Both the position numbers and the translations under genes were made by a program. Shown here piece by piece: positions 1 through 64,000 of a stretch of 64,000 bases of DNA. Below the pieces are notes generated by a model, which ran no database searches, was not told the origin of the DNA, and saw only the letters and a program-made list of their open reading frames with translations. Source of the stretch: Promethearchaeota archaeon (lineage in GTDB: Archaea; Asgardarchaeota; Lokiarchaeia; Sigyniarchaeales; SOKP01); assembly GCA_048938005.1 (NCBI GenBank), contig JBHLMQ010000003.1:96001-160000 (forward strand), in the 5' to 3' direction. How positions within the stretch are numbered: the stretch's first letter is position 1; every line of letters begins with the position of its first letter.

Positions 1-2
1 TT

Positions 3-449
3 TTATTTTTGAGTTTTATATGCTTTTGCACAATGTTTGCAACAGAAATTGAACTCCTTCCCTTTAATTACTTCGCTATAATAATCATCGTATAGTTTAA
101 CACCACAACTTGCACAGATTTTTAATTTTGATTGAATTGCAGCCTCAATTAGATTATTAAATCGCGAGAAAATACGATCAGTAAATTCCGATCCTTCAGG
201 AGTTATTCTGAATCCTTGTGCTCTTTTTGATTTTGGTGTAGGGATATCCTTAATGTATCCTTCAGCTCTTAATTGCTTTAAAAAATCGTAAACATAAGTA
301 GGACTAGCGATTGTGCCTAGGTCTTTTTCAAGTCGCTTTATTATAGAATATCCTGTAATTTTTTTTTCTGATTTTAATAACATTAGTATATAAAATCTGG
401 TTAGACTTTGAATTTTAATTTCATGTTCCTCACCCATTCTTAAAATCAC
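3..449 (-). CDS. PadR-family wHTH transcriptional regulator with C-terminal TRASH metal-binding domain (probable copper sensor)
   Basis: PadR-like N-terminus (ITGYSIIKRL...YVYDFLKQLRAEGYI); C-terminal CASCG...FCCKHC TRASH motif; divergent from the copA locus. The real start may be the ATG at ~437. Confidence 0.8.
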   Translation of the reverse strand: MILRMGEEHEIKIQSLTRFYILMLLKSEKKITGYSIIKRLEKDLGTIASPTYVYDFLKQLRAEGYIKDIPTPKSKRAQGFRITPEGSEFTDRIFSRFNNLIEAAIQSKLKICASCGVKLYDDYYSEVIKGKEFNFCCKHCAKAYKTQK

Positions 450-522
450 CTCATCATTCTAATAAATAATGAATTAGTAAATTATAAAAATGTTGTATAT
501 ATTTTATAATAAATATACTTAA

Positions 523-544
523 ATATATACTATCCAGTATATAT
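523..544. promoter_or_regulatory. Perfect 9-bp inverted repeat ATATATACT-atcc-AGTATATAT; candidate operator of the PadR-TRASH regulator
   Basis: Palindrome read directly from the divergent intergenic region between the regulator and the copper genes; function inferred. Confidence 0.4.
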
Positions 545-622
545 ATTAGATTTTAAAAATTAATTTAATTACTTAGAGTTGATTGAATTATATTTGATGA
601 TGGATTTGATTTTGGGCATCAC

Positions 623-904
623 ATGATGGATTGGGATCTTGGAAATTGGATCTTTATTATATTTGGAGCGGGAATAATTCTTTTGATAACAATTTTTTTA
701 ATTTTTCTCTTAGTCTCAAAGTCTAACCATAAATCTTCTCAAAATACCATTCAAAAACAAGAACAAGGTAAAATTAATGAACATAAAATTTCGAGAGACC
801 TAAGAGAATTTAAAAGCCAAAAAGCAAATTATTGTCATAGTTGTGGAAAAAAATTGGATAATAGTCCATCAACATATTGTCCATATTGCGGAGTGAAAAT
901 TTAA
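623..904 (+). CDS. Small membrane protein with one TM helix and a C-terminal double zinc ribbon
   Basis: Hydrophobic helix, then CHSCG...CPYCG; lies upstream of copA. Confidence 0.7.
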   Translation: MMDWDLGNWIFIIFGAGIILLITIFLIFLLVSKSNHKSSQNTIQKQEQGKINEHKISRDLREFKSQKANYCHSCGKKLDNSPSTYCPYCGVKI

Positions 905-1068
905 GTTATAAATAAAATGTGGAAACATCAACTTAAATAATTATAAAGATATTTTTTTAAAATCCATAATTGGGAAATCAAATTCCAAAATAAATTTACA
1001 AATTATAATCAAAACTTATAATTAAAATACGAAGTATAATTGATATGAGAATCTATTAGTGATTTTAT

Positions 1069-3966
1069 ATGAGTGAAACCAAAGAAAATGTAAATATAAA
1101 ACTTGGAGGAATGACATGTGCAAATTGTGCCCTAAAGATTGAAAATAAATTGAATAATCTTGAGGGCGTTAACAAAGCTGTAGTTAATTTTGCTAATGAA
1201 GAAGCGACCGTTGAATATAACCCAAATACTACTAATTTCAGTGATTTTAAAGAAGCAATTCGAGATCTTGGATATAAAGCGTCCTTAGCTAAAATTGATC
1301 TGAAAGTTCTTGATAAGCTTCCGGAAAATGAATTTGAAAATTTTATTAGTAGGATCAAAGAAATTAAAGGAATTTTTGAAATAAGAGGGAATTTTAAAGC
1401 ATCCAAAATGTTCATTGAATTCAATGAATCACTTATTGATGAAAATGGTGTTTATTCTAAAATTAAACAATTGGGATATAAAATTGAGAAGTCTGCCGGA
1501 GCTATGGATATGGAAATCATAAAACATAAGAAAGAAATGAGGTATCGATTACGCATTATGGTGGTTTCCCTTATGTTTTCTCTAATAATTACACCAATAA
1601 GTTGGTTTGTAGCAGATTCGTTTGAACGAAATTTACTCCTTTTCTTTTTAGCTGGAGCGAATTATTTCATTTCGGGATCATTTTTCTTGATAGGTGCGTA
1701 TAAATCCCTAAAAAATAAATCAACTAATATGGATGTATTAGTTGCCATAGGTACCACGACAGCATTTATCTATTCGATTTTAACGACTTTCTTAATCTCT
1801 GGGAAAACATTCTATGAAGCAATGAGTATGATTATCTCTTTCTTGTTGATTGGAAAATACCTTGAACATAGAACTAAAGGTCAGACATCTGAAGCTATTA
1901 AAAAATTGATTGGATTACAACCAAAATCCGCTACAATTTTAAAAGGTGGACAGGAAATTGAAATCCCTATCGAAGAAATTGAAGTAGGGGATGTGTTAAT
2001 TGTTAGACCAGGTGAAAAGATCCCTGTTGATGGGAGAATAATCGAAGGTAAATCGAAAGTTGATGAATCAATGATTACTGGTGAAAGTAAATATGTTAAA
2101 AAAGAAATTGATAGTGAAGTTATTGGTGCAACGGTTAATCAAACGGGTTTAATTCATATGAAAGCTGAAAAAATAGGAAAAGATACATTATTATTTCAAA
2201 TAATTGATTTTGTAAAGCAAGCTCAAAGCAGAAAAGCTGCTAAACAACAATTAGCTGATAAAGTAAGTAATTATTTTGTACCAATAGTGATAATTATCGC
2301 TATAAGCGCATTTATTTTTTGGTTTTTCGTTGGTCCGCAAATATACCCTGTACTTCAATCTACAAGACTAGAAACATCCTTACTTGTATTTACTTCCGTT
2401 GTAGTTATTGCATGTCCTTGTGCCTTAGGGCTTGCAATTCCAACAGCTGTAATGGTTGGTACAGGTAAAGGTGCTGAAAATGGTCTTTTAATTAAAGGTG
2501 GGGATTCTCTTGAATCAATCAATACTATAAACACTATTGTGTTTGATAAGACAGGAACTTTAACTGTTGGCAAACCAAAAGTTTCAGTTTTGTTTACTGA
2601 AAATGATTTATGGGGAAGCGGTTATGATGAAAATAAACTATTATTTTATGCTGGGAGTGCAGAAATGGGCTCCGAACATCCACTTGGTAGAGCCATTATT
2701 GAGGAAGCAAATCAAAGAGGTTTATCTCTTGAATCTCCAACCGATTTTGAAGCTATTCCAGGAAAAGGAATTAAAACTAATATTAATGGAAAGATAGTTG
2801 TAATCGGAAATGACAAATTGATGATGGATTATAATTTCTCAATTGAAGAATATAAAATTAAATTCAGTGAATTTCAGCAACAAGGGATAACTACTATTTT
2901 AATAAGTATTGATGATGCTATTAGGGGAATTATAGGGATTTCAGATAAAATTAAAGATCAAGCACCTTATGCTTTAGATAAATTAAGGGAAATTGGATTA
3001 GATATTTACATGCTAACTGGCGATACCCTGCAAACAGCATTAAGTATTGGAAGCCAACTAAAATTAGATGAACAGCATATTCTAGCAGAAGTTCTCCCTA
3101 ATGAGAAAGCTTTAACTATTCAAAAACTCCAAGAATCTGGGGATCATAAAATTGTTGGGATGGTGGGAGATGGAATAAACGATGCTCCTGCATTAGCTCA
3201 AGCAGATGTAGGGATTGCGATTGGATCTGGAACCGATGTGGCTATTGAGACAGCAGATATCGTACTTATGAGAGGAGATGTGAGAAATGTTGTATCCGCT
3301 ATTAATTTATCTAAGAAAACTTACAAAAAGATGATAACAAATTTATTCTGGGCATTTATATATAATATTATTGGAATTCCAATTGCTGCTGGAGTTTTAT
3401 ACAGTTTAGCAGGATTGTTCTTACCTCCATACTTAGCAGCAGTTTTTATGGCTACTAGTTCAGTTTCAGTAGTTACAAATGCCTTATTCTTAAAGAGATA
3501 TGAACCAAAAACACCTCAACAATTAGAAGAAGAACGATTGTTGATTTCTCAAGAGAAAGTTACCGATCCAGTATGTGGAATGAAAATTGATCCAAGACGC
3601 GCGATTGAATATGAATATGAAGGTAAAATTTATCATTTTTGTAGTTCAAACTGTGAAGCTCACTTTAAACGAGAACCTGAAAGATTTAAAAATTATGATG
3701 CAATGGATCCAAAATTAATGCAAATGAAGAATAATGATGAGGATAAAATAGAAGGAATTAATAATAAGAATATAATGAAAAAAGAGGAGGAAAAAAATAT
3801 GGGTAAATTAAAATGTGTGGAATGTGGACTAGAACAAGAACTTCCAATGCATTGTGGACAAGCAATGCATAAGGAAGGTGATCAATTAGTCTGTTGGATG
3901 GGAGCCAGTTGTGGAGCTCAACCAATCCCAGAACATCACGGAAAGCCTATGGATGTTATTGAATAA
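1069..3966 (+). CDS. copA: Cu(I)-translocating P1B-type ATPase with N-terminal HMA domain, C-terminal YHS domain and an extra Cys/His-rich tail
   Basis: [38 protein letters not shown] and MATSS motifs; DPVCGM...FCSSNC YHS domain. Confidence 0.95.
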
Positions 3967-3985
3967 AGTAAAATAATGAATTATC

Positions 3986-4168
3986 ATGGAAAAATTGAAA
4001 TTAGTATGTTGTAAATGCGGGAATGTGATGGAGACACTTCCCAGTAGTAGCCAAGATATTATTATCGATGAAGAGACAGGTGAGATGCTATACTGGAATG
4101 GAAAAAAATGTGGATATAGGACAATAGATTGCCTTGTTTGTGAAAAATGTCAAGAAAAAGGTTGTTAA
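3986..4168 (+). CDS. Small Cys-rich metal-binding protein, resembling the CopA C-terminal tail
   Basis: CCKCG...C...CLVCEKC; its start (KLKLVCCKCG) resembles the tail [10 protein letters not shown]. Confidence 0.6.
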   Translation: MEKLKLVCCKCGNVMETLPSSSQDIIIDEETGEMLYWNGKKCGYRTIDCLVCEKCQEKGC

Positions 4169-4267
4169 AACAGATTTTTTTTTAATTTTATAGTTTATAA
4201 AAAATAATATTTAAAATAATTCATACTTATTGAATTTTAAATAGATAATGAGCAAATTAGATGAATT

Positions 4268-5263
4268 ATGAGATATTATTCAAATATTTTAAAATTAATT
4301 GGCAAAACTCCTTTAGTTCGAATTAATGAGAGTAATCCAAATCCTAATGTGTTATTGTTAGCAAAGTTAGAGAAATATAATCCTGCTGGTTCAGTTAAAG
4401 ATAGAATTGCAATTACAATGATTGAAGAAGCTGAAAAAAAAGGTGAATTAACACCTGGAAAAATAGTGATAGAGCCCAGCAGTGGGAATACAGGTATTGG
4501 GCTTTCCTTAATTTGTGCTGTAAAAGGATATCCTTTAGAAATTGTCATGCCTGAAACGATGTCTGTAGAAAGACGTAAAATAATGACTGCTTATGGGGCA
4601 AAAATAACATTAACTCCTGGCGATAAAGGGATGGATGGTGCACAAGATTATGTAAAGGAGATAGTAGAACAAGATCCTGATAAATACTTTTTTCCTAATC
4701 AATTTGCCAATGAAAATAATCCTATAGCTCATTACAGGTATACTGCTGAAGAAATTATTGAAGATACTGATGGAAAACTAGATATATTTGTAGCTGGTCT
4801 TGGAACATCTGGAACTCTAATGGGTGTTTCGAGAAGATTAAAGGAATTCAATCCTAAAATAAAAATAATAGCTGTAGAACCAGATCCAGAAGAGCCTATC
4901 CAAGGATTAAAAAGCCTAAAAACATCTTATATACCTGAAATATACGATGAATCTCAAATAGATGAAAAGATATACGTAAAGATACAAGATGCCGAACATG
5001 CTTCCCGGATGCTCGCCTTGCAAGAAGGAATTTTTACAGGAATAAGTTCTGGTGCTGCAATGCATGTTGCTATTAACATAGCAAGCAAAATGAAATTTGG
5101 TACATTAGTTGTGTTATTACCCGATGGTGGAGAAAAATATATATCTCATCCTATTTTTGCTCCAGAGAAATGCCTAGAATGCACTAAGAAATGTAAAATA
5201 ACGACATTATGGGATGAAAAGTATATTGCATCCATTTCAGATTGGTGGGAAAAAAGTCAATAA
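4268..5263 (+). CDS. cysK: Cysteine synthase (PLP-dependent, CysK/CysM family)
   Basis: IGKTPLV, NPAGSVKDR (PLP lysine), SSGNTG, GLGTSGT, GISSGA. Confidence 0.9.
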   Translation: MRYYSNILKLIGKTPLVRINESNPNPNVLLLAKLEKYNPAGSVKDRIAITMIEEAEKKGELTPGKIVIEPSSGNTGIGLSLICAVKGYPLEIVMPETMSVERRKIMTAYGAKITLTPGDKGMDGAQDYVKEIVEQDPDKYFFPNQFANENNPIAHYRYTAEEIIEDTDGKLDIFVAGLGTSGTLMGVSRRLKEFNPKIKIIAVEPDPEEPIQGLKSLKTSYIPEIYDESQIDEKIYVKIQDAEHASRMLALQEGIFTGISSGAAMHVAINIASKMKFGTLVVLLPDGGEKYISHPIFAPEKCLECTKKCKITTLWDEKYIASISDWWEKSQ

Positions 5264-5362
5264 ATTTTTCCTTCATTTTTCTTGATTATAATGTTTATGT
5301 GTTCTCAATAGTGGATCTTAAGATTTATAGATTTAAAGATTTTTTGAACTTCTTAAAGCTTA

Positions 5363-7819
5363 TTATTCTTCGAATACGCTCTTCCATCTATCTAACTGCT
5401 TTAATAATTTTTGTGTATTAGGAACACGATTTATTTGCTCAGCATACATTGGATAATGTTTATGCAATATATTCAATAGATTAATCCAAGTTTTTTGACT
5501 TTCTGTTTTATTAGGGATTTCCTTTTTTAATTGAAAGATGATTCTTTTTTCTTTTTTAGTTTTTAGGGCCGTTAAAAAGTTTTTAGTAACAAATATTCTA
5601 AAACTGGAATATTCCTCGGGTCTAAATGCTGCTAATGAATAAATTATGCTTTCATCAGCATATGGGAAAAATTTAATCTTTTTATCTTCAGGCTCATCTG
5701 GATTATCAATTAAGGCAAGTTCTATATCAACATTACCAATATCTTCTAAGATTAAGTAGAATTCACCAGGATTAATATTTAATTTTCGTTCAATTTGACT
5801 TGTAATCTCAGATATTGGAAAGTGAAAATCTTGTATTTTTTCAGGATTTTCAATTCGGTAAAGATATTCTTTTTTGATCACTTGTATAATTTGATCCTTT
5901 AATTCTTTAGAAAAATCTTCCGTTGTAAAAGAAATCTGTGTTTCTTTTAATTTCTGTCGAAATAATTCTTTATCTCTTTGTTTTTTATTGTAATCAATAC
6001 TAAGTGAAGACAAAAATCTATCTGTGGGTTGATCCATCTCCGTACTCTTAATTAATCTACTAGATTTACTATCCTTTTCCCTCGCTCTTTCGAATATCCT
6101 TTCACTTAGATATTTTCTAGCTTTCTTTTGAGCAACACCTTTTTTTTCAAAACGTTCAGTCACGGATACAAAATCAATCATTTTTACAGGTTTCTCCAGT
6201 TCTTTTTTTTCTTCCTTAATCAAAATGTCCATATCTTTCCTTGCTAATTTCTCAAGAAGTGCATAGACATTACCTTTTGATAATTGAGTTGCTTTAATCA
6301 ATTCTCGCTCAATTATTGCAATTGGAAAAGCTTCACCTCTTCTAATATATTCACTTCTTATAATTTTATATATCTTATCGATGCTTCTTTCCTCTTCATC
6401 AACAATTTCTTTTTGTAATCTCATAAACATTGAGGTTTCCCGAGGTTTAAGATAATAGACTAGCAATGTACTACCTAAGAAAAAAATCATGAGCACTGAA
6501 ACAATATACTTATCACCCATTAATACAACACCTATATCAGTTATAACTTGATTAGGTATTTGATTCGCAAGAGAAAAACGTGTTAATGTTTGAGCAAATA
6601 CACAAGCTAAACATAACAAAATCAAACCGTCTTTTTTAAAGAATAGTATGCGCCATCCTAAAGTTTTACCAGTTTTTCGAATAATACGATACAAAAAGTA
6701 CATAGATACAATAAACTCAAATATAAAAACGTAAGAAACAGCTGAACCTGTTGCGCCTATTGATGCTTTAAAAGCATTGATTGTAGGATCTTGAAGCAAC
6801 ATATAAATACTAATTTCCAAAATTTGAAAGAAAAAGATAAATAATACTATCAAAGAAAACGTAAAATTATCGAATGTTCCTGCTCTTTTAGTTTCAGCGC
6901 GTCTTCTAGTAAATACAAATTCAAAAATAATAAACATTAATGTCATTACTAAACTAAAATAGATCAGTGGCATAACTACACGCATTTCTAGATTATATAC
7001 TTTAACAGCGCTACTAGGATTAAATAAACTAAAAAAATCTAAAGATAACCATACTAAAAAACTCCTATAAAACAATGAAAGTATAACAAGAACGCCTAAA
7101 ATAAAAAAAGGAATAATAATTGCCAGCCCATATCGAGGAATTGAATACTTTTTTATGAATCTTGCTTCTATTTTTGTTGAAAATTTCCTTGAATAGATAT
7201 AGAACCGACTACTCAATAAAATTAACCAGATCATCGCTAATGTTAATAAGTAAGTCATAAAGTTAATATTGGTTGAGGCATATAAAAAAAGGGAGTATAA
7301 TAATGAAATAAGACCACAATATAATATGAATTGTTTAATAGCAGTTTTTTTTTCAAAAATAAAGATTCGCACTTTATCAATACTAAATAAAATGGATAAA
7401 ACCATAAAAAATGCTACAATTGTATTTGAAAACGCAAAAGGGTTGCCAAACATTAAAATGTTAATCCAATTGCTTCCTGGAAGGTTAATTGCTATAATTA
7501 AAATTAGAGAATAAACTATAAATATTCCATATAATCCATAAAACTTTTTTTCAAAAGAATATGACGGTGGTACTTGACCGTCTACATACACCTCCTGATG
7601 GATGATTTTATTGTAAAAACCAGTTTTGATTTTGGATTTAAAAGCGCTCACCTTCGCCCTTTGTCTTGAAGAAAGATGTTTAACCTTATTCTTAACCCCT
7701 ATTCTTCTGAGTTTTGAAGTTTTTGATAATTTTAATTTCTTTAATTTCTCTTGTTTTTTTTTGGTCTCTTGTTCAGAACCATTTGACTTTTTTGAAGAAT
7801 TAGATTGCTTACCAGACAT
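5363..7819 (-). CDS. Large multi-pass membrane protein with a cytoplasmic C-terminal region containing two wHTH-like repeats
   Basis: About 10 hydrophobic segments (aa ~90-460); basic N-terminus; duplicated I..II+.EY.R...FPI..I motif in the C-terminal part. Confidence 0.7.
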   Translation of the reverse strand: MSGKQSNSSKKSNGSEQETKKKQEKLKKLKLSKTSKLRRIGVKNKVKHLSSRQRAKVSAFKSKIKTGFYNKIIHQEVYVDGQVPPSYSFEKKFYGLYGIFIVYSLILIIAINLPGSNWINILMFGNPFAFSNTIVAFFMVLSILFSIDKVRIFIFEKKTAIKQFILYCGLISLLYSLFLYASTNINFMTYLLTLAMIWLILLSSRFYIYSRKFSTKIEARFIKKYSIPRYGLAIIIPFFILGVLVILSLFYRSFLVWLSLDFFSLFNPSSAVKVYNLEMRVVMPLIYFSLVMTLMFIIFEFVFTRRRAETKRAGTFDNFTFSLIVLFIFFFQILEISIYMLLQDPTINAFKASIGATGSAVSYVFIFEFIVSMYFLYRIIRKTGKTLGWRILFFKKDGLILLCLACVFAQTLTRFSLANQIPNQVITDIGVVLMGDKYIVSVLMIFFLGSTLLVYYLKPRETSMFMRLQKEIVDEEERSIDKIYKIIRSEYIRRGEAFPIAIIERELIKATQLSKGNVYALLEKLARKDMDILIKEEKKELEKPVKMIDFVSVTERFEKKGVAQKKARKYLSERIFERAREKDSKSSRLIKSTEMDQPTDRFLSSLSIDYNKKQRDKELFRQKLKETQISFTTEDFSKELKDQIIQVIKKEYLYRIENPEKIQDFHFPISEITSQIERKLNINPGEFYLILEDIGNVDIELALIDNPDEPEDKKIKFFPYADESIIYSLAAFRPEEYSSFRIFVTKNFLTALKTKKEKRIIFQLKKEIPNKTESQKTWINLLNILHKHYPMYAEQINRVPNTQKLLKQLDRWKSVFEE

Positions 7820-8136
7820 TTTTAAAATAAAAATGTTGTTATTATTATATCTTGTATATGAGAACTTTTAAAATTTCATAATACAAGAGGTTATAAATAT
7901 TACATTAATTGAACTAAGATTCATCTGTCTATTTTATAGGATTGAAAAAAAATAACAAGTCCCGATATCTATTGTTTTAGAAGCACAAGTTATTTTTCAA
8001 ATATATCAGATTGTAAATTTTGAGTGTGAATAGACTTATAAAAAGGTATCAAGTAATAATTTAAATTCTTGATGTAAATTTTAAAAATATTCGAATATAA
8101 CTTTAAATATAGTCATTTCATTTTCTTATCTTAGAT

Positions 8137-8415
8137 ATGCAAAAAAATAAAGTAGAAAACCGAGAAAAACTTATTCAATTAGTTAAAAGAGGTATTGAAC
8201 TACTCTGTGAAAAAAATATCTCAAGTGTAGTTATTCTCTCTTCTTATAAAATTAATTCGGTTTTGAAAGAGTATTATGGTATCAATTTGAAGGTTGACAA
8301 AATAGGTAGAATATTAAGTACAGTAGCGAAATTAAATGAATTAAAAAGATTAAATACAAATATTCCTAAATATAAATTACACATTTCGAGAGTTTCTAGT
8401 CTACAATTCTTTTGA
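8137..8415 (+). CDS. Small basic hypothetical protein, possible wHTH
   Basis: 92-aa ORF with a helix-turn-helix-like pattern (SSYKINSVL...KIGRILS). Confidence 0.5.
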   Translation: MQKNKVENREKLIQLVKRGIELLCEKNISSVVILSSYKINSVLKEYYGINLKVDKIGRILSTVAKLNELKRLNTNIPKYKLHISRVSSLQFF

Positions 8416-8423
8416 TTTCTCGT

Positions 8424-9824
8424 TTAAGTTAAATTCCGAAAATCTGTAATTATTTTTTGGAGTTTCTCAAGTAAAATCTTTATTTCTGAATTGTATTCTT
8501 TGAAGGGTTCTAATTGTGTGCTCAACTTCTCGACTTTTTCATTAATATTTGTCTGTAGTGGTGTAATTGAATTTTCAATCTTTTTTTCAATATCTTGAGC
8601 GATATTATTTACCTGATTATCGGTTGTAGCTATAAATGTCTGGAGATTCTTTATTGTTTCTTCAATATTTAAATTTGTTTCCATAGTTTCTTCGAATTTT
8701 TCCCTTGTTGAGTTAACTATAGTTTCCATCTCGTTATTTAGATTTTTAATATTCTTATCAATGAGAGTATTTAGTTTATTAATAAGATTATCTTTTGCTT
8801 TGGAGATGTCTTCCGTGAAACCTTTATTATCTTCGATTCGCTTTTCTACATATTTAGAAATGGTATTTTTAAACTCATTTGTAGTATCATTCAAAGTCTT
8901 TTTAAACCAATTATCTACTTTCACAAGTCCAGATGATATTGCCTCTCTCATTTTATTCACAGCTTTACTTATGTATTCAGTTCCTTTAGAAGTACCTTGA
9001 GTTATATCATCAATCCAATCTCCCATTTGAGTCGTAATCATATCCATCAACATTTCAGAAAATCTTTCTGAACCACGTTGAAAACTAGAAATTATTGGTT
9101 TTATTTGCTGATACTTTTCTATTTCTTCTTCACTTAGTCCAGCTTCATCAGATATTGGGATTTCTTGTAACTCTCCTGGAACTTGCTCTACAAATTCATT
9201 TATTTCCTTAATAAGGACAGGGGTCTTTTTCTGAAAATCCTCTAAAAATTTTTGAACCCATTTAAAATATTCTAATGTGTCTGGTATTTCAATTTCAAAT
9301 GATACTGTATGATATTTTTCTGGTTTAGAATAATCATCTAGCCTATAAATTTCAAATCCAAGATTCCCATCTTTCCCCATAAGAGTGTGATCAAACACAA
9401 TAGCAAAACCGTTTGGAAATTTTTCATTTTGAAAAAACTGTAAATTCTTTAAATCACTTTCTGATAAATACAATCCCCATGAAGGATGAGAATGATAATA
9501 TCCAATTAAATCTGATGAATATTTCTTCCCAATCTGGCTAAATAATTCATAAGCATCTTTATCAAAACCAATTTCTACTTTATCTCCGTGAATTATTGGT
9601 ACAGCATTTTCTATTATAATTTTATCATCATTAGAATCATATTTTCCTACACAGATTCCCATTACTTCTACACTTTTTTCTAAATTATGACTCCCAAAAC
9701 GTAGAACATGGGTAATCATATTTCTGAAAGCCTCTTTTTTAATGAATACTAGCCCTTTATCAAATTTATTCTCATCATTTATATCTTTTTGATTTGAGTT
9801 ACTATCTAATTTTTCTTCGACCAT
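8424..9824 (-). CDS. JAMM/MPN+ metalloprotease (Rpn11/CSN5-like) with long helical/coiled-coil C-terminus
   Basis: EVMG...GYYHSHPSWGLYLSESD, intact JAMM motif. Confidence 0.85.
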   Translation of the reverse strand: MVEEKLDSNSNQKDINDENKFDKGLVFIKKEAFRNMITHVLRFGSHNLEKSVEVMGICVGKYDSNDDKIIIENAVPIIHGDKVEIGFDKDAYELFSQIGKKYSSDLIGYYHSHPSWGLYLSESDLKNLQFFQNEKFPNGFAIVFDHTLMGKDGNLGFEIYRLDDYSKPEKYHTVSFEIEIPDTLEYFKWVQKFLEDFQKKTPVLIKEINEFVEQVPGELQEIPISDEAGLSEEEIEKYQQIKPIISSFQRGSERFSEMLMDMITTQMGDWIDDITQGTSKGTEYISKAVNKMREAISSGLVKVDNWFKKTLNDTTNEFKNTISKYVEKRIEDNKGFTEDISKAKDNLINKLNTLIDKNIKNLNNEMETIVNSTREKFEETMETNLNIEETIKNLQTFIATTDNQVNNIAQDIEKKIENSITPLQTNINEKVEKLSTQLEPFKEYNSEIKILLEKLQKIITDFRNLT

Positions 9825-9830
9825 TTCTCC

Positions 9831-11303
9831 TTATTCCTCTCCTTTTTCTAATTTTTTTATCTTATTTGATAGATCTTGATTTTCCTTTTTTAATCCTATG
9901 ATGTTCTTTTGAAGGGTTTTGATTTCAATTTCTTGTGTATCTAGTTTGTTTTGTAATGGAGTCTTTGAGCTTTCTAATAATATTATTGCTGCTTTTAAGT
10001 CTGAAAGAAAACTTTTATTATCTTTATTTAAATTGATAAAATTTCCTATAACTTTATTAATATTTTTTATGAAATTTCCAGATAAATTTTCGAAACTTTC
10101 ATTTAATTTATTAAAGGTCAAGTCTTCTATTGAATTAATATTTTCTAATAAATTTTCTAAAACACTAATTTGTTTGTCCAAAATTTCAGAAGACCTTAAT
10201 CCTATACTATTAATTTCAGTTAATTTTTGCCCGTGTTTATCTAATAAATTTAAAATCTTTTTCAGATTATCTTCTAACTTTTCTCCGAATAATATATTAA
10301 ATTGTTCTTTAAGTTCAGTTTTAATTTTATCAAAGTATTCTCTGAAAAATTCCTGATCAGAGTCAAATTCTTCGAATCTATCATCAATATACATATCTAA
10401 TTCATTTAATTTTTCCTTTAATGCAAATTTGAAATCTTTTTGTAAATTAGAGATTCCATCACCTAGATTTTCTTTTATTTTAATAATATCCTTTCTCATT
10501 TGCAGATTATTCTCAACAATATTATTAATCATACCTTCACTCCAAGAATTGAGAAATAATATAAATGGTGCAATAAAAAGTTCTAAAAAATTTGATACTC
10601 CATCTTTGAGAGTAGAAAGGATCTTTGCAGAATCTAATTCCGGTTTCTTTGAAAAAATTTGGCTTTCACTTGGAAAAACAATATCTCCAAACAAATCAGG
10701 CATTTCATTAATTTCTAAGATGGGAGATTCTTGCGAGTGAACACAATTAATTAATTCCATTAGTTTTATATAATATTCAATCTTATCTGGAGGTTCTACG
10801 GTGGTTTCTACTTCATGATAACCAGACATTTGACCCTTAGCAGGATTATCTAATCGAAATGTACGAAATCCCAAATCTCCAGGAGTTTCTAAATGAGTAT
10901 GATCAAATACAATACCAATTGCACTTGGATTTGGGGTTTGCCAACCAAGCTGATTGCGTACATCTGTTGAGGAAAAGAAAATATCTAACCCTGGATGCGA
11001 ATGAAACCATCCACAACTAAACCAATTATTTTCTGCATAAGCTGCATCAACCATAGAGAAGGTTACATAATCTTCCGGCTGGAAAGCGACTTCAATCGAA
11101 CTCCCATGCGAAATTGGAACAGCATCTTCAATAATAACATCTCTTATTCCTTTCTTATCTGGTTCTCCCTCAAGATGTCCTATTAAAATACCCATAACTT
11201 CTCTAAATTGTTTTCTATCTCTTACTTTATTACCAAACCGAAGGACATGTAGAAGCATTTTATAGTATGCTTCTGGTTTAATAATAACTGTTTTATCAGT
11301 CAA
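9831..11303 (-). CDS. JAMM/MPN+ metalloprotease (Rpn11/CSN5-like) with long coiled-coil C-terminus
   Basis: EVMGILIG...GWFHSHPGLDIFFSSTD...FRTFRL; TTG start 5 nt after GTGAT. Confidence 0.85.
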   Translation of the reverse strand: MTDKTVIIKPEAYYKMLLHVLRFGNKVRDRKQFREVMGILIGHLEGEPDKKGIRDVIIEDAVPISHGSSIEVAFQPEDYVTFSMVDAAYAENNWFSCGWFHSHPGLDIFFSSTDVRNQLGWQTPNPSAIGIVFDHTHLETPGDLGFRTFRLDNPAKGQMSGYHEVETTVEPPDKIEYYIKLMELINCVHSQESPILEINEMPDLFGDIVFPSESQIFSKKPELDSAKILSTLKDGVSNFLELFIAPFILFLNSWSEGMINNIVENNLQMRKDIIKIKENLGDGISNLQKDFKFALKEKLNELDMYIDDRFEEFDSDQEFFREYFDKIKTELKEQFNILFGEKLEDNLKKILNLLDKHGQKLTEINSIGLRSSEILDKQISVLENLLENINSIEDLTFNKLNESFENLSGNFIKNINKVIGNFINLNKDNKSFLSDLKAAIILLESSKTPLQNKLDTQEIEIKTLQKNIIGLKKENQDLSNKIKKLEKGEE

Positions 11304-11594
11304 ATGTAATCACGATTTATAAAAGATTGAGATATACTTTGTTAATGATATATATATAATTTAATTGGTTTTAAATATTTGAATTAAAGATTAGTAGCAA
11401 AATTTGATTTTCAAAATTTTTATTTAATGATAATTTTTTATGAAATTCAAATATATTTGATAGACATATTAATTGAACTGTATTGAATAAGATGTAATAT
11501 TAAAAAAAAATTTACTAATTAAATTATTGATTTTCTTTTTTTGTTTATATAAATAACTATATACAATTCTTCAAGATTTTTTCAAGCATATCTA

Positions 11595-11732
11595 TCATAA
11601 TTTTCCAAGACCACTTATGATGTAATATATGCCTAATACTATCATTGCAATAGCAAAGATGGCCCAAACCCATCTTGGTACCCGTCTCTTTTTAGGTTCG
11701 GGTTGATCTGGTTCAGATTCAGATTCGGACAT
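11595..11732 (-). CDS. 45-aa small protein with a C-terminal TM helix (not in the ORF track)
   Basis: Manual translation: MSESESEPDQPEPKKRRVPRWVWAIFAIAMIVLGIYYIISGLGKL*. Confidence 0.6.
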   Translation of the reverse strand: MSESESEPDQPEPKKRRVPRWVWAIFAIAMIVLGIYYIISGLGKL

Positions 11733-11855
11733 TTTTTTTCACTTTTTATTTCTTTATTACATTATAGAAATTACATTATCTTGTATTTAAATGCATTTGT
11801 CCTTGAATAACCTTTAGGACTAAAATTGAGGCATGAAGAAAAAAATTATCACTTA

Positions 11856-12500
11856 TTAACCTTCATGAGGTAATCTCTTACCACAATAGGGACAGTATAT
11901 AAATCCTAAATCTTTTCCGCAAAAAGGACAAAAATCACCCTCTTTAGCTGCTTGTACTTCAGTTCCTTCCTTTGGTATTGAAGGTAATTGTCTTGATGTT
12001 TTAAGAGTTGATGCTGAAGTTTGAGTTTCTACCTTTCTTGCTGCTACTGTCGCCCTAAAAGCTCGTCTTCTCTCTTCCTCAAGTTCTTCTTGAGATTTTA
12101 TTCCTTCTGACTTTACCCAACCTTGAACCTTAGGTCTTTTTAATTCACTTTCTGGAACTTTTTCTAATTCTATTTCTCTAGTTTCTGATAAAGGAGCCAT
12201 TACTTTTCTTTGATCTTTCTTCTGTATTGCTTGCTTAACGAGGGCTTGAGTTGTTTTCATTACTTGATGTGGGTTAATATTAGGAATCGCAACAGTCCGT
12301 AATACCCACCCGACGATCAAATTTTGATTAGGAAAATCACCTTGAACATCCTCATCCTTAAATACATATGAATCGATTATATCTCTCCCTTTTAATAAAC
12401 GTATTGCCCATTTCTCATTAATTTCTCCTAATTGGATTCTATAACTAGTCCCCGGGACTCCCAATTCGCTTGTGAGAGGAATAAAACCTTTTTCAGCCAC
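11856..12500 (-). CDS. Hypothetical protein with C-terminal double zinc ribbon
   Basis: CPFCG...CPYCG at the C-terminus; GTG start 5 nt after GTGAT. Confidence 0.7.
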   Translation of the reverse strand: MAEKGFIPLTSELGVPGTSYRIQLGEINEKWAIRLLKGRDIIDSYVFKDEDVQGDFPNQNLIVGWVLRTVAIPNINPHQVMKTTQALVKQAIQKKDQRKVMAPLSETREIELEKVPESELKRPKVQGWVKSEGIKSQEELEEERRRAFRATVAARKVETQTSASTLKTSRQLPSIPKEGTEVQAAKEGDFCPFCGKDLGFIYCPYCGKRLPHEG

Positions 12501-12813
12501 TTTAAATCACTTTTTTTAAAAAGATAATATGATTTCAGTAATATTATAAAAATAAATTTTGAATTTAAATTATTTTTTATTTATGGTAAAAATTCATTGT
12601 AAAGTTAAAAATTTTATTGGATAGCTTTACTATAATACTTAAGGAAAGACTGAATTCTTTTAATTTTTTTTTGGAATAAAAAACACATAAATAGAACAAT
12701 TTGTATTAGTTTGTAAAAACTCATAAATTTATAAATTAACATTTGCATAATGAGGTGATCTAACGGTTATAATTATTCCAAAAGAGGTCTATTTAACTAT
12801 TGTTGCAGCTTCT

Positions 12814-13719
12814 GTGAGATATGCAAATACTCGCATACCTAAAGATGATTGGCTTGAAGTTAGTGGGATTTTTACTGGTAGAAATGAAGGAGATGATGTT
12901 CTTATAACAAAGGCTTACCCTATCATGCATCAAGAATTAGATAGAGACGCTGTTATTGATCAATATAAATGGAATAATGAAGATTATGAATCTCTTTATA
13001 TTATTGATGAACAAGCCTTTTCAAGAGATCCCCCTGAGTTTGTTGTTGGATGGTGGCATTCACACCCTGGTTTTAAAGTAATGATGTCACATATTGATAT
13101 CCAAACAACACTATCTTATCAACAAAACAATCCTTTAGCAATCTCGCTTGTATTTAATCCAATAAGATTACTTCGTCAAATTGAAGTAGCAGAAAAAAAG
13201 GGAGATCCCGATAAGCAATTAAAAAATGATCCTGGGTTTAAAATTTTTCGATTAGATGATGTTGGTCGAGGTGTTGAAGCGGCTTATCATACAGTTGATT
13301 ATAAAATTGAAGGATATGAAAGTATGGAACAATTAATTAATACAACACAGAAATTTATAATTGATGTTGCTAATTTTTTTCCTAGAGAAAAAGTTCCAAA
13401 GACTTATGAAAAATTCATTGATGATCGTATAAACCAATTTAATGCACTAATTCTTGGAACTGAAGAATATTTAACTACTTTAACACATCGGGGTGAGAAA
13501 ACAAGAATTCCAGAAGTTTTAGAAAATCAAAATCAAGAAATTCGTAAATTTGTTGCAGATACTTCTGTAAAAATAGAAAATATTAAGGAATTCGCGGACT
13601 ATTTAGAATATAAAGAAAAGGAAGCAATAGTAACTCAAATTGAGAGTATTTTATATAAATGGGATGAAACTGTTTCTGGATTAGATAAGAGATTGAAACA
13701 ATTATCTAAGAAATTTTAA
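12814..13719 (+). CDS. JAMM/MPN+ metalloprotease; true start probably further upstream (~12760-12772)
   Basis: EVSG...GWWHSHPGFKVMMSHID; upstream in-frame TVIIIPKEVYLTIVAASVRY aligns with the N-termini of the paralogs. Confidence 0.8.
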   Translation: MRYANTRIPKDDWLEVSGIFTGRNEGDDVLITKAYPIMHQELDRDAVIDQYKWNNEDYESLYIIDEQAFSRDPPEFVVGWWHSHPGFKVMMSHIDIQTTLSYQQNNPLAISLVFNPIRLLRQIEVAEKKGDPDKQLKNDPGFKIFRLDDVGRGVEAAYHTVDYKIEGYESMEQLINTTQKFIIDVANFFPREKVPKTYEKFIDDRINQFNALILGTEEYLTTLTHRGEKTRIPEVLENQNQEIRKFVADTSVKIENIKEFADYLEYKEKEAIVTQIESILYKWDETVSGLDKRLKQLSKKF

Positions 13720-13844
13720 ATCTAATAATTTTCATCTTATTTTTAATTTTGATAAATTTTTATGTGATTACGTTTTTCTATGATTAATTAAGCTATTTAA
13801 TAAATTAAGAAATATCATAGAATTCTCAAAATACAACTTTTATT

Positions 13845-16049
13845 ATGAAAAAAATTAATTTTCCGTTTACAGCGATTCTTGGTCAAGAAAAAATGAAGAT
13901 GGGGTTAATTTTGAATGTTATTGACCCTCAAATAGGTGGAATACTATTAACTGGCCAACAAGGTACTGGAAAAAGCACTGCTGTAAGATCACTCGTAGAA
14001 TTAATGCCACAAATCGAAGTTATTAAGGGTTGTGAATTCTCATGTGACCCTTATTCAGATATAGATGATTTATGTCAAAATTGTATAGAAAAGCAGGAAA
14101 AAAAGCAGGTTAAAACTGAATTCAGGGACATGTGGCTAGTTAATTTACCTTTAGGAGTTACAGAAGACATGGTTTGTGGAAGTTTGTCGATAGACAAAGT
14201 GTTAACTGAGGGTATAAGAGCTTTACACCCTGGACTACTTGCTAAAGCAAATCGAGGTATTTTATATGTGGATGAAATTAATCTTCTTCAAGATCATATT
14301 GTTGATGTTCTTTTAGATTCTGCTGCTTCAGGTGTGAATATTATAGAAAGAGAAGGCATTTCTGTATCACACCCTTCAAAGTTTGTATTAGTCGGTTCAA
14401 TGAACCCAGAAGAAGGCGATTTACGTCCACAAATTGCAGATCGTTTAGGGTTAGAAGTAAGAATAAAAGCACCTAGAGATCCCGAATTGCGTGCTGAAAT
14501 AACTAAAAGAGTTATAGAATTTGATGATCATCCAAAAGAATTCATTAAGAACTTCGAAGATAACCAAGAAAAATTGAGAAAACAAATCTTAAACGCTCGT
14601 AAAATATTAAAGGAAGTTCAAATTCCAAATTCAGTTTATGAATTTGTGTCTAAAATTGTAAATGAGTTAGAAATCTTTTCTCAAAGAGCTGATATTACTT
14701 TTATTCGATGTGCAAGGGCTCATGCAGCATTAAATAACAGAAAAGTTATATCAGAAGATGATCTAAATGTTGCAATGGATTTAGTATTTGAACATAGAAT
14801 GCAATCGCTCCATTATGAAATGACGCCAAAAGAAATTCAATCAAAAATTGCTGAAGTTTATGGCAAAATAAAAGAAGCATATGAAAATCTAAAGGTGCTT
14901 CGACCAAATAAAGAGACAGAAGGGCCTTTAAAGCATTCAGACAAACCACAAAAAGAGTTTCAACGGCAATCTGTAGATCCTGATAAAGTTGATATCTCCG
15001 AGTCAAAAGAACAAAAACTACCTCCTCCAAAATATCCTGATAACAAACAACGGAATCCTAGACCCGCTGGAGGGTGGAAGGTTAAAAATATTCCCTTTGA
15101 TGATGATCTTAAATTCTTTGAAGCGAAAAATGTATCAATGCCATTTATTTATAAAATGGAAAAGAAAATAACTTCAATCTTAGATGATATTAGGAAAGAT
15201 AAGAAAATTTCTGATTATGGTGGAAGAGGAATAGGAAGGAGAATCAAAATCTCTTCATCTCAAAAGGGAAGATATGTATCTTATAGAAAACCAATCCGTG
15301 AAGAACCTAAAAGTATTGCATTAGATGCCACTATTAGAAACTATTTGAAAAATATTATTTACAATAAAACAGATATCCATTTTCCGATTCATTTTAATAA
15401 ATATGATTTAATGGATAAAATCTATGAATATCGAGCTCCTTTAGTTTTATTTTTTGTATTAGATAGTTCTGCTTCAATGTACTATGTAATAAAGCAAATG
15501 ACGGATGTAATATTGTCTTTACACAGAGAGGGGTATAGAAAGAGAGATAAAATAGCTTTAATTGTCTTTCGAGGTAAAAAAGCGGTCGTTTTACAAAATC
15601 CTACTGTAAATTTTAAGATGGCAGTAAATAAGTTGAAAAGAATAGAAGGAAAATCATATACTCCTATGGCTGCTGCATTAAAAAAAGTATCAGAGCTTAT
15701 AAAAGTCGAAAAATTAAAAAATCGGCAATCAGTACCTGTAGTTTTCATTTTATCTGATTGTGGTGCCAATATCTCTTCTAAATACCCTGATTTAATAGCC
15801 CAAGTAGAAACAGATTATACTTTAATAACACATGAATTAAAAGAGTTAACAAAAAAATTATCTAAACAAAATATACATATGGTTGTACTAGAGCCTAAAA
15901 AATCTTATGCAACACACGCACTTGGAGTACACACCTATTCTGCAGAAAAAATTAAGAAGAATTTTAAAAAATATGGGAATGCTCATGTATACAAATTTGA
16001 TAAATATGATCCTAATTCCTTAATATTAGAATTGAAAAAAATACTCTAA
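13845..16049 (+). CDS. Magnesium chelatase ChlI/ChlD-like AAA+ ATPase fused to a vWA domain
   Basis: FPFTAILGQE, GQQGTGKST, LAKANRGILYVDEINLL, MNPEEG; C-terminal VLDSSASM MIDAS motif. Confidence 0.88.
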   Translation: MKKINFPFTAILGQEKMKMGLILNVIDPQIGGILLTGQQGTGKSTAVRSLVELMPQIEVIKGCEFSCDPYSDIDDLCQNCIEKQEKKQVKTEFRDMWLVNLPLGVTEDMVCGSLSIDKVLTEGIRALHPGLLAKANRGILYVDEINLLQDHIVDVLLDSAASGVNIIEREGISVSHPSKFVLVGSMNPEEGDLRPQIADRLGLEVRIKAPRDPELRAEITKRVIEFDDHPKEFIKNFEDNQEKLRKQILNARKILKEVQIPNSVYEFVSKIVNELEIFSQRADITFIRCARAHAALNNRKVISEDDLNVAMDLVFEHRMQSLHYEMTPKEIQSKIAEVYGKIKEAYENLKVLRPNKETEGPLKHSDKPQKEFQRQSVDPDKVDISESKEQKLPPPKYPDNKQRNPRPAGGWKVKNIPFDDDLKFFEAKNVSMPFIYKMEKKITSILDDIRKDKKISDYGGRGIGRRIKISSSQKGRYVSYRKPIREEPKSIALDATIRNYLKNIIYNKTDIHFPIHFNKYDLMDKIYEYRAPLVLFFVLDSSASMYYVIKQMTDVILSLHREGYRKRDKIALIVFRGKKAVVLQNPTVNFKMAVNKLKRIEGKSYTPMAAALKKVSELIKVEKLKNRQSVPVVFILSDCGANISSKYPDLIAQVETDYTLITHELKELTKKLSKQNIHMVVLEPKKSYATHALGVHTYSAEKIKKNFKKYGNAHVYKFDKYDPNSLILELKKIL

Positions 16050-16140
16050 ATATTAAACTAAATTAATTTTTAAAATCCATCACTAATCAATTTCTTAAAA
16101 TTCAATTTTTTATTACCATTTTTAATCCAATTTTTAGATC

Positions 16141-17382
16141 ATGACTGATAACTCAAATTCTGTGCTAGTTGTTGGATATAATACTCGTCCATTAGCTACT
16201 TCTCTGAATAAAGCAGGATATGTTGTATATGCAGTGGATTTTTTTGGCGATTTAGATCTCTATCCCTATATAGAAGATTATATTATAATCGTGAAAGAAT
16301 TACAAGGTAATTATAACTCTTTAAAAGATAAATATAGTAAGTATTTAGTTGATTTTACATTGAACTTATACCGTATTTATAAGGACGTAAAGTTCTTATT
16401 AATCGGTAGTGGGTTAGATGATGCCTACGAAGGGAGAAAACGTATTTTAGACGAAATTAAAAATTTCAGTACAATAAGTGTCAATAACAATTTAGAAATT
16501 ATAAAAAAATCAAGAAATATTGAATATCTTTTTGAATTTCTTAAATTCCAAGGGTATAAAGTTCCATTATATTGTTCCTTTGAAAAATTTCAATTAAAGA
16601 GATCTATCTTGGAATTTCCTTTCATCTTAAAAAAAAAGAGAAGTGCTGGAGGCGTTAATGTTTTTAAAATTGAAGATGAGAGGAATTTTAATTCTCAAGT
16701 AAAGATTTTACAAGAGAAAATGTTTATCGCGTCAGATTGGGTGATTCAAGAATATATCGAAGGAATTCCTGTTAGTTGTACAGTGATTTCAGATGGTAAA
16801 GAATGTGAGATTATCTCTATCAATCGTCAAATCATAGGAGAAAAGTTTCTAAATTCTCCAAAGGAATTTATGTATTGTGGTAATATTGTACCTGGAGGAT
16901 TGTTGAAAGATGAAACGAGAATCATATCTGAAATTTCAAAATTTTTAACTGAAGAATTAGGCTTAAAAGGAATTAATGGATTTGATTTTGTATTAAAAGA
17001 TCATTATCCATATTTTATGGAATGTAATCCAAGAATCCCTGGTTCTATAAGTGCTTCAGAATCTGTACTAGATTTAAATCTCGTAGATTTGCATATAAAA
17101 AGCTTTTTGCTTAATGAATGGATTAGTATTAAAAAAATGATTAAATCTGCCATGCCAAAAACATTTGCAACAAAATTAATATTTTTTGCCCCCAAAGTTA
17201 TTGAAAAAAATCTATTACCAGAAATTAATAATCTTGAATTTGTTTATGATAAACCTGAACCAATAAAGAATATTTTAAAAGGTGAACCTTTATGTACTGT
17301 TTTATATGAAGCAGATAATTTCTCTGAATCTTTTAATGGGGCAAAAAAGATTGTAAATAAAATAAATAAAATTATTGGATAA
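16141..17382 (+). CDS. ATP-grasp domain protein (archaeal COG2232-like)
   Basis: AVDFFGDLD, QEYIEG, GINGFDF, ECNPR. Confidence 0.8.
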   Translation: MTDNSNSVLVVGYNTRPLATSLNKAGYVVYAVDFFGDLDLYPYIEDYIIIVKELQGNYNSLKDKYSKYLVDFTLNLYRIYKDVKFLLIGSGLDDAYEGRKRILDEIKNFSTISVNNNLEIIKKSRNIEYLFEFLKFQGYKVPLYCSFEKFQLKRSILEFPFILKKKRSAGGVNVFKIEDERNFNSQVKILQEKMFIASDWVIQEYIEGIPVSCTVISDGKECEIISINRQIIGEKFLNSPKEFMYCGNIVPGGLLKDETRIISEISKFLTEELGLKGINGFDFVLKDHYPYFMECNPRIPGSISASESVLDLNLVDLHIKSFLLNEWISIKKMIKSAMPKTFATKLIFFAPKVIEKNLLPEINNLEFVYDKPEPIKNILKGEPLCTVLYEADNFSESFNGAKKIVNKINKIIG

Positions 17383-17393
17383 TTATTCTTATA

Positions 17394-18131
17394 CTACTGG
17401 ATGATTGCTTTTATTTTCGCGATGTAAGTTCCTAATTTCCTCCCATCTGATTCTGGAACAGCAAGTGCTAAGACTCTATTCTCATCTAAATCATGTATTA
17501 TAACAGAACCATTTTCTCCACCTATTATTGAATATTCCATACCACTTTCTAATAAAACTCCAGATAAATTATATAATGCAGCAACCATAGCTGAAAGAAT
17601 AGGTTCAGGCATAGTAGATTGAATCTTAATTGGTAATCCATCTTTAGTTATTATTGCTAAAACAAGAGTGTTTGGAATAGCTCGTTTCAGTCCCTTAAAT
17701 ATTTCTTCTTTGAGTATGTCTGATGTCTCAATAATAGCAGATATTTGTAAACTTAATTTTTGTAATTTATCAATATGAGAATCCAGTCCTTCAAGCTCAG
17801 CTAATTCTCTATTTAAATAAGTTATCATAGATATATTTTCTGTTAAAATTGAAAGGACAATTTTATCTTTCCCAATAATTAAATTATAAGAAACTTCTTG
17901 ATTTAGTGAATCTCTTAACATTTTAGATGATAGAAATACAAGACTGCTGTTAGCAGCTGTAACTTCCCCTGTTGTCATTTTAATATCTTTTTTAAATTTA
18001 TTTGCAACTTTAGTTCCTTCAGGAGTTCCAATATTAATCCCTAATACAGCTGGGGAGGATTGTAGTTCCCTTTCTATTAATTCAGCAATATCTGATTGTA
18101 AAGCTTCGATTATTTTATCTTGCTTTTCCAT
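17394..18131 (-). CDS. Tandem Roadblock/LAMTOR-like domain protein
   Basis: Two repeats: IGTPEGTKVA and IITKDGLPI...LSAMVAAL. Confidence 0.75.
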   Translation of the reverse strand: MEKQDKIIEALQSDIAELIERELQSSPAVLGINIGTPEGTKVANKFKKDIKMTTGEVTAANSSLVFLSSKMLRDSLNQEVSYNLIIGKDKIVLSILTENISMITYLNRELAELEGLDSHIDKLQKLSLQISAIIETSDILKEEIFKGLKRAIPNTLVLAIITKDGLPIKIQSTMPEPILSAMVAALYNLSGVLLESGMEYSIIGGENGSVIIHDLDENRVLALAVPESDGRKLGTYIAKIKAIIQ

Positions 18132-18224
18132 GGATGAATATTAATATATTTGAAAATAAAAAGATATTCTAATAATTAAATAATAATTTTAAGAATTTGA
18201 ATACAAAATTCATTTTGGTTATAT

Positions 18225-19349
18225 ATGGCAGATACAAAATCGGATATCTATGTAATAATATTAGCTGCGGGTTTAGCTACTAGATTACGACCTCTCTCAA
18301 ATAGAATACCAAAACCTTTAATAAACATTTGTGGAAGTTCAATAAATTACAGAATAATATCTAATTTTAAGAATGCTGGATTTTTTAGATTTTGTATTTT
18401 AATAGGATATAAAAAGGAACGTGTAAAGAAAGAAGTTTTAAAAAATAAAGATATTGAGATAGAATTCGTAGAACAAAAGGAAATTACAGGTATGGCTGAA
18501 GCAATCTCCTTATCTATCAACCACATTAATAAAAATAAAGAAAATATAAAAGGTTTTTTTGTAACCGCTGCTGATATTATTCCTGAAAAGTGGGATATTC
18601 TTAATATGTATTCATTTTATAAAAATTCAAAAGCAGATATTATTCTGAGTTTAATGGTATCACATGATAGCGAAATTGCAAGCGGGCATGCTAATATTAA
18701 AATATCAAACGATTCAATATTAAGTAAAGAAATAGATCTAAATCATGTTTTGGAAATTATTGATATTATTGAAAAGCCAAAACCTCTTCAGATCTTAAGT
18801 GATTATTATTCCCTACCCTTTTATTTTTTTAATCAGAATATTCTTAAGAATTTCGAAAATATTAATATTTCAGAACGTGGTGAGAAAGAGTTTCAAGATG
18901 CGATAAAGAATGCCTTAATTTCGGGAGATGAGGTTCTTGGAATACCTATAATAGATACTCCGATTACAAAAAATAATATCGGTAAATTCCATTTAACAAA
19001 TTTAAAGGATATCATTAAAATGAACAATAGATTTCTATCTGGTGTAAACCTTGAAAAATTCAAAGGCAAATCTCCTGAATTTTTTGAGCCAGTTAAAATA
19101 AAATACGGAGTTGAGATAGGACATAAGGTTATATTAGGCCCTTATGTGATAATTGGCAAGTTTTGTAAGATAGGTGATTTTTGTGAATTAACAGATGTTA
19201 TTATCTTCGATAATACCATTATTGGAAAATCTTCTAAATTAAGTTGGTGTATTATAGACGAGAACGTAACCGTAACAGATAATTTTCATGCAAAAGACTG
19301 TTTTATTACTCAAAATGATGAAAAAGAATTAGATATAATAAATTTCTAA
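18225..19349 (+). CDS. Sugar-phosphate nucleotidyltransferase with left-handed beta-helix tail
   Basis: ILAAGLATRLRPLS..PKPL, IEKP, hexapeptide repeats. Confidence 0.85.
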   Translation: MADTKSDIYVIILAAGLATRLRPLSNRIPKPLINICGSSINYRIISNFKNAGFFRFCILIGYKKERVKKEVLKNKDIEIEFVEQKEITGMAEAISLSINHINKNKENIKGFFVTAADIIPEKWDILNMYSFYKNSKADIILSLMVSHDSEIASGHANIKISNDSILSKEIDLNHVLEIIDIIEKPKPLQILSDYYSLPFYFFNQNILKNFENINISERGEKEFQDAIKNALISGDEVLGIPIIDTPITKNNIGKFHLTNLKDIIKMNNRFLSGVNLEKFKGKSPEFFEPVKIKYGVEIGHKVILGPYVIIGKFCKIGDFCELTDVIIFDNTIIGKSSKLSWCIIDENVTVTDNFHAKDCFITQNDEKELDIINF

Positions 19350-19434
19350 ATTGTAATCATTATAGTAAAAATTATTAATAAAAAACATTATTATTAATGA
19401 TAAAGGGACTCTATATATTAAATTTTTATGCGAA

Positions 19435-20250
19435 GTGATCTTGTTAATGGATGAATTTTCAATAAAAAAACAATTAGAGACTAAAGATAACCTCATTAAA
19501 TTAAAAGATGAGCAAGTTAAGACCCTCGAGAATTCTCTTCAATTAAAAGATGAGCAAATTAAAACTCTCGAGAAGACACTCAAAACTAAAGATGATGAGA
19601 CTAAAACTTTAGAAAAAACCATTGCATTAAAAGAAGAAGAAATCATAAAAATAGCATCTTCAACAGTTGATACAAGTATTTTAAAAGAGAAAGATGATAC
19701 GATTACTCAGCTTCAAAAAGAGATAGAAATATTAAATGAAGAATTAGCTAAAGCAGATGAAGAATTAGAAAGCTTAGAATTGGAAAATGAGAAACTCAGA
19801 AAAGCTGAATCTAGTTCTGCAGATTTTAAAATTATTGATTATACAAATATAAACATCAACAAAACTCAGATTCTTGAGAAAATGAGAGACATATTAGAAA
19901 AAGCAATAGCTAATGTTAGCATAGTCGTTCCTAGTATTGAGGATTTGCAGGAGTTGTATTTATATGAGCTCAGATCATCTGTGTCCATGTCGATTGCATG
20001 TTCAATTAATCCCGGAATTGATGAGCATTCTGAACTGCTAGAAGAGTTCGAAAGTTTAGATAATATAAATTTGCGAAATTACGAACGAGCAGACAGATAT
20101 GTATTAACAAGAGACGGAGAAGAACTGCTATTAGCAGTAATTGGTGATTCTGAAGATAATAATTTAGTAATCCATACAAAAGATCCTAAACATATTAAAT
20201 TACTCAATTCTATAGCTACAGAGGGTTGGATCCAGAGCCGAAAAATCTAA
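19435..20250 (+). CDS. Coiled-coil protein with 14-residue repeats and a C-terminal PLD-like/TrmB-type domain
   Basis: LKDEQVKTLENSLQ / LKDEQIKTLEKTLK / TKDDETKTLEKTIA repeats; C-terminal alpha/beta domain with RDGEELLL. Confidence 0.6.
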   Translation: MILLMDEFSIKKQLETKDNLIKLKDEQVKTLENSLQLKDEQIKTLEKTLKTKDDETKTLEKTIALKEEEIIKIASSTVDTSILKEKDDTITQLQKEIEILNEELAKADEELESLELENEKLRKAESSSADFKIIDYTNININKTQILEKMRDILEKAIANVSIVVPSIEDLQELYLYELRSSVSMSIACSINPGIDEHSELLEEFESLDNINLRNYERADRYVLTRDGEELLLAVIGDSEDNNLVIHTKDPKHIKLLNSIATEGWIQSRKI

Positions 20251-20262
20251 AAAATAAGAAGT

Positions 20263-20997
20263 TTAGAAAATAGGACACTCTTCTTTTACACATTTATCGT
20301 TAATCTTTGAAAAAGGACATCTTTTAAAATTATAACCTAAATTTATGCTAAACTTTTCTTGTAAGAATTTTAAAGTTTCTATAATTGATAATCTTACAGA
20401 TCTCTTGCAGCAATGTTCTAAATTATCTGCAATTTTATCTAATGATTGAGATGTTACTTGATTTGCTAATGTCCTTGGACCATCTGTTGCAGGTGTTGCT
20501 CCTGTGAAAATACTTATTGCTACGCCAGATCCCATACCTGCACCGCATGAGCCATAAAAACCACACCAACCACCTGGGATCTTAGAAGCTCTTCTAATTG
20601 CTTCCTTAATATCAAATAAGGATATCTTATCCCCACTAGGTTTGTTAACTCCATTATTCTTAAGAGATGTTAAAATAACAGCAGGTGTTAGTACATGATG
20701 CTCAGGACCATACACTTTAAAATTTGGGTGTTTCATGATTATATCTGCTAATTCAAATGGATCCTTAATATCAGTTTCTTCGCATATTTTTTCAATAATT
20801 TCAATTGGGTCTTTTGAATGGCAAGCATCGCAGATATAATGTCCAACACTGCAGTATATATTAGTTTTAAATTTTTTTTTACAAAATTCACAGTTCAATT
20901 CTTTATAATCTTCCAATTTAGTCGCATAAAGTAAAGTTTCACCACAAATTTCACATTTATCACTTATTTCTTTTTTCATTTTTAATCTTATCAGCAT
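20263..20997 (-). CDS. DUF5714-like Cys-rich protein
   Basis: N-terminal CxxC pairs, GPEHH, PGGWCGFYGSCGAG, CCKRS. Confidence 0.7.
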   Translation of the reverse strand: MLIRLKMKKEISDKCEICGETLLYATKLEDYKELNCEFCKKKFKTNIYCSVGHYICDACHSKDPIEIIEKICEETDIKDPFELADIIMKHPNFKVYGPEHHVLTPAVILTSLKNNGVNKPSGDKISLFDIKEAIRRASKIPGGWCGFYGSCGAGMGSGVAISIFTGATPATDGPRTLANQVTSQSLDKIADNLEHCCKRSVRLSIIETLKFLQEKFSINLGYNFKRCPFSKINDKCVKEECPIF

Positions 20998-21003
20998 GTT
21001 TAA

Positions 21004-21858
21004 TTATATTTCAATCAAAGTCATTTTTCTTTTGTTAAAATGGGCTAATTGATTGTATCCTATTCTTCTTAACATAACAATTATTTTTTTGAATTCCCAA
21101 GCAATATAAACAGGATTATGAGCATCAGATCCTAGCAAGATTGGAATATCAAGAGAATACATCTCCTTTATGATTTCCTTACTTGGATATTGCTCATTAC
21201 AGTCCTTCCTCAACCCTCCTGTATTAATTTCCATAGCGATATTTCTTTTTCTTTTAATGAGTTCTAAGGTTTTCATTGCTTCATTGAATATTATTTCTTT
21301 ATTATTAGGAATATCATTAAATTTCTTGGGTAAATCGAAATGTGCAATGATATCAAAATTAAATCTGGGTGTTCTTACCATTTTTTGGAGTTTTTGATAA
21401 TAAAACATATATACTTTATCTGCTCCATAATACTCATAATCATTTCTAAACCTAGAATCATCAAAACCCCAAGCTCCTTTTCCATCAAAAAAATTTAAAA
21501 TATGTATTGAGCCCAATATAAAATCCAATCTACTTATAATTGGTTTTAGATGATTATTTAATGTAGACTCTTGATTTTTGAGGTAATCTATTTCAAAACC
21601 AATCCGAATTGTAATATCCTCTTTATACTTCTCTCTTAATTTTTCTGTTGTAGATAAATAATTTTCAATTTCATGTAGAGTTATAGCATATTCCTGATGG
21701 GGAATCCTCTCAATTTTCTTCAGAAATTCATAGGGAAAATGATCACTTATCCCTATTGTTTTAAGTTCAAGTTCAATAGCTTTTTTAATATAATCTTCAA
21801 TTGAGCCAATAGCATGATGGCATTGTTGATTATGAGTGTGCCAGTCCTCAAGTATCAT
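21004..21858 (-). CDS. PHP-family histidinol-phosphatase (HisJ/HisK type)
   Basis: DWHTH, ISDH, GSIH, AHFDLPK, EINTGG, GSDAH. Confidence 0.85.
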   Translation of the reverse strand: MILEDWHTHNQQCHHAIGSIEDYIKKAIELELKTIGISDHFPYEFLKKIERIPHQEYAITLHEIENYLSTTEKLREKYKEDITIRIGFEIDYLKNQESTLNNHLKPIISRLDFILGSIHILNFFDGKGAWGFDDSRFRNDYEYYGADKVYMFYYQKLQKMVRTPRFNFDIIAHFDLPKKFNDIPNNKEIIFNEAMKTLELIKRKRNIAMEINTGGLRKDCNEQYPSKEIIKEMYSLDIPILLGSDAHNPVYIAWEFKKIIVMLRRIGYNQLAHFNKRKMTLIEI

Positions 21859-21955
21859 TTATTATACGACCAAGATTTTTTATACCATTGCTTAATTTTA
21901 ACAATTAAATAAGAAAGATAAAATTTATGATTACTTTATATTAGCTGATTTTTTC

Positions 21956-22765
21956 TTGGAATTTAAAAAAAAACAGTTTGATGGACCTTATGAAGTTGCC
22001 TCTCTTGATATTTATGTTGAAGATGAGTTATTCAAGGGGTTGCTTTATTATCCCCCCATATCTTTTCAAAAACCCTATCCTGTAATAATATATTTTCATG
22101 GATTTCCGCAACTATTTCCTCTACAAGAGATTGTAAGAAGTTATCATTATCTTTTGGATATTGGTTATGCTTTCATCACATTTAATTTTAGGGGTTATAG
22201 ATATAGTGAAGGAGAGGTTTCGATAAAATCTCAAGTAGCAGACGCATACAAAATTATTGATTTTATTAATTCCATGGCTAAAAATGATATCTTTAATTTA
22301 ACCAACGTTAACATTATTGGTCATGATTTTGGTGCATATATTGCGCTGATTCTTTGTTCTCAAATTAACTGTATTACTAAATTGTTATTAATTACTCCAA
22401 TTATAGATGTAAAAAAACATATACATGACGATAATTTCTCTCAAGTATTAAATTATATAAATCGATTTCTCCCTGGTAATGTAAAGGGGATTAGCAATAT
22501 TAATGAATTTATTAATTTAATTAAGATGGAATTGTCTCAGAAAAAATATCAAATTAGATATTTTATAAACCATCTAACAATCAAAAAATTAAAAATTGTG
22601 ATTGGAAATGTAGATAAAATTACACCTATTTCTGCAGTAGAAGAAGTAATGCATAACTCAAACATCGATTATGAACTGGCATTGATAGAAAATATGGATC
22701 ATGATATCATTTATGAAGAAGATTTATTAAAAATAAAAAAAGAAATAAGGAAATTTTTTGAATAA
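21956..22765 (+). CDS. Alpha/beta hydrolase with Asp at the nucleophile elbow (GHDFG)
   Basis: YFHGFP, FNFRGYRYSEG, GHDFGA, DKIT, MDH. Confidence 0.75.
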   Translation: MEFKKKQFDGPYEVASLDIYVEDELFKGLLYYPPISFQKPYPVIIYFHGFPQLFPLQEIVRSYHYLLDIGYAFITFNFRGYRYSEGEVSIKSQVADAYKIIDFINSMAKNDIFNLTNVNIIGHDFGAYIALILCSQINCITKLLLITPIIDVKKHIHDDNFSQVLNYINRFLPGNVKGISNINEFINLIKMELSQKKYQIRYFINHLTIKKLKIVIGNVDKITPISAVEEVMHNSNIDYELALIENMDHDIIYEEDLLKIKKEIRKFFE

Positions 22766-22839
22766 AAATCGTGAAAACGATGAAAATATTAAAACAATTA
22801 ACGCTAATGAGCATGTTCCAGAAATCTAAACTTTTTACT

Positions 22840-23490
22840 TTATTCTATATATTTTTTAATATATCGTTGTACTTCACTTGTAGGTTGAAAAATCCCGAAA
22901 TGTCCCTCACATAAAATATCTGCGTTCAAATCTAAAAGTTTTCGTAAAGAACTTTGATAATCTCCAAAATTACTAACACCGGGTATTATAGGGCCATGAA
23001 TATCCTGTCCAAATAATATCTTCTTATTATCTTCAGTCTCGATTAAAATAGAGATAGAACCAGGAGTATGGCCGGGAGTATGGATACATTGAAACTCATA
23101 AATTCCAAATTTTAAGATTTCAAAATCTCCTTTTAATCTTTTCTGAAGTTTAACTGGTTTATAATTTACTCCGTACCACATAGCTGCTGTTTCTCTATCA
23201 TGTCCTTTCTCTTCTATTGCATCTGCATCCAATTCATGAGCGTAAAACTTTACGTTTTTGTTAAATTGTTTAAAATCATAACAAGCACCAATATGATCTA
23301 TATGGAAATGAGTGATAATACAATGTTTTATTTCCATTGGATTTAAATTAAGTTTACTGATCTTTTTTATCATTTCAAGACTCATTCCGCAATCTATTAA
23401 AATAAGACCATCTGCGCTATGGGTATTAACTAGAAAAACAGAACATCCACTGTCGCCAATATGGTATACATTCTTATAAATTTCCCTCAT
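22840..23490 (-). CDS. Metallo-beta-lactamase-fold hydrolase
   Basis: THFHIDH, TPGHTPGS, GQD, EGH. Confidence 0.85.
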   Translation of the reverse strand: MREIYKNVYHIGDSGCSVFLVNTHSADGLILIDCGMSLEMIKKISKLNLNPMEIKHCIITHFHIDHIGACYDFKQFNKNVKFYAHELDADAIEEKGHDRETAAMWYGVNYKPVKLQKRLKGDFEILKFGIYEFQCIHTPGHTPGSISILIETEDNKKILFGQDIHGPIIPGVSNFGDYQSSLRKLLDLNADILCEGHFGIFQPTSEVQRYIKKYIE

Positions 23491-23538
23491 TTTTTACTCG
23501 ATTATTTGTTATCGTAATTATACATTAAAATTTTTTAT

Positions 23539-24270
23539 TTATTTAAAATGTTCCATTATTAGATTTAGAAGTGTATCTGGATAATCTGTATAAATTGCTT
23601 GTACAATTTGGCCCTTATAGCCTAAATTTAATACTTTTTGCATATTGGTTTTGGTGTTAACTCCCCAAATGTAGCATTTAAAATCATTATCAATTACCAT
23701 TTTAAATAAGTCTTTAATATATCCTGAACACTTCAAGTTTATTCCACATACATTAATTTTTCTCAATTTATCCACATTTAAAGCGTTATCTCTAAATGTA
23801 TTGATAATATCTGTTGAAGTGTAAATAAGTTTAACATCGTTATTTTGTTTCCTTAATAGAGAAAGTGTTATTAATCGTCTATCTGTAATTTCTATTTGAT
23901 TGAGAAGTGAATATTTTTCAGCTAGATTCAAAAGCTCTAACCCTACTTGTTTATTTGAAATATCAAAACTATATCGCAAATCATAAGAACTATTCTTAAA
24001 AATTTGAAAGACCTCTTCAACTAGGGGAATTTTACGCCTATCTTTAAATTGAATTCCCTGAATGTCTTTAAATGTTAAATCACTTATAGCATTGTATCCT
24101 GTTCCTATTTTAACATAAGGATCATGAAAACATATTAATTTATTATCTTTAGTAATTTGTATATCTGTTTCAATTCCTACTCCCATACTTACTGCTTTTT
24201 TAAAAGATGGAATTGTATTTTCAATTTCATATCCTGAGGCTCCTCGATGTGCAAAAACATATGGTTTCAT
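23539..24270 (-). CDS. Glycerophosphodiester phosphodiesterase family protein
   Basis: AHRGAS..ENT, IETDIQITKD, FHD, TDYP. Confidence 0.85.
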   Translation of the reverse strand: MKPYVFAHRGASGYEIENTIPSFKKAVSMGVGIETDIQITKDNKLICFHDPYVKIGTGYNAISDLTFKDIQGIQFKDRRKIPLVEEVFQIFKNSSYDLRYSFDISNKQVGLELLNLAEKYSLLNQIEITDRRLITLSLLRKQNNDVKLIYTSTDIINTFRDNALNVDKLRKINVCGINLKCSGYIKDLFKMVIDNDFKCYIWGVNTKTNMQKVLNLGYKGQIVQAIYTDYPDTLLNLIMEHFK

Positions 24271-24367
24271 TTTTCAAGAAAAACAGCATTTTTTATGCAA
24301 AAATATGAAAAAAATACTTTTTATAGAAATTTAAATTACTAATATTACTTAATATTTACTCAAGATT

Positions 24368-25195
24368 TTGGTTGATATGGTACAAGAGAATAGTGATAAG
24401 CAAATAGATGATAATCCACCATTTTCGGTAAAATTAAAAAATTACTTCAAAAATTTGATTGATTTTTCTCATTATAACACCAAAACTATAATATATATTA
24501 TTATCTTTGCTGCTTTAATCATCTTTTCGATAGCTTTATTTATTTACAACTATTTTGTTGATCCTACTTTTCTTTATTCAGTAATTGTTAATTTCTTCGT
24601 CAATCCTATACTAGCAATAGGAGTTTGGGGGATTTTCTTATTTATTGGGATAATGGCAATCCAAGGTTTAATAATCCCTATTCCTTCTGAAATTGTTCTT
24701 CTAGCCACAGGAATGATTTGGGGCATTTATTATGGAGGAATCATGGGGATCATTGGATCAGTAGCAGCAGGCATGCTTTGCTTTTATATTAGCAAAAAAG
24801 GTGGTCGTCCACTTGCAGAGAAATTTGTTGGAAAGAAAGCTATAAATATGGCTGATGAATTTATTGAAAAGTATGGTATATGGGCAATTCTAATCTCAAG
24901 AATGCTTCCGTTCATTGCGTTTGATCCTGTTAGTTATGCATCAGGGCTTGTGGAAATGGATACTAAGAAATATTCTATTGGAACTTTGATTGGAGCAATT
25001 CCACGTGCTTTTTTCTTCGCATGGCTCGGATCCCTTTTCGGAATCGACCCCTCCGACCCTAATATTGAAGCACAATCGGTACTTTTTAATATAATCTTCT
25101 TAATCATAGTTGGTGTTCTAGGAACAATATTCATTGTTTATTACCTTTATGGAAGATATTGGAATAAGAAAAAAAAGCTAAAAAAAGGAGATTAA
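24368..25195 (+). CDS. TVP38/TMEM64 (VTT/DedA) family membrane protein
   Basis: PIPSE, GRPLAEKF, ISRMLPFIAFD.VSY..G. Confidence 0.85.
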   Translation: MVDMVQENSDKQIDDNPPFSVKLKNYFKNLIDFSHYNTKTIIYIIIFAALIIFSIALFIYNYFVDPTFLYSVIVNFFVNPILAIGVWGIFLFIGIMAIQGLIIPIPSEIVLLATGMIWGIYYGGIMGIIGSVAAGMLCFYISKKGGRPLAEKFVGKKAINMADEFIEKYGIWAILISRMLPFIAFDPVSYASGLVEMDTKKYSIGTLIGAIPRAFFFAWLGSLFGIDPSDPNIEAQSVLFNIIFLIIVGVLGTIFIVYYLYGRYWNKKKKLKKGD

Positions 25196-25299
25196 TTCCG
25201 GATTTACTTAATATCTAGCTTCTTCTTATCTTTTTTTATCAAAATCATAATATTGTGATATTATTGATTTTTTTAATATTTGCAAAAATATAGTTCTGT

Positions 25300-25473
25300 A
25301 TGAACGAAAAAGAAAAAGATTTTGAAGAAATTTCTTCCAAGGAAAACTACGAGCTAAATTTACCAGAGTTTTTTAAAGCACTCAATAAGGCAATAAGTAC
25401 TAATAACATGCAGTCTATTTATGGGCTTTCAAAGGTATTTACTAGATATTGTTTTAAAAAATTAGATAACTAA
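25300..25473 (+). CDS. 57-aa hypothetical protein (not in the ORF track)
   Basis: Manual translation MNEKEKDFEEISSKENYELNLPEFFKALNKAISTNNMQSIYGLSKVFTRYCFKKLDN*; fills an otherwise long intergenic gap. Confidence 0.45.
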   Translation: MNEKEKDFEEISSKENYELNLPEFFKALNKAISTNNMQSIYGLSKVFTRYCFKKLDN

Positions 25474-25730
25474 GGATTTTTTCGGTTGAGTCAGAGTTAA
25501 TTACTTATTTTATTTTCTAAAGAAATATTGGAAGGAGCTAATAACAATTTATTAAGTTTTTTTATTATCTCCTTTTGAATCTTTTTGTGTACACATCACT
25601 ATTTTTTTTATGAACAAAAATTTTTTGTCCGTAATAATGATATATAAATTTTTTGGTTTGAGTAATTTTATATATCCAAAACCTATGTTTAATTTGAGGT
25701 ATTTAATATTAAGTTTAAGGAAGATTTATA

Positions 25731-25988
25731 ATGGCAACAATAAATACTAATCATAACTACGAAAAAATTCTACAAGATAACCTAAAAGATGAACTACAAT
25801 GGCTCGAAAATGAATTTATGTTTCAATTTAAAAATAAAAAGAAAAAAACAAAAGAAGATATTACTCTTGGAAATCAAATTTTAAATAATATAATTGATAG
25901 TATTAAAGCAGATAACAGTGAAGAAGTCCTTAATCTATTAGCAATAACCTTAAACAGAATTGAACATGATTTTCCAGAATTTTTTTAA
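25731..25988 (+). CDS. Small helical hypothetical protein
   Basis: 85-aa ORF with normal composition. Confidence 0.6.
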   Translation: MATINTNHNYEKILQDNLKDELQWLENEFMFQFKNKKKKTKEDITLGNQILNNIIDSIKADNSEEVLNLLAITLNRIEHDFPEFF

Positions 25989-26260
25989 TTAAATTCAATT
26001 ATTCAAAATATAGGTTCCCTCAATTTTTGTTAATATTGAACTATACAACTTTTTCTTGGAGAGCTCAATTCTTAATACTGTGTTATAATAAAATTTAAGC
26101 TTTCAATAATAGATTTAACTAATTTCTTAAAAACATAAATTATTATAAGAACAAAAACCATTAATAAGAAAGGGAAATATAATTTAAAACATAAATAAAT
26201 ATTAAATTAAGAAAAGAAATTCATCAGAACTTCATCAGAAAAATCAAATAAACTTTAATT

Positions 26261-27346
26261 ATGGAAAGAATAATTTTAACTCACTGGAATACTCAGATTG
26301 GACCTGAACCAATTATCCAATATCCACCAGAAAAACTCTTTCCAACAAAAGATCTTTTTCTAAAAATTTGGGCGAAACATGAACTAAATAAAGAAAATTC
26401 AATGATAGAATTTATACCAGAGGATGGTGAGTATAGTTATGTTTCAATAATACAAAAATTTGAAGGAGAAATCTACTTTTTAATTTTAGTCTATAGTCAA
26501 AAAGACAAGAGTGAAGACATAATTAAGGATTCCCCAGATATTTTAGCCCTGATAAGTAAGAATTTAATAGAATTAATTAACACAAATAAGATTACTCGTG
26601 CGATCTCTGAAGCATTTAATACAATAAGAGATTATTCTAAATTAGATGAGGAAGAAAATCTTATTAACTTTTTTCAAGATAGAATCAAATATACAATTCT
26701 ACAAATTCTAAGATCTGGAGTAATTTCCAAATCTAAACTCACTGATATGCTAAGGCATGATTATGGTTTCTCTACAGTAAATATTGATTTGTTATTAATT
26801 TCCTTTATTCATGAAAATTTAATAATCAAAAAAAATGTACCAGGAAGTAAAGAATGCTACTTTCTAATAAAAGATCTTTCTTGTACTAGAATTCCTCCTA
26901 AAAATTTACCTTCAGAACAAATGGAAGAAAGTATTTTAAGAAAATATAGAGAATCTTTAAAAAATTATTATTTGGATTACTATAATCTATCAGATTTTGA
27001 GAATAAAACAATAATTCAAACAGTCCTTTTTAATAAGGATGTGTTTCATCTATTAAAAACACTTAGAAAAAAAAACTTAACTGTAAATGATTGTCTGAAT
27101 CTCCTAAATAATAAAGAAGAACTCTTTAATGAACTTATAGACAAGAAATTTATTTATGAAGCAAAAGGTTTCGTATTTCTTTTCTCCGATATTCGATTTA
27201 TCAAATTTAGTCCAAATTACATCATCGAAAAGTTAGTGGAAAGATATGATAATCAAGAGATTTCATTAAATGAATATATAGCCCATTTAAAACTATTAGC
27301 AATGCAGATTGAAGAGCCTCTATCCATTGATTATGAAATTGTGTGA
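26261..27346 (+). CDS. Longin/uDENN-like domain protein with downstream wHTH-like segments
   Basis: N-terminus IILTHWNTQIGPEPIIQYP resembles the beta-strand-GP motif of NPRL2/uDENN longins; later ILQILRSGVISKSKL segment looks like a wHTH. Confidence 0.55.
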   Translation: MERIILTHWNTQIGPEPIIQYPPEKLFPTKDLFLKIWAKHELNKENSMIEFIPEDGEYSYVSIIQKFEGEIYFLILVYSQKDKSEDIIKDSPDILALISKNLIELINTNKITRAISEAFNTIRDYSKLDEEENLINFFQDRIKYTILQILRSGVISKSKLTDMLRHDYGFSTVNIDLLLISFIHENLIIKKNVPGSKECYFLIKDLSCTRIPPKNLPSEQMEESILRKYRESLKNYYLDYYNLSDFENKTIIQTVLFNKDVFHLLKTLRKKNLTVNDCLNLLNNKEELFNELIDKKFIYEAKGFVFLFSDIRFIKFSPNYIIEKLVERYDNQEISLNEYIAHLKLLAMQIEEPLSIDYEIV

Positions 27347-27467
27347 TTAATTCTGATTTTTCAATTTTTTTCTTTAAGTTAATCTTAAGAAAATAAAAAT
27401 ATATATATTAAATAATCGAATTTTATACTATTTACTTAAAATATATATTAAAGAAAAGTGATAATTT

Positions 27468-28226
27468 TTGGCACTTGAACCAGTGGATTATCTTCAGGGA
27501 AGCTTTAGTCTTATATTTGTTATAATTTCTCTCATTATCGGAATTACAATCTTATCAAAATATTTTGAATTTAAAAACCGATTATATATTTTAGTGGGAA
27601 TTTCATGGATTGGTGTAGCAATCCCTTGGATGCCAGATTCAATCTCATTTCTTATGAATCTCATTATACAAAAATCGTTGGATCCTGGGTGGTATTTCAT
27701 TATAGGAAATTGTTTTCTTCCAATAGCTTTAATAACTTGGTCAATTGCTTTTACAGATATGATCTATAGGCAAGCACAAAAAAAAATTGTTTTAATTGTG
27801 ATTATTCTTTCAATTCTTTTTGAAATTATCTTCTTTACACTGTTTTTTATAGATATAGATTTGATTGGTACAATTGATCCTGTAATCAGACCTTTCACTG
27901 CGGATTTTGGATTATTTATAATAATCTATTTAATGCTAGCTATCTTATATATGTTAGTTACTGGAGTTATTTTTGCCCAAAAATCAGTTAAATTAGAGGA
28001 TCGTGAAGTTCGATTGAAAGGGAAATTACTTAGAGCTGCATTTATTACCTTTACTGTTGCTGCTGTTTTAGATGCTAGCCTTGGAATGATATTTGAAGAT
28101 CCAGCTGATCCACTTTTAGCGGTTATGGTTGTAATTGTTAGAGTCTTGTTAATATTCAGCGCATTGGAGTTTTATGGTGGATTCTTGCTTCCTAAATGGA
28201 TGAAAGAAATTTTTATGAAAAAATAA
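27468..28226 (+). CDS. 7-TM integral membrane protein of unknown function
   Basis: Seven hydrophobic segments, no large soluble domain. Confidence 0.7.
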   Translation: MALEPVDYLQGSFSLIFVIISLIIGITILSKYFEFKNRLYILVGISWIGVAIPWMPDSISFLMNLIIQKSLDPGWYFIIGNCFLPIALITWSIAFTDMIYRQAQKKIVLIVIILSILFEIIFFTLFFIDIDLIGTIDPVIRPFTADFGLFIIIYLMLAILYMLVTGVIFAQKSVKLEDREVRLKGKLLRAAFITFTVAAVLDASLGMIFEDPADPLLAVMVVIVRVLLIFSALEFYGGFLLPKWMKEIFMKK

Positions 28227-28271
28227 AAATTTAATTTTCAATCTTAATTTTTTTTTAAAATAAAAAGTGAG

Positions 28272-28964
28272 TTAAATAGGTAATATCGAAGTGTCTGAAA
28301 TTTCTTTATCAACTGGAGCTTCTCCATCTCCATATATATGATACAACACAGTTCTTCTAGCAATCTCATAAAAACTACGATATATATCTTTTTCTTGATC
28401 GTATAATGCACAAGTTTTGTAAATTAATGGATTCCAAATAAATAAATTATGTTTAGGCTCATACCAAAGTTTTTCCTTTTTCAATATTTGAATAAAATTG
28501 TCATCATTAATTACATTTTTGAGATCTTGCTTATTCAACATAATAATAAATGGAATCTCTTTAATGAGTCTATTATTTGTTATGTTTTTTAATTCTAATA
28601 GAAATTCAATATTATCTTCAAAAAATTTTGTTTGAGAATCTACTACAAAAATTACGGCATCAGTTTGGGCATCAAGACTATTGAAGACTTTAATTCTTAA
28701 TGGAGTGAATGTTTTTTGACCTGCAACTGTATATACTCTATAATATATTTTTTTCTTCTTTGTCGATTGGAAAATACCTCTATCAAAATAAAGTGTAGCA
28801 CCACTTGCTCTATCTATTTTTTGTAACTCCCCAACAGGAACAATTTCTCTTTTACTGTCTTTTGTTAGTTTATAAAGAGTTTCCAATATGGTAGTCTTTC
28901 CGGATCCTGCCATGCCATAGTACACAATCTTCAGGTAGATATTACCGTTTTTGTATTGAACCAT
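28272..28964 (-). CDS. MglA/Arf-like small GTPase
   Basis: KIVYYGMAGSGKTT, TLYFD, YTVAGQ (MglA-type G3), NKQD. Confidence 0.85.
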   Translation of the reverse strand: MVQYKNGNIYLKIVYYGMAGSGKTTILETLYKLTKDSKREIVPVGELQKIDRASGATLYFDRGIFQSTKKKKIYYRVYTVAGQKTFTPLRIKVFNSLDAQTDAVIFVVDSQTKFFEDNIEFLLELKNITNNRLIKEIPFIIMLNKQDLKNVINDDNFIQILKKEKLWYEPKHNLFIWNPLIYKTCALYDQEKDIYRSFYEIARRTVLYHIYGDGEAPVDKEISDTSILPI

Positions 28965-29262
28965 CAGAAACCACCATGTTATATAAGGAAATGTATTGAT
29001 TTTATAGAATAATTAACATTTATTAGATTTTTTGTTTCTCTTATCATATTTCTTTAAGGAATTCTTTAAAAAATATTTTTTCAATTCGCGTTTAATTTCA
29101 AAACTCTAATAATTATAATTGGATTAAATATAAAAAATTACAAAATTAAAGATTTTGCTTTGTAAAATTATTTTTATAAATACAATAATTTTTTTACTAT
29201 GAATTATGATTCTCTCATAGAAACAGAAAATATCAAATAATAAGCGATAAACAAACGAAATC

Positions 29263-29781
29263 ATGGATGAATATACAGACTCAAACTGGAATTGGGATTT
29301 TTATAAAGAACTTGTAGATGACGTAGATGAAAATAAAAACATAATTCAATGTATATCTTGCGGGAAATGTGTTGGAGATTGTCCTGCCAAAAAAATCTCC
29401 AATTTTAATATAAGAAAAATAATTAGAAAAGTTCTTCGAGGAGATAAGAGCGTTTTAAAAGATTCTGATATCTGGTATTGTTATCTGTGTGAACGCTGTA
29501 AACGTGTGTGTCCAAAAGATAATATCAATATCCCCTTATTAATTATAAATTTAAGAAATGAAAGTTTTAAAAAAGGTTTTGGACCTCGTTATAATGATTT
29601 AAGAAAATATGTTGAAATGTCCGAAAGATTTTTAACTAACGGTACTGTATTGGAAGATCCTTTAGATGGAGGTTTACCACGAGAACGTATGAAAGAATTA
29701 AATGAAATTTGCAATTTTGCAAGAATAAAATATGTATTTAAAGCAAGTAAACATAAAAAAAAAAATAAAAAGAATAAATAG
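29263..29781 (+). CDS. hdrC: Heterodisulfide reductase subunit C-like 4Fe-4S protein
   Basis: CISCGKCVGDCP and IWYCYLCERCKRVCP; adjacent to hdrB. Confidence 0.8.
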   Translation: MDEYTDSNWNWDFYKELVDDVDENKNIIQCISCGKCVGDCPAKKISNFNIRKIIRKVLRGDKSVLKDSDIWYCYLCERCKRVCPKDNINIPLLIINLRNESFKKGFGPRYNDLRKYVEMSERFLTNGTVLEDPLDGGLPRERMKELNEICNFARIKYVFKASKHKKKNKKNK

Positions 29782-29818
29782 CAATAAATACCAACCAATT
29801 TACGTAAATTAAATAATA

Positions 29819-30832
29819 ATGGATGGTCAAAATTTAGTTTTAGATTTAGAAAAAATTGAGAAAGAATACCCTGAAAATCCTTTAGAATTTTTTAGGGGTA
29901 AAAGATTGTGTTTATTTAAAGCTTGTTTAGAGAAATATTTTCCCGGAGTCAGATGGGGCATTCAAGAATTATTAGAAGATTTAGATTTAGAAGTTACTAC
30001 TTGTAAGAATCAATCCTGTTGTAGTGGAACGTTTTTTCAACGAAATTTAATTACAAGAGCGCAATTTGTAGCTATTAATGAAAGAAATCTTAACGAAATG
30101 AATCGACAGGCAGATATTGTTTTGTTTAGTTGCAATGGATGTTATAATTCCATTTTGAGAGGTCGAGATTTTTTAAAAATCCCAGAAATAATTAAAAAAA
30201 CACAAGCTATTTTAAATAGTTTAAAAAATAAAGAGTTTGGGGAAAATTATCCTGGAAAATATGACATTTTAGATAATCCAAAAATTAAAGTCATACACGA
30301 CTTAGACTTTTTATATTTAATAAGGAATGATGTTCTTAATTCTTTAAAATTTGATTTAAAGGGCCTTAAAGTAGCTGCCCACTATGGCTGTCATTATTTA
30401 AATTTGGAGAGAGATAAAAAAACAGCTGAAAGTTACTTAAGGGATAAAACCAAGTTAGATGATTTTATATCGCTATTTGGTGGCATTCCTGTAGAATATC
30501 AAGAAAAAGAAGAATGTTGTGGATGGGGTGCATCTCAAGTTGTACTACATCCAAATGAAGCTTTAAAAGGTACATATAAAAAACTTAAAAGTGCTGAAAA
30601 TGCTGGAGCAGATTTTTTATTAATGCCTTGTCCAACTTGCTTATATACACTTAGTAAACCGGAATTTAGGAATGAGATAAATGTTTTATTTGGCGAAAAG
30701 ATGGATATTCCAACTATTCACCTGAATGAGTTAATAGCTATATTACGAGGCTGCGAAGAAGAACGATGTATTACTCTTAGACGAAAAACTCCTCGCATTG
30801 ATGAGATTTTTGAAATCATAACTAAGGAATAG
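29819..30832 (+). CDS. hdrB: Heterodisulfide reductase subunit B-like (CCG domains)
   Basis: SCCSG...CNGC, HYGCH, ECCG...CPTC. Confidence 0.8.
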   Translation: MDGQNLVLDLEKIEKEYPENPLEFFRGKRLCLFKACLEKYFPGVRWGIQELLEDLDLEVTTCKNQSCCSGTFFQRNLITRAQFVAINERNLNEMNRQADIVLFSCNGCYNSILRGRDFLKIPEIIKKTQAILNSLKNKEFGENYPGKYDILDNPKIKVIHDLDFLYLIRNDVLNSLKFDLKGLKVAAHYGCHYLNLERDKKTAESYLRDKTKLDDFISLFGGIPVEYQEKEECCGWGASQVVLHPNEALKGTYKKLKSAENAGADFLLMPCPTCLYTLSKPEFRNEINVLFGEKMDIPTIHLNELIAILRGCEEERCITLRRKTPRIDEIFEIITKE

Positions 30833-30871
30833 AAAAAATATGAAATTTCATATTTTAAAACTATAGTTATA

Positions 30872-31267
30872 TTACATTTCTTCAATCGCAAATCTCGGGC
30901 AACTATTTACGCATAAAAAACAACCAATACATTTCTCGTATGAAAATTCTAACCTTTCTTCTTCATTGAAATGCAGAGCATCAGTTGGACATAAAGAAAG
31001 GCATGCTCCACAATCAATACATTTTTCAATTTCAACCATTACTCGGCCTTTCTTATTTACAATTATATTACTTTCAGTAAGTGATTCCGTAATAGTTTTT
31101 ACCTTTTCTTCTGGTATATCTAATAATAAGTTTATTCCTGCTAAACCGGTTGAAAATTTTAAAATGTTAAAAGTAATATTATATTTTAGAATCTGATTGA
31201 CAATTTTCGAATAATCACCAATATCTTTTACTAAACCAAAAGGGATTGAAACGTTTATTATAGTCAT
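30872..31267 (-). CDS. NIL-domain ferredoxin, partner of the DUF39 homocysteine biosynthesis enzyme
   Basis: N-terminal NIL-like domain (FNIL) and two CxxCxxCxxxCP motifs; directly downstream of the DUF39 gene. Confidence 0.85.
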   Translation of the reverse strand: MTIINVSIPFGLVKDIGDYSKIVNQILKYNITFNILKFSTGLAGINLLLDIPEEKVKTITESLTESNIIVNKKGRVMVEIEKCIDCGACLSLCPTDALHFNEEERLEFSYEKCIGCFLCVNSCPRFAIEEM

Positions 31268-31270
31268 TTC

Positions 31271-32752
31271 TTAGATCATCTCCTCACTAGAAATTAAACC
31301 CACAACCTTATTATTCTCATCAATAACTGGTAGGGCAGAAATATCATATTCTTTCATTTTTCTGGCAGCATTACTGATTGGTTCATCATCATATGTAGTA
31401 ATTACGCGTTTAGTAATAATAGATTTTAATTCATGTTTATCTTCAGCAATAGCTTTTGTAATATCGAAACTTGTAACAATCCCTTTTAAATTATTTTCTT
31501 TATCAATAATAACTACATGGTTAATGTTTTCATTTATGATCTTTCGAGCAACAGTCTTAATGTCGCAATCTTCATAACATATCTCTGCTTTCTTTTTCAA
31601 ATCTTTTACGAATTTTAACTCTGTCGTTTGTTTCATTGGTTTAAAGATTGTATCCGCAGGCAACGTCTCTGCGGGGTGGTTTAGGTAAAATTTTCCTTCT
31701 TGTATCCACTTTTTAAGAGTTTCAGCGATTTTACGAGCATAGAATAGGGAAGATAGCGAAGAACATTTTAATTTTTTGCCATTTAGTTCGATAAATCCAC
31801 TTTTTAACTCCTTATAATTTACTTGTTTAAGAATTGGTCTGTTTCTTCTTGGCACTCCATAATCCACAACGTCAGTTAAAATATCTTCATCTCTAATAGC
31901 AGTTTTTTTAGCTAAATCTTCATTTAAAATTGGAATTGGGATTCCAACACCTACAAACATTGATGTTCCATACTTTTCATAGGTTACACCACGTAAAAAT
32001 TCCGGATTCATTTGCTTTAAATCTCCTTTAAGAAACAATGACCCAAATCTATTTTGGGGGCTATGTTGAGTGCCTTCTCCCATAACATATCCAATACCTC
32101 CACCCAAAAATATTCTAGTACCTATTCCGATAGTTTCATAGTTAGGATCATTATTCAATGGACTCAAACAACCTGCTCCCGCATAATGGGCATTCCCAAA
32201 ATGAGGTAATAAAGTTCCCATATATGTATAGAGAATCCTATCTGAACTATTTACTGCACATACATATCTCTGATATGCATTTCTTGGATTACAGAGGATC
32301 GCTTGGTTAATATCATCAATAGTAAATTCAGTATCTATCTCCGCGAGAGGATAACAATCTGTAGTGTAAGAGTTACCTCTCAATCTTATTGGCTTCCCAG
32401 AAACAAGATCTTCAATAACATGCCCACCACCATATTCAAATGGACGAACATCAGCCATTCTTGTGCATCCTATATAACAATCTACTGCTGCATTACCATG
32501 ATAGGCATGAACATCATTTAACCATAGATGTTCAAATTTTATAGGCGGATCAGAATGACCAAAATTCAAGAAAGCACCACTTGAACACATAGACCCAAAA
32601 GTACCAGTAGTTACTACATCAATCTCATCAGCTGCCACCTTGATTCCCTTCTCCTCTACGACATTTATCATTTCTTCCGCTGTAACTACCACAACATTAC
32701 CATTCTTAATCTTTTCATTAATTTCATTGTATGTTTTTGGCAAAAAATTCAC
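31271..32752 (-). CDS. Homocysteine biosynthesis protein (DUF39 + CBS; L-aspartate semialdehyde sulfurtransferase type)
   Basis: DVVTTGTFGSMCSSGA, YGGGHVIEDL, NPRNAYQ, DPNYETIGIGTRIFLGG; C-terminal CBS pair. Confidence 0.9.
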   Translation of the reverse strand: MNFLPKTYNEINEKIKNGNVVVVTAEEMINVVEEKGIKVAADEIDVVTTGTFGSMCSSGAFLNFGHSDPPIKFEHLWLNDVHAYHGNAAVDCYIGCTRMADVRPFEYGGGHVIEDLVSGKPIRLRGNSYTTDCYPLAEIDTEFTIDDINQAILCNPRNAYQRYVCAVNSSDRILYTYMGTLLPHFGNAHYAGAGCLSPLNNDPNYETIGIGTRIFLGGGIGYVMGEGTQHSPQNRFGSLFLKGDLKQMNPEFLRGVTYEKYGTSMFVGVGIPIPILNEDLAKKTAIRDEDILTDVVDYGVPRRNRPILKQVNYKELKSGFIELNGKKLKCSSLSSLFYARKIAETLKKWIQEGKFYLNHPAETLPADTIFKPMKQTTELKFVKDLKKKAEICYEDCDIKTVARKIINENINHVVIIDKENNLKGIVTSFDITKAIAEDKHELKSIITKRVITTYDDEPISNAARKMKEYDISALPVIDENNKVVGLISSEEMI

Positions 32753-32919
32753 TATTTTTTTACTTTTATAATATTATTGATTGTAATTAATACATTAAAA
32801 ATATGCAAATTTAAAAATATAGGCTCCTTAAATATTCATTAAATGCATAAAAAATGCATTAACATAATATTTTAATTATAATATAAAGGCAAAATGAGAT
32901 TTAGGAATCATTTTTATCT

Positions 32920-33876
32920 TTGAAATATTTTTTACAATTATTTCCTAAATTAGATGAAATATGCATGGGTCGAAAAAATCTCAACTCCATCTCTTCTAAA
33001 CGGGATATAATTGCCATATTCTTATTGATTCTTACTACCGTTCTTTGGGGTACATCATTTATTATTACTAAAAATATAACTCAAGAGGTCCCGATTTTTC
33101 TTTATCTCGGTCTTAGATTCTTAATTGCTTTTCTTGGATTTATTCCTTTTTTTCCACGTTTAAAAAATCTGAATAAAAAGATCTTTATTATGGGCTTAAT
33201 AACGGGAATGTTTTATTTCATTGGGATTGTTTTTCAAACTTATGGTCTTCAATTTCAATCTACGACTGCAGGAAAAGCGGGGTTTATCACAGGATTAAGT
33301 ACTGTTATTGTTCCCTTCTTAACATGGATTGGATTTAAAAAACGACCTCAAATTAGAGTTTGGTTAGCGGTAATATTATCAGTTGTCGGTATGGCGTTTT
33401 TATTATTGGAAGGTGAATCAGGATTCATCATTGGAGATATTTTTGTATTAATTTGTGCATTTTTCTTTGCACTTTATATCGTTTTAAATGATAAATATGT
33501 TCGGCTCACTGATATCTATCTTTATTCTATTATTCAAGTTTTAATGATTTCAGCATCAAGTTTTATTTGTTCTTTACTTTTTAGAGAGAAATATGATTTA
33601 TTGGCCTATCCTTTACCTTTTTGGATCGTAATGATTTATATGGGTATTGCCGTAATGACACTAACTATTATCTTTCAAAATTGGGCTCAACAATACCAAG
33701 GACCAACCCAAACAGCAATAATTTTTACCCTTGAACCTGTATTTGCAGCTCTATTCGGATTCTTTATTGGGAATGAAATGTTTTCATTATTTGGGTGGGT
33801 TGGTTGTGTGCTTATTTTTGCTGCAATTCTGATCACAGTTTTAAAACGCACAAATAATGTTGAAAAAAACAAGTAA
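32920..33876 (+). CDS. DMT/EamA family transporter (likely start at ATG 32965)
   Basis: LWGTSF, LRF, TAGKAGFITGL, IFTLEPVFA. Confidence 0.88.
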   Translation: MKYFLQLFPKLDEICMGRKNLNSISSKRDIIAIFLLILTTVLWGTSFIITKNITQEVPIFLYLGLRFLIAFLGFIPFFPRLKNLNKKIFIMGLITGMFYFIGIVFQTYGLQFQSTTAGKAGFITGLSTVIVPFLTWIGFKKRPQIRVWLAVILSVVGMAFLLLEGESGFIIGDIFVLICAFFFALYIVLNDKYVRLTDIYLYSIIQVLMISASSFICSLLFREKYDLLAYPLPFWIVMIYMGIAVMTLTIIFQNWAQQYQGPTQTAIIFTLEPVFAALFGFFIGNEMFSLFGWVGCVLIFAAILITVLKRTNNVEKNK

Positions 33877-34117
33877 AAATTATTTCGAATATATCAAAGA
33901 GTTTAAATTTTTATAAGCGTCTTACTTTAACACATCAAAAAAAGGTCGAAAAACTTAATACGTACGGAAATCCAAAAATTTTTACTTAACGATCTATTTA
34001 AATAAATATATCTTTATATTATAAATAAGGGTTGTTTCTTGGCAAATTACTCTTTTATTAGGTAAAAAAATATAATGAACTTTAAGTTATTATAATCAAA
34101 CACTTGTGATATGATAC

Positions 34118-34276
34118 ATGACCGTCCGTAAATTAAAACCAAAAGATCTAATCCTATGTGAAAAGTGCGGGAATGTAATGATCACGAGAAAAATTCGTAC
34201 TAATAATTCTAACAAAATTGAATTCCAAAAAGTTTTACAGTGCATTGTTTGCAGATATTGGGTGGCTGTAGAGTAA
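34118..34276 (+). CDS. 52-aa zinc-ribbon microprotein (not in the ORF track)
   Basis: Manual translation MTVRKLKPKDLILCEKCGNVMITRKIRTNNSNKIEFQKVLQCIVCRYWVAVE*; CxxCG...CxxC. Confidence 0.7.
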   Translation: MTVRKLKPKDLILCEKCGNVMITRKIRTNNSNKIEFQKVLQCIVCRYWVAVE

Positions 34277-34489
34277 TTATGTTTTATAATCTTCAAGCTT
34301 GAGCGATATAAACTCATTTATTATGAATGTCTTTACAGGCATTTTTCCCTAATATTGTTAAGATTTCTCATAAATATAAATCTTTAGCTCCCTTCATATT
34401 CAGATTATATGTTTTCATTTTTCCGTTATATTAGAACATAAATAAAATATAATAATATGATTTTTATATCAAAAAAATCTAATATTGTA

Positions 34490-34664
34490 TAGGAAGGGAA
34501 GTCTTTAGATAATCTGCTGCGTAACATTGGATACATGAATTACGTCCCCTTTTTAGGGTACCGTCGATTCGACACCTGCCAAAATTCGCCCTCTATTAAA
34601 CTCTTTGAGTTTAATTCTCTCCCTGATTTTAAAATTTCCGCGCAGATTTCTTTTCCCTTACCTT
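34490..34664. ncRNA. Putative structured non-coding RNA, family not recognised
   Basis: GC-enriched island without a long ORF. The ends pair (AGGAAGGGAA...AATCTGC with GCAGATT...TTCCCTTACCT) and enclose the hairpins CCCT-TTT-TAGGG, GTCG-ATT-CGAC and ATTAAACTC-TTT-GAGTTTAAT. Confidence 0.45.
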
Positions 34665-34761
34665 TTCTTTAATTCTTTTGTTAGGGATAATAATCATGAT
34701 TTTTAGGTGTAAAATGCGTCTAATTTTAATTATCGTATTTGGGTTATCACATAAACTAATT

Positions 34762-35568
34762 TTATTTTAAAAGTTCTCTAATATTTATTTTCAAACCATC
34801 TTCAGCAGCAATAATGTTTTTTATATTTGTGTTTTCTTGAAGTTTTTTTACTTGACTGGGAACAAAATTTTTTGTCATTCGAGGACTATCCATTAATGAA
34901 CCAAAATGTGTAATGATAAGACTCTCAAGAGGGGGGTAAATCTTGTTTAGATATGGGATAACTTCATCAGTACATAAATGCCTTCTACATACTTTTGAGT
35001 CTGGTCGCAGAAGGTTAAGGATTAAAATATTGACACCAGAAAATTCTTCAGAAAAATCATCATATACCATTGTGTCACTTGTAAAAGCTATAGAATAATT
35101 TTTAAGGTTAAATTTAATGCCAAATCCTTCATTATAAGGTGAATGAACGACTTTAGTACCATTAATTTCTACACCTTTATAATTGAATATATCTCCTGCT
35201 TTAAATTTCACTATCTCCTCAAGCATGTTAAGATGATAATCTGAAATATACTTAAGAACTTCAATCGTAGTAATTAGTGTGCCTTTTTTATAGTAATTAT
35301 AATTTCTATCGTGTAAAATTTCTCTTGAACTTTCAATTATAGCACTTAAATCACTATAATGGTCAACATGAGCATGAGTTACAAAAAAAAGTTCTGTTTT
35401 TACCGGATCTTGTTGAAATTGGTTAATTCTTACAATTGCACCAGGTCCCGGATCTATATGTGATTGAATTCCATTGAATTTGTAAAGAATACCTCCTGTG
35501 GCTCTATATTGAGTTCTAACATGATGCCGTCCACCACCAGAGCCTAATATAACAATTTCATCTTCCAT
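34762..35568 (-). CDS. Metallo-beta-lactamase-fold hydrolase (archaeal PhnP/RNase Z-like)
   Basis: LGSGGGR, IDPGPG, THAHVDH, TSDT, ITHFG. Confidence 0.85.
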   Translation of the reverse strand: MEDEIVILGSGGGRHHVRTQYRATGGILYKFNGIQSHIDPGPGAIVRINQFQQDPVKTELFFVTHAHVDHYSDLSAIIESSREILHDRNYNYYKKGTLITTIEVLKYISDYHLNMLEEIVKFKAGDIFNYKGVEINGTKVVHSPYNEGFGIKFNLKNYSIAFTSDTMVYDDFSEEFSGVNILILNLLRPDSKVCRRHLCTDEVIPYLNKIYPPLESLIITHFGSLMDSPRMTKNFVPSQVKKLQENTNIKNIIAAEDGLKINIRELLK

Positions 35569-35596
35569 GATTCCTTTTTAAAAAGATTATTTTGAA

Positions 35597-36115
35597 TCAG
35601 TATTTATATGTTTCAGTTAATTTTTTTATGAGAATATCAAATGTTTTTTCGATATGATAACCTGTTTTTGAAGATGTCTTTATGTAGTCTATCATATTAA
35701 ATGTATTCTTTAAATGAAGAGCACTATCATCATCAACAGCAATTAAATCTTCTAGATCAAATTTTGTTCCTACAAGGAGGATTGGTAAGTTTATATCATG
35801 TAATCGAGCAATATTTACCCATTCTAATATATCCCTTATAAGAGGCATTCTTGTTAAATCAAATAAGAGAAGCGCTCCCCTTGCGCCCATTACAAAATTT
35901 TCAAGAAGATATCTGAATCGCTCTTGACCCCCTAAATCCCATAATTGTAATAGGCAATGAGCATTATCAAAATCTAGCTCTTTTATGAAGAAGTCTACTC
36001 CTACTGTCATTATAGTGCTTTCATCAAAAAAGCCATCAACGTATCTTCTTAGAAATGAAGTTTTACCAACTCCACCATTTCCAGTAAGAAGAATTTTGAA
36101 TATATAGTTTTTCAT
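35597..36115 (-). CDS. Rab-like small GTPase
   Basis: FKILLTGNGGVGKTS, TVGVDF, QLWDLGGQERF, GTKFD, TSSKTG; no C-terminal prenylation cysteines. Confidence 0.9.
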   Translation of the reverse strand: MKNYIFKILLTGNGGVGKTSFLRRYVDGFFDESTIMTVGVDFFIKELDFDNAHCLLQLWDLGGQERFRYLLENFVMGARGALLLFDLTRMPLIRDILEWVNIARLHDINLPILLVGTKFDLEDLIAVDDDSALHLKNTFNMIDYIKTSSKTGYHIEKTFDILIKKLTETYKY

Positions 36116-36200
36116 GTTTGAATGGGTAAACCTATAATATGTGATAAATGTAAAACCACTTATTTATTTTAATGCGTTAAAATTTATCTTAATTGAAATT

Positions 36201-38459
36201 TTAACTAGGATGAAGTTCTTTCATCAGAATTTCATCAATTTGGTTAAAAATAGGTTTTAATTTTTCATTTAACATATTTTGAATTTTAAATTTACTAAAA
36301 TCACTTTTAATGTTTTTAATAAAAGTGTTAATGTTCTGTATTGCCAGTACTTGACCTTTTTTTCCCAGTTCCGCTAATTTCCGATGGTTAGGATTATTGA
36401 TTTCAAACTTCTGAATAGGAATGTCGAGTGGAAGCTTAAAGATATGTCTTGAACTCTTCATAATTTTTACTTGATTTGTTATAAGGTGAGAATTTAGGAT
36501 AGCTGCTAAATAGAATGCCTCTTCTAGGTTTGCTGTGTCATAGAAAGATAAATCTCCTGTAATCAAGTAATCTCCTTGTATTACAGCGGAATTCAGTATA
36601 GAACCAGAATTATTGTAAACAACCTTGATTTTTGAAATTTGCCTTTGGTTAATTAACTTAGCCCATCGATTTAAATTTTCCATCAAAGAATTATGTTTTG
36701 TTGTTTCCTTTTTGTATTTAATATATAAATTATTGATTTTATCATAAAATAATTTAGCATGTTTATCCAATTTGTCATATTCAAAGATTAAGTCGGATTT
36801 TGAGAGCGGGAGAAAAACATTATAATAGTTATACACATGAAATTTAACTAACTCGGTGCTTTTAATTACTTTAAATATATATTTTATTTCAATAATATCA
36901 TCTTTAAATTCTCTTTTATCCCAAGGTGCTTTAGCTCTTCGAAAAATTCTCTCATCAGGATTGATTTTTACTAACCCCTCGCTAACATTATTAAATCTAA
37001 CAAATATCAGATTTCGTGGATTTAAGTCTGCTCCTTTATGAAAAAGTATTTTATAATGGCTTTGTTTAAGTGGTAAGAGATTTTTAAAGCTTTGTTTTGA
37101 AATAAGTTTTTTGATATATGTTTTTTCTCCTTTTTTTTCAATAGAATAAGGTATTAAGGTGTCTACTTTATCCAATTCCAATTCTATGTCTTCAAAATAA
37201 TCAATATTCTCCATTTCATTCTTTAAAGTAAAATGGTATGATTTAATCTCCTCGTTCGGATTTGCCCCTAAATTTTTTGATTTCTTCCCAAACAAACATA
37301 TAAAATCGATATTAAATATTCTCTCGATTTTTTTATCAAAAGTCCAAACTTTAATATCTGAAAATCCTTTAAAATTGCGGAATCTAGATGCATGGGAACC
37401 TGTAATAACTCCTTTTGTGATTACGAAAAAAATTTTAGCGTCTTCTTTCATGAAAGTTTTCTGCGCCTTAACAAAGAATATTGTAGATATTTCTAAATTA
37501 AGTAGATTCTTTGGAAGTGGCTTAATCTCTAATTGTTCTGCTAATTTTTTCATTTTTTCTTGATAATAAACAGATTCTATGTCATGAAATGTATACCACG
37601 GAGGATTTCCTATTATTAAATCAAATCTCCTATTAAAATTTTTGTCTTTTTGAAATAATGAATCGAACATATATAAATTCAATTTGATAGCAGAGATTTG
37701 ATCTTTCAATAGATACAATAAATTAATTTTTGAAATATAAATTGAAATTGGATTTATATCATAACCATATATCTTGTTTATTGCTGCAAATTTTTCTTCC
37801 ATAGGTTTATCTTGGGATAGAATAAATTTTACTACTTCAGTTAGGAAATTTCCTGAACCGCAGCAAGGATCAAGGATAGTTTCCCCAAATGAATAAGAAT
37901 CTTTAATCATCTGTTTTACTAAGAATGGAGGAGTATAGAACTCTCCAGATTTATGTCTAATAATTGGGGATAGAATTTTTTGAATAAGATAATCGAAAAA
38001 ATATTCTGGTGAAATCTCTAGGTTAAAAACATAATTAGACACATTTAAAATGAGAAAATAGAAAAAAGTTAGATCTTTTTTTTCAGAAAGAGAAAATAAT
38101 GGATTAAAATAATTAAAATCAAAAATTTTAAGGTCTTTATAATTGGATTTTACATTTTCTTCAACCTTTTTAAAATTTTTTAAGGAAATATTATGGTTCA
38201 GTAGAAAATTTTTATTGTGCAGAATAAATTTAGAAATAAAGACATACCCAACTAAGTGAATTAAAGCAAAAACAACATATAAGTGTAAATTAATCTGTTT
38301 TTTGCCATATATTCTTTCAAAATCTTTGCGCCATTCTTTAAACTCATTTTTGCTGTAAATTTCATTTCTAATTAATATATTTTCTATTTTTTTTAGATTC
38401 TCATTAATAAAAGTGAATTTAAAATCTATTTTATTATTTGGATTTAGTAGTATTGCCAA
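36201..38459 (-). CDS. N6-adenine DNA methyltransferase (type IIG/Eco57I-like MTase with target-recognition region)
   Basis: GEFYTP, LDPCCGSGNF (motif I), IIGNPPW (motif IV). Confidence 0.85.
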   Translation of the reverse strand: MAILLNPNNKIDFKFTFINENLKKIENILIRNEIYSKNEFKEWRKDFERIYGKKQINLHLYVVFALIHLVGYVFISKFILHNKNFLLNHNISLKNFKKVEENVKSNYKDLKIFDFNYFNPLFSLSEKKDLTFFYFLILNVSNYVFNLEISPEYFFDYLIQKILSPIIRHKSGEFYTPPFLVKQMIKDSYSFGETILDPCCGSGNFLTEVVKFILSQDKPMEEKFAAINKIYGYDINPISIYISKINLLYLLKDQISAIKLNLYMFDSLFQKDKNFNRRFDLIIGNPPWYTFHDIESVYYQEKMKKLAEQLEIKPLPKNLLNLEISTIFFVKAQKTFMKEDAKIFFVITKGVITGSHASRFRNFKGFSDIKVWTFDKKIERIFNIDFICLFGKKSKNLGANPNEEIKSYHFTLKNEMENIDYFEDIELELDKVDTLIPYSIEKKGEKTYIKKLISKQSFKNLLPLKQSHYKILFHKGADLNPRNLIFVRFNNVSEGLVKINPDERIFRRAKAPWDKREFKDDIIEIKYIFKVIKSTELVKFHVYNYYNVFLPLSKSDLIFEYDKLDKHAKLFYDKINNLYIKYKKETTKHNSLMENLNRWAKLINQRQISKIKVVYNNSGSILNSAVIQGDYLITGDLSFYDTANLEEAFYLAAILNSHLITNQVKIMKSSRHIFKLPLDIPIQKFEINNPNHRKLAELGKKGQVLAIQNINTFIKNIKSDFSKFKIQNMLNEKLKPIFNQIDEILMKELHPS

Positions 38460-38575
38460 AAATTCATACTCCTTTTTCTTTATAGCCTATCATAATCAAT
38501 GAATTAATATTTAAATATTAATTAAATATTTGTATATTAGTTATTAATCTAAAAATTAAGAGAATTTTTCTAGTT

Positions 38576-39172
38576 TTGACCATAACAGAGATTAAGATCT
38601 CTTCGATTCTTGAAAATGGGATTGAATTTTCCTGCCAAATGTGCGGTAAGTGCTGTAAGGGGTTCAACGAAGGAGAAGTTTATTTATATAAAGATGATAT
38701 TCTTAGACTAACTAAATTTTTAAATTTTAAAGGAAAGAATGGATTAAGAAAATTCGCTGAAAAATATTTAAAAGTTATTAATGACTCTTTTTTCTGGAAA
38801 GATCCAGGAGCACAGAGAGGAAAAACATACCGTTTTAAAACACTTGGATTCAAATTTACAGGAGAGGATGAGCATTGTCATTTTCTAAAAAATAACAAAT
38901 GTAGTGTTCATGTAGCCCGTCCCTTCCAATGTAGATCATTTCCCTTTTGGCAAATGATGGTGTCAAATAGAAAAAATTTTGAAGACTATACAAAAAAATG
39001 CAAAGGTTTACAGGTTTTAAAGGGTAAATATTATTCAAGGGATGACATATTAAATTGGGCGAAAGCAGAATACGAAATCGAGAAGAAATACTTTTTAGAA
39101 ATGAAGAAAAACAATTTTGACATTTTTAAAGTATACCCTTTTCTATCAAAAAAAATGCTTCAGAATAGTTAA
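38576..39172 (+). CDS. YkgJ-family Cys-cluster (CxxCxxCC) protein
   Basis: FSCQMCGKCC...CHFL...CSVHVARPFQCRSFPFW...C. Confidence 0.85.
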   Translation: MTITEIKISSILENGIEFSCQMCGKCCKGFNEGEVYLYKDDILRLTKFLNFKGKNGLRKFAEKYLKVINDSFFWKDPGAQRGKTYRFKTLGFKFTGEDEHCHFLKNNKCSVHVARPFQCRSFPFWQMMVSNRKNFEDYTKKCKGLQVLKGKYYSRDDILNWAKAEYEIEKKYFLEMKKNNFDIFKVYPFLSKKMLQNS

Positions 39173-39320
39173 AAATATAGAAAAACTGACCTTCTCATTA
39201 ATTTATGTTTTTATTTAAATAATTAAATAAAAAACTTAACCAACTGATTCTATTGGTTAATTCAATTAAAATAAAAAAAAAAATAGTTTAATGTTTTATT
39301 TAAAACGTCTAATTATTTTA

Positions 39321-40013
39321 TTAAAAGTCAAGCAGTCGCAAAATGAACGCAATTAATAAGACTTGACCTCCCCAACTTCCCCAATAATTAACAAGGGGGA
39401 TACCCAATGCAAAAGCAACAGAGGCGGAATATAAAGAAATCCATGCAAAGAACATAAATCCAATTATTAAGAGAACCCACCATTCATAAGGTATCTTAAT
39501 ATCAACAAAATCAAAGATTAATATTATCAAAATTATACATAAGATTAATCCAAAAAGACCTGCTAAGAAATAGTCAGTATCCCAGCCAAATGAAAGGGCG
39601 TAAAATAGTAAAATGCATTCATATATACCAAGAGCTGCACCTAGGAGTGCCATCATCTTATTTGCTTTCCATCCTTTCTTTCCACCGAAAAACTCAACTA
39701 ACCCTGCCATTATTGCGAGTGTTCCCGCCCAATATGACATAAAACTACCAAGATATCCAAAAATCAGAGTGACTGCACCAAGGATTACTAATAACCACCA
39801 GTAAAATGGAACTTTAATTGGTATCAAGTCCCACAATGCTAAACCCAAAAAGACATATAAAGCAAATACCAGTTCTAATATTCCGTAAAGAATTAGTAAC
39901 TCTGTACCGGGACCAACCGCCATGAAGTACATAACAGAATCAAAAAACCAGAATAGTACTGCTGACAAGGCAAGTATTACCATTCCAGATAATTCTCTTT
40001 TTTCTTCACCCAT
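39321..40013 (-). CDS. Integral membrane protein made of two homologous halves
   Basis: DLIPIKVPFYWWLLVILG versus DFVDIKIPYEWWVLLIIG. Confidence 0.7.
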   Translation of the reverse strand: MGEEKRELSGMVILALSAVLFWFFDSVMYFMAVGPGTELLILYGILELVFALYVFLGLALWDLIPIKVPFYWWLLVILGAVTLIFGYLGSFMSYWAGTLAIMAGLVEFFGGKKGWKANKMMALLGAALGIYECILLFYALSFGWDTDYFLAGLFGLILCIILIILIFDFVDIKIPYEWWVLLIIGFMFFAWISLYSASVAFALGIPLVNYWGSWGGQVLLIAFILRLLDF

Positions 40014-40380
40014 ATAAGAACACTTCTTTTTTTTTTAAATGTTTTTCAATTTTTTTTTCCAAATTGGAATTAGTTTAAAGTTATACTCCCCAGTTTAAAA
40101 AATTTTTCCTATTTTTTATTAGAAGCTTAATAGCATAATATTCCTTAAAATGAAAAATAAAATGAAATTTATATATAAATTTTAATTTTAAAATATCCCA
40201 GTTTTATCCCTAGAAAATTGTGTAGAGGAAAAAGAAGTTGAGACTGTTATTTCATTAGTTTTGTATATATGTCTAATTTATATTTTAATTTAAAATACTA
40301 ATATCTTATTTCTAAAAATAATCTCAACAATTATTAAAAAATTGACCTTATATTAATTAAAGAATAAAGACGAATTCTTT

Positions 40381-42789
40381 TTGGTTAGTGGTTTAAAATT
40401 GAAAATTGGTCTATTTTTATGTGATTGTGGAAAGAATATAAGTGGTGTAATCGATAACGAGAAATTAATTAAACATTTTGAGTCATATTCTGATTTATAT
40501 GTGTTTAGAGACCAATATCTCTGTTCTGAATTAGGTTTAAACAAGATTATTGACGAAATAAAAGAAAAAAAGGTTGATCGAGTTGTTATTGCTGCTTGTT
40601 CATTTAAATTACATGGATTGTTATTTCGAAAAACTATTGAAAAAGCAGGAATCAACCGATTCTTGATATCATTCGCTAACGTACGAGAACAGAATTCATG
40701 GGTTCATTATGATGAGCCAGAAAAAGCAACAAGAAAAGCAATAGATCAAATTAATATGGCAATAGAACAAGTTAAGCTTTTAGAACCATTAGACATTCAA
40801 TATTCTAATATAACTCCCTCGGCGCTAATTATAGGGGGAGGAATAGCGGGAATAAAAGCTGCTTTAGCAATCGCAGATACCGGTCATAAAGTATATTTAG
40901 TTGAGAAGGAACCTACAATTGGAGGTCATATGGCTCTATTTGATAAAACATTTCCAACCCTAGATTGTTCAATTTGCATACTTGGGCCCTTGATGACGGA
41001 AGTTAAAGATCACCCTAATATTGAATTATACACTTATTCAACCGTGGAGAACGTTGACGGATTTATTGGAAATTTTGATATAACAATTAAGAAAAACCCT
41101 CGATTCATAATAGAAGAAGATTGTGTGGGGTGTTTTGATATATGTAGAGATGTATGTCCTATAGATATTGAAGATACGTTTTTTCCAAGAAAAGCTATAG
41201 ATGTTCCTTATCCTCAAGCAATACCTTTATTTCCAAATATATTAGAAGAATATTGTGTTGGCTGTAAAGCCTGTGCTCAAGCTTGCGATAGAGATGCTAT
41301 TGATTTTGATCAAAAACCAGAAATTATTAACATTAAAGTAGGATCAATTATAGTTGCGACTGGCCTTAAGCCGTTTGATCCATCTATTTTAGGGGAATAC
41401 GGTTATGAAAAATACGCGGATGTCATAACAACGATGCAGATGGAGAGATTATTTAATAGCGATGGTCCAACCCATGGAAGAGTTGTAAGACCTTCTAATG
41501 GACAGCCTCCTAAAAAAGTATCTTTTGTTTTATGTGTTGGGTCCCGGAATAAAAAAATTCATCGGGAGTATTGTAGTCAAGTATGTTGTAATGTAGCGAT
41601 TAAACAAGCGGTCTTACTAAAAAAAGAAAATCCTTATGTAAACATTAATATTTATTATACTGATATTAGAGCAATAAGTAAAAATTGTGAAGAATTTTAC
41701 AATAGAGCCCGTGAAACTTTTGGTGTTCGCTTTATAAAAAGTAATATTTCAGCAATTCTAAAAAGTGATACTTCAGATGAGTTAATCCTTCGTGGTGAAG
41801 ATGTTATCGAAGATGCTCTTTTCGAAAATAAGACAGATTTAGTGGTATTAGCTGTAGGCATAGATCCTGCAGAAGGAACAGATGAGTTAAGTAAGATTTT
41901 AAATATATCTCAAGATCCTAATGGTTTTTTATTAGAAAAACATTTAAAAGTCAAACCCTCTGAAACGCTTGTAAGTGGGATATATTTAGCAGGAGCAATT
42001 CAAGCACCTAAAGATATACCTAATAGCATTGCTCAAGCAGAGAGCGCCGCAGCCAAAGCAATAGCATTAATTACACGTGGTAAAGTAGAGTTGGACCCAC
42101 ATATTATTTATTTTAATAAGGAAAAATGTGATTTATGCAGATTATGTGAAAATATATGTGAATTTAATGCTTTAAAAATCGAAGATAATCAGTTGAAAAT
42201 TACTCAAGCCAATTGTTCGGGATGCGGCGCTTGTGCAGCGATGTGTCCTTATGATGCACTTTTTATCCCAGGGTTTCAAAAAGCACAAATTTCTGTACAA
42301 TTAAAATCTGTTCTTAGTGAGAAGAAAGAATCTCCGTTGATAGTAGCATTTTTGTGTAATTGGTGTTCTTATGTAGGTGCTGATCTTGCAGGAACAAGTA
42401 AAATAATTTATCCTACAAACGTTAGAACAATTCATGTTATGTGTACTGCAATGCTTAATCCGTCTTTAGTATTTGAAAGTTTCTTCTATGGCGCTGATGG
42501 GGTATTAATTGCTGGCTGTCATCCTCAAGATTGTCATTATGAAATGGGATTCACCAAAGCAGAAACAAGATATGAGAGTATAAAAGAAATGTTAGCTGAA
42601 GCGAATATAAATGAAAATCGTATTAAAATTGTTAGTATATCGGCTGGAGAAGGAGAAAAATTTGCTAAAACAATAGAACAATTTAAAGAAGAATTAACTA
42701 ATTTAGGTCCAATTCGACCAGGTGAATATCTAAAACCTCCAACAACAAAAGAACAATTAAAATATAAAGCAAAATTAGACGAAATTTAA
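40381..42789 (+). CDS. hdrA: HdrA-MvhD fusion (flavin-based electron-bifurcating heterodisulfide reductase subunit A plus hydrogenase subunit D)
   Basis: CDCG, AACS, NVREQ, IGGGIAG, KTFPTLDCSICIL, YCSQVCC, ferredoxin motifs; C-terminal FLCNWCSY.GAD...GCHPQDCHY. Confidence 0.92.
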   Translation: MVSGLKLKIGLFLCDCGKNISGVIDNEKLIKHFESYSDLYVFRDQYLCSELGLNKIIDEIKEKKVDRVVIAACSFKLHGLLFRKTIEKAGINRFLISFANVREQNSWVHYDEPEKATRKAIDQINMAIEQVKLLEPLDIQYSNITPSALIIGGGIAGIKAALAIADTGHKVYLVEKEPTIGGHMALFDKTFPTLDCSICILGPLMTEVKDHPNIELYTYSTVENVDGFIGNFDITIKKNPRFIIEEDCVGCFDICRDVCPIDIEDTFFPRKAIDVPYPQAIPLFPNILEEYCVGCKACAQACDRDAIDFDQKPEIINIKVGSIIVATGLKPFDPSILGEYGYEKYADVITTMQMERLFNSDGPTHGRVVRPSNGQPPKKVSFVLCVGSRNKKIHREYCSQVCCNVAIKQAVLLKKENPYVNINIYYTDIRAISKNCEEFYNRARETFGVRFIKSNISAILKSDTSDELILRGEDVIEDALFENKTDLVVLAVGIDPAEGTDELSKILNISQDPNGFLLEKHLKVKPSETLVSGIYLAGAIQAPKDIPNSIAQAESAAAKAIALITRGKVELDPHIIYFNKEKCDLCRLCENICEFNALKIEDNQLKITQANCSGCGACAAMCPYDALFIPGFQKAQISVQLKSVLSEKKESPLIVAFLCNWCSYVGADLAGTSKIIYPTNVRTIHVMCTAMLNPSLVFESFFYGADGVLIAGCHPQDCHYEMGFTKAETRYESIKEMLAEANINENRIKIVSISAGEGEKFAKTIEQFKEELTNLGPIRPGEYLKPPTTKEQLKYKAKLDEI

Positions 42790-42934
42790 AAATTTATAAA
42801 TAAATATTATTTTCTTTAAGATCAAATGTTAATTTTTTATTGCTAACTCTCTTATAAACATTATTAAGAGATTTTTTTTATTATATTATAGGATGCGAAT
42901 TTTAATTTTAAAATAATAATTTAATGAGTTAAAT

Positions 42935-44224
42935 ATGAAAGTTCGTGCAATTACAATTGGGCAGATAATTCCTTTTTTACTTAAAAATGAATCTATCTTA
43001 TCGTTTTTACAAAATAAACTTGCCTCTTTTTCTGAATTTAACGGTGTAATGATAGATTCTTTGAAAGAAATAGACATTCCTGTACAAACTACTCGAATAT
43101 GCTCACAACCACTTTTCAGCTACGATAATAAATTATTTTATGAAAAAAACTTGAAAGAGACATTAATAGATATAAGTAAGCAATTGAGTTTTTTGCAAGA
43201 CATATTTAAAGATTATGGATTTGATTACTTTGCTTGTTGCATGATGTTAGCAAATCAAATTCAAGAATTGGGAATTTTTGAGAAGTTGTTATTAAATGAA
43301 GTTCCTAAATTTATTAAAAATAATAGGATGTTTTTCACGTCTTTACCTGTAGCATCTAATGAAAATGGTATTAATATTCCCGCTTTAAAATCGGGAGCAA
43401 AGATAATAAAGGAATTATCTGACCCAGATCCTTTTAATAACCTACAATTTTGTGTGTCCGCTAACGTAGGCCCAAATATTCCTTTCTTTCCTGCTGCATA
43501 TCATTTTGCAGAAAAACCAGGTTTTTCCCTAGCTTTAGAAATGGCGGATGAGGTAATAAACGTCGTCCAACAATCAAAGACATTGAAAGACGCTCAGCTA
43601 AACCTATTAGCAAAATTTAATGAAATTTATGATGATTTAACAAAAATTGCTGAGAAAGCCAGTAGGAATTATGATATTGAATTTAAAGGAATTGATTTTT
43701 CCCCTGCTTCTTATCCCGAGATTGATAAGAGTATTGGAACCGCTATAGAAAAATTAGGATTTGAATATTTTGGAGCTAATGGAACATTAACGGGTGTTGC
43801 TTTAATTAAGAGTTCTATCCCCGCAAATAAAGAGAAAGTAATAGGTTTTTCAGGTTTTATGCAACCTGTTTTAGAAGATTTTATTTTGTCAAAAAGATTG
43901 TCTGAGAATAAATTCAATTTAGATTCACTCTTATTGTATTCTACTATGTGTGGAGCAGGACTCGATGTAGTTCCCCTTCCTGGCGATATTACAGAAAAAG
44001 AATTATTTTACATCCTACTCGATATATGTACTATTTCCGTTACATTAGATAAGCCTTTAACTTGTAGACTTATGCCCATCCCAGGAAAAAGCTCGGGTGA
44101 TGATGTTGAGTTTGATTTTGAATATTTTGCACCTTCTAAGATAATTGACTTTAGAAGATTGGTTACCGACAATAAGAATGATATATTCAATCGAAATGAG
44201 AGAAATTTGAAATTTCTTGAATAA
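42935..44224 (+). CDS. DUF711 family protein
   Basis: KVRAITIG, PFFPAAYH, GFSGFMQPVLED, MCGAGLDVVPLPGD, KPLTCRLMPIPG. Confidence 0.8.
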   Translation: MKVRAITIGQIIPFLLKNESILSFLQNKLASFSEFNGVMIDSLKEIDIPVQTTRICSQPLFSYDNKLFYEKNLKETLIDISKQLSFLQDIFKDYGFDYFACCMMLANQIQELGIFEKLLLNEVPKFIKNNRMFFTSLPVASNENGINIPALKSGAKIIKELSDPDPFNNLQFCVSANVGPNIPFFPAAYHFAEKPGFSLALEMADEVINVVQQSKTLKDAQLNLLAKFNEIYDDLTKIAEKASRNYDIEFKGIDFSPASYPEIDKSIGTAIEKLGFEYFGANGTLTGVALIKSSIPANKEKVIGFSGFMQPVLEDFILSKRLSENKFNLDSLLLYSTMCGAGLDVVPLPGDITEKELFYILLDICTISVTLDKPLTCRLMPIPGKSSGDDVEFDFEYFAPSKIIDFRRLVTDNKNDIFNRNERNLKFLE

Positions 44225-44254
44225 AATTTTTTAGAGAGAGTATCTAATTATTTT

Positions 44255-44743
44255 TTGATAAATTCTAAAAATTATTTATTTATTTCCTATATGAGAGAGA
44301 AAAAAAAAGAGAAAACATTACGCTTCTTTAATGAAGCGGCTGAATACATTGATAAATATGACACTCAAGACATCTTAATAGAAGAAGCTACAACTCCTTT
44401 AAATACAAGTAACCCTAACTCGAATTTTTTAAGAGATGAAATGCTAAATGAATTAAATAATCTGAGTAATATCATTAGGGATAACCCAGATTTAAAAATT
44501 GAGAAGTTATCAGAAGAAGAAAAAGAAATTTTTTATGACTTTATTAAATTTTATAGGATATGTCCATTATGCGGGAATCCAAATCACTTTTTTAATTTAA
44601 AAAAAATATTTTTTGATGAGAATAAAAAACTCCTAATAGAGCAATTAATTCGATTAATGACATTAAAAAATAGTAAATTAAAAAAATATCATCTAAATTT
44701 AGGAGTTCCATGTTGTAAATGTTATAAAAGTTTAATCGAATAG
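44255..44743 (+). CDS. Hypothetical Zn-binding protein
   Basis: CPLCG...PCCKC motifs. Confidence 0.6.
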   Translation: MINSKNYLFISYMREKKKEKTLRFFNEAAEYIDKYDTQDILIEEATTPLNTSNPNSNFLRDEMLNELNNLSNIIRDNPDLKIEKLSEEEKEIFYDFIKFYRICPLCGNPNHFFNLKKIFFDENKKLLIEQLIRLMTLKNSKLKKYHLNLGVPCCKCYKSLIE

Positions 44744-44759
44744 CAAAATCAAACTTTTT

Positions 44760-45098
44760 TTACTTAAAATATTCAATTACCTTCCCACCCTGAGTAATCT
44801 CATAAAAAATTTCATCGGTTTTTTCATCCTTTATAGATTGAATACAAAAAGCTTTGATTAAAAAATCCATGTGATAATTAAACATGGACTCATCTTCAAT
44901 AATTTTATTATCAAGAAGCTTTCTTATCAAATCTTTTTTTGAAATCCGTTTTAATTTATTCGCTATTTCCAAAATTTCTCGTCTTATAGGGTTATTTACC
45001 GCTTTCAGATATCGGTCATGTAAATATTTAGTACCTTCAACAGATTTGCTATACTCTTCCATTGTCTTATAATTCTTGAAATCGAACTCATCAGGCAT
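44760..45098 (-). CDS. ArsR-like winged-helix protein (start moved to ATG 45098)
   Basis: AVNNPIRREIL...FNYHMDFL...YEITQGG. Confidence 0.7.
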   Translation of the reverse strand: MPDEFDFKNYKTMEEYSKSVEGTKYLHDRYLKAVNNPIRREILEIANKLKRISKKDLIRKLLDNKIIEDESMFNYHMDFLIKAFCIQSIKDEKTDEIFYEITQGGKVIEYFK

Positions 45099-45204
45099 AT
45101 GAAAGGAAAAGAATAATAAAAGAAAAAGCTTGTCTTTTTGGCTCAAGCTAAATTAAAACTTTATATGTTATTTTATAGGAATCCTTATTAACAAATTAAA
45201 TAAT

Positions 45205-46287
45205 TTAATTAAATAACTCCTTAATAAATTCTCCTATCTTATTTAACGCCTCTTTTGCTTCCGGTAAATCAGTAAATCCAAAATATTGGAAAACATGGGT
45301 GGTATTTTCCCATTCTTGTAGTGTAACATCTAAACCTGCGGCTTTAGCTCGTTTAACGAAACGTGTTGAATGATCATATAACATTTCGCTTTTACTTACT
45401 TGTATTAAGATTGGAGGTAAACCTCTTAAATCTGCGAGAACTGGTGAAATTAGAGGATTATTGGGATCGGCTCCTGCTAAATAAGCTGGTACCCACCAAA
45501 ATACTCCGATATCAGCTAATACCGGATCTGTCTTAGCATTTTCTAAAATGGTTTTGCTATTGTTCGTATAATCGATACCTGGTGACATTGCAACGGCTCC
45601 AGCTGGCAATGGAATTTTATCATCTCTCAATTTAATTAAAGTTGCTATAGTTAAGTTACCACCACCAGAATCGCCAGCAATAACTATGTTTTCTGCTTTA
45701 ATTCCTTGTGATAAAAGCCAATTATAAACGTTAACACAATCTTCTAATCCTGCTGGGAAAGGATGTTCAGGAGCAAGACGATAATCAACACTTAACACTC
45801 GCATCTTAGTCATTTTAGCTAGTTCTATTGTTAAATGTCTATGAGTTTTTGGAGACATCATAATCATGCCTCCTCCATGAAAATATAAAAGAACTTTTTC
45901 ATTTATCACCCCCGGTACAATTTGCCATTCTGCAGGAACACTTTTAACATTGATTTTTTTTATTTCTACATCTTCCGGAAGTGGATATTGCTCTAACCGA
46001 ATATCTACTGAATAATCGATTATAAATCGAAATAATTTCGCTAATAAACGCATTTCTTCGTCGGTTAGGATCCCATAAAGAACTTCTATAGTACTCTCCT
46101 TGTTAGATAGTCTTTGAAAAAATCTCTCATTTTCTTCTGTTATTTTTTGCATATATGCTTGCAGGTTGACCCTTTTATTCTCTTCAAGTTTTAAGAATTC
46201 TAACGCACCCTTCAATTGAATTTTTTGGCTTTCATCTATAAGCTTAAGAATCTCAGGACGGATTTTTGATCTGTCTAAAATTGTCAT
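45205..46287 (-). CDS. HSL-family esterase/lipase (alpha/beta hydrolase)
   Basis: HGGG, VDYRLAPEHPFPA, GDSGGG, HVF. Confidence 0.9.
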   Translation of the reverse strand: MTILDRSKIRPEILKLIDESQKIQLKGALEFLKLEENKRVNLQAYMQKITEENERFFQRLSNKESTIEVLYGILTDEEMRLLAKLFRFIIDYSVDIRLEQYPLPEDVEIKKINVKSVPAEWQIVPGVINEKVLLYFHGGGMIMMSPKTHRHLTIELAKMTKMRVLSVDYRLAPEHPFPAGLEDCVNVYNWLLSQGIKAENIVIAGDSGGGNLTIATLIKLRDDKIPLPAGAVAMSPGIDYTNNSKTILENAKTDPVLADIGVFWWVPAYLAGADPNNPLISPVLADLRGLPPILIQVSKSEMLYDHSTRFVKRAKAAGLDVTLQEWENTTHVFQYFGFTDLPEAKEALNKIGEFIKELFN

Positions 46288-46474
46288 GTTTTATTTACAC
46301 TCTTAGCTTTAATTTTAATTTTATAAATAATTATCCAAATAATCCTTCTTAATTTTAATTTTATTAAAATTAAATTCATCTCTACAAATGAATTTTTAAT
46401 TCAGAAATGAAAAGTAAAATATTTTATTTTGGCACTCTTATTTCTTCATTAATTTTAATTTAAATGTAAATGAG

Positions 46475-47548
46475 ATGAAAAAAAAAATGAATTTAGATGA
46501 AATTAAGAATCTATTAGGACCAGAAGCAGATGATTTATTAAATCATACATGTACTGGAATCCCAAAAGAAATGATACATCCTCCTGGACCTGATTTTATT
46601 GAAAGAGTAGTAGCACACTCAGATAGGAATAATCTAGTATTGAATAACATGAGTCGCCTGTTTAATCAAATTGGTAGATTAGCGGGGACTGGATATCTTT
46701 CAGTATTACCTGTAGATCAAGGAATTGAACATAGTGCTTCAGCTAGTTTTGCTGTTAATCCATCATATTTTGATCCTGAAAATATTATCAAATTAGCTAT
46801 TAATGGAGGTTGTAGCGCTGTAGCATCCACTCTTGGTGTTTTGGGTTCTATATCAAGAAGATACGCTCATAAAATTCCATTTATTGTGAAAATAAATCAC
46901 AATGAATTACTTACAAAACCCACTCTTTCTGATCAAACATTATTCGCAAGTGTGGATCAGGCATGGGATATGGGAGCAGCAGCAGTAGGAGCAACTATAT
47001 ATTTTGGTTCACTAAACTCACGGCGCCAAATCCAGGAAATTAGTGAAGCTTTTAAATATGCACATGAATTAGGTCTTGTATGTGTTCTTTGGACTTATTT
47101 GAGGAATCCTGAAGAATTTATTAAAGAGGGAAAGGATTATCATACGGCAAATGATTTAGAAAGTCAAGCTAATTATCTTGGAGTTACTATTGAGGCAGAT
47201 ATTATTAAGCAAAAACTATCAACTCTCAGCCGAGGTTTCCTTGATTTAAACTTTGGTAAAACAGATAAAATTGTTTATGAAAAATTAGCAATTGATCACC
47301 CAATTGAATGGAATAGATATCAAGTAGCAAATTGTTTTATGGGACGTGCGGGTTTAATTAATTCTGGTGGAGAGTCTGGTGGTACTGATCTTCAGGATGC
47401 TATAATGGCAGCTGTTATTAATAAACGTTCAGGAGGTATGGGCTTAATCTTGGGACGGAAAGCATTTAAAAAACCAACTCCGGAAGGTATCAAAATTCTT
47501 AATGCGGTACAAGATGTATACCTGAATAAGGATATTACTATTGCCTAA
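46475..47548 (+). CDS. fbaB: Class I fructose-bisphosphate aldolase (DhnA/FbaB type)
   Basis: [42 protein letters not shown]. Confidence 0.92.
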
Positions 47549-47644
47549 AAAACTTTTTTTTTTCTCTTTTTTTTAATTAAATTAAAATTAAAAATATAAA
47601 TATCATTATTCATACTAAAGAACTAATTTTTTCTTAAGATTATT

Positions 47645-48241
47645 ATGGGAAAAGATAGGAATTTTAGACCAGATCCAAATGTGAATCCTTATAGAGTTAG
47701 ACAGGCCCCCTCTCCTCCCAAAAGATCTTTTATCGATTTCAATATCCGTAGAATTTGCCCAGCATGTGGAAAGGACATCAAAATAACTCATAATTTTTGT
47801 AAATATTGTGGTGTTGACTTAAGCGCAATAGAACCGATTGGTAAAGATGAAATATCAAAACAATTGGCTAATACAGCTGTAACCGATCCAGATCCCGAGG
47901 TTAGAAAAGAAGCTGTTGATACATTAGGAGAATTTGGAGATAATAGCGTTTTAGGAGTTCTTACATATATTCTTTTAAACGATCCAGACGAAAATGTAAG
48001 AATGAAGGCTGCTGATGAGCTGGGAGATTTACACCATCCATTAAGTTTAGATGTATTGGCTAAGGCACTCAAAGATGAAAGTGCTTTAGTTAGAAAAGAA
48101 GCGATCGAAGGATTAAAAAAGATTAAAAAGGAGACCAAACCAAAAGAAGAATATGAAGAAAAACCAGAGAGTAGGGAAATTGAAAAAAGTAAACCTGAAC
48201 TAAAAAAAACTACTGAAGAAAATAACAATGATTTATTTTAA
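47645..48241 (+). CDS. Zinc-ribbon + HEAT-repeat protein
   Basis: CPACG...FCKYCG followed by DPDPEVRKEAVDTLG-type repeats. Confidence 0.8.
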   Translation: MGKDRNFRPDPNVNPYRVRQAPSPPKRSFIDFNIRRICPACGKDIKITHNFCKYCGVDLSAIEPIGKDEISKQLANTAVTDPDPEVRKEAVDTLGEFGDNSVLGVLTYILLNDPDENVRMKAADELGDLHHPLSLDVLAKALKDESALVRKEAIEGLKKIKKETKPKEEYEEKPESREIEKSKPELKKTTEENNNDLF

Positions 48242-48340
48242 AAAAATCTTGTTTTTCCATTTATTTATAATATTCATCTAAAATCAGATTACTAAATATT
48301 AAAACAGGGCTAAAAAAATCATAATTTTATAAATAAGATT

Positions 48341-49483
48341 TTAATAGTTCTTACTTGGAATTTTTGGTAATTGTCTTCGATTACTTGGATTTTTCTCTTT
48401 GGATTTCTCTAATATTCCTATTATTTCAGCTTTTCTTGCATTAGTAGGCAAATCTATTTTTTTTTCTTTAGCGTAAGTTTTAAGATCTTTTACAGTCATA
48501 GATTTAAAATCTGTTATTTCTTTAGCAGTAGCCACTTGTCTTGTAGGAGTAATACTCTTTGAGGCTTTTTTCATTGAAGCTGGCTTGGTTGGCATTGAAG
48601 TTAATGAATATTTTTGTTTTTTAGTTGAATCTATTTCTGATTCTATAACGATCTTCTTTTCTGAGGAACTTTTTGGTTTTTTTTCTTTTTCTAATACTTC
48701 TATAGCCTCTACAATTCCTTTTTTTTCGTCAAAATAGACTCGTAACACATTATTGTCCAATTCCAGCATATCTTTTGGAACTTTTTTAACAGGTTCCCAA
48801 TAAGTCTCTTCAACTTCTTTTCCAAAAACTTCAGCAGTTTTTGAAACTGCTCCATAAAGCGTATGACCTAGAATGAGATTTAATCTTTTATAATCTTTAG
48901 GGACATCTCTTTTTAATATTTTCTCCTTAATTTTTTGTTTTTGTTCCTCTGTTAATCCTATTGCTTTAAGTTCGCTTGGAGCATAAGATGAAATTACTAC
49001 TTCATTACTCGTGTCTTGTAATGCCGGTGAAAAATATCCTTCTTCTGCTTGCACTTTCATTGTTTTTGGAGTAATATCTGTTATAGTTGCCTGTTCCATT
49101 TTTACTCTTTCAATATTTCGAATATATCGCATATCTGCTAATCTTTCAGTAACTTCCATTGATTCCAATTTAAAAGCATTTAAAAATTCTGTGGGTTCAT
49201 CTCCTGCATCTACAGAAACAATCTTACAACGATGGTATCTCGCATCTCTCATTAACTCATCTTGCAAAGATTGAGCTACTCTTGAACTAATGAATCGTTT
49301 TCGAACAGGTGATTTTGGACCTTTCCAAATAAAAATTCTCCGTAAGTCTTCTCTTACAATTACTAACACTTGTTCTGGATGCAAATTGGTTTTAAGTTCT
49401 TCTTCATTTATGTCTAATTTCTTACGTTCTCCCGATTCCTCCAATTCATAAACCATAAACGTTTCAATTTCTGTCATTTTCAT
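48341..49483 (-). CDS. Gelsolin-domain protein with HeH/Rho-N-like domain and Pro-rich C-terminus
   Basis: LHPEQVLVI...IFIWKGPKS..RKRF...VDAGDEPTEF gelsolin signature; SMTVKDLKTYAKEKKI...RKAEII HeH motif. Confidence 0.75.
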   Translation of the reverse strand: MKMTEIETFMVYELEESGERKKLDINEEELKTNLHPEQVLVIVREDLRRIFIWKGPKSPVRKRFISSRVAQSLQDELMRDARYHRCKIVSVDAGDEPTEFLNAFKLESMEVTERLADMRYIRNIERVKMEQATITDITPKTMKVQAEEGYFSPALQDTSNEVVISSYAPSELKAIGLTEEQKQKIKEKILKRDVPKDYKRLNLILGHTLYGAVSKTAEVFGKEVEETYWEPVKKVPKDMLELDNNVLRVYFDEKKGIVEAIEVLEKEKKPKSSSEKKIVIESEIDSTKKQKYSLTSMPTKPASMKKASKSITPTRQVATAKEITDFKSMTVKDLKTYAKEKKIDLPTNARKAEIIGILEKSKEKNPSNRRQLPKIPSKNY

Positions 49484-49692
49484 TCGTTAGTGTATTTAAT
49501 CGTAGATATTTCAATATCTAAGAAAATTATTAATTAATGTGTTATAAAAATTTGATTTTTCTTTTCAAATTTAATTATTTTAAAGAAAATATAAATTACA
49601 TTTATAAAAATTTTATTTTTTAAAAAAAATAGGAAGAAATTTTTTAGTATAATAATTTTTAAAGTTGTTAAAAAAACATTAGTTTCATTACA

Positions 49693-50439
49693 TCACGTAC
49701 GAGCGAAAGCACCGACAGAATCATGTAAGACATTGTCGATTGAAAGGACAAATCCTACTAAAATTCGGCGATCAGTTTCATTATCAAGGATTTTAAGAGC
49801 ATAAGTGTCTTTAAAGTCAAACACCCCTCCAAGGAAGAAATCTCTCCACCTATCAGCTTTTTCGATTTCTGCGACAATTTTTCCGGTTGCTACTTCATAC
49901 ACTTTAAAGCTAAAACCAAAAAAATTACCAATGGCTTCATACCATCGTGTTCCATCAGGCGCTTCTAAGAAAAATTTATTCTTGAAAAATGTAAGTATCT
50001 TTTTCTTAATTCTTGCTATTAAATTCCCTTGTGGATCCTTTAAATCTTGAGCCCCTCGAGCAGATACGATTTTAGCGTGAATAGTAGCAGCTACGGTACC
50101 ATCAATTTCTTGTAATTCAACCCTACGTCTAATACTTAAGATTATTCGTTTCATCTTTCCAATAACTTGACCATTCTCATCTAAGATATCACCACTACCC
50201 CATTTGGGTTTAGAAGGGAACCCCTCCTAAACATCCCAGTATTTTTCTTTAAGGATGTAATAATTGCGGTTAATATCAAACAATCCTCCTCCAGGAGTAG
50301 GAGTCTTTTTTGATGGAATTATTGGAGGTGATACTTCTTCTTGTGTTTTTGCACTCTCAGGTATTGGTGAACCACACTTCTCACAAAAATTCTGGGATGG
50401 ATCGGTTATCTCATCCCCACAATTCGGACAATATGGCAT
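49693..50439 (-). CDS. Zinc-ribbon + LURP-one/scramblase (Tubby-C-like) protein, split by a 30-nt putative intron; join(50439-50233, 50202-49693), 238 aa
   Basis: The two track ORFs (50227..50439 and 49693..50154) share a frame. Removing 50203-50232 gives ...YYILKEKYWD-WGSGDILDENGQVIGKMKRIILS..., a typical LURP-one-type start. Confidence 0.75.
50203..50232 (-). other. Putative 30-nt BHB-type mRNA intron
   Basis: UGGG AU^G UUUAGGAGGG-GUU-CCCUUCUAAA CCCA AA^U: 4-bp central helix, two 3-nt bulges, 10-bp inner stem; contains an in-frame UAG. Confidence 0.75.
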
Positions 50440-50602
50440 ATTTTTACCTCTAATTTTTAATTATTATGTTTTGTTTTGATTAGTGAATGGTGATGTGGTT
50501 TTATAAAGTTTCGGGTAAGTATGCTGATAATTTTATCTTCATGAAAACGTTTTAATTAAATAAGGATTAATTATTATTAATTGAATATTATAGGAAAGCA
50601 GT

Positions 50603-51364
50603 ATGTCAACTATAATTATACCAAAACTATTGAAATTAAAAGATTACATTACGCTTATAGGGACTACTTTAGGGATTATCGCTCTAGTCTGTGCCTGTTT
50701 TGGTACTCGCGAATCTATTTCTTTAGGATTTTTTCTGATATCCCTCTCTCTTGGTACTGACATGATTGATGGATATATTGCTCGAAAAACTAAAACTGTG
50801 AATGAAATGGGCAGAGAATTAGATTCATTGAGCGATTCTTTAACATTTGGTATCGCACCAGCAGTACTAACATACCAATCTTTTAAAACTGGGGATTTTT
50901 TTGATATTATTATTATAATAGGAGCAATTTGTTTTGCTATTGGTGCAATGCTTAGATTAGCGCGATTTAATATTTCAGAAAGTCCAGGATATACAGGTTT
51001 ACCAACACCATTAAGTGCCTTATTGTTAATTAACTTTTTCTATGCTAATTATTTTTATGCGTTCGCCATGGGCGGCAATACATATCCTTTTCTGGAGATA
51101 TCTTCCTATATAATACCTATTTTTATGGTTCTTATCGGCTGGTTTAATATCACAACTTACATTCGATTTGGTGAGAAAGGTAAGACAATTTATATTATTT
51201 TTTCAGCTTTAGCCCCATTATGCCCTATACTGGGTATTATTGGAATATTGAATCCAAATTTTCTAATTTCAATTATCGTAGCTATTTTCTTTTTAGGAGC
51301 TTTTATATTTATGTTAATATTAATTGTTAGGGGATTTATTGTTTATCTTATTACCAAGGCATAA
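50603..51364 (+). CDS. pssA: CDP-alcohol phosphatidyltransferase (archaetidylserine/phosphatidylserine synthase type)
   Basis: DMIDGYIAR...GRELDSLSD..TFGIAPA, LRLARFN, GLPTP. Confidence 0.85.
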   Translation: MSTIIIPKLLKLKDYITLIGTTLGIIALVCACFGTRESISLGFFLISLSLGTDMIDGYIARKTKTVNEMGRELDSLSDSLTFGIAPAVLTYQSFKTGDFFDIIIIIGAICFAIGAMLRLARFNISESPGYTGLPTPLSALLLINFFYANYFYAFAMGGNTYPFLEISSYIIPIFMVLIGWFNITTYIRFGEKGKTIYIIFSALAPLCPILGIIGILNPNFLISIIVAIFFLGAFIFMLILIVRGFIVYLITKA

Positions 51365-51431
51365 ATAATAAATATTTGTCAACAAATAATTTCAGCATCA
51401 AATTAACAAAAAAAAGTTATCCCTACTAAAT

Positions 51432-53420
51432 TTAAAATATTTTCTTTTTCCAACTATCAATATTTTCAATAATTTCTGTTTTATCATGCGCATCTAATAG
51501 AGTAGGTTTTTCTTTATACTTATTTATCGTGCTTCTTAATTTATGTAAAGTTACCGAAAAACCTTTTTTCTCTAGGATTAAATCAGCAATGTCTTGTAGT
51601 TCTTTTCCAAACTCACTTCCCTTAAGATTATCCAACTTATGAATTAAATTAGTGAAAGCAGTATTAATTTGTATAGCTGCTTCATCTCCAGCCTTAGGTT
51701 GAGCTGCTGATAAAAAATCAATTTTATCTTGTAATTTTTGTTTTAAATCTGTAATCTGGGGCTGGGGTGAGGTTGGACTTGGCATATATTTTGTTTGACT
51801 TTTAGTAAACCTCTTATCATCTTTAGGTATTTCTTGAATTTTACTAGGGATGGATATTGTTGGTTTCGCCTTATCGGTTTCAATTTTAATTGGCTTTTTT
51901 TCAACCTTTTGAAACTGAATTCTTGACGAAATTATAGGTTTAAATGTAGTGAGTGTTTTAGTAGTTGCTGTTATCTTATCAATTTGTGGTTTTGATACCT
52001 GAGCAGCATGAAAAGTGTCTGAATATGCATTTTCCCATATATCTTTTACCAATGGATCGAGTAATGTGATTAATGGATCAAAAGAACTACCAATTCCAAT
52101 AAAATTATTTAGAGGGTCCTTTGAATCTTGGATTACTCCCGTATAAATTTGGTTATCACCCTTTAAAATAATTAAATTTTCATTTTCATACATCTTATAA
52201 ATTAAATTCTTAATATTCTTGAAACTTTTAACAATACTATTAGTATGAGCTTCTGAAGATGCTATTTTAATTTTTAAATTATCAGCAATTTTTTCAAATT
52301 GTTCAGGAGCTAAATGATTTTCAATATGAGGAATTATTAAAGTTAAGTTTTCCTTGGAATTTAAGATAAGATTTTGAATTGCTTCATTAATCTGTGTTAC
52401 ACTGTTTATTATCCAAATATTACTAAAAATTGATTTATCAATTGAATTTATCTTTTGAATGTAATTTTTCATTAAGATTTCAATAGGTTTATTCAGATTA
52501 GAAACTTCATTTATGGAATTCTGGATAACAGCATTGATATTTTCTATAATAATGTTTTCAAGATTTTTCATAGCAGCAGAAAGATTATCATTATTATCTT
52601 TAATAATTTCATGAATCGCATTCATTTTAGTTTCGAAATTAGTCAGCATATTCAATAAAAGCATTTTGAAGTCGTTGCGATATTCAAGTATCAAATCTGT
52701 GGTTTTATCAATTGGTTTAGCGGTTTCATCAAATTCTTTTTCAATTAATTCATGTAAGGTGTTGACGAAATCTTTAATCATTTTATCTACTTTCTCTTTA
52801 AAAGTTTGTTCAATAAGAGATACAATATCTTTCTTTTTTATCTTTTCAAGTAACTCTTTTTTAATTGCATTTAAAGTTTTAATTAAATCAGTAAATTTTG
52901 TTTGTGTGATCTTTTTAATATTTTGGTGAAGATCAGAAAACTTTTTATTAACTTTCTTTAATTCTTCCATGCCCTCAACAATATCTTCTACATCTTGTTT
53001 CTGAATAATTGAATCCTCTTCAATATCTTTTCTAATCTCTTGAAAAGTATTTAAAATTGAATCTAACTCAATTGCCTTGTTTTCCTGGAAAATTCTATTA
53101 ACAGAATTAACCATTAGTTCATGAATTGAATTTTTAATGTTAGGTAAATTTGCGTTTATATTATCATAATAATTTAAGATCGGAAGAATTGGAGGTAAAG
53201 GTGAATAATGTATAATAAATTCTTGGTTTTTAGAAATATTCTGAACTAATAAACCAGCATTTATAAGTTCTTTTAGACTTTCATTAAATTCCTCTGGAGT
53301 TGCTTTAGGAACAATAGTATATAATTCATAATAAGTAAGCGGAAATTTACCTAATGATTTAAGATATATCTCGATAGTGTTTTCTGATAGTTGCATTTTT
53401 CTTAAAAAGTTATCCATCAA
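51432..53420 (-). CDS. TrmB-like wHTH + long coiled coil + PLD-like domain protein
   Basis: N-terminal LSENTIEIYL...LKELINAGLL..YSPLPP; heptad-rich middle; INEAIQNLILNSKENLTLIIP domain. Confidence 0.6.
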   Translation of the reverse strand: MMDNFLRKMQLSENTIEIYLKSLGKFPLTYYELYTIVPKATPEEFNESLKELINAGLLVQNISKNQEFIIHYSPLPPILPILNYYDNINANLPNIKNSIHELMVNSVNRIFQENKAIELDSILNTFQEIRKDIEEDSIIQKQDVEDIVEGMEELKKVNKKFSDLHQNIKKITQTKFTDLIKTLNAIKKELLEKIKKKDIVSLIEQTFKEKVDKMIKDFVNTLHELIEKEFDETAKPIDKTTDLILEYRNDFKMLLLNMLTNFETKMNAIHEIIKDNNDNLSAAMKNLENIIIENINAVIQNSINEVSNLNKPIEILMKNYIQKINSIDKSIFSNIWIINSVTQINEAIQNLILNSKENLTLIIPHIENHLAPEQFEKIADNLKIKIASSEAHTNSIVKSFKNIKNLIYKMYENENLIILKGDNQIYTGVIQDSKDPLNNFIGIGSSFDPLITLLDPLVKDIWENAYSDTFHAAQVSKPQIDKITATTKTLTTFKPIISSRIQFQKVEKKPIKIETDKAKPTISIPSKIQEIPKDDKRFTKSQTKYMPSPTSPQPQITDLKQKLQDKIDFLSAAQPKAGDEAAIQINTAFTNLIHKLDNLKGSEFGKELQDIADLILEKKGFSVTLHKLRSTINKYKEKPTLLDAHDKTEIIENIDSWKKKIF

Positions 53421-53594
53421 ATCTTCACCAACTTATTTCACATATTTTTGACTATTTTATATAAAGCCATATGAATTTTTATTTATAATTATTTTATCTA
53501 TCTTTTCTAAAAAATATTTAAGATGGTATTATCATTATGATTATTAATACTATTTGAGATAATTACAGAAGTTGATCACACAGGTGCGGGAAAA

Positions 53595-54938
53595 ATGATA
53601 GAGGACATATATTTTTACTTGGACTTAACAAAAGATTTACTGAAAAAAAAAGAAATAGTAAAAGCTATTAAATATTATATTGAGGAAAAAAACAAAATAA
53701 ATGTAAATAGCCACTTTTCTCTTCTGATTTTCCAAGAAGAAGGGAACCCTATCTTTATTATGGATAAAAAGGATTCTGGTATAATTACTAAATCTATTGA
53801 AGAAAACTGGAAAAGTCGCCCAAAAGAACAAAGCTTTTTTGAAAATGGATTATTCTATATTTTTTCTTATATAGCCGAGACAGTAAGAAAAAAATCTAAA
53901 TTTAATAGAATTCTTGTTATTACAGATACCCCTTCAGATTTATCTGAGGATTATCAAGAAGCCTTATTTAATTTAGTGTCAAAAATAAAAAATTTTCCAA
54001 CATTTATCGATATCATAAGAGTATCTGAAAAAGATAAACGATTCTTTAGCGATGATGTAAAATTGAATATGCTATCATCTGATACTAAGGGAGGCATTTT
54101 CTATGTTCAAGATAGAAAAGAATTCTTTGAAGTTATTAAGAAATTAATTAAAACCAAACAATTTGTCTCTACTTTTGTCGATCGACCAGATCGAATTAGA
54201 ATTACTAAAGAAGATTATGCTTTTTATAATCACTTAGCAAAATCATTAAAAAAAGCAGAAAATGTGGAAGGATTAGTTTGTTATTTTTGCAAAGAAGAAG
54301 TTTGTCCAGTGTGTACAGATATTTATGATATCCCTTTAGTTTGCGAGGATTGTAATTCCAGCTTCCATAATTGCTGTGTTACTAATTATGTTATAAATCA
54401 TAATATAGGTATACCTAATATCTTTCGTTGTCCTAATAATGAATGCGATGTGCTTTTAAAAATAGATGAAGATGAAATTATTGAAGTAAGTGGAGAAGTA
54501 GAAATAAGTTCTGTAAAAAAATACTTGGAAGAGGATATACTAGAGAAAATTACTAAAAAATTTCCTAAAGTGAAACCATTACCACCATTAGCTTCTACGA
54601 TAAAAAAGGAAAAAATCAAGAAAGGAGAATCATTAGCAATTACAAACAACATTCCTGTAGAAGAAAAAACAGTTAAAACTGTTAGAATTGGAGGATTTTT
54701 TGGAAAATTATATACTGTAAAGAAAGTTGGTGACAAAATTGTGTACGAAAAAACTACCCAGACTGCTTTTAAGCCAAGCCCTACAAATCAAAATGGAAAA
54801 ATTTTAACAACAAAAAAAATAATATCGTCTAATAATGAAAAAGAAAAGAAGAAGGCTAGCTTTTTTATATGTCCTCACTGCGGAACGCAGATGAATTCAC
54901 AACAATTCAGATGTCCTAATTGTGGACATAAAATATAA
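53595..54938 (+). CDS. vWA-like domain + RING/PHD-like Zn finger + zinc ribbon protein (paralog 1)
   Basis: FYLD..., RILVITD, IDII, TKGGIF vWA pattern; CYFC..CPVC..CEDC..FHNCC..CP..C; terminal CPHCG..CPNCG. Confidence 0.7.
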   Translation: MIEDIYFYLDLTKDLLKKKEIVKAIKYYIEEKNKINVNSHFSLLIFQEEGNPIFIMDKKDSGIITKSIEENWKSRPKEQSFFENGLFYIFSYIAETVRKKSKFNRILVITDTPSDLSEDYQEALFNLVSKIKNFPTFIDIIRVSEKDKRFFSDDVKLNMLSSDTKGGIFYVQDRKEFFEVIKKLIKTKQFVSTFVDRPDRIRITKEDYAFYNHLAKSLKKAENVEGLVCYFCKEEVCPVCTDIYDIPLVCEDCNSSFHNCCVTNYVINHNIGIPNIFRCPNNECDVLLKIDEDEIIEVSGEVEISSVKKYLEEDILEKITKKFPKVKPLPPLASTIKKEKIKKGESLAITNNIPVEEKTVKTVRIGGFFGKLYTVKKVGDKIVYEKTTQTAFKPSPTNQNGKILTTKKIISSNNEKEKKKASFFICPHCGTQMNSQQFRCPNCGHKI

Positions 54939-55102
54939 GAACAAGAAAGAAACTGAGTTCCATTATACTTTTATTATATAGTCTTTTAATAAAAACAAAT
55001 TAAAAGAGAATTATATTAAAGAAAAAATAATCGAATTTTGTATTATCAGTAAAAATAAATAGTACTTCTGTTATTATTTTTTTAATTAGGATTGATGTTA
55101 AA

Positions 55103-56359
55103 ATGTTACCCACCCTATCTGAAGAATTCATATTTTATATTGATTTAGTTAGTAACTTTCTAAAAAAGAGACCTTTAACGAAAGCTATTAGTGCTTTTAT
55201 TAGAGAAAAAGATAAATTTAATGCGCTAACATCTTATGGGGTAGTAATATTCCAAAAAAATGAAAATCCTGTTAACATTTATGATTTAAAAGATTCGGAC
55301 TCAGTTTTGAATACTATCAATGATGCATGGGAAACTCGAGAAAATGAGAATAGTTATTTAGAAAATGGATTATACGAGATTCTAGCATATATTTTTAGAA
55401 AAAGCCGAAAAGCAAGAAAGCAGTATCGTGTAATAATATTTTCAGATACGCCAAGTAAATTGTCTGAGGATTATTACAATGCGCTTTATGATTTGCTAAT
55501 TAAAGCTAAAAAATTCTCAGCCTTTATTGATATTATCCGTATTGGAGATGAGAAATTTTATGAAGACGATGTGAAACTCAAAGTTATTGCAAGTGAAACT
55601 CATGGAGGTACATTCTATTGCCCAAATGAAAAACTTCTCCAAAATATATTAGGGTCATTAATTCAAAATAAAAAAGAATTCAAGATTATAAAAGCTGATG
55701 AGATTGACCAAATTTTCTATGAAGATAAAGTATTTTATGAACGTTTAGCAGTAGATCTCATCAGTCTCTCTCCAGAAGATCAAGAAATATGTGATATATG
55801 TGAACAAGAGCTATGTCCTATTTGTGAAGCACATTCTGATGAAGTACATAAATGTTTTAATTGTGGTACTAAATTTCATAATTGTTGTGCTGCAAAATAT
55901 TCCCTCGCAAAAAATATTGGTTTTAGACACATATTTAGGTGCATACAGTGTGAAACTTTGTTAAAATTGGATGAGGAATTTGTTGATTTGATATATGAAG
56001 AAGAATTAGAAGAAGAATTACCTCAGATGGAATTACAAGAACCTATAGCAGAAGATATTGTAGAAGAAATAGAAGAGGCAAGTATAGAGGAAAAAGTAAT
56101 TTCACCACCTAATGAAGTCAAAAAAGTGAGACTTGGAGGATTCTTTGGGAAAGATATTACAATAGAAACAAAGAATATAAAAAAACCTACAATTAAAGAA
56201 ATTTCAGAGCCAACTGATTCACTAGAAAAACCCCTTTCTATAACTTCATTGAAACCACCAAGAAAAAAAGGTACTATATCAATAAAAGTCTGTAAAATAT
56301 GTGGTGCAACTATTCAAAATACTCAAAATTGTCCAACATGTGGAGCTAAAATAGATTAG
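55103..56359 (+). CDS. vWA-like domain + RING/PHD-like Zn finger + zinc ribbon protein (paralog 2)
   Basis: Colinear with the preceding gene (ENGL, DTPS.LSEDY, DDVKL, FHNCC, NIG..IFRC, VR.GGFFGK). Confidence 0.7.
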   Translation: MLPTLSEEFIFYIDLVSNFLKKRPLTKAISAFIREKDKFNALTSYGVVIFQKNENPVNIYDLKDSDSVLNTINDAWETRENENSYLENGLYEILAYIFRKSRKARKQYRVIIFSDTPSKLSEDYYNALYDLLIKAKKFSAFIDIIRIGDEKFYEDDVKLKVIASETHGGTFYCPNEKLLQNILGSLIQNKKEFKIIKADEIDQIFYEDKVFYERLAVDLISLSPEDQEICDICEQELCPICEAHSDEVHKCFNCGTKFHNCCAAKYSLAKNIGFRHIFRCIQCETLLKLDEEFVDLIYEEELEEELPQMELQEPIAEDIVEEIEEASIEEKVISPPNEVKKVRLGGFFGKDITIETKNIKKPTIKEISEPTDSLEKPLSITSLKPPRKKGTISIKVCKICGATIQNTQNCPTCGAKID

Positions 56360-56372
56360 TTTCTTTAAAACT

Positions 56373-56921
56373 TTAAATTTTTAAATTTTCAACAAGAACT
56401 ACTCCTGAAATATTAGTTTCTTTTAACGCATTAAATTGTTTCCCCATTCTTTTAGCATATTCCTTTAGTAATCGTAGAATTTGATTAATTTTTTGTTTAG
56501 GAAATTCTAACAAGCTTAATTTAAATGTTCTATCAGAATTTTGTTGAACAAAATGAAGTTCATATATATGAAATGGTTTGTAATTAAATTTTCTTAATTT
56601 TATCTCTAACTTTTTGAATTCCGACCAGTAAATTAGAAATAATGGGGTTTTAGGTATTAATATCTCAATTTTTTCATTACATATTAAAAATTTTCTAATA
56701 CCAGGATTTCTAGTTAAAATGTAAGAATAATACAAACCGAATATAAATACTATAATCAAGCTTGCACCGACACCGATTAAAGTTCCAGGAAATAAAAACA
56801 TTAAATATATATTTAATGATGATAAAAGACCTATAAAAAGCAAACAGATTGAACAAGGTATTGAAATTTTATTGAATTTTTCCCCAGAAAAATCAACTAT
56901 TTCAACTTTATCTGATTTCAT
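56373..56921 (-). CDS. Hypothetical membrane protein (2 TM helices + PH-like soluble domain)
   Basis: Two hydrophobic helices followed by a beta-rich domain with IYWSEF. Confidence 0.55.
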   Translation of the reverse strand: MKSDKVEIVDFSGEKFNKISIPCSICLLFIGLLSSLNIYLMFLFPGTLIGVGASLIIVFIFGLYYSYILTRNPGIRKFLICNEKIEILIPKTPLFLIYWSEFKKLEIKLRKFNYKPFHIYELHFVQQNSDRTFKLSLLEFPKQKINQILRLLKEYAKRMGKQFNALKETNISGVVLVENLKI

Positions 56922-57059
56922 TTACTTAAACTTAGATTAATCAATTTTACATTTAAATTTTAATAAAAATTTTTTTGAGATTTTAATTATTGTAGAATAA
57001 AGTAGTTTTAAAAATCTAAATATAAAATTAAAAGTAAACAAAAAATTTTGATGATTTAA

Positions 57060-58400
57060 ATGTTTCTTAAAGAGGAATTAGAAGAATTTCGTAAAAATAG
57101 ACCTAAATCGAGAGAAATTTGGCAAAAAGCACTTAAAGTTTTACCCGGCGGTATTTCTCATAATATCCGAACATTTGGTTTACCTTTACTAGGTGCTTTT
57201 CCAGTTTTTATTAATTCAGCTAGTGGTCCATATCTTACAGATATTGATAACAACAAATATATTGATTGTTGGAATGGTCATTTTGCAATGATTCTAGGTC
57301 ATAATCCTCCTGAAGTTCAGAAAGTTATCAAAAAATATTTAGCATATGGATGGCATTTTGGTACAAATACCGAATATCAAGTTGAATTAGCAGAACGTAT
57401 TATAAAAGATAATTCAGGGATTGAAAAAATTAGATTTTGTACAAGTGGAACAGAAGCTACTATGTATGCTATAAGATTAGCTCGAGCATTTACAAATAGA
57501 AAACTTGTAGCCAAAGCAGGACTTGGATGGCATGGAGCAAACGACACGCTTTCTTATGCTGTAGGGACATTGAATGGTACAATTTCTTCCCCTGGTCTCC
57601 CGACCCCAGAAGAAGCAGGAATTTTAACTTTTGAGATTAATAATGAAAGTACTTTCAATTTAATAAAAGATAATTATAAAAATTTAGCTGCAATAATTTT
57701 AGAACCTGTCTTAGGAGGTGGCGGTGGATTTCCAGTTGATATAGAATTTTTAAAAAGGTTAAGAGAAGAAACTGAGCAACATGATATACTACTTATTTTT
57801 GATGAAGTGATTACGGGTTATCGCTTCAACAACTGTTTATTTCAGAATGATATTAAAATAACACCAGATTTAACTACAATGGGCAAAATTATCGGAGGGG
57901 GTATGCCTATAGGAGCAATCGGAGGAAGAAAAGAAATTATTGAGCAATCTAGTCCTGAAATCGAGAATCAAGTTTTAATTGGAGGAGGAACTTTTTCAGG
58001 ATATCCACTTAGTATGATTGCAGGATTAAAAACCTTAAATTTATTGAGAAATTCCCAACAGGATTATTATCGCATAAATCAGGAGGGTAATAAACTGCTT
58101 AATAGTCTCAACCAATTTTTTAGTGAAGAGAAATTACCAATTATTGCTAAGGGATTTAAATCTATAATTATGCTTCATGCACTTTTAAAATGGATTGAAA
58201 ATCCTTCAATGCGGAAAATAATTGAATTCAAAGATAAAAAACGAGAAGCTCTAATCCAATTATCACTCTTTAATAGGAATGTGTCAGGTTTACACGGCTT
58301 AGGTTCAATTTCAATGGCTCATACTCATGAAAACATTGTTAAAATAGAAGAGGTTGTTAAGGAAATAGGACCTCCAGTTGCTCAATCAAACTTTAATTAA
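57060..58400 (+). CDS. hemL: Class III aminotransferase, glutamate-1-semialdehyde 2,1-aminomutase-like
   Basis: LPGG, RFCTSGTEATM.AIRLARA.T, LIFDEVITGYR, PDLTTMGKIIGGGMPIGA; exact substrate uncertain. Confidence 0.7.
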   Translation: MFLKEELEEFRKNRPKSREIWQKALKVLPGGISHNIRTFGLPLLGAFPVFINSASGPYLTDIDNNKYIDCWNGHFAMILGHNPPEVQKVIKKYLAYGWHFGTNTEYQVELAERIIKDNSGIEKIRFCTSGTEATMYAIRLARAFTNRKLVAKAGLGWHGANDTLSYAVGTLNGTISSPGLPTPEEAGILTFEINNESTFNLIKDNYKNLAAIILEPVLGGGGGFPVDIEFLKRLREETEQHDILLIFDEVITGYRFNNCLFQNDIKITPDLTTMGKIIGGGMPIGAIGGRKEIIEQSSPEIENQVLIGGGTFSGYPLSMIAGLKTLNLLRNSQQDYYRINQEGNKLLNSLNQFFSEEKLPIIAKGFKSIIMLHALLKWIENPSMRKIIEFKDKKREALIQLSLFNRNVSGLHGLGSISMAHTHENIVKIEEVVKEIGPPVAQSNFN

Positions 58401-58476
58401 AATTACCATGTAAATTTTAATCAATTAATTATCTAAAATTTAGTTTGAACTGAAATAATAAAGAGAAGTAATAAAT

Positions 58477-59505
58477 ATGAGTAAGAAATATACTGTTATT
58501 CAAGTAGGATTAGGTCCGATGGGGAAAATAATAACACATCTCCTTCTTGAACGTAAAAATTTATCACTAAAGGGAGTAATTGATATTGATCCTCAGCTTA
58601 TAGGTAAAAAATTAAGCGAGATTCTTAATTTTGAGGATGAGATAGGTTTAGTTATTGAATCTAATTTAAAAACAGTGATTTCTAAAGAAAAAGTTGATGT
58701 TGTTATTATTGCTACCTCCTCTGCTTTAGAAGAAATTACTCCAATAATTAAAGAAGCAATAAATTCAGGAAGTAATGTAATTTCCATATGTGAGGAATTA
58801 TCTTACCCTTTCCAATATTTTCCTAAGCTTTCCGAAGAACTTCATCAACTAGCAGAATCTCACAATGTTACTGTAGTTGGAACAGGAATTAATCCTGGAT
58901 ATCTTATGGATCTATTACCTATTGTTATTACAGCACCGTGCCAATCCTTAGAAGCAATTAAAGTTACAAGGATGATGAACTCAGCAAAAAGAAGAGAATC
59001 GTTTCAACGTAAGATCGGAACAGGCTTATCATCAGAAGAATTTCGTCAGAAGATTCAGAAAAAAGAAATTACAGGGCATGTAGGATTAACTCAATCCATT
59101 CAAATGATAGTAGCAGCTTTAGGAATTGAATATGATGAAATTATGGAAATTCCTCCTAAAGAAATAATTGCTGAAAAAGAATTCACAACAACTTATGGTG
59201 AAAATATCCCGAAAGGATACGTTTGTGGCTTACAAAGTAAAGCTATTGCCAAGAAAAAAGGTAAGGTGATAATTCTATTAGATTTTGTAGCTTATGCTGG
59301 CGAACATGATGAATTTGATAGTATAATAATCGAGGGTAATCCTAATATCCATCAAAAAATTATTGGAGGCGTTCATGGTGATTTGGGTACCGCTGCAATG
59401 GTTGTTAATTTAATTCCTAATGTAATAGGTGCTGAATCTGGACTTTTAACTATGAAAGATCTATCTGTACCTTGCTACACTGCAAATATATGGAAAAATG
59501 AGTAA
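58477..59505 (+). CDS. 2,4-diaminopentanoate dehydrogenase-like / NAD(P)H amine dehydrogenase family protein
   Basis: GLGPMG, NVISICEELSYP, GTGINPG, GVHGD..TAA. Confidence 0.75.
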   Translation: MSKKYTVIQVGLGPMGKIITHLLLERKNLSLKGVIDIDPQLIGKKLSEILNFEDEIGLVIESNLKTVISKEKVDVVIIATSSALEEITPIIKEAINSGSNVISICEELSYPFQYFPKLSEELHQLAESHNVTVVGTGINPGYLMDLLPIVITAPCQSLEAIKVTRMMNSAKRRESFQRKIGTGLSSEEFRQKIQKKEITGHVGLTQSIQMIVAALGIEYDEIMEIPPKEIIAEKEFTTTYGENIPKGYVCGLQSKAIAKKKGKVIILLDFVAYAGEHDEFDSIIIEGNPNIHQKIIGGVHGDLGTAAMVVNLIPNVIGAESGLLTMKDLSVPCYTANIWKNE

Positions 59506-59531
59506 TAAAAAAATATAAGAGAGTCTTCTTT

Positions 59532-60500
59532 TTAAGTCGCTATTACTGCATTAATCGGAAAGTATAGTATGATTGATAGAATTGCTGCCATTGGAAATGT
59601 TAAAAACCAGATTAGAACTATTTTCCACATACCTTTCTTAGTAGGAGTATGACTCGCTTTAGATAATCCCACAAGAGACGCCACTAGCATATGAGATCCA
59701 GATAAAGGAATTCCTAGGGCCGTACCAACGAATAATATCGCAGCTGTAGGAATTTGGGCGGCAAAAGCGGTACTTGGATACAGCTCAGTGATTCTTCCAA
59801 CACTTTTAATAACTCCTCGACCTAAAACTATTAATCCTCCTGCTAAACTTAAACCAGTTATTAAAAGAAGAAGATTTATTTGGAATTCTCCAACTCCAAC
59901 AACTATTCCTACCGCATTCGAACAATCATTTCCTGATCTCGAGAACGCAGTGATACAAATAATTATTAGAACTATATAAGTGAAGATTTTCTCAGTTTTT
60001 TCTAAGCTCTGAAATCCATTTAAGTGTTTAACTTTATATAGATGCATAAGCTTAAAAACAATAAATGAGACAACATAGCCAATAATCGGAGATAAAATCC
60101 ACCAAATGCCCAATTCAAGAATTTTAAACCAATCAAGACTAGCATTAAGAGCTATCCCAAGACCTATAACAGCACCGATTGTTGCGTGAGTAGTTGATAT
60201 TGGTAATCCTAAGGAAGATGATAATATCAACCAGATAGCAGATGATATTAAAATAGTTATTACAATTGCATTAGTAAGATACAATGGTGGAAATATGCCT
60301 TTGCCTACCGTTTTACTTACAGCTTCCCCCAATATAAGGGCTCCTGTTATTGCGAAAATTGTAGCTAAGATTAAAATGTATTTCATATTTAGAATTCTCG
60401 AACCATAGACTCCAGCAAAAGTCTCGTCATTCGCACCTATTCCAAATGCGATAATAATTGCTATAACTAAAAATATCGTCAAAATAATTGGAAATGCCAT
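59532..60500 (-). CDS. PiT-family inorganic phosphate transporter
   Basis: GANDE, GLPISTTHA, GND.SNA, GIPLSGSH. Confidence 0.9.
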   Translation of the reverse strand: MAFPIILTIFLVIAIIIAFGIGANDETFAGVYGSRILNMKYILILATIFAITGALILGEAVSKTVGKGIFPPLYLTNAIVITILISSAIWLILSSSLGLPISTTHATIGAVIGLGIALNASLDWFKILELGIWWILSPIIGYVVSFIVFKLMHLYKVKHLNGFQSLEKTEKIFTYIVLIIICITAFSRSGNDCSNAVGIVVGVGEFQINLLLLITGLSLAGGLIVLGRGVIKSVGRITELYPSTAFAAQIPTAAILFVGTALGIPLSGSHMLVASLVGLSKASHTPTKKGMWKIVLIWFLTFPMAAILSIILYFPINAVIAT

Positions 60501-60515
60501 TTCAATCGCCTTTAA

Positions 60516-61178
60516 TTATTTACTTGGATATTTCACAATTAAGCTTCTTAGAAAATCGCTAATCTCTTCAGCCCTTACAATCATATCAAATATTTTTATG
60601 CATATTTTAGATGTTAGATATACTCGAAGTGACTTTTCTTCTGGTTTTTTATAAATCACTTCTAGGACTTTATATTTTGCTTCACGAGCACTTCGTTTTA
60701 GCTTTTCGATATAAAAACTTTTTTGGTAAGCAGTTTTAAAATCTGTTTCCATAAGATTTACCATATCCACTAAAGTATCAATAGTTTCTTGATACAAGTC
60801 GTTTATTGTTTTCATCTCTGTTTTAATGTCATCAAACAGTTTAAAGGGATAAACTTTCAGACCCATTGCTAGTTCCTCTGAACTATCTGAAACAATATCT
60901 AAATATTTAATTAACCTATAACGATCTTCGACTAGAAAAGGGAGAGCCCGTTGATCTCTATAAAGTAAATCAATATATTTTTCTTTAGCACGATCTGCTT
61001 TATGTTCACATTGCATCACTTCATCTAATTTTTTCTTATCTAACTTTCCATTTACCAGATCATTAATACAATCATGTAGTAATAATGAACCGTTTAAAAC
61101 TTCACTATTAAATTCGCTTGCTGCATTTAATAATTGATTTCTTTTATCACTTTTTAATTTCAATTTCATTAGTCTCAC
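60516..61178 (-). CDS. DUF47/PhoU-like Pit accessory protein
   Basis: EHKADRAK...LPF..EDR..L; upstream of the PiT gene. Confidence 0.85.
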   Translation of the reverse strand: MRLMKLKLKSDKRNQLLNAASEFNSEVLNGSLLLHDCINDLVNGKLDKKKLDEVMQCEHKADRAKEKYIDLLYRDQRALPFLVEDRYRLIKYLDIVSDSSEELAMGLKVYPFKLFDDIKTEMKTINDLYQETIDTLVDMVNLMETDFKTAYQKSFYIEKLKRSAREAKYKVLEVIYKKPEEKSLRVYLTSKICIKIFDMIVRAEEISDFLRSLIVKYPSK

Positions 61179-61343
61179 ATCAAGAATGTTTTAATTATTT
61201 AACTAATAGGACCTAATAGTCACACATATCATTTATTTCTTAAAAAAAATTTCTATTTTTGTTTTAGTAATAAAGAAATTCAAATTCAAAAAAATATTAT
61301 AATTAATTAAAATAATAATATTTCAAATGCAGTAAAACTTTTC

Positions 61344-61904
61344 TTGCCGTTTCTAGAAATAAGTTTAAATGATTTAGCTTTTGACCCAAAAGTACAGACA
61401 TATTGTGTAAAACCTAATTTTAGATGTCCTAGTTATGGTCATTCATGGGCTTGTCCACCAGAGGCTCCATATTTGGAACATGAAGTATCAAAATATAAAC
61501 AATTTTATCTTATTTTTGTTAAATACAATTTAAGAAGTTATATAGAGAAAGAAAAAGAAAAACATCCAAAAAGAAACGAAAATAGCATAAGAAATGCTTT
61601 TTTTATGAAAAACCTATTACGAGATAAGTTAGAACAAGAAATTGAATCATTTATTAATGAAAATCAAAACCTCTATGACGAAAAACTTATTTTATGGGAT
61701 GGATTTTGTAGATTATGTTTTAATGAAAAAGATAAGGGATGTACTTATGATGCTGGTGATCCTTGTCGCTATCCAGATAAAAAGAGGTATTCTATGGAAG
61801 CAGTAGGAATTGATGTAACTCAAACTGTAAAAAATTTAAATTTTAATTTAGAATGGCCTCCTAATAAATATGTTTATCGTTTTGGTCTAGCATGCTTTAA
61901 ATAA
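61344..61904 (+). CDS. DUF2284 metal-binding protein
   Basis: CPSYGHSWACPP, CRLC, CRYP...SMEAVGIDV. Confidence 0.8.
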   Translation: MPFLEISLNDLAFDPKVQTYCVKPNFRCPSYGHSWACPPEAPYLEHEVSKYKQFYLIFVKYNLRSYIEKEKEKHPKRNENSIRNAFFMKNLLRDKLEQEIESFINENQNLYDEKLILWDGFCRLCFNEKDKGCTYDAGDPCRYPDKKRYSMEAVGIDVTQTVKNLNFNLEWPPNKYVYRFGLACFK

Positions 61905-61922
61905 ATAGTAAAAGTAAGGAGA

Positions 61923-63255
<1,333 letters not shown>

Positions 63256-63442
63256 ATCTCATATTACTTTTGATAGTTTTGTATAATCTAATTCATAATT
63301 TAATCCAAAAAAGATTATTCTATACAGTTTAAAAAATTTTTGGTAGATAAGACTGTAAAAAATAGATATATAAATATAGATTTTCTTGTAAGTCATAATC
63401 TATTTTTAATATTTCTTACTAAAAGCCTTCATCGTTGTTGAT

Positions 63443-64000
63443 ATGCTTAAAAAAAATGTTGTAATTGATTTAACTCATAATGAAATGTTAAATATTGATG
63501 ATGAAGAATTCAAGGAATTCCTTGGCCTCCTTAAGAGATTGGATCTAAAGATAAAAAAGAATGAGGATGAACATATAACAAAAGAAGCTTTAGAGAATAT
63601 TGATCTTTTAATCATTGGTAATCCTATTGATGATTTCTTTTCAAGCTTAGAAATCAAACATATTGTTGATCATGTAAGAAGTGGAGGTGGCTTATTATTA
63701 TTGAGTGAATATGGGGCCGATTATCTTCAAAAAACTAATTTAAATGATATTGCTGGAAGATTTGGTATATTTTTCGAGAAAAACATAATAAAAGAGATTA
63801 ATAGTGCCAATCAAAACTGTACAAGCATTTTACACATTCAGGATTTTTTAAAGCATGAGATAACAAAAAATATAAGAGAAATCATAATTGGTGGAGCTTG
63901 TTCCTTACTTCTAAATAAAGAAGTAAGACCATTATTACAAACGAATGATCATTCTATTTGGTCGGAAGTTTATAATAATACATCCGAGAAATGGACAAAA
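63443..64000 (+). CDS. GldG/IFT52-like (GIFT, DUF4350-type) domain protein, runs off the window end (not in the ORF track)
   Basis: Manual translation MLKKNVVIDLTHNE...IDLLIIGNP...FSSLEIKHIVDHVRSGGGLLLLSEYG...TNLNDIAGRFGIFF; I saw no stop before 64000. Confidence 0.7.
   Translation, partial: MLKKNVVIDLTHNEMLNIDDEEFKEFLGLLKRLDLKIKKNEDEHITKEALENIDLLIIGNPIDDFFSSLEIKHIVDHVRSGGGLLLLSEYGADYLQKTNLNDIAGRFGIFFEKNIIKEINSANQNCTSILHIQDFLKHEITKNIREIIIGGACSLLLNKEVRPLLQTNDHSIWSEVYNNTSEKWTK

What the first reader, a model, noticed from the sequence alone, without database searches (positions are those of the whole stretch)
50203..50232. Second BHB mini-intron (30 nt, in-frame UAG) in a zinc-ribbon/LURP-one-like gene
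Seen: two same-frame ORFs are separated by GTTTAGGAGGGGTTCCCTTCTAAACCCAAA, a GC-rich hairpin carrying a TAG. Fold: central helix UGGG/CCCA (4 bp), bulge AUG, inner 10-bp stem UUUAGGAGGG/CCCUUCUAAA with one G-U pair and a GUU loop, second bulge AAU. Cutting AU^G and AA^U joins TAC TGG GAT to TGG GGT AGT, giving KEKYWD-WGSGDILDENGQVIG, a plausible uninterrupted first strand pair of the domain. The G-U pair fits selection at the RNA level on the coding strand. The outer exon-exon helix is weak (one C-G pair, possibly UAC/GUA). Alternatives are amber read-through (pyrrolysine) with a 10-aa insertion, or ribosomal bypassing; the exact BHB geometry favours splicing (inference).
Basis: partly seen in the sequence, partly recalled or inferred. 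Interest (0 to 1): 0.9.

Follow-up and report, generated by a model that had tools for sequence, protein, structure and literature searches.

The report
Mini-intron in an Asgard protein gene
A 30-base hairpin carrying a stop codon interrupts a conserved protein gene of a Lokiarchaeal (Asgard) genome, and comparison with relatives indicates it is a tRNA-type (bulge-helix-bulge) intron cut out of the messenger RNA, a kind of intron known so far from very few archaeal protein genes.

Summary
On the minus strand, a zinc-ribbon + LURP-one-related (PF04525) gene (50439..49693) is interrupted at 50232..50203 by a 30-nt hairpin with an in-frame TAG.

The fold is 4-bp helix UGGG/CCCA, 3-nt bulge, 10-bp stem, 3-nt bulge, and it is the minimum-energy fold of the local 61 nt.

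- **Orthologs:** of 82 distinct Lokiarchaeial orthologs, 64 read ...KEKYWDWGSG... uninterrupted. Ten carry a 30-nt insert at this site, with TAG, TAA or TGA. Eight carry a 27-30-nt insert 9 nt upstream, and three of those shift the frame.
- **Splice rule:** in 18 of 18, the bulge-helix-bulge cleavage rule has exactly one solution that restores the consensus protein.
- **RNA structure:** stems covary (98.5% of cells paired; 5 pairs with compensatory changes). The exon-intron helix is kept through G-U pairs and exon-intron covariation.
- **Selection:** exon 2 is under strong purifying selection between insert-bearing species (dN/dS 0.013-0.068).
- **Machinery:** the genome encodes two EndA subunits (alpha/beta type) and RtcB. 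No PylS or PylD was found.

No RNA data were available, so splicing itself is inferred. I read this as a new member of the archaeal pre-mRNA BHB intron class (known from crenarchaeal cbf5), here in Asgard archaea, at two alternative sites, with patchy gain or loss.

The parts
50233..50439 (-). Exon 1: ATG at 50439 through codon 69 (GAT, Asp). Encodes a C4 zinc ribbon, a linker and the first beta-strand of the LOR domain (...GGLFDINRNYYILKEKYWD).
   Evidence: Pfam Zn_Ribbon_1 E 5e-8; exon 1 is open, with the zinc ribbon, in all 18 insert-bearing orthologs.
50235..50238 (-). Exon strand of the 4-bp central helix (UGGG) of the bulge-helix-bulge motif.
   Evidence: Pairs with 50205-50208. 100% of cells are paired in the 10 site-A sequences, with only G-C/G-U or U-A/U-G changes on the intron side.
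50232..50234 (-). 5' bulge AUG. Predicted cleavage is between 50233 and 50232, after the second bulge nucleotide.
   Evidence: Geometry. The cleavage rule is established knowledge of archaeal BHB introns, consistent with tRNA position 37/38.
50203..50232 (-). The 30-nt intron, phase 0, with in-frame TAG at 50227-50229. It comprises 1 nt of bulge 1, a 10-bp stem with a GUU loop (50209-50231), CCCA (50205-50208) and 2 nt of bulge 2.
   Evidence: Homologous 30-nt inserts occur at the same site in 9 other species. Covariation.
50202..50204 (-). 3' bulge AAU. Predicted cleavage is between 50203 and 50202. U50202 becomes the first base of the Trp codon of exon 2.
   Evidence: The bulge is AAU in 9 of 10 and AUU in 1 of 10 site-A sequences.
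49693..50202 (-). Exon 2: WGSGDILDENG... to the stop codon, the remainder of the LURP-one-related (tubby-like) domain.
   Evidence: Pfam LOR PF04525 E 4.9e-10, profile positions 32-186 of 187. dN/dS 0.013-0.068 between insert-bearing species.

Best explanation
The 30 nt at 50203-50232 (minus strand) are a bulge-helix-bulge (BHB) mini-intron in the pre-mRNA of a zinc-ribbon/LOR-domain protein of a Lokiarchaeial (Asgard) archaeon.

In the transcript, the exon bases UGGG pair with the intron bases CCCA. This 4-bp helix is flanked by two 3-nt bulges, and the intron's own 10-bp hairpin closes the 5' bulge.

The proposed mechanism has two steps:
1. The tRNA-splicing endonuclease cuts after the second nucleotide of each bulge. 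Here it is a two-subunit, alpha/beta-type EndA, reported for Asgard archaea to carry the loop associated with relaxed substrates.
2. RtcB joins the exons, giving ...KEKYWD-WGSGD... and a full-length 238-residue protein.

Unspliced RNA would give only a 70-residue zinc-ribbon peptide.

The same gene carries a second, unrelated-looking BHB intron (27-30 nt) 9 nt upstream in other species. Both introns are scattered patchily among close relatives, so they are gained and/or lost often.

Shown here: anatomy, homologous inserts, covariation, selection on both exons, and presence of the enzymes. Inferred: that cleavage and ligation actually occur, and by these enzymes.
For: 1. **Ortholog census.** 99 loci gave 82 distinct exon-2 sequences: 64 without an insert, 10 with a 30-nt insert at this site (A), and 8 with a 27-30-nt insert 9 nt upstream (B). 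In the genus sample, 9 of 25 genomes carry an insert, 15 do not, and 1 had no ortholog found.

2. **The inserts cannot be translated through.** 17 of 18 have an in-frame stop, with all three stop codons occurring. Three site-B inserts are 28, 29 and 29 nt long and shift the frame, including the one without a stop.

3. **The BHB rule fits.** A 4-bp helix, two 3-nt bulges and a cut after bulge nucleotide 2 give exactly one solution per sequence that restores [LIV]KE.YWDWG.G, in 18 of 18. All are phase 0.

4. **Covariation at site A.**
   - 98.5% of 130 cells are paired, against 86.9% in shuffles (0 of 500 shuffles as high).
   - 5 of 9 stem pairs have compensatory changes (14 cells).
   - Sliding the 3' partner by +/-1 column drops pairing to 61-66%.
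   - The central helix is paired in 40 of 40 cells.
   - 16 cells are G-U or U-G, which would be A-C on the other strand. The structure therefore belongs to the sense RNA.

5. **Exon-intron covariation at site B.** Exon AAAG occurs only with intron CUUU (3 of 3). Exon AAGG occurs with CCUU (3) or CUUU (2).

6. **Purifying selection downstream of the stop or frameshift.** Exon 2 dN/dS is 0.013-0.068 in the 11 insert-bearing pairs that could be computed, at dS of about 0.7-3. No exon 2 contains a stop.

7. **Machinery.**
   - Two EndA paralogs, 198 and 205 aa and 30% identical, both pass TIGR00324.
   - One matches the catalytic half and the other the N-terminal half of the fused enzyme model.
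   - The second has D-S-A where the first has the His.
   - RtcB scores 568 bits.
   - Asgard archaea are reported to have alpha-beta-type EndA with the L1 loop (PMC5829648, passages).

8. **The lineage uses this pathway heavily.** ARAGORN calls introns in 21 of the 30 tRNA genes it finds. An abstract on Asgard tRNA introns reports repeated gains (bioRxiv 10.64898/2026.10.13.758758).

9. **Local fold.** The local minimum-energy fold equals the BHB structure.
Against: - No transcript evidence of any kind was available, so splicing is inferred.
- At this site the outer exon-exon helix of the canonical hBHBh' motif is absent or at most 3 bp and not conserved. The 3' cut site is closed on one side only, which needs a relaxed-specificity enzyme.
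- For 9 of the other 17 sequences the BHB fold is 2.3-6.0 kcal/mol above the local minimum-energy fold.
- Single-sequence statistics are unremarkable. The fold z-score is -0.23. The genome-wide scan found no excess of such motifs over a decoy (26 against 42), so this is not part of an obvious genome-wide population.
- All ten site-A inserts are exactly 30 nt, a multiple of three, which splicing does not require. Common descent can explain it.
- The covariation counts come from related sequences, so the shuffle figures overstate independence.
Confidence: 0.8

Rival explanations
1. Translational bypassing. Ribosomes take off before the hairpin and its stop codon and land after it, as in phage T4 gene 60 (recalled). 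The RNA is never spliced.
For: A stop codon sits directly after the break, followed by a stable hairpin of 27-30 nt, which resembles the gene-60 arrangement. At site B the codon before the insert and the triplet before exon 2 are both AAA, so take-off and landing codons could match.
Against: - At site A the codon before the insert is GAU or GAC, while the triplet before exon 2 is AAA, GAA or GAU. Matching take-off and landing codons exist in only 1 of 10.
- Hopping from UGG to UGG would delete Asp-Trp, which are near-invariant in the orthologs.
- One site-B insert has no stop at all.
- Bypassing does not explain the exact 4-bp helix and the two 3-nt bulges kept at two different sites.
- From recall, no archaeal case is known.
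Confidence: 0.04
2. A DNA-level hairpin insertion that is not removed. The gene is split or dead, and exon 2, if made at all, starts at the conserved internal Met (MKR...).
For: A Met lies 16 codons into exon 2 in all orthologs. Presence and absence are patchy, like a mobile element.
Against: - Exon 2 dN/dS is 0.013-0.068 at saturating dS between insert-bearing species.
- The 16 codons between the insert and that Met, and the exon-1 tail, stay conserved.
- The internal Met is equally present in uninterrupted orthologs, so it is not a new start.
- A domain starting there would lack its first two strands.
- The hairpin is not repeated elsewhere in the genome.
- A dead or split gene gives no reason for exon-intron pairing to be maintained by covariation.
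Confidence: 0.06
3. The insert is removed from the RNA, but by a mechanism other than EndA/RtcB, such as another hairpin-specific nuclease plus a ligase.
For: The outer helix that canonical EndA substrates have is missing at site A. No enzyme assay exists.
Against: The geometry (3-nt bulges, 4-bp spacer, a cut after bulge nucleotide 2) is exactly that of EndA substrates at both sites, in 18 of 18. The enzymes are encoded. Relaxed motifs are known substrates of alpha-beta-type EndA with the extra loop (PMC5829648 passages).
Confidence: 0.07
4. Amber read-through or pyrrolysine insertion, giving a protein with 10 extra residues.
For: The own-genome stop is TAG, the insert is in frame, and it lies in a turn between two strands. 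Stop-codon recoding has been reported in some Asgard lineages (PMC9723677, seen only as a search listing).
Against: - Homologous inserts carry TAA or TGA at the same codon. One has two stops, and site-B inserts shift the frame.
- PylS reaches 27 bits at best against a cut-off of 178. PylD reaches 24 bits against 150.
- The translated insert is not conserved as protein, whereas its base pairs are.
Confidence: 0.01

Closest known systems
BHB intron in the cbf5 (pseudouridine synthase) pre-mRNA of Crenarchaeota (Watanabe 2002, cited in PMC7714728; Yokobori 2009, PMC2738675, passages seen)
   Same: A short BHB-type intron inside a protein-coding sequence, with a size in the same range (cbf5: 16-44 bp). 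[quoted passage not shown] Distribution among relatives is patchy, implying gain and loss. The host has a heterotetramer-type endonuclease.
   Different: A different phylum (Asgard/Lokiarchaeia) and a different gene (zinc-ribbon + LOR domain, not an RNA-modification enzyme). Two alternative intron positions lie 9 nt apart and are never found together. Turnover is visible between very close relatives. Splicing of cbf5 was shown experimentally; here it is inferred.
BHB intron in the 5' UTR of HVO_1309 mRNA of Haloferax volcanii (PMC7714728, passages)
   Same: An mRNA substrate of the tRNA-splicing endonuclease outside tRNA and rRNA.
   Different: That intron lies in the untranslated leader and was shown by knock-down and in vitro cleavage. 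The present one interrupts the coding sequence, and translation depends on its removal.
BHB introns of Asgard tRNA genes (bioRxiv 10.64898/2026.10.13.758758, abstract and one passage)
   Same: The same lineage, the same predicted enzyme, similar length, and repeated apparently independent gains at sites able to form the motif.
   Different: Those are in tRNA genes. That text mentions protein-coding genes only as neighbours used for locus matching.
Unconventional cytoplasmic splicing of HAC1/XBP1 mRNA in eukaryotes
   Same: A small intron in an mRNA, removed by an endonuclease plus a tRNA-type ligase (RtcB in animals). Removal changes which protein is made.
   Different: The nuclease (IRE1) and the RNA motif (twin stem-loops) are different. 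A regulatory role is established there and is only a speculation here.

Membership tests
Archaeal bulge-helix-bulge (BHB) intron | Two 3-nt bulges on opposite strands, separated by a 4-bp helix | tested here: met
   Own sequence. All 18 insert-bearing orthologs have exactly one such solution. The central helix is paired in 40 of 40 cells at site A.
Archaeal bulge-helix-bulge (BHB) intron | Inner flanking helix (h') closing the 5' bulge | tested here: met
   10 bp in the own sequence and 8-10 bp in the other site-A copies, with 5 covarying pairs.
Archaeal bulge-helix-bulge (BHB) intron | Outer exon-exon helix (h) closing the 3' bulge (the strict hBHBh' form) | tested here: not met
   Site A: at most UAC/GUA after a 3-nt gap in 4 of 10, and none in the rest. 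Site B: 2 bp adjacent plus a 4-5-bp AUCC(U)/(G)GGAU helix further out, folded in all 8. The own intron is therefore the relaxed form, not the strict one.
Archaeal bulge-helix-bulge (BHB) intron | Cuts after the second nucleotide of each bulge yield a functional product | tested here: met
   The junction gives YWD-WGSG, identical to the 64 uninterrupted orthologs. All are phase 0.
Archaeal bulge-helix-bulge (BHB) intron | Host encodes a splicing endonuclease able to take relaxed motifs, and an RtcB ligase | tested here: met
   Two EndA paralogs, alpha-like and beta-like. RtcB at 568 bits. I did not check the L1 loop in this genome; it is reported for Asgard in PMC5829648.
Archaeal bulge-helix-bulge (BHB) intron | The spliced RNA (and a linear or circular intron) exists | not testable with these tools
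   No RNA run is available for this sequence.
Pyrrolysine / amber recoding | pylS and pylBCD genes, and TAG conserved as a sense position | tested here: not met
   PylS and PylD fall below their cut-offs. Orthologs have TAA or TGA at the same codon, or lack the codon.
Programmed translational bypassing (T4 gene 60 type) | Matching take-off and landing codons that give the conserved protein | tested here: not met
   Site A: 1 of 10 has matching codons that would keep YWDW. Site B could match (AAA/AAA).

The most novel reading that the evidence does not exclude
Asgard archaea use the tRNA-splicing machinery on messenger RNA as a switch. Unspliced transcript yields a 70-residue zinc-ribbon peptide and spliced transcript yields the full zinc-ribbon/LOR protein. 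The mini-introns themselves are mobile at the RNA or DNA level, entering BHB-competent sites repeatedly: two sites 9 nt apart, with sister species differing in presence and even in site. That would be a prokaryotic counterpart of HAC1/XBP1-type unconventional splicing in the closest relatives of eukaryotes, and a live system for watching intron gain in a protein gene.
Probability: 0.15. Interest if true: 0.9.

Novelty: new member of a known kind. Interest (0 to 1): 0.72.

Why it matters
According to a 2020 paper read here in passages (PMC7714728), BHB introns in archaeal mRNAs were then known from one coding sequence (cbf5, Crenarchaeota) plus one 5' UTR in Haloferax.

A second coding-sequence case matters for four reasons:
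- It shows that mRNA splicing by the tRNA endonuclease is not a one-gene curiosity.
- It warns that gene callers will split or truncate such genes in Asgard genomes. Here the gene appears as two ORFs of 70 and 153 aa.
- It offers a natural series of 18 species, two sites and many intron-less sisters for studying how BHB introns arrive and leave.
- It gives a defined substrate for testing the specificity of Asgard EndA.

Five full-text searches found no report of BHB introns in Asgard protein-coding genes. Subscription-only papers and supplementary files were not searchable.

Tried and rejected

- **RNA evidence.** No RNA holder was listed. All 20 runs are DNA metagenomes, so expression and splicing could not be examined.

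- **Reads.**
  - Only the contig of X1, the possible source, spans the insert.
  - X2 and X13 pieces do not bridge it, and X6 laid nothing.
  - Two short contigs (X1 record 5, X2 record 8; 3-4 other letters each) run from one exon straight into letters that fit the other exon of an intron-less relative.
  - These are other species, not evidence about this genome.

- **Genome-wide BHB plus frame-restoration scans.**
  - The first version required 240-nt open flanks and missed the target itself, because exon 1 is only 69 codons. It gave 400 real against 366 decoy hits.
  - The stricter version (7 contiguous stem pairs, 20-45 nt, 180-nt flanks) gave 26 real against 42 decoy hits.
  - There is no excess. 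Inspected hits such as C38:13073-13101 are chance hits inside intact genes.

- **Window scan.** The 20-nt GC-rich candidate at 12441-12460 lies in a continuous ORF. The candidates at 2586-2625 lie inside an intact 965-aa ATPase gene.

- **ORF-pair scan.** Motif-free, but noisy, and the script stopped with an error. I did not pursue it.

- **Synteny comparison of the whole window with 100 kb of G016:C30.**
  - The region is colinear throughout.
  - The two gap patterns that looked intron-like (about 61314-61343 and 11301-11330) are intergenic.
  - The filter (identity of 60% or more) also dropped the target's own exon-1 match, so the method is not sensitive enough to exclude further mini-introns.

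- **Rfam and tRNA scans of the window.** Nothing was found.

- **Structure model.** Both intron sites lie in or next to the turn between the first two strands, so a 10-residue loop cannot be excluded on structure alone. It is excluded by the stops and frameshifts.

Full report
**What is there**

On the minus strand of the window an ATG at 50439 opens a frame that runs to 49693. It is broken once, by TAG at 50229-50227.

- The part before the break is a C4 zinc ribbon (Pfam Zn_Ribbon_1, E 5e-8) followed by a linker.
- The part after it matches the LURP-one-related family PF04525 over profile positions 32-186 of 187 (E 4.9e-10). The first ~30 profile positions must therefore be supplied by the sequence on the other side of the break.
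- The unconstrained minimum-energy fold of the 61-nt local context is precisely helix(4)-bulge(3)-stem(10)-helix-bulge(3), at -16.8 kcal/mol.
- On its own this is not statistically unusual. The 71-nt fold has a z-score of -0.23.
- The hairpin occurs once in the 3.72-Mb genome at up to 3 mismatches.

**Whose genome**

Record titles of the closest relatives name Promethearchaeota/Promethearchaeia MAGs, that is Lokiarchaeia-type Asgard archaea. A few records bear other Asgard phylum labels. The assembly has 101 contigs and is 95% complete.

**The decisive comparison**

Searching 40 relatives and the species-representative genome collection gave 99 loci. One search found 97 relatives, of which the best 80 were kept, giving 79 loci; 17 relatives were not examined. 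After removing 17 duplicates, 82 distinct orthologs remain.

- **No insert:** 64 read ...NRNYYILKEKYWDWGSGDILDE... without interruption.
- **Site A:** ten, including the window, have a 30-nt insert at exactly this place. The second codon of the insert is TAG in 4, TAA in 5 (one of them with a further in-frame TGA) and TGA in 1.
- **Site B:** eight others have an insert 9 nt upstream, between ...ILKE and KYWD.... Lengths are 27 (1), 28 (1), 29 (2) and 30 (4) nt.
- **Both sites:** no ortholog has both.
- **Stops and frames:** read through from exon 1, 17 of 18 inserts hit a stop. The remaining one (28 nt) shifts the frame.
- **Exons:** exon 1 is open and carries the zinc ribbon in all 18. Exon 2 has no stop in any of the 82.
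- **Genus sample:** 9 of 25 genomes carry an insert, 15 do not, and in one no ortholog was found.

**RNA structure**

I asked, for each of the 18, whether some position and length satisfies two conditions at once. The first is the canonical rule: a 4-bp helix between the exon and the 3' part of the insert, a 3-nt bulge after each helix strand, and a cut after the second bulge nucleotide. The second is that the cut restores [LIV]KE.YWDWG.G.

Each sequence has exactly one solution, and all are phase 0.

On the gap-free alignment of the ten site-A copies, the structure pairs 98.5% of 130 cells.
- Shuffled 3' partners give 86.9%, and 0 of 500 shuffles reach the observed value.
- Sliding the partner by one column gives 61-66%.
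- Five of nine stem pairs change on both sides (14 cells).
- The central helix is paired in all 40 cells, with the exon side fixed by the Trp-Asp codons and the intron side varying only between C and U, or A and G.
- Sixteen cells are G-U or U-G. These would be A-C mismatches on the other strand, so the structure belongs to the sense transcript.

At site B the exon strand of the central helix includes a synonymous Lys position. AAAG is found only with CUUU (3 of 3), while AAGG is found with CCUU (3) or CUUU (2).

The sequences are related, so the shuffle counts overstate independence. The pattern is nevertheless the one expected of a conserved RNA fold.

**Weak points of the motif**

- At site A nothing conserved pairs across the two exons outside the 3' bulge. 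This is the relaxed form, not the strict hBHBh' form.
- At site B a 4-5-bp exon-exon helix (AUCC(U)/(G)GGAU) is folded in all 8, but it lies a few bases away from the bulge.
- For 9 of the other 17 sequences the BHB fold lies 2.3-6.0 kcal/mol above the local optimum.

**Is the gene alive?**

- Between pairs of insert-bearing species, exon 2, which lies beyond the stop or frameshift, has dN/dS of 0.013-0.068 in 11 pairs, at dS of roughly 0.7-3. Two further pairs were saturated.
- Eight pairs of an insert-bearing species with an intron-less sister give 0.005-0.075.
- A pseudogene, or a stretch that is not translated in this frame, would not behave so.

**Machinery and alternatives**

- The genome has two EndA-family genes, with ORFs of 198 and 205 aa that are 30% identical. 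Both exceed the TIGR00324 cut-off.
- The first matches the catalytic half and the second the N-terminal half of the fused-enzyme model. In the pairwise alignment the second has D-S-A where the first has E-H-S.
- That this His is the catalytic one is recalled knowledge.
- This fits the alpha-beta heterotetramer with the L1 loop reported for Asgard archaea and linked there to relaxed substrates (PMC5829648, passages).
- RtcB is present at 568 bits.
- PylS and PylD are not found above their cut-offs. Together with TAA and TGA in the orthologs, this removes the pyrrolysine reading.
- Bypassing is unlikely because at site A matching take-off and landing codons that keep YWDW exist in 1 of 10.
- ARAGORN finds only 30 tRNA genes and calls introns in 21 of them, in line with the heavy interruption of Asgard tRNA genes described in a 2026 preprint (abstract).

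**Distribution**

- A quick maximum-likelihood tree of exon 2 (82 rows, 477 columns, SH-aLRT only) puts all 18 inserts in one clade of 46 rows.
- It needs at least 17 changes among the states none/A/B. Well-supported branches alone force at least 4 for A and 4 for B.
- Several supported sister pairs differ in state: L040/L051 (none/B), L006/L007 (A/none), L052/L060 (none/B), and L035/L050 (B/A).
- This is a single short gene tree with 32 of 79 forks unsupported. Recombination between alleles could inflate the count, and gain cannot be told from loss without a rooted species tree.

**Where in the protein**

An AlphaFold2 model of the closest intron-less ortholog (L004; 30-sequence alignment; mean pLDDT 77.2, pTM 0.65) has strands at 66-71 and 79-82. 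Site B falls after E71 and site A after D75, at the end of the first strand and in the turn to the second.

**Is it one of many?**

Not demonstrably.
- A genome-wide scan for the strict geometry plus frame restoration gave 26 hits against 42 for a decoy with parallel pairing. The target is the only GC-rich, clean hit.
- The window is colinear with a relative's contig over its whole length. A comparison of matched segments found no other coding insert, but that method was too insensitive to exclude any.

**Comparison with what is known**

- From the passages read, BHB introns in archaeal mRNA were known in 2020 from cbf5 of Crenarchaeota and, newly, from the 5' UTR of HVO_1309 in Haloferax (PMC7714728).
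- cbf5 introns are 16-44 bp, some are in frame, and they show gain and loss (PMC2738675).
- The present case has the same nature and size, but it lies in another phylum and another gene, with two alternative positions.
- Five full-text searches returned no paper describing BHB introns in Asgard protein-coding genes.

**Verdict**

The insert is a BHB mini-intron of a protein-coding gene, with confidence 0.8. What is missing is the RNA evidence.

Noticed in passing
whole genome G000 (outside the window): ARAGORN finds only 30 tRNA genes in a 95%-complete genome and calls an intron in 21 of them, with lengths of 9-65 nt. This suggests heavily interrupted tRNA genes, many of them missed by the program.
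   Followed up: partly
orthologs L008, L035, L042, L051, L060, L076, L093, L095 (site 9 nt upstream of window position 50232): A second family of 27-30-nt BHB-type inserts sits in the same gene at another position. They are never found together with the site-A insert. All inserts at both sites are phase 0.
   Followed up: yes
window 12441-12460, minus strand: A GC-rich palindrome (5-bp arms, 3-nt loop) near the start of ORF 11856..12500 was flagged by the BHB scan. The ORF is continuous through it, so it is probably a chance hit.
   Followed up: partly
window 1-64000 against G016:C30 (loci L109-L113): The whole 64-kb window is colinear, in reversed orientation, with one contig of a same-genus genome. 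Gene order is conserved throughout.
   Followed up: partly
runs X1 and X2, around window 50167-50283: Short metagenome contigs, with 3-4 differences each, pass from one exon directly into the other exon's sequence. Intron-less relatives therefore live in the same samples as this intron-bearing genome.
   Followed up: no
window 50154 (minus strand) and all orthologs: A conserved Met lies 16 codons into exon 2, so ORF finders call a 153-aa ORF there. Automatic annotation will probably report two genes (70 and 153 aa) instead of one.
   Followed up: partly
window (not located): The finding's title calls this the 'second' BHB mini-intron. The first one was not found by the motif scan or by the synteny comparison.
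   Followed up: partly
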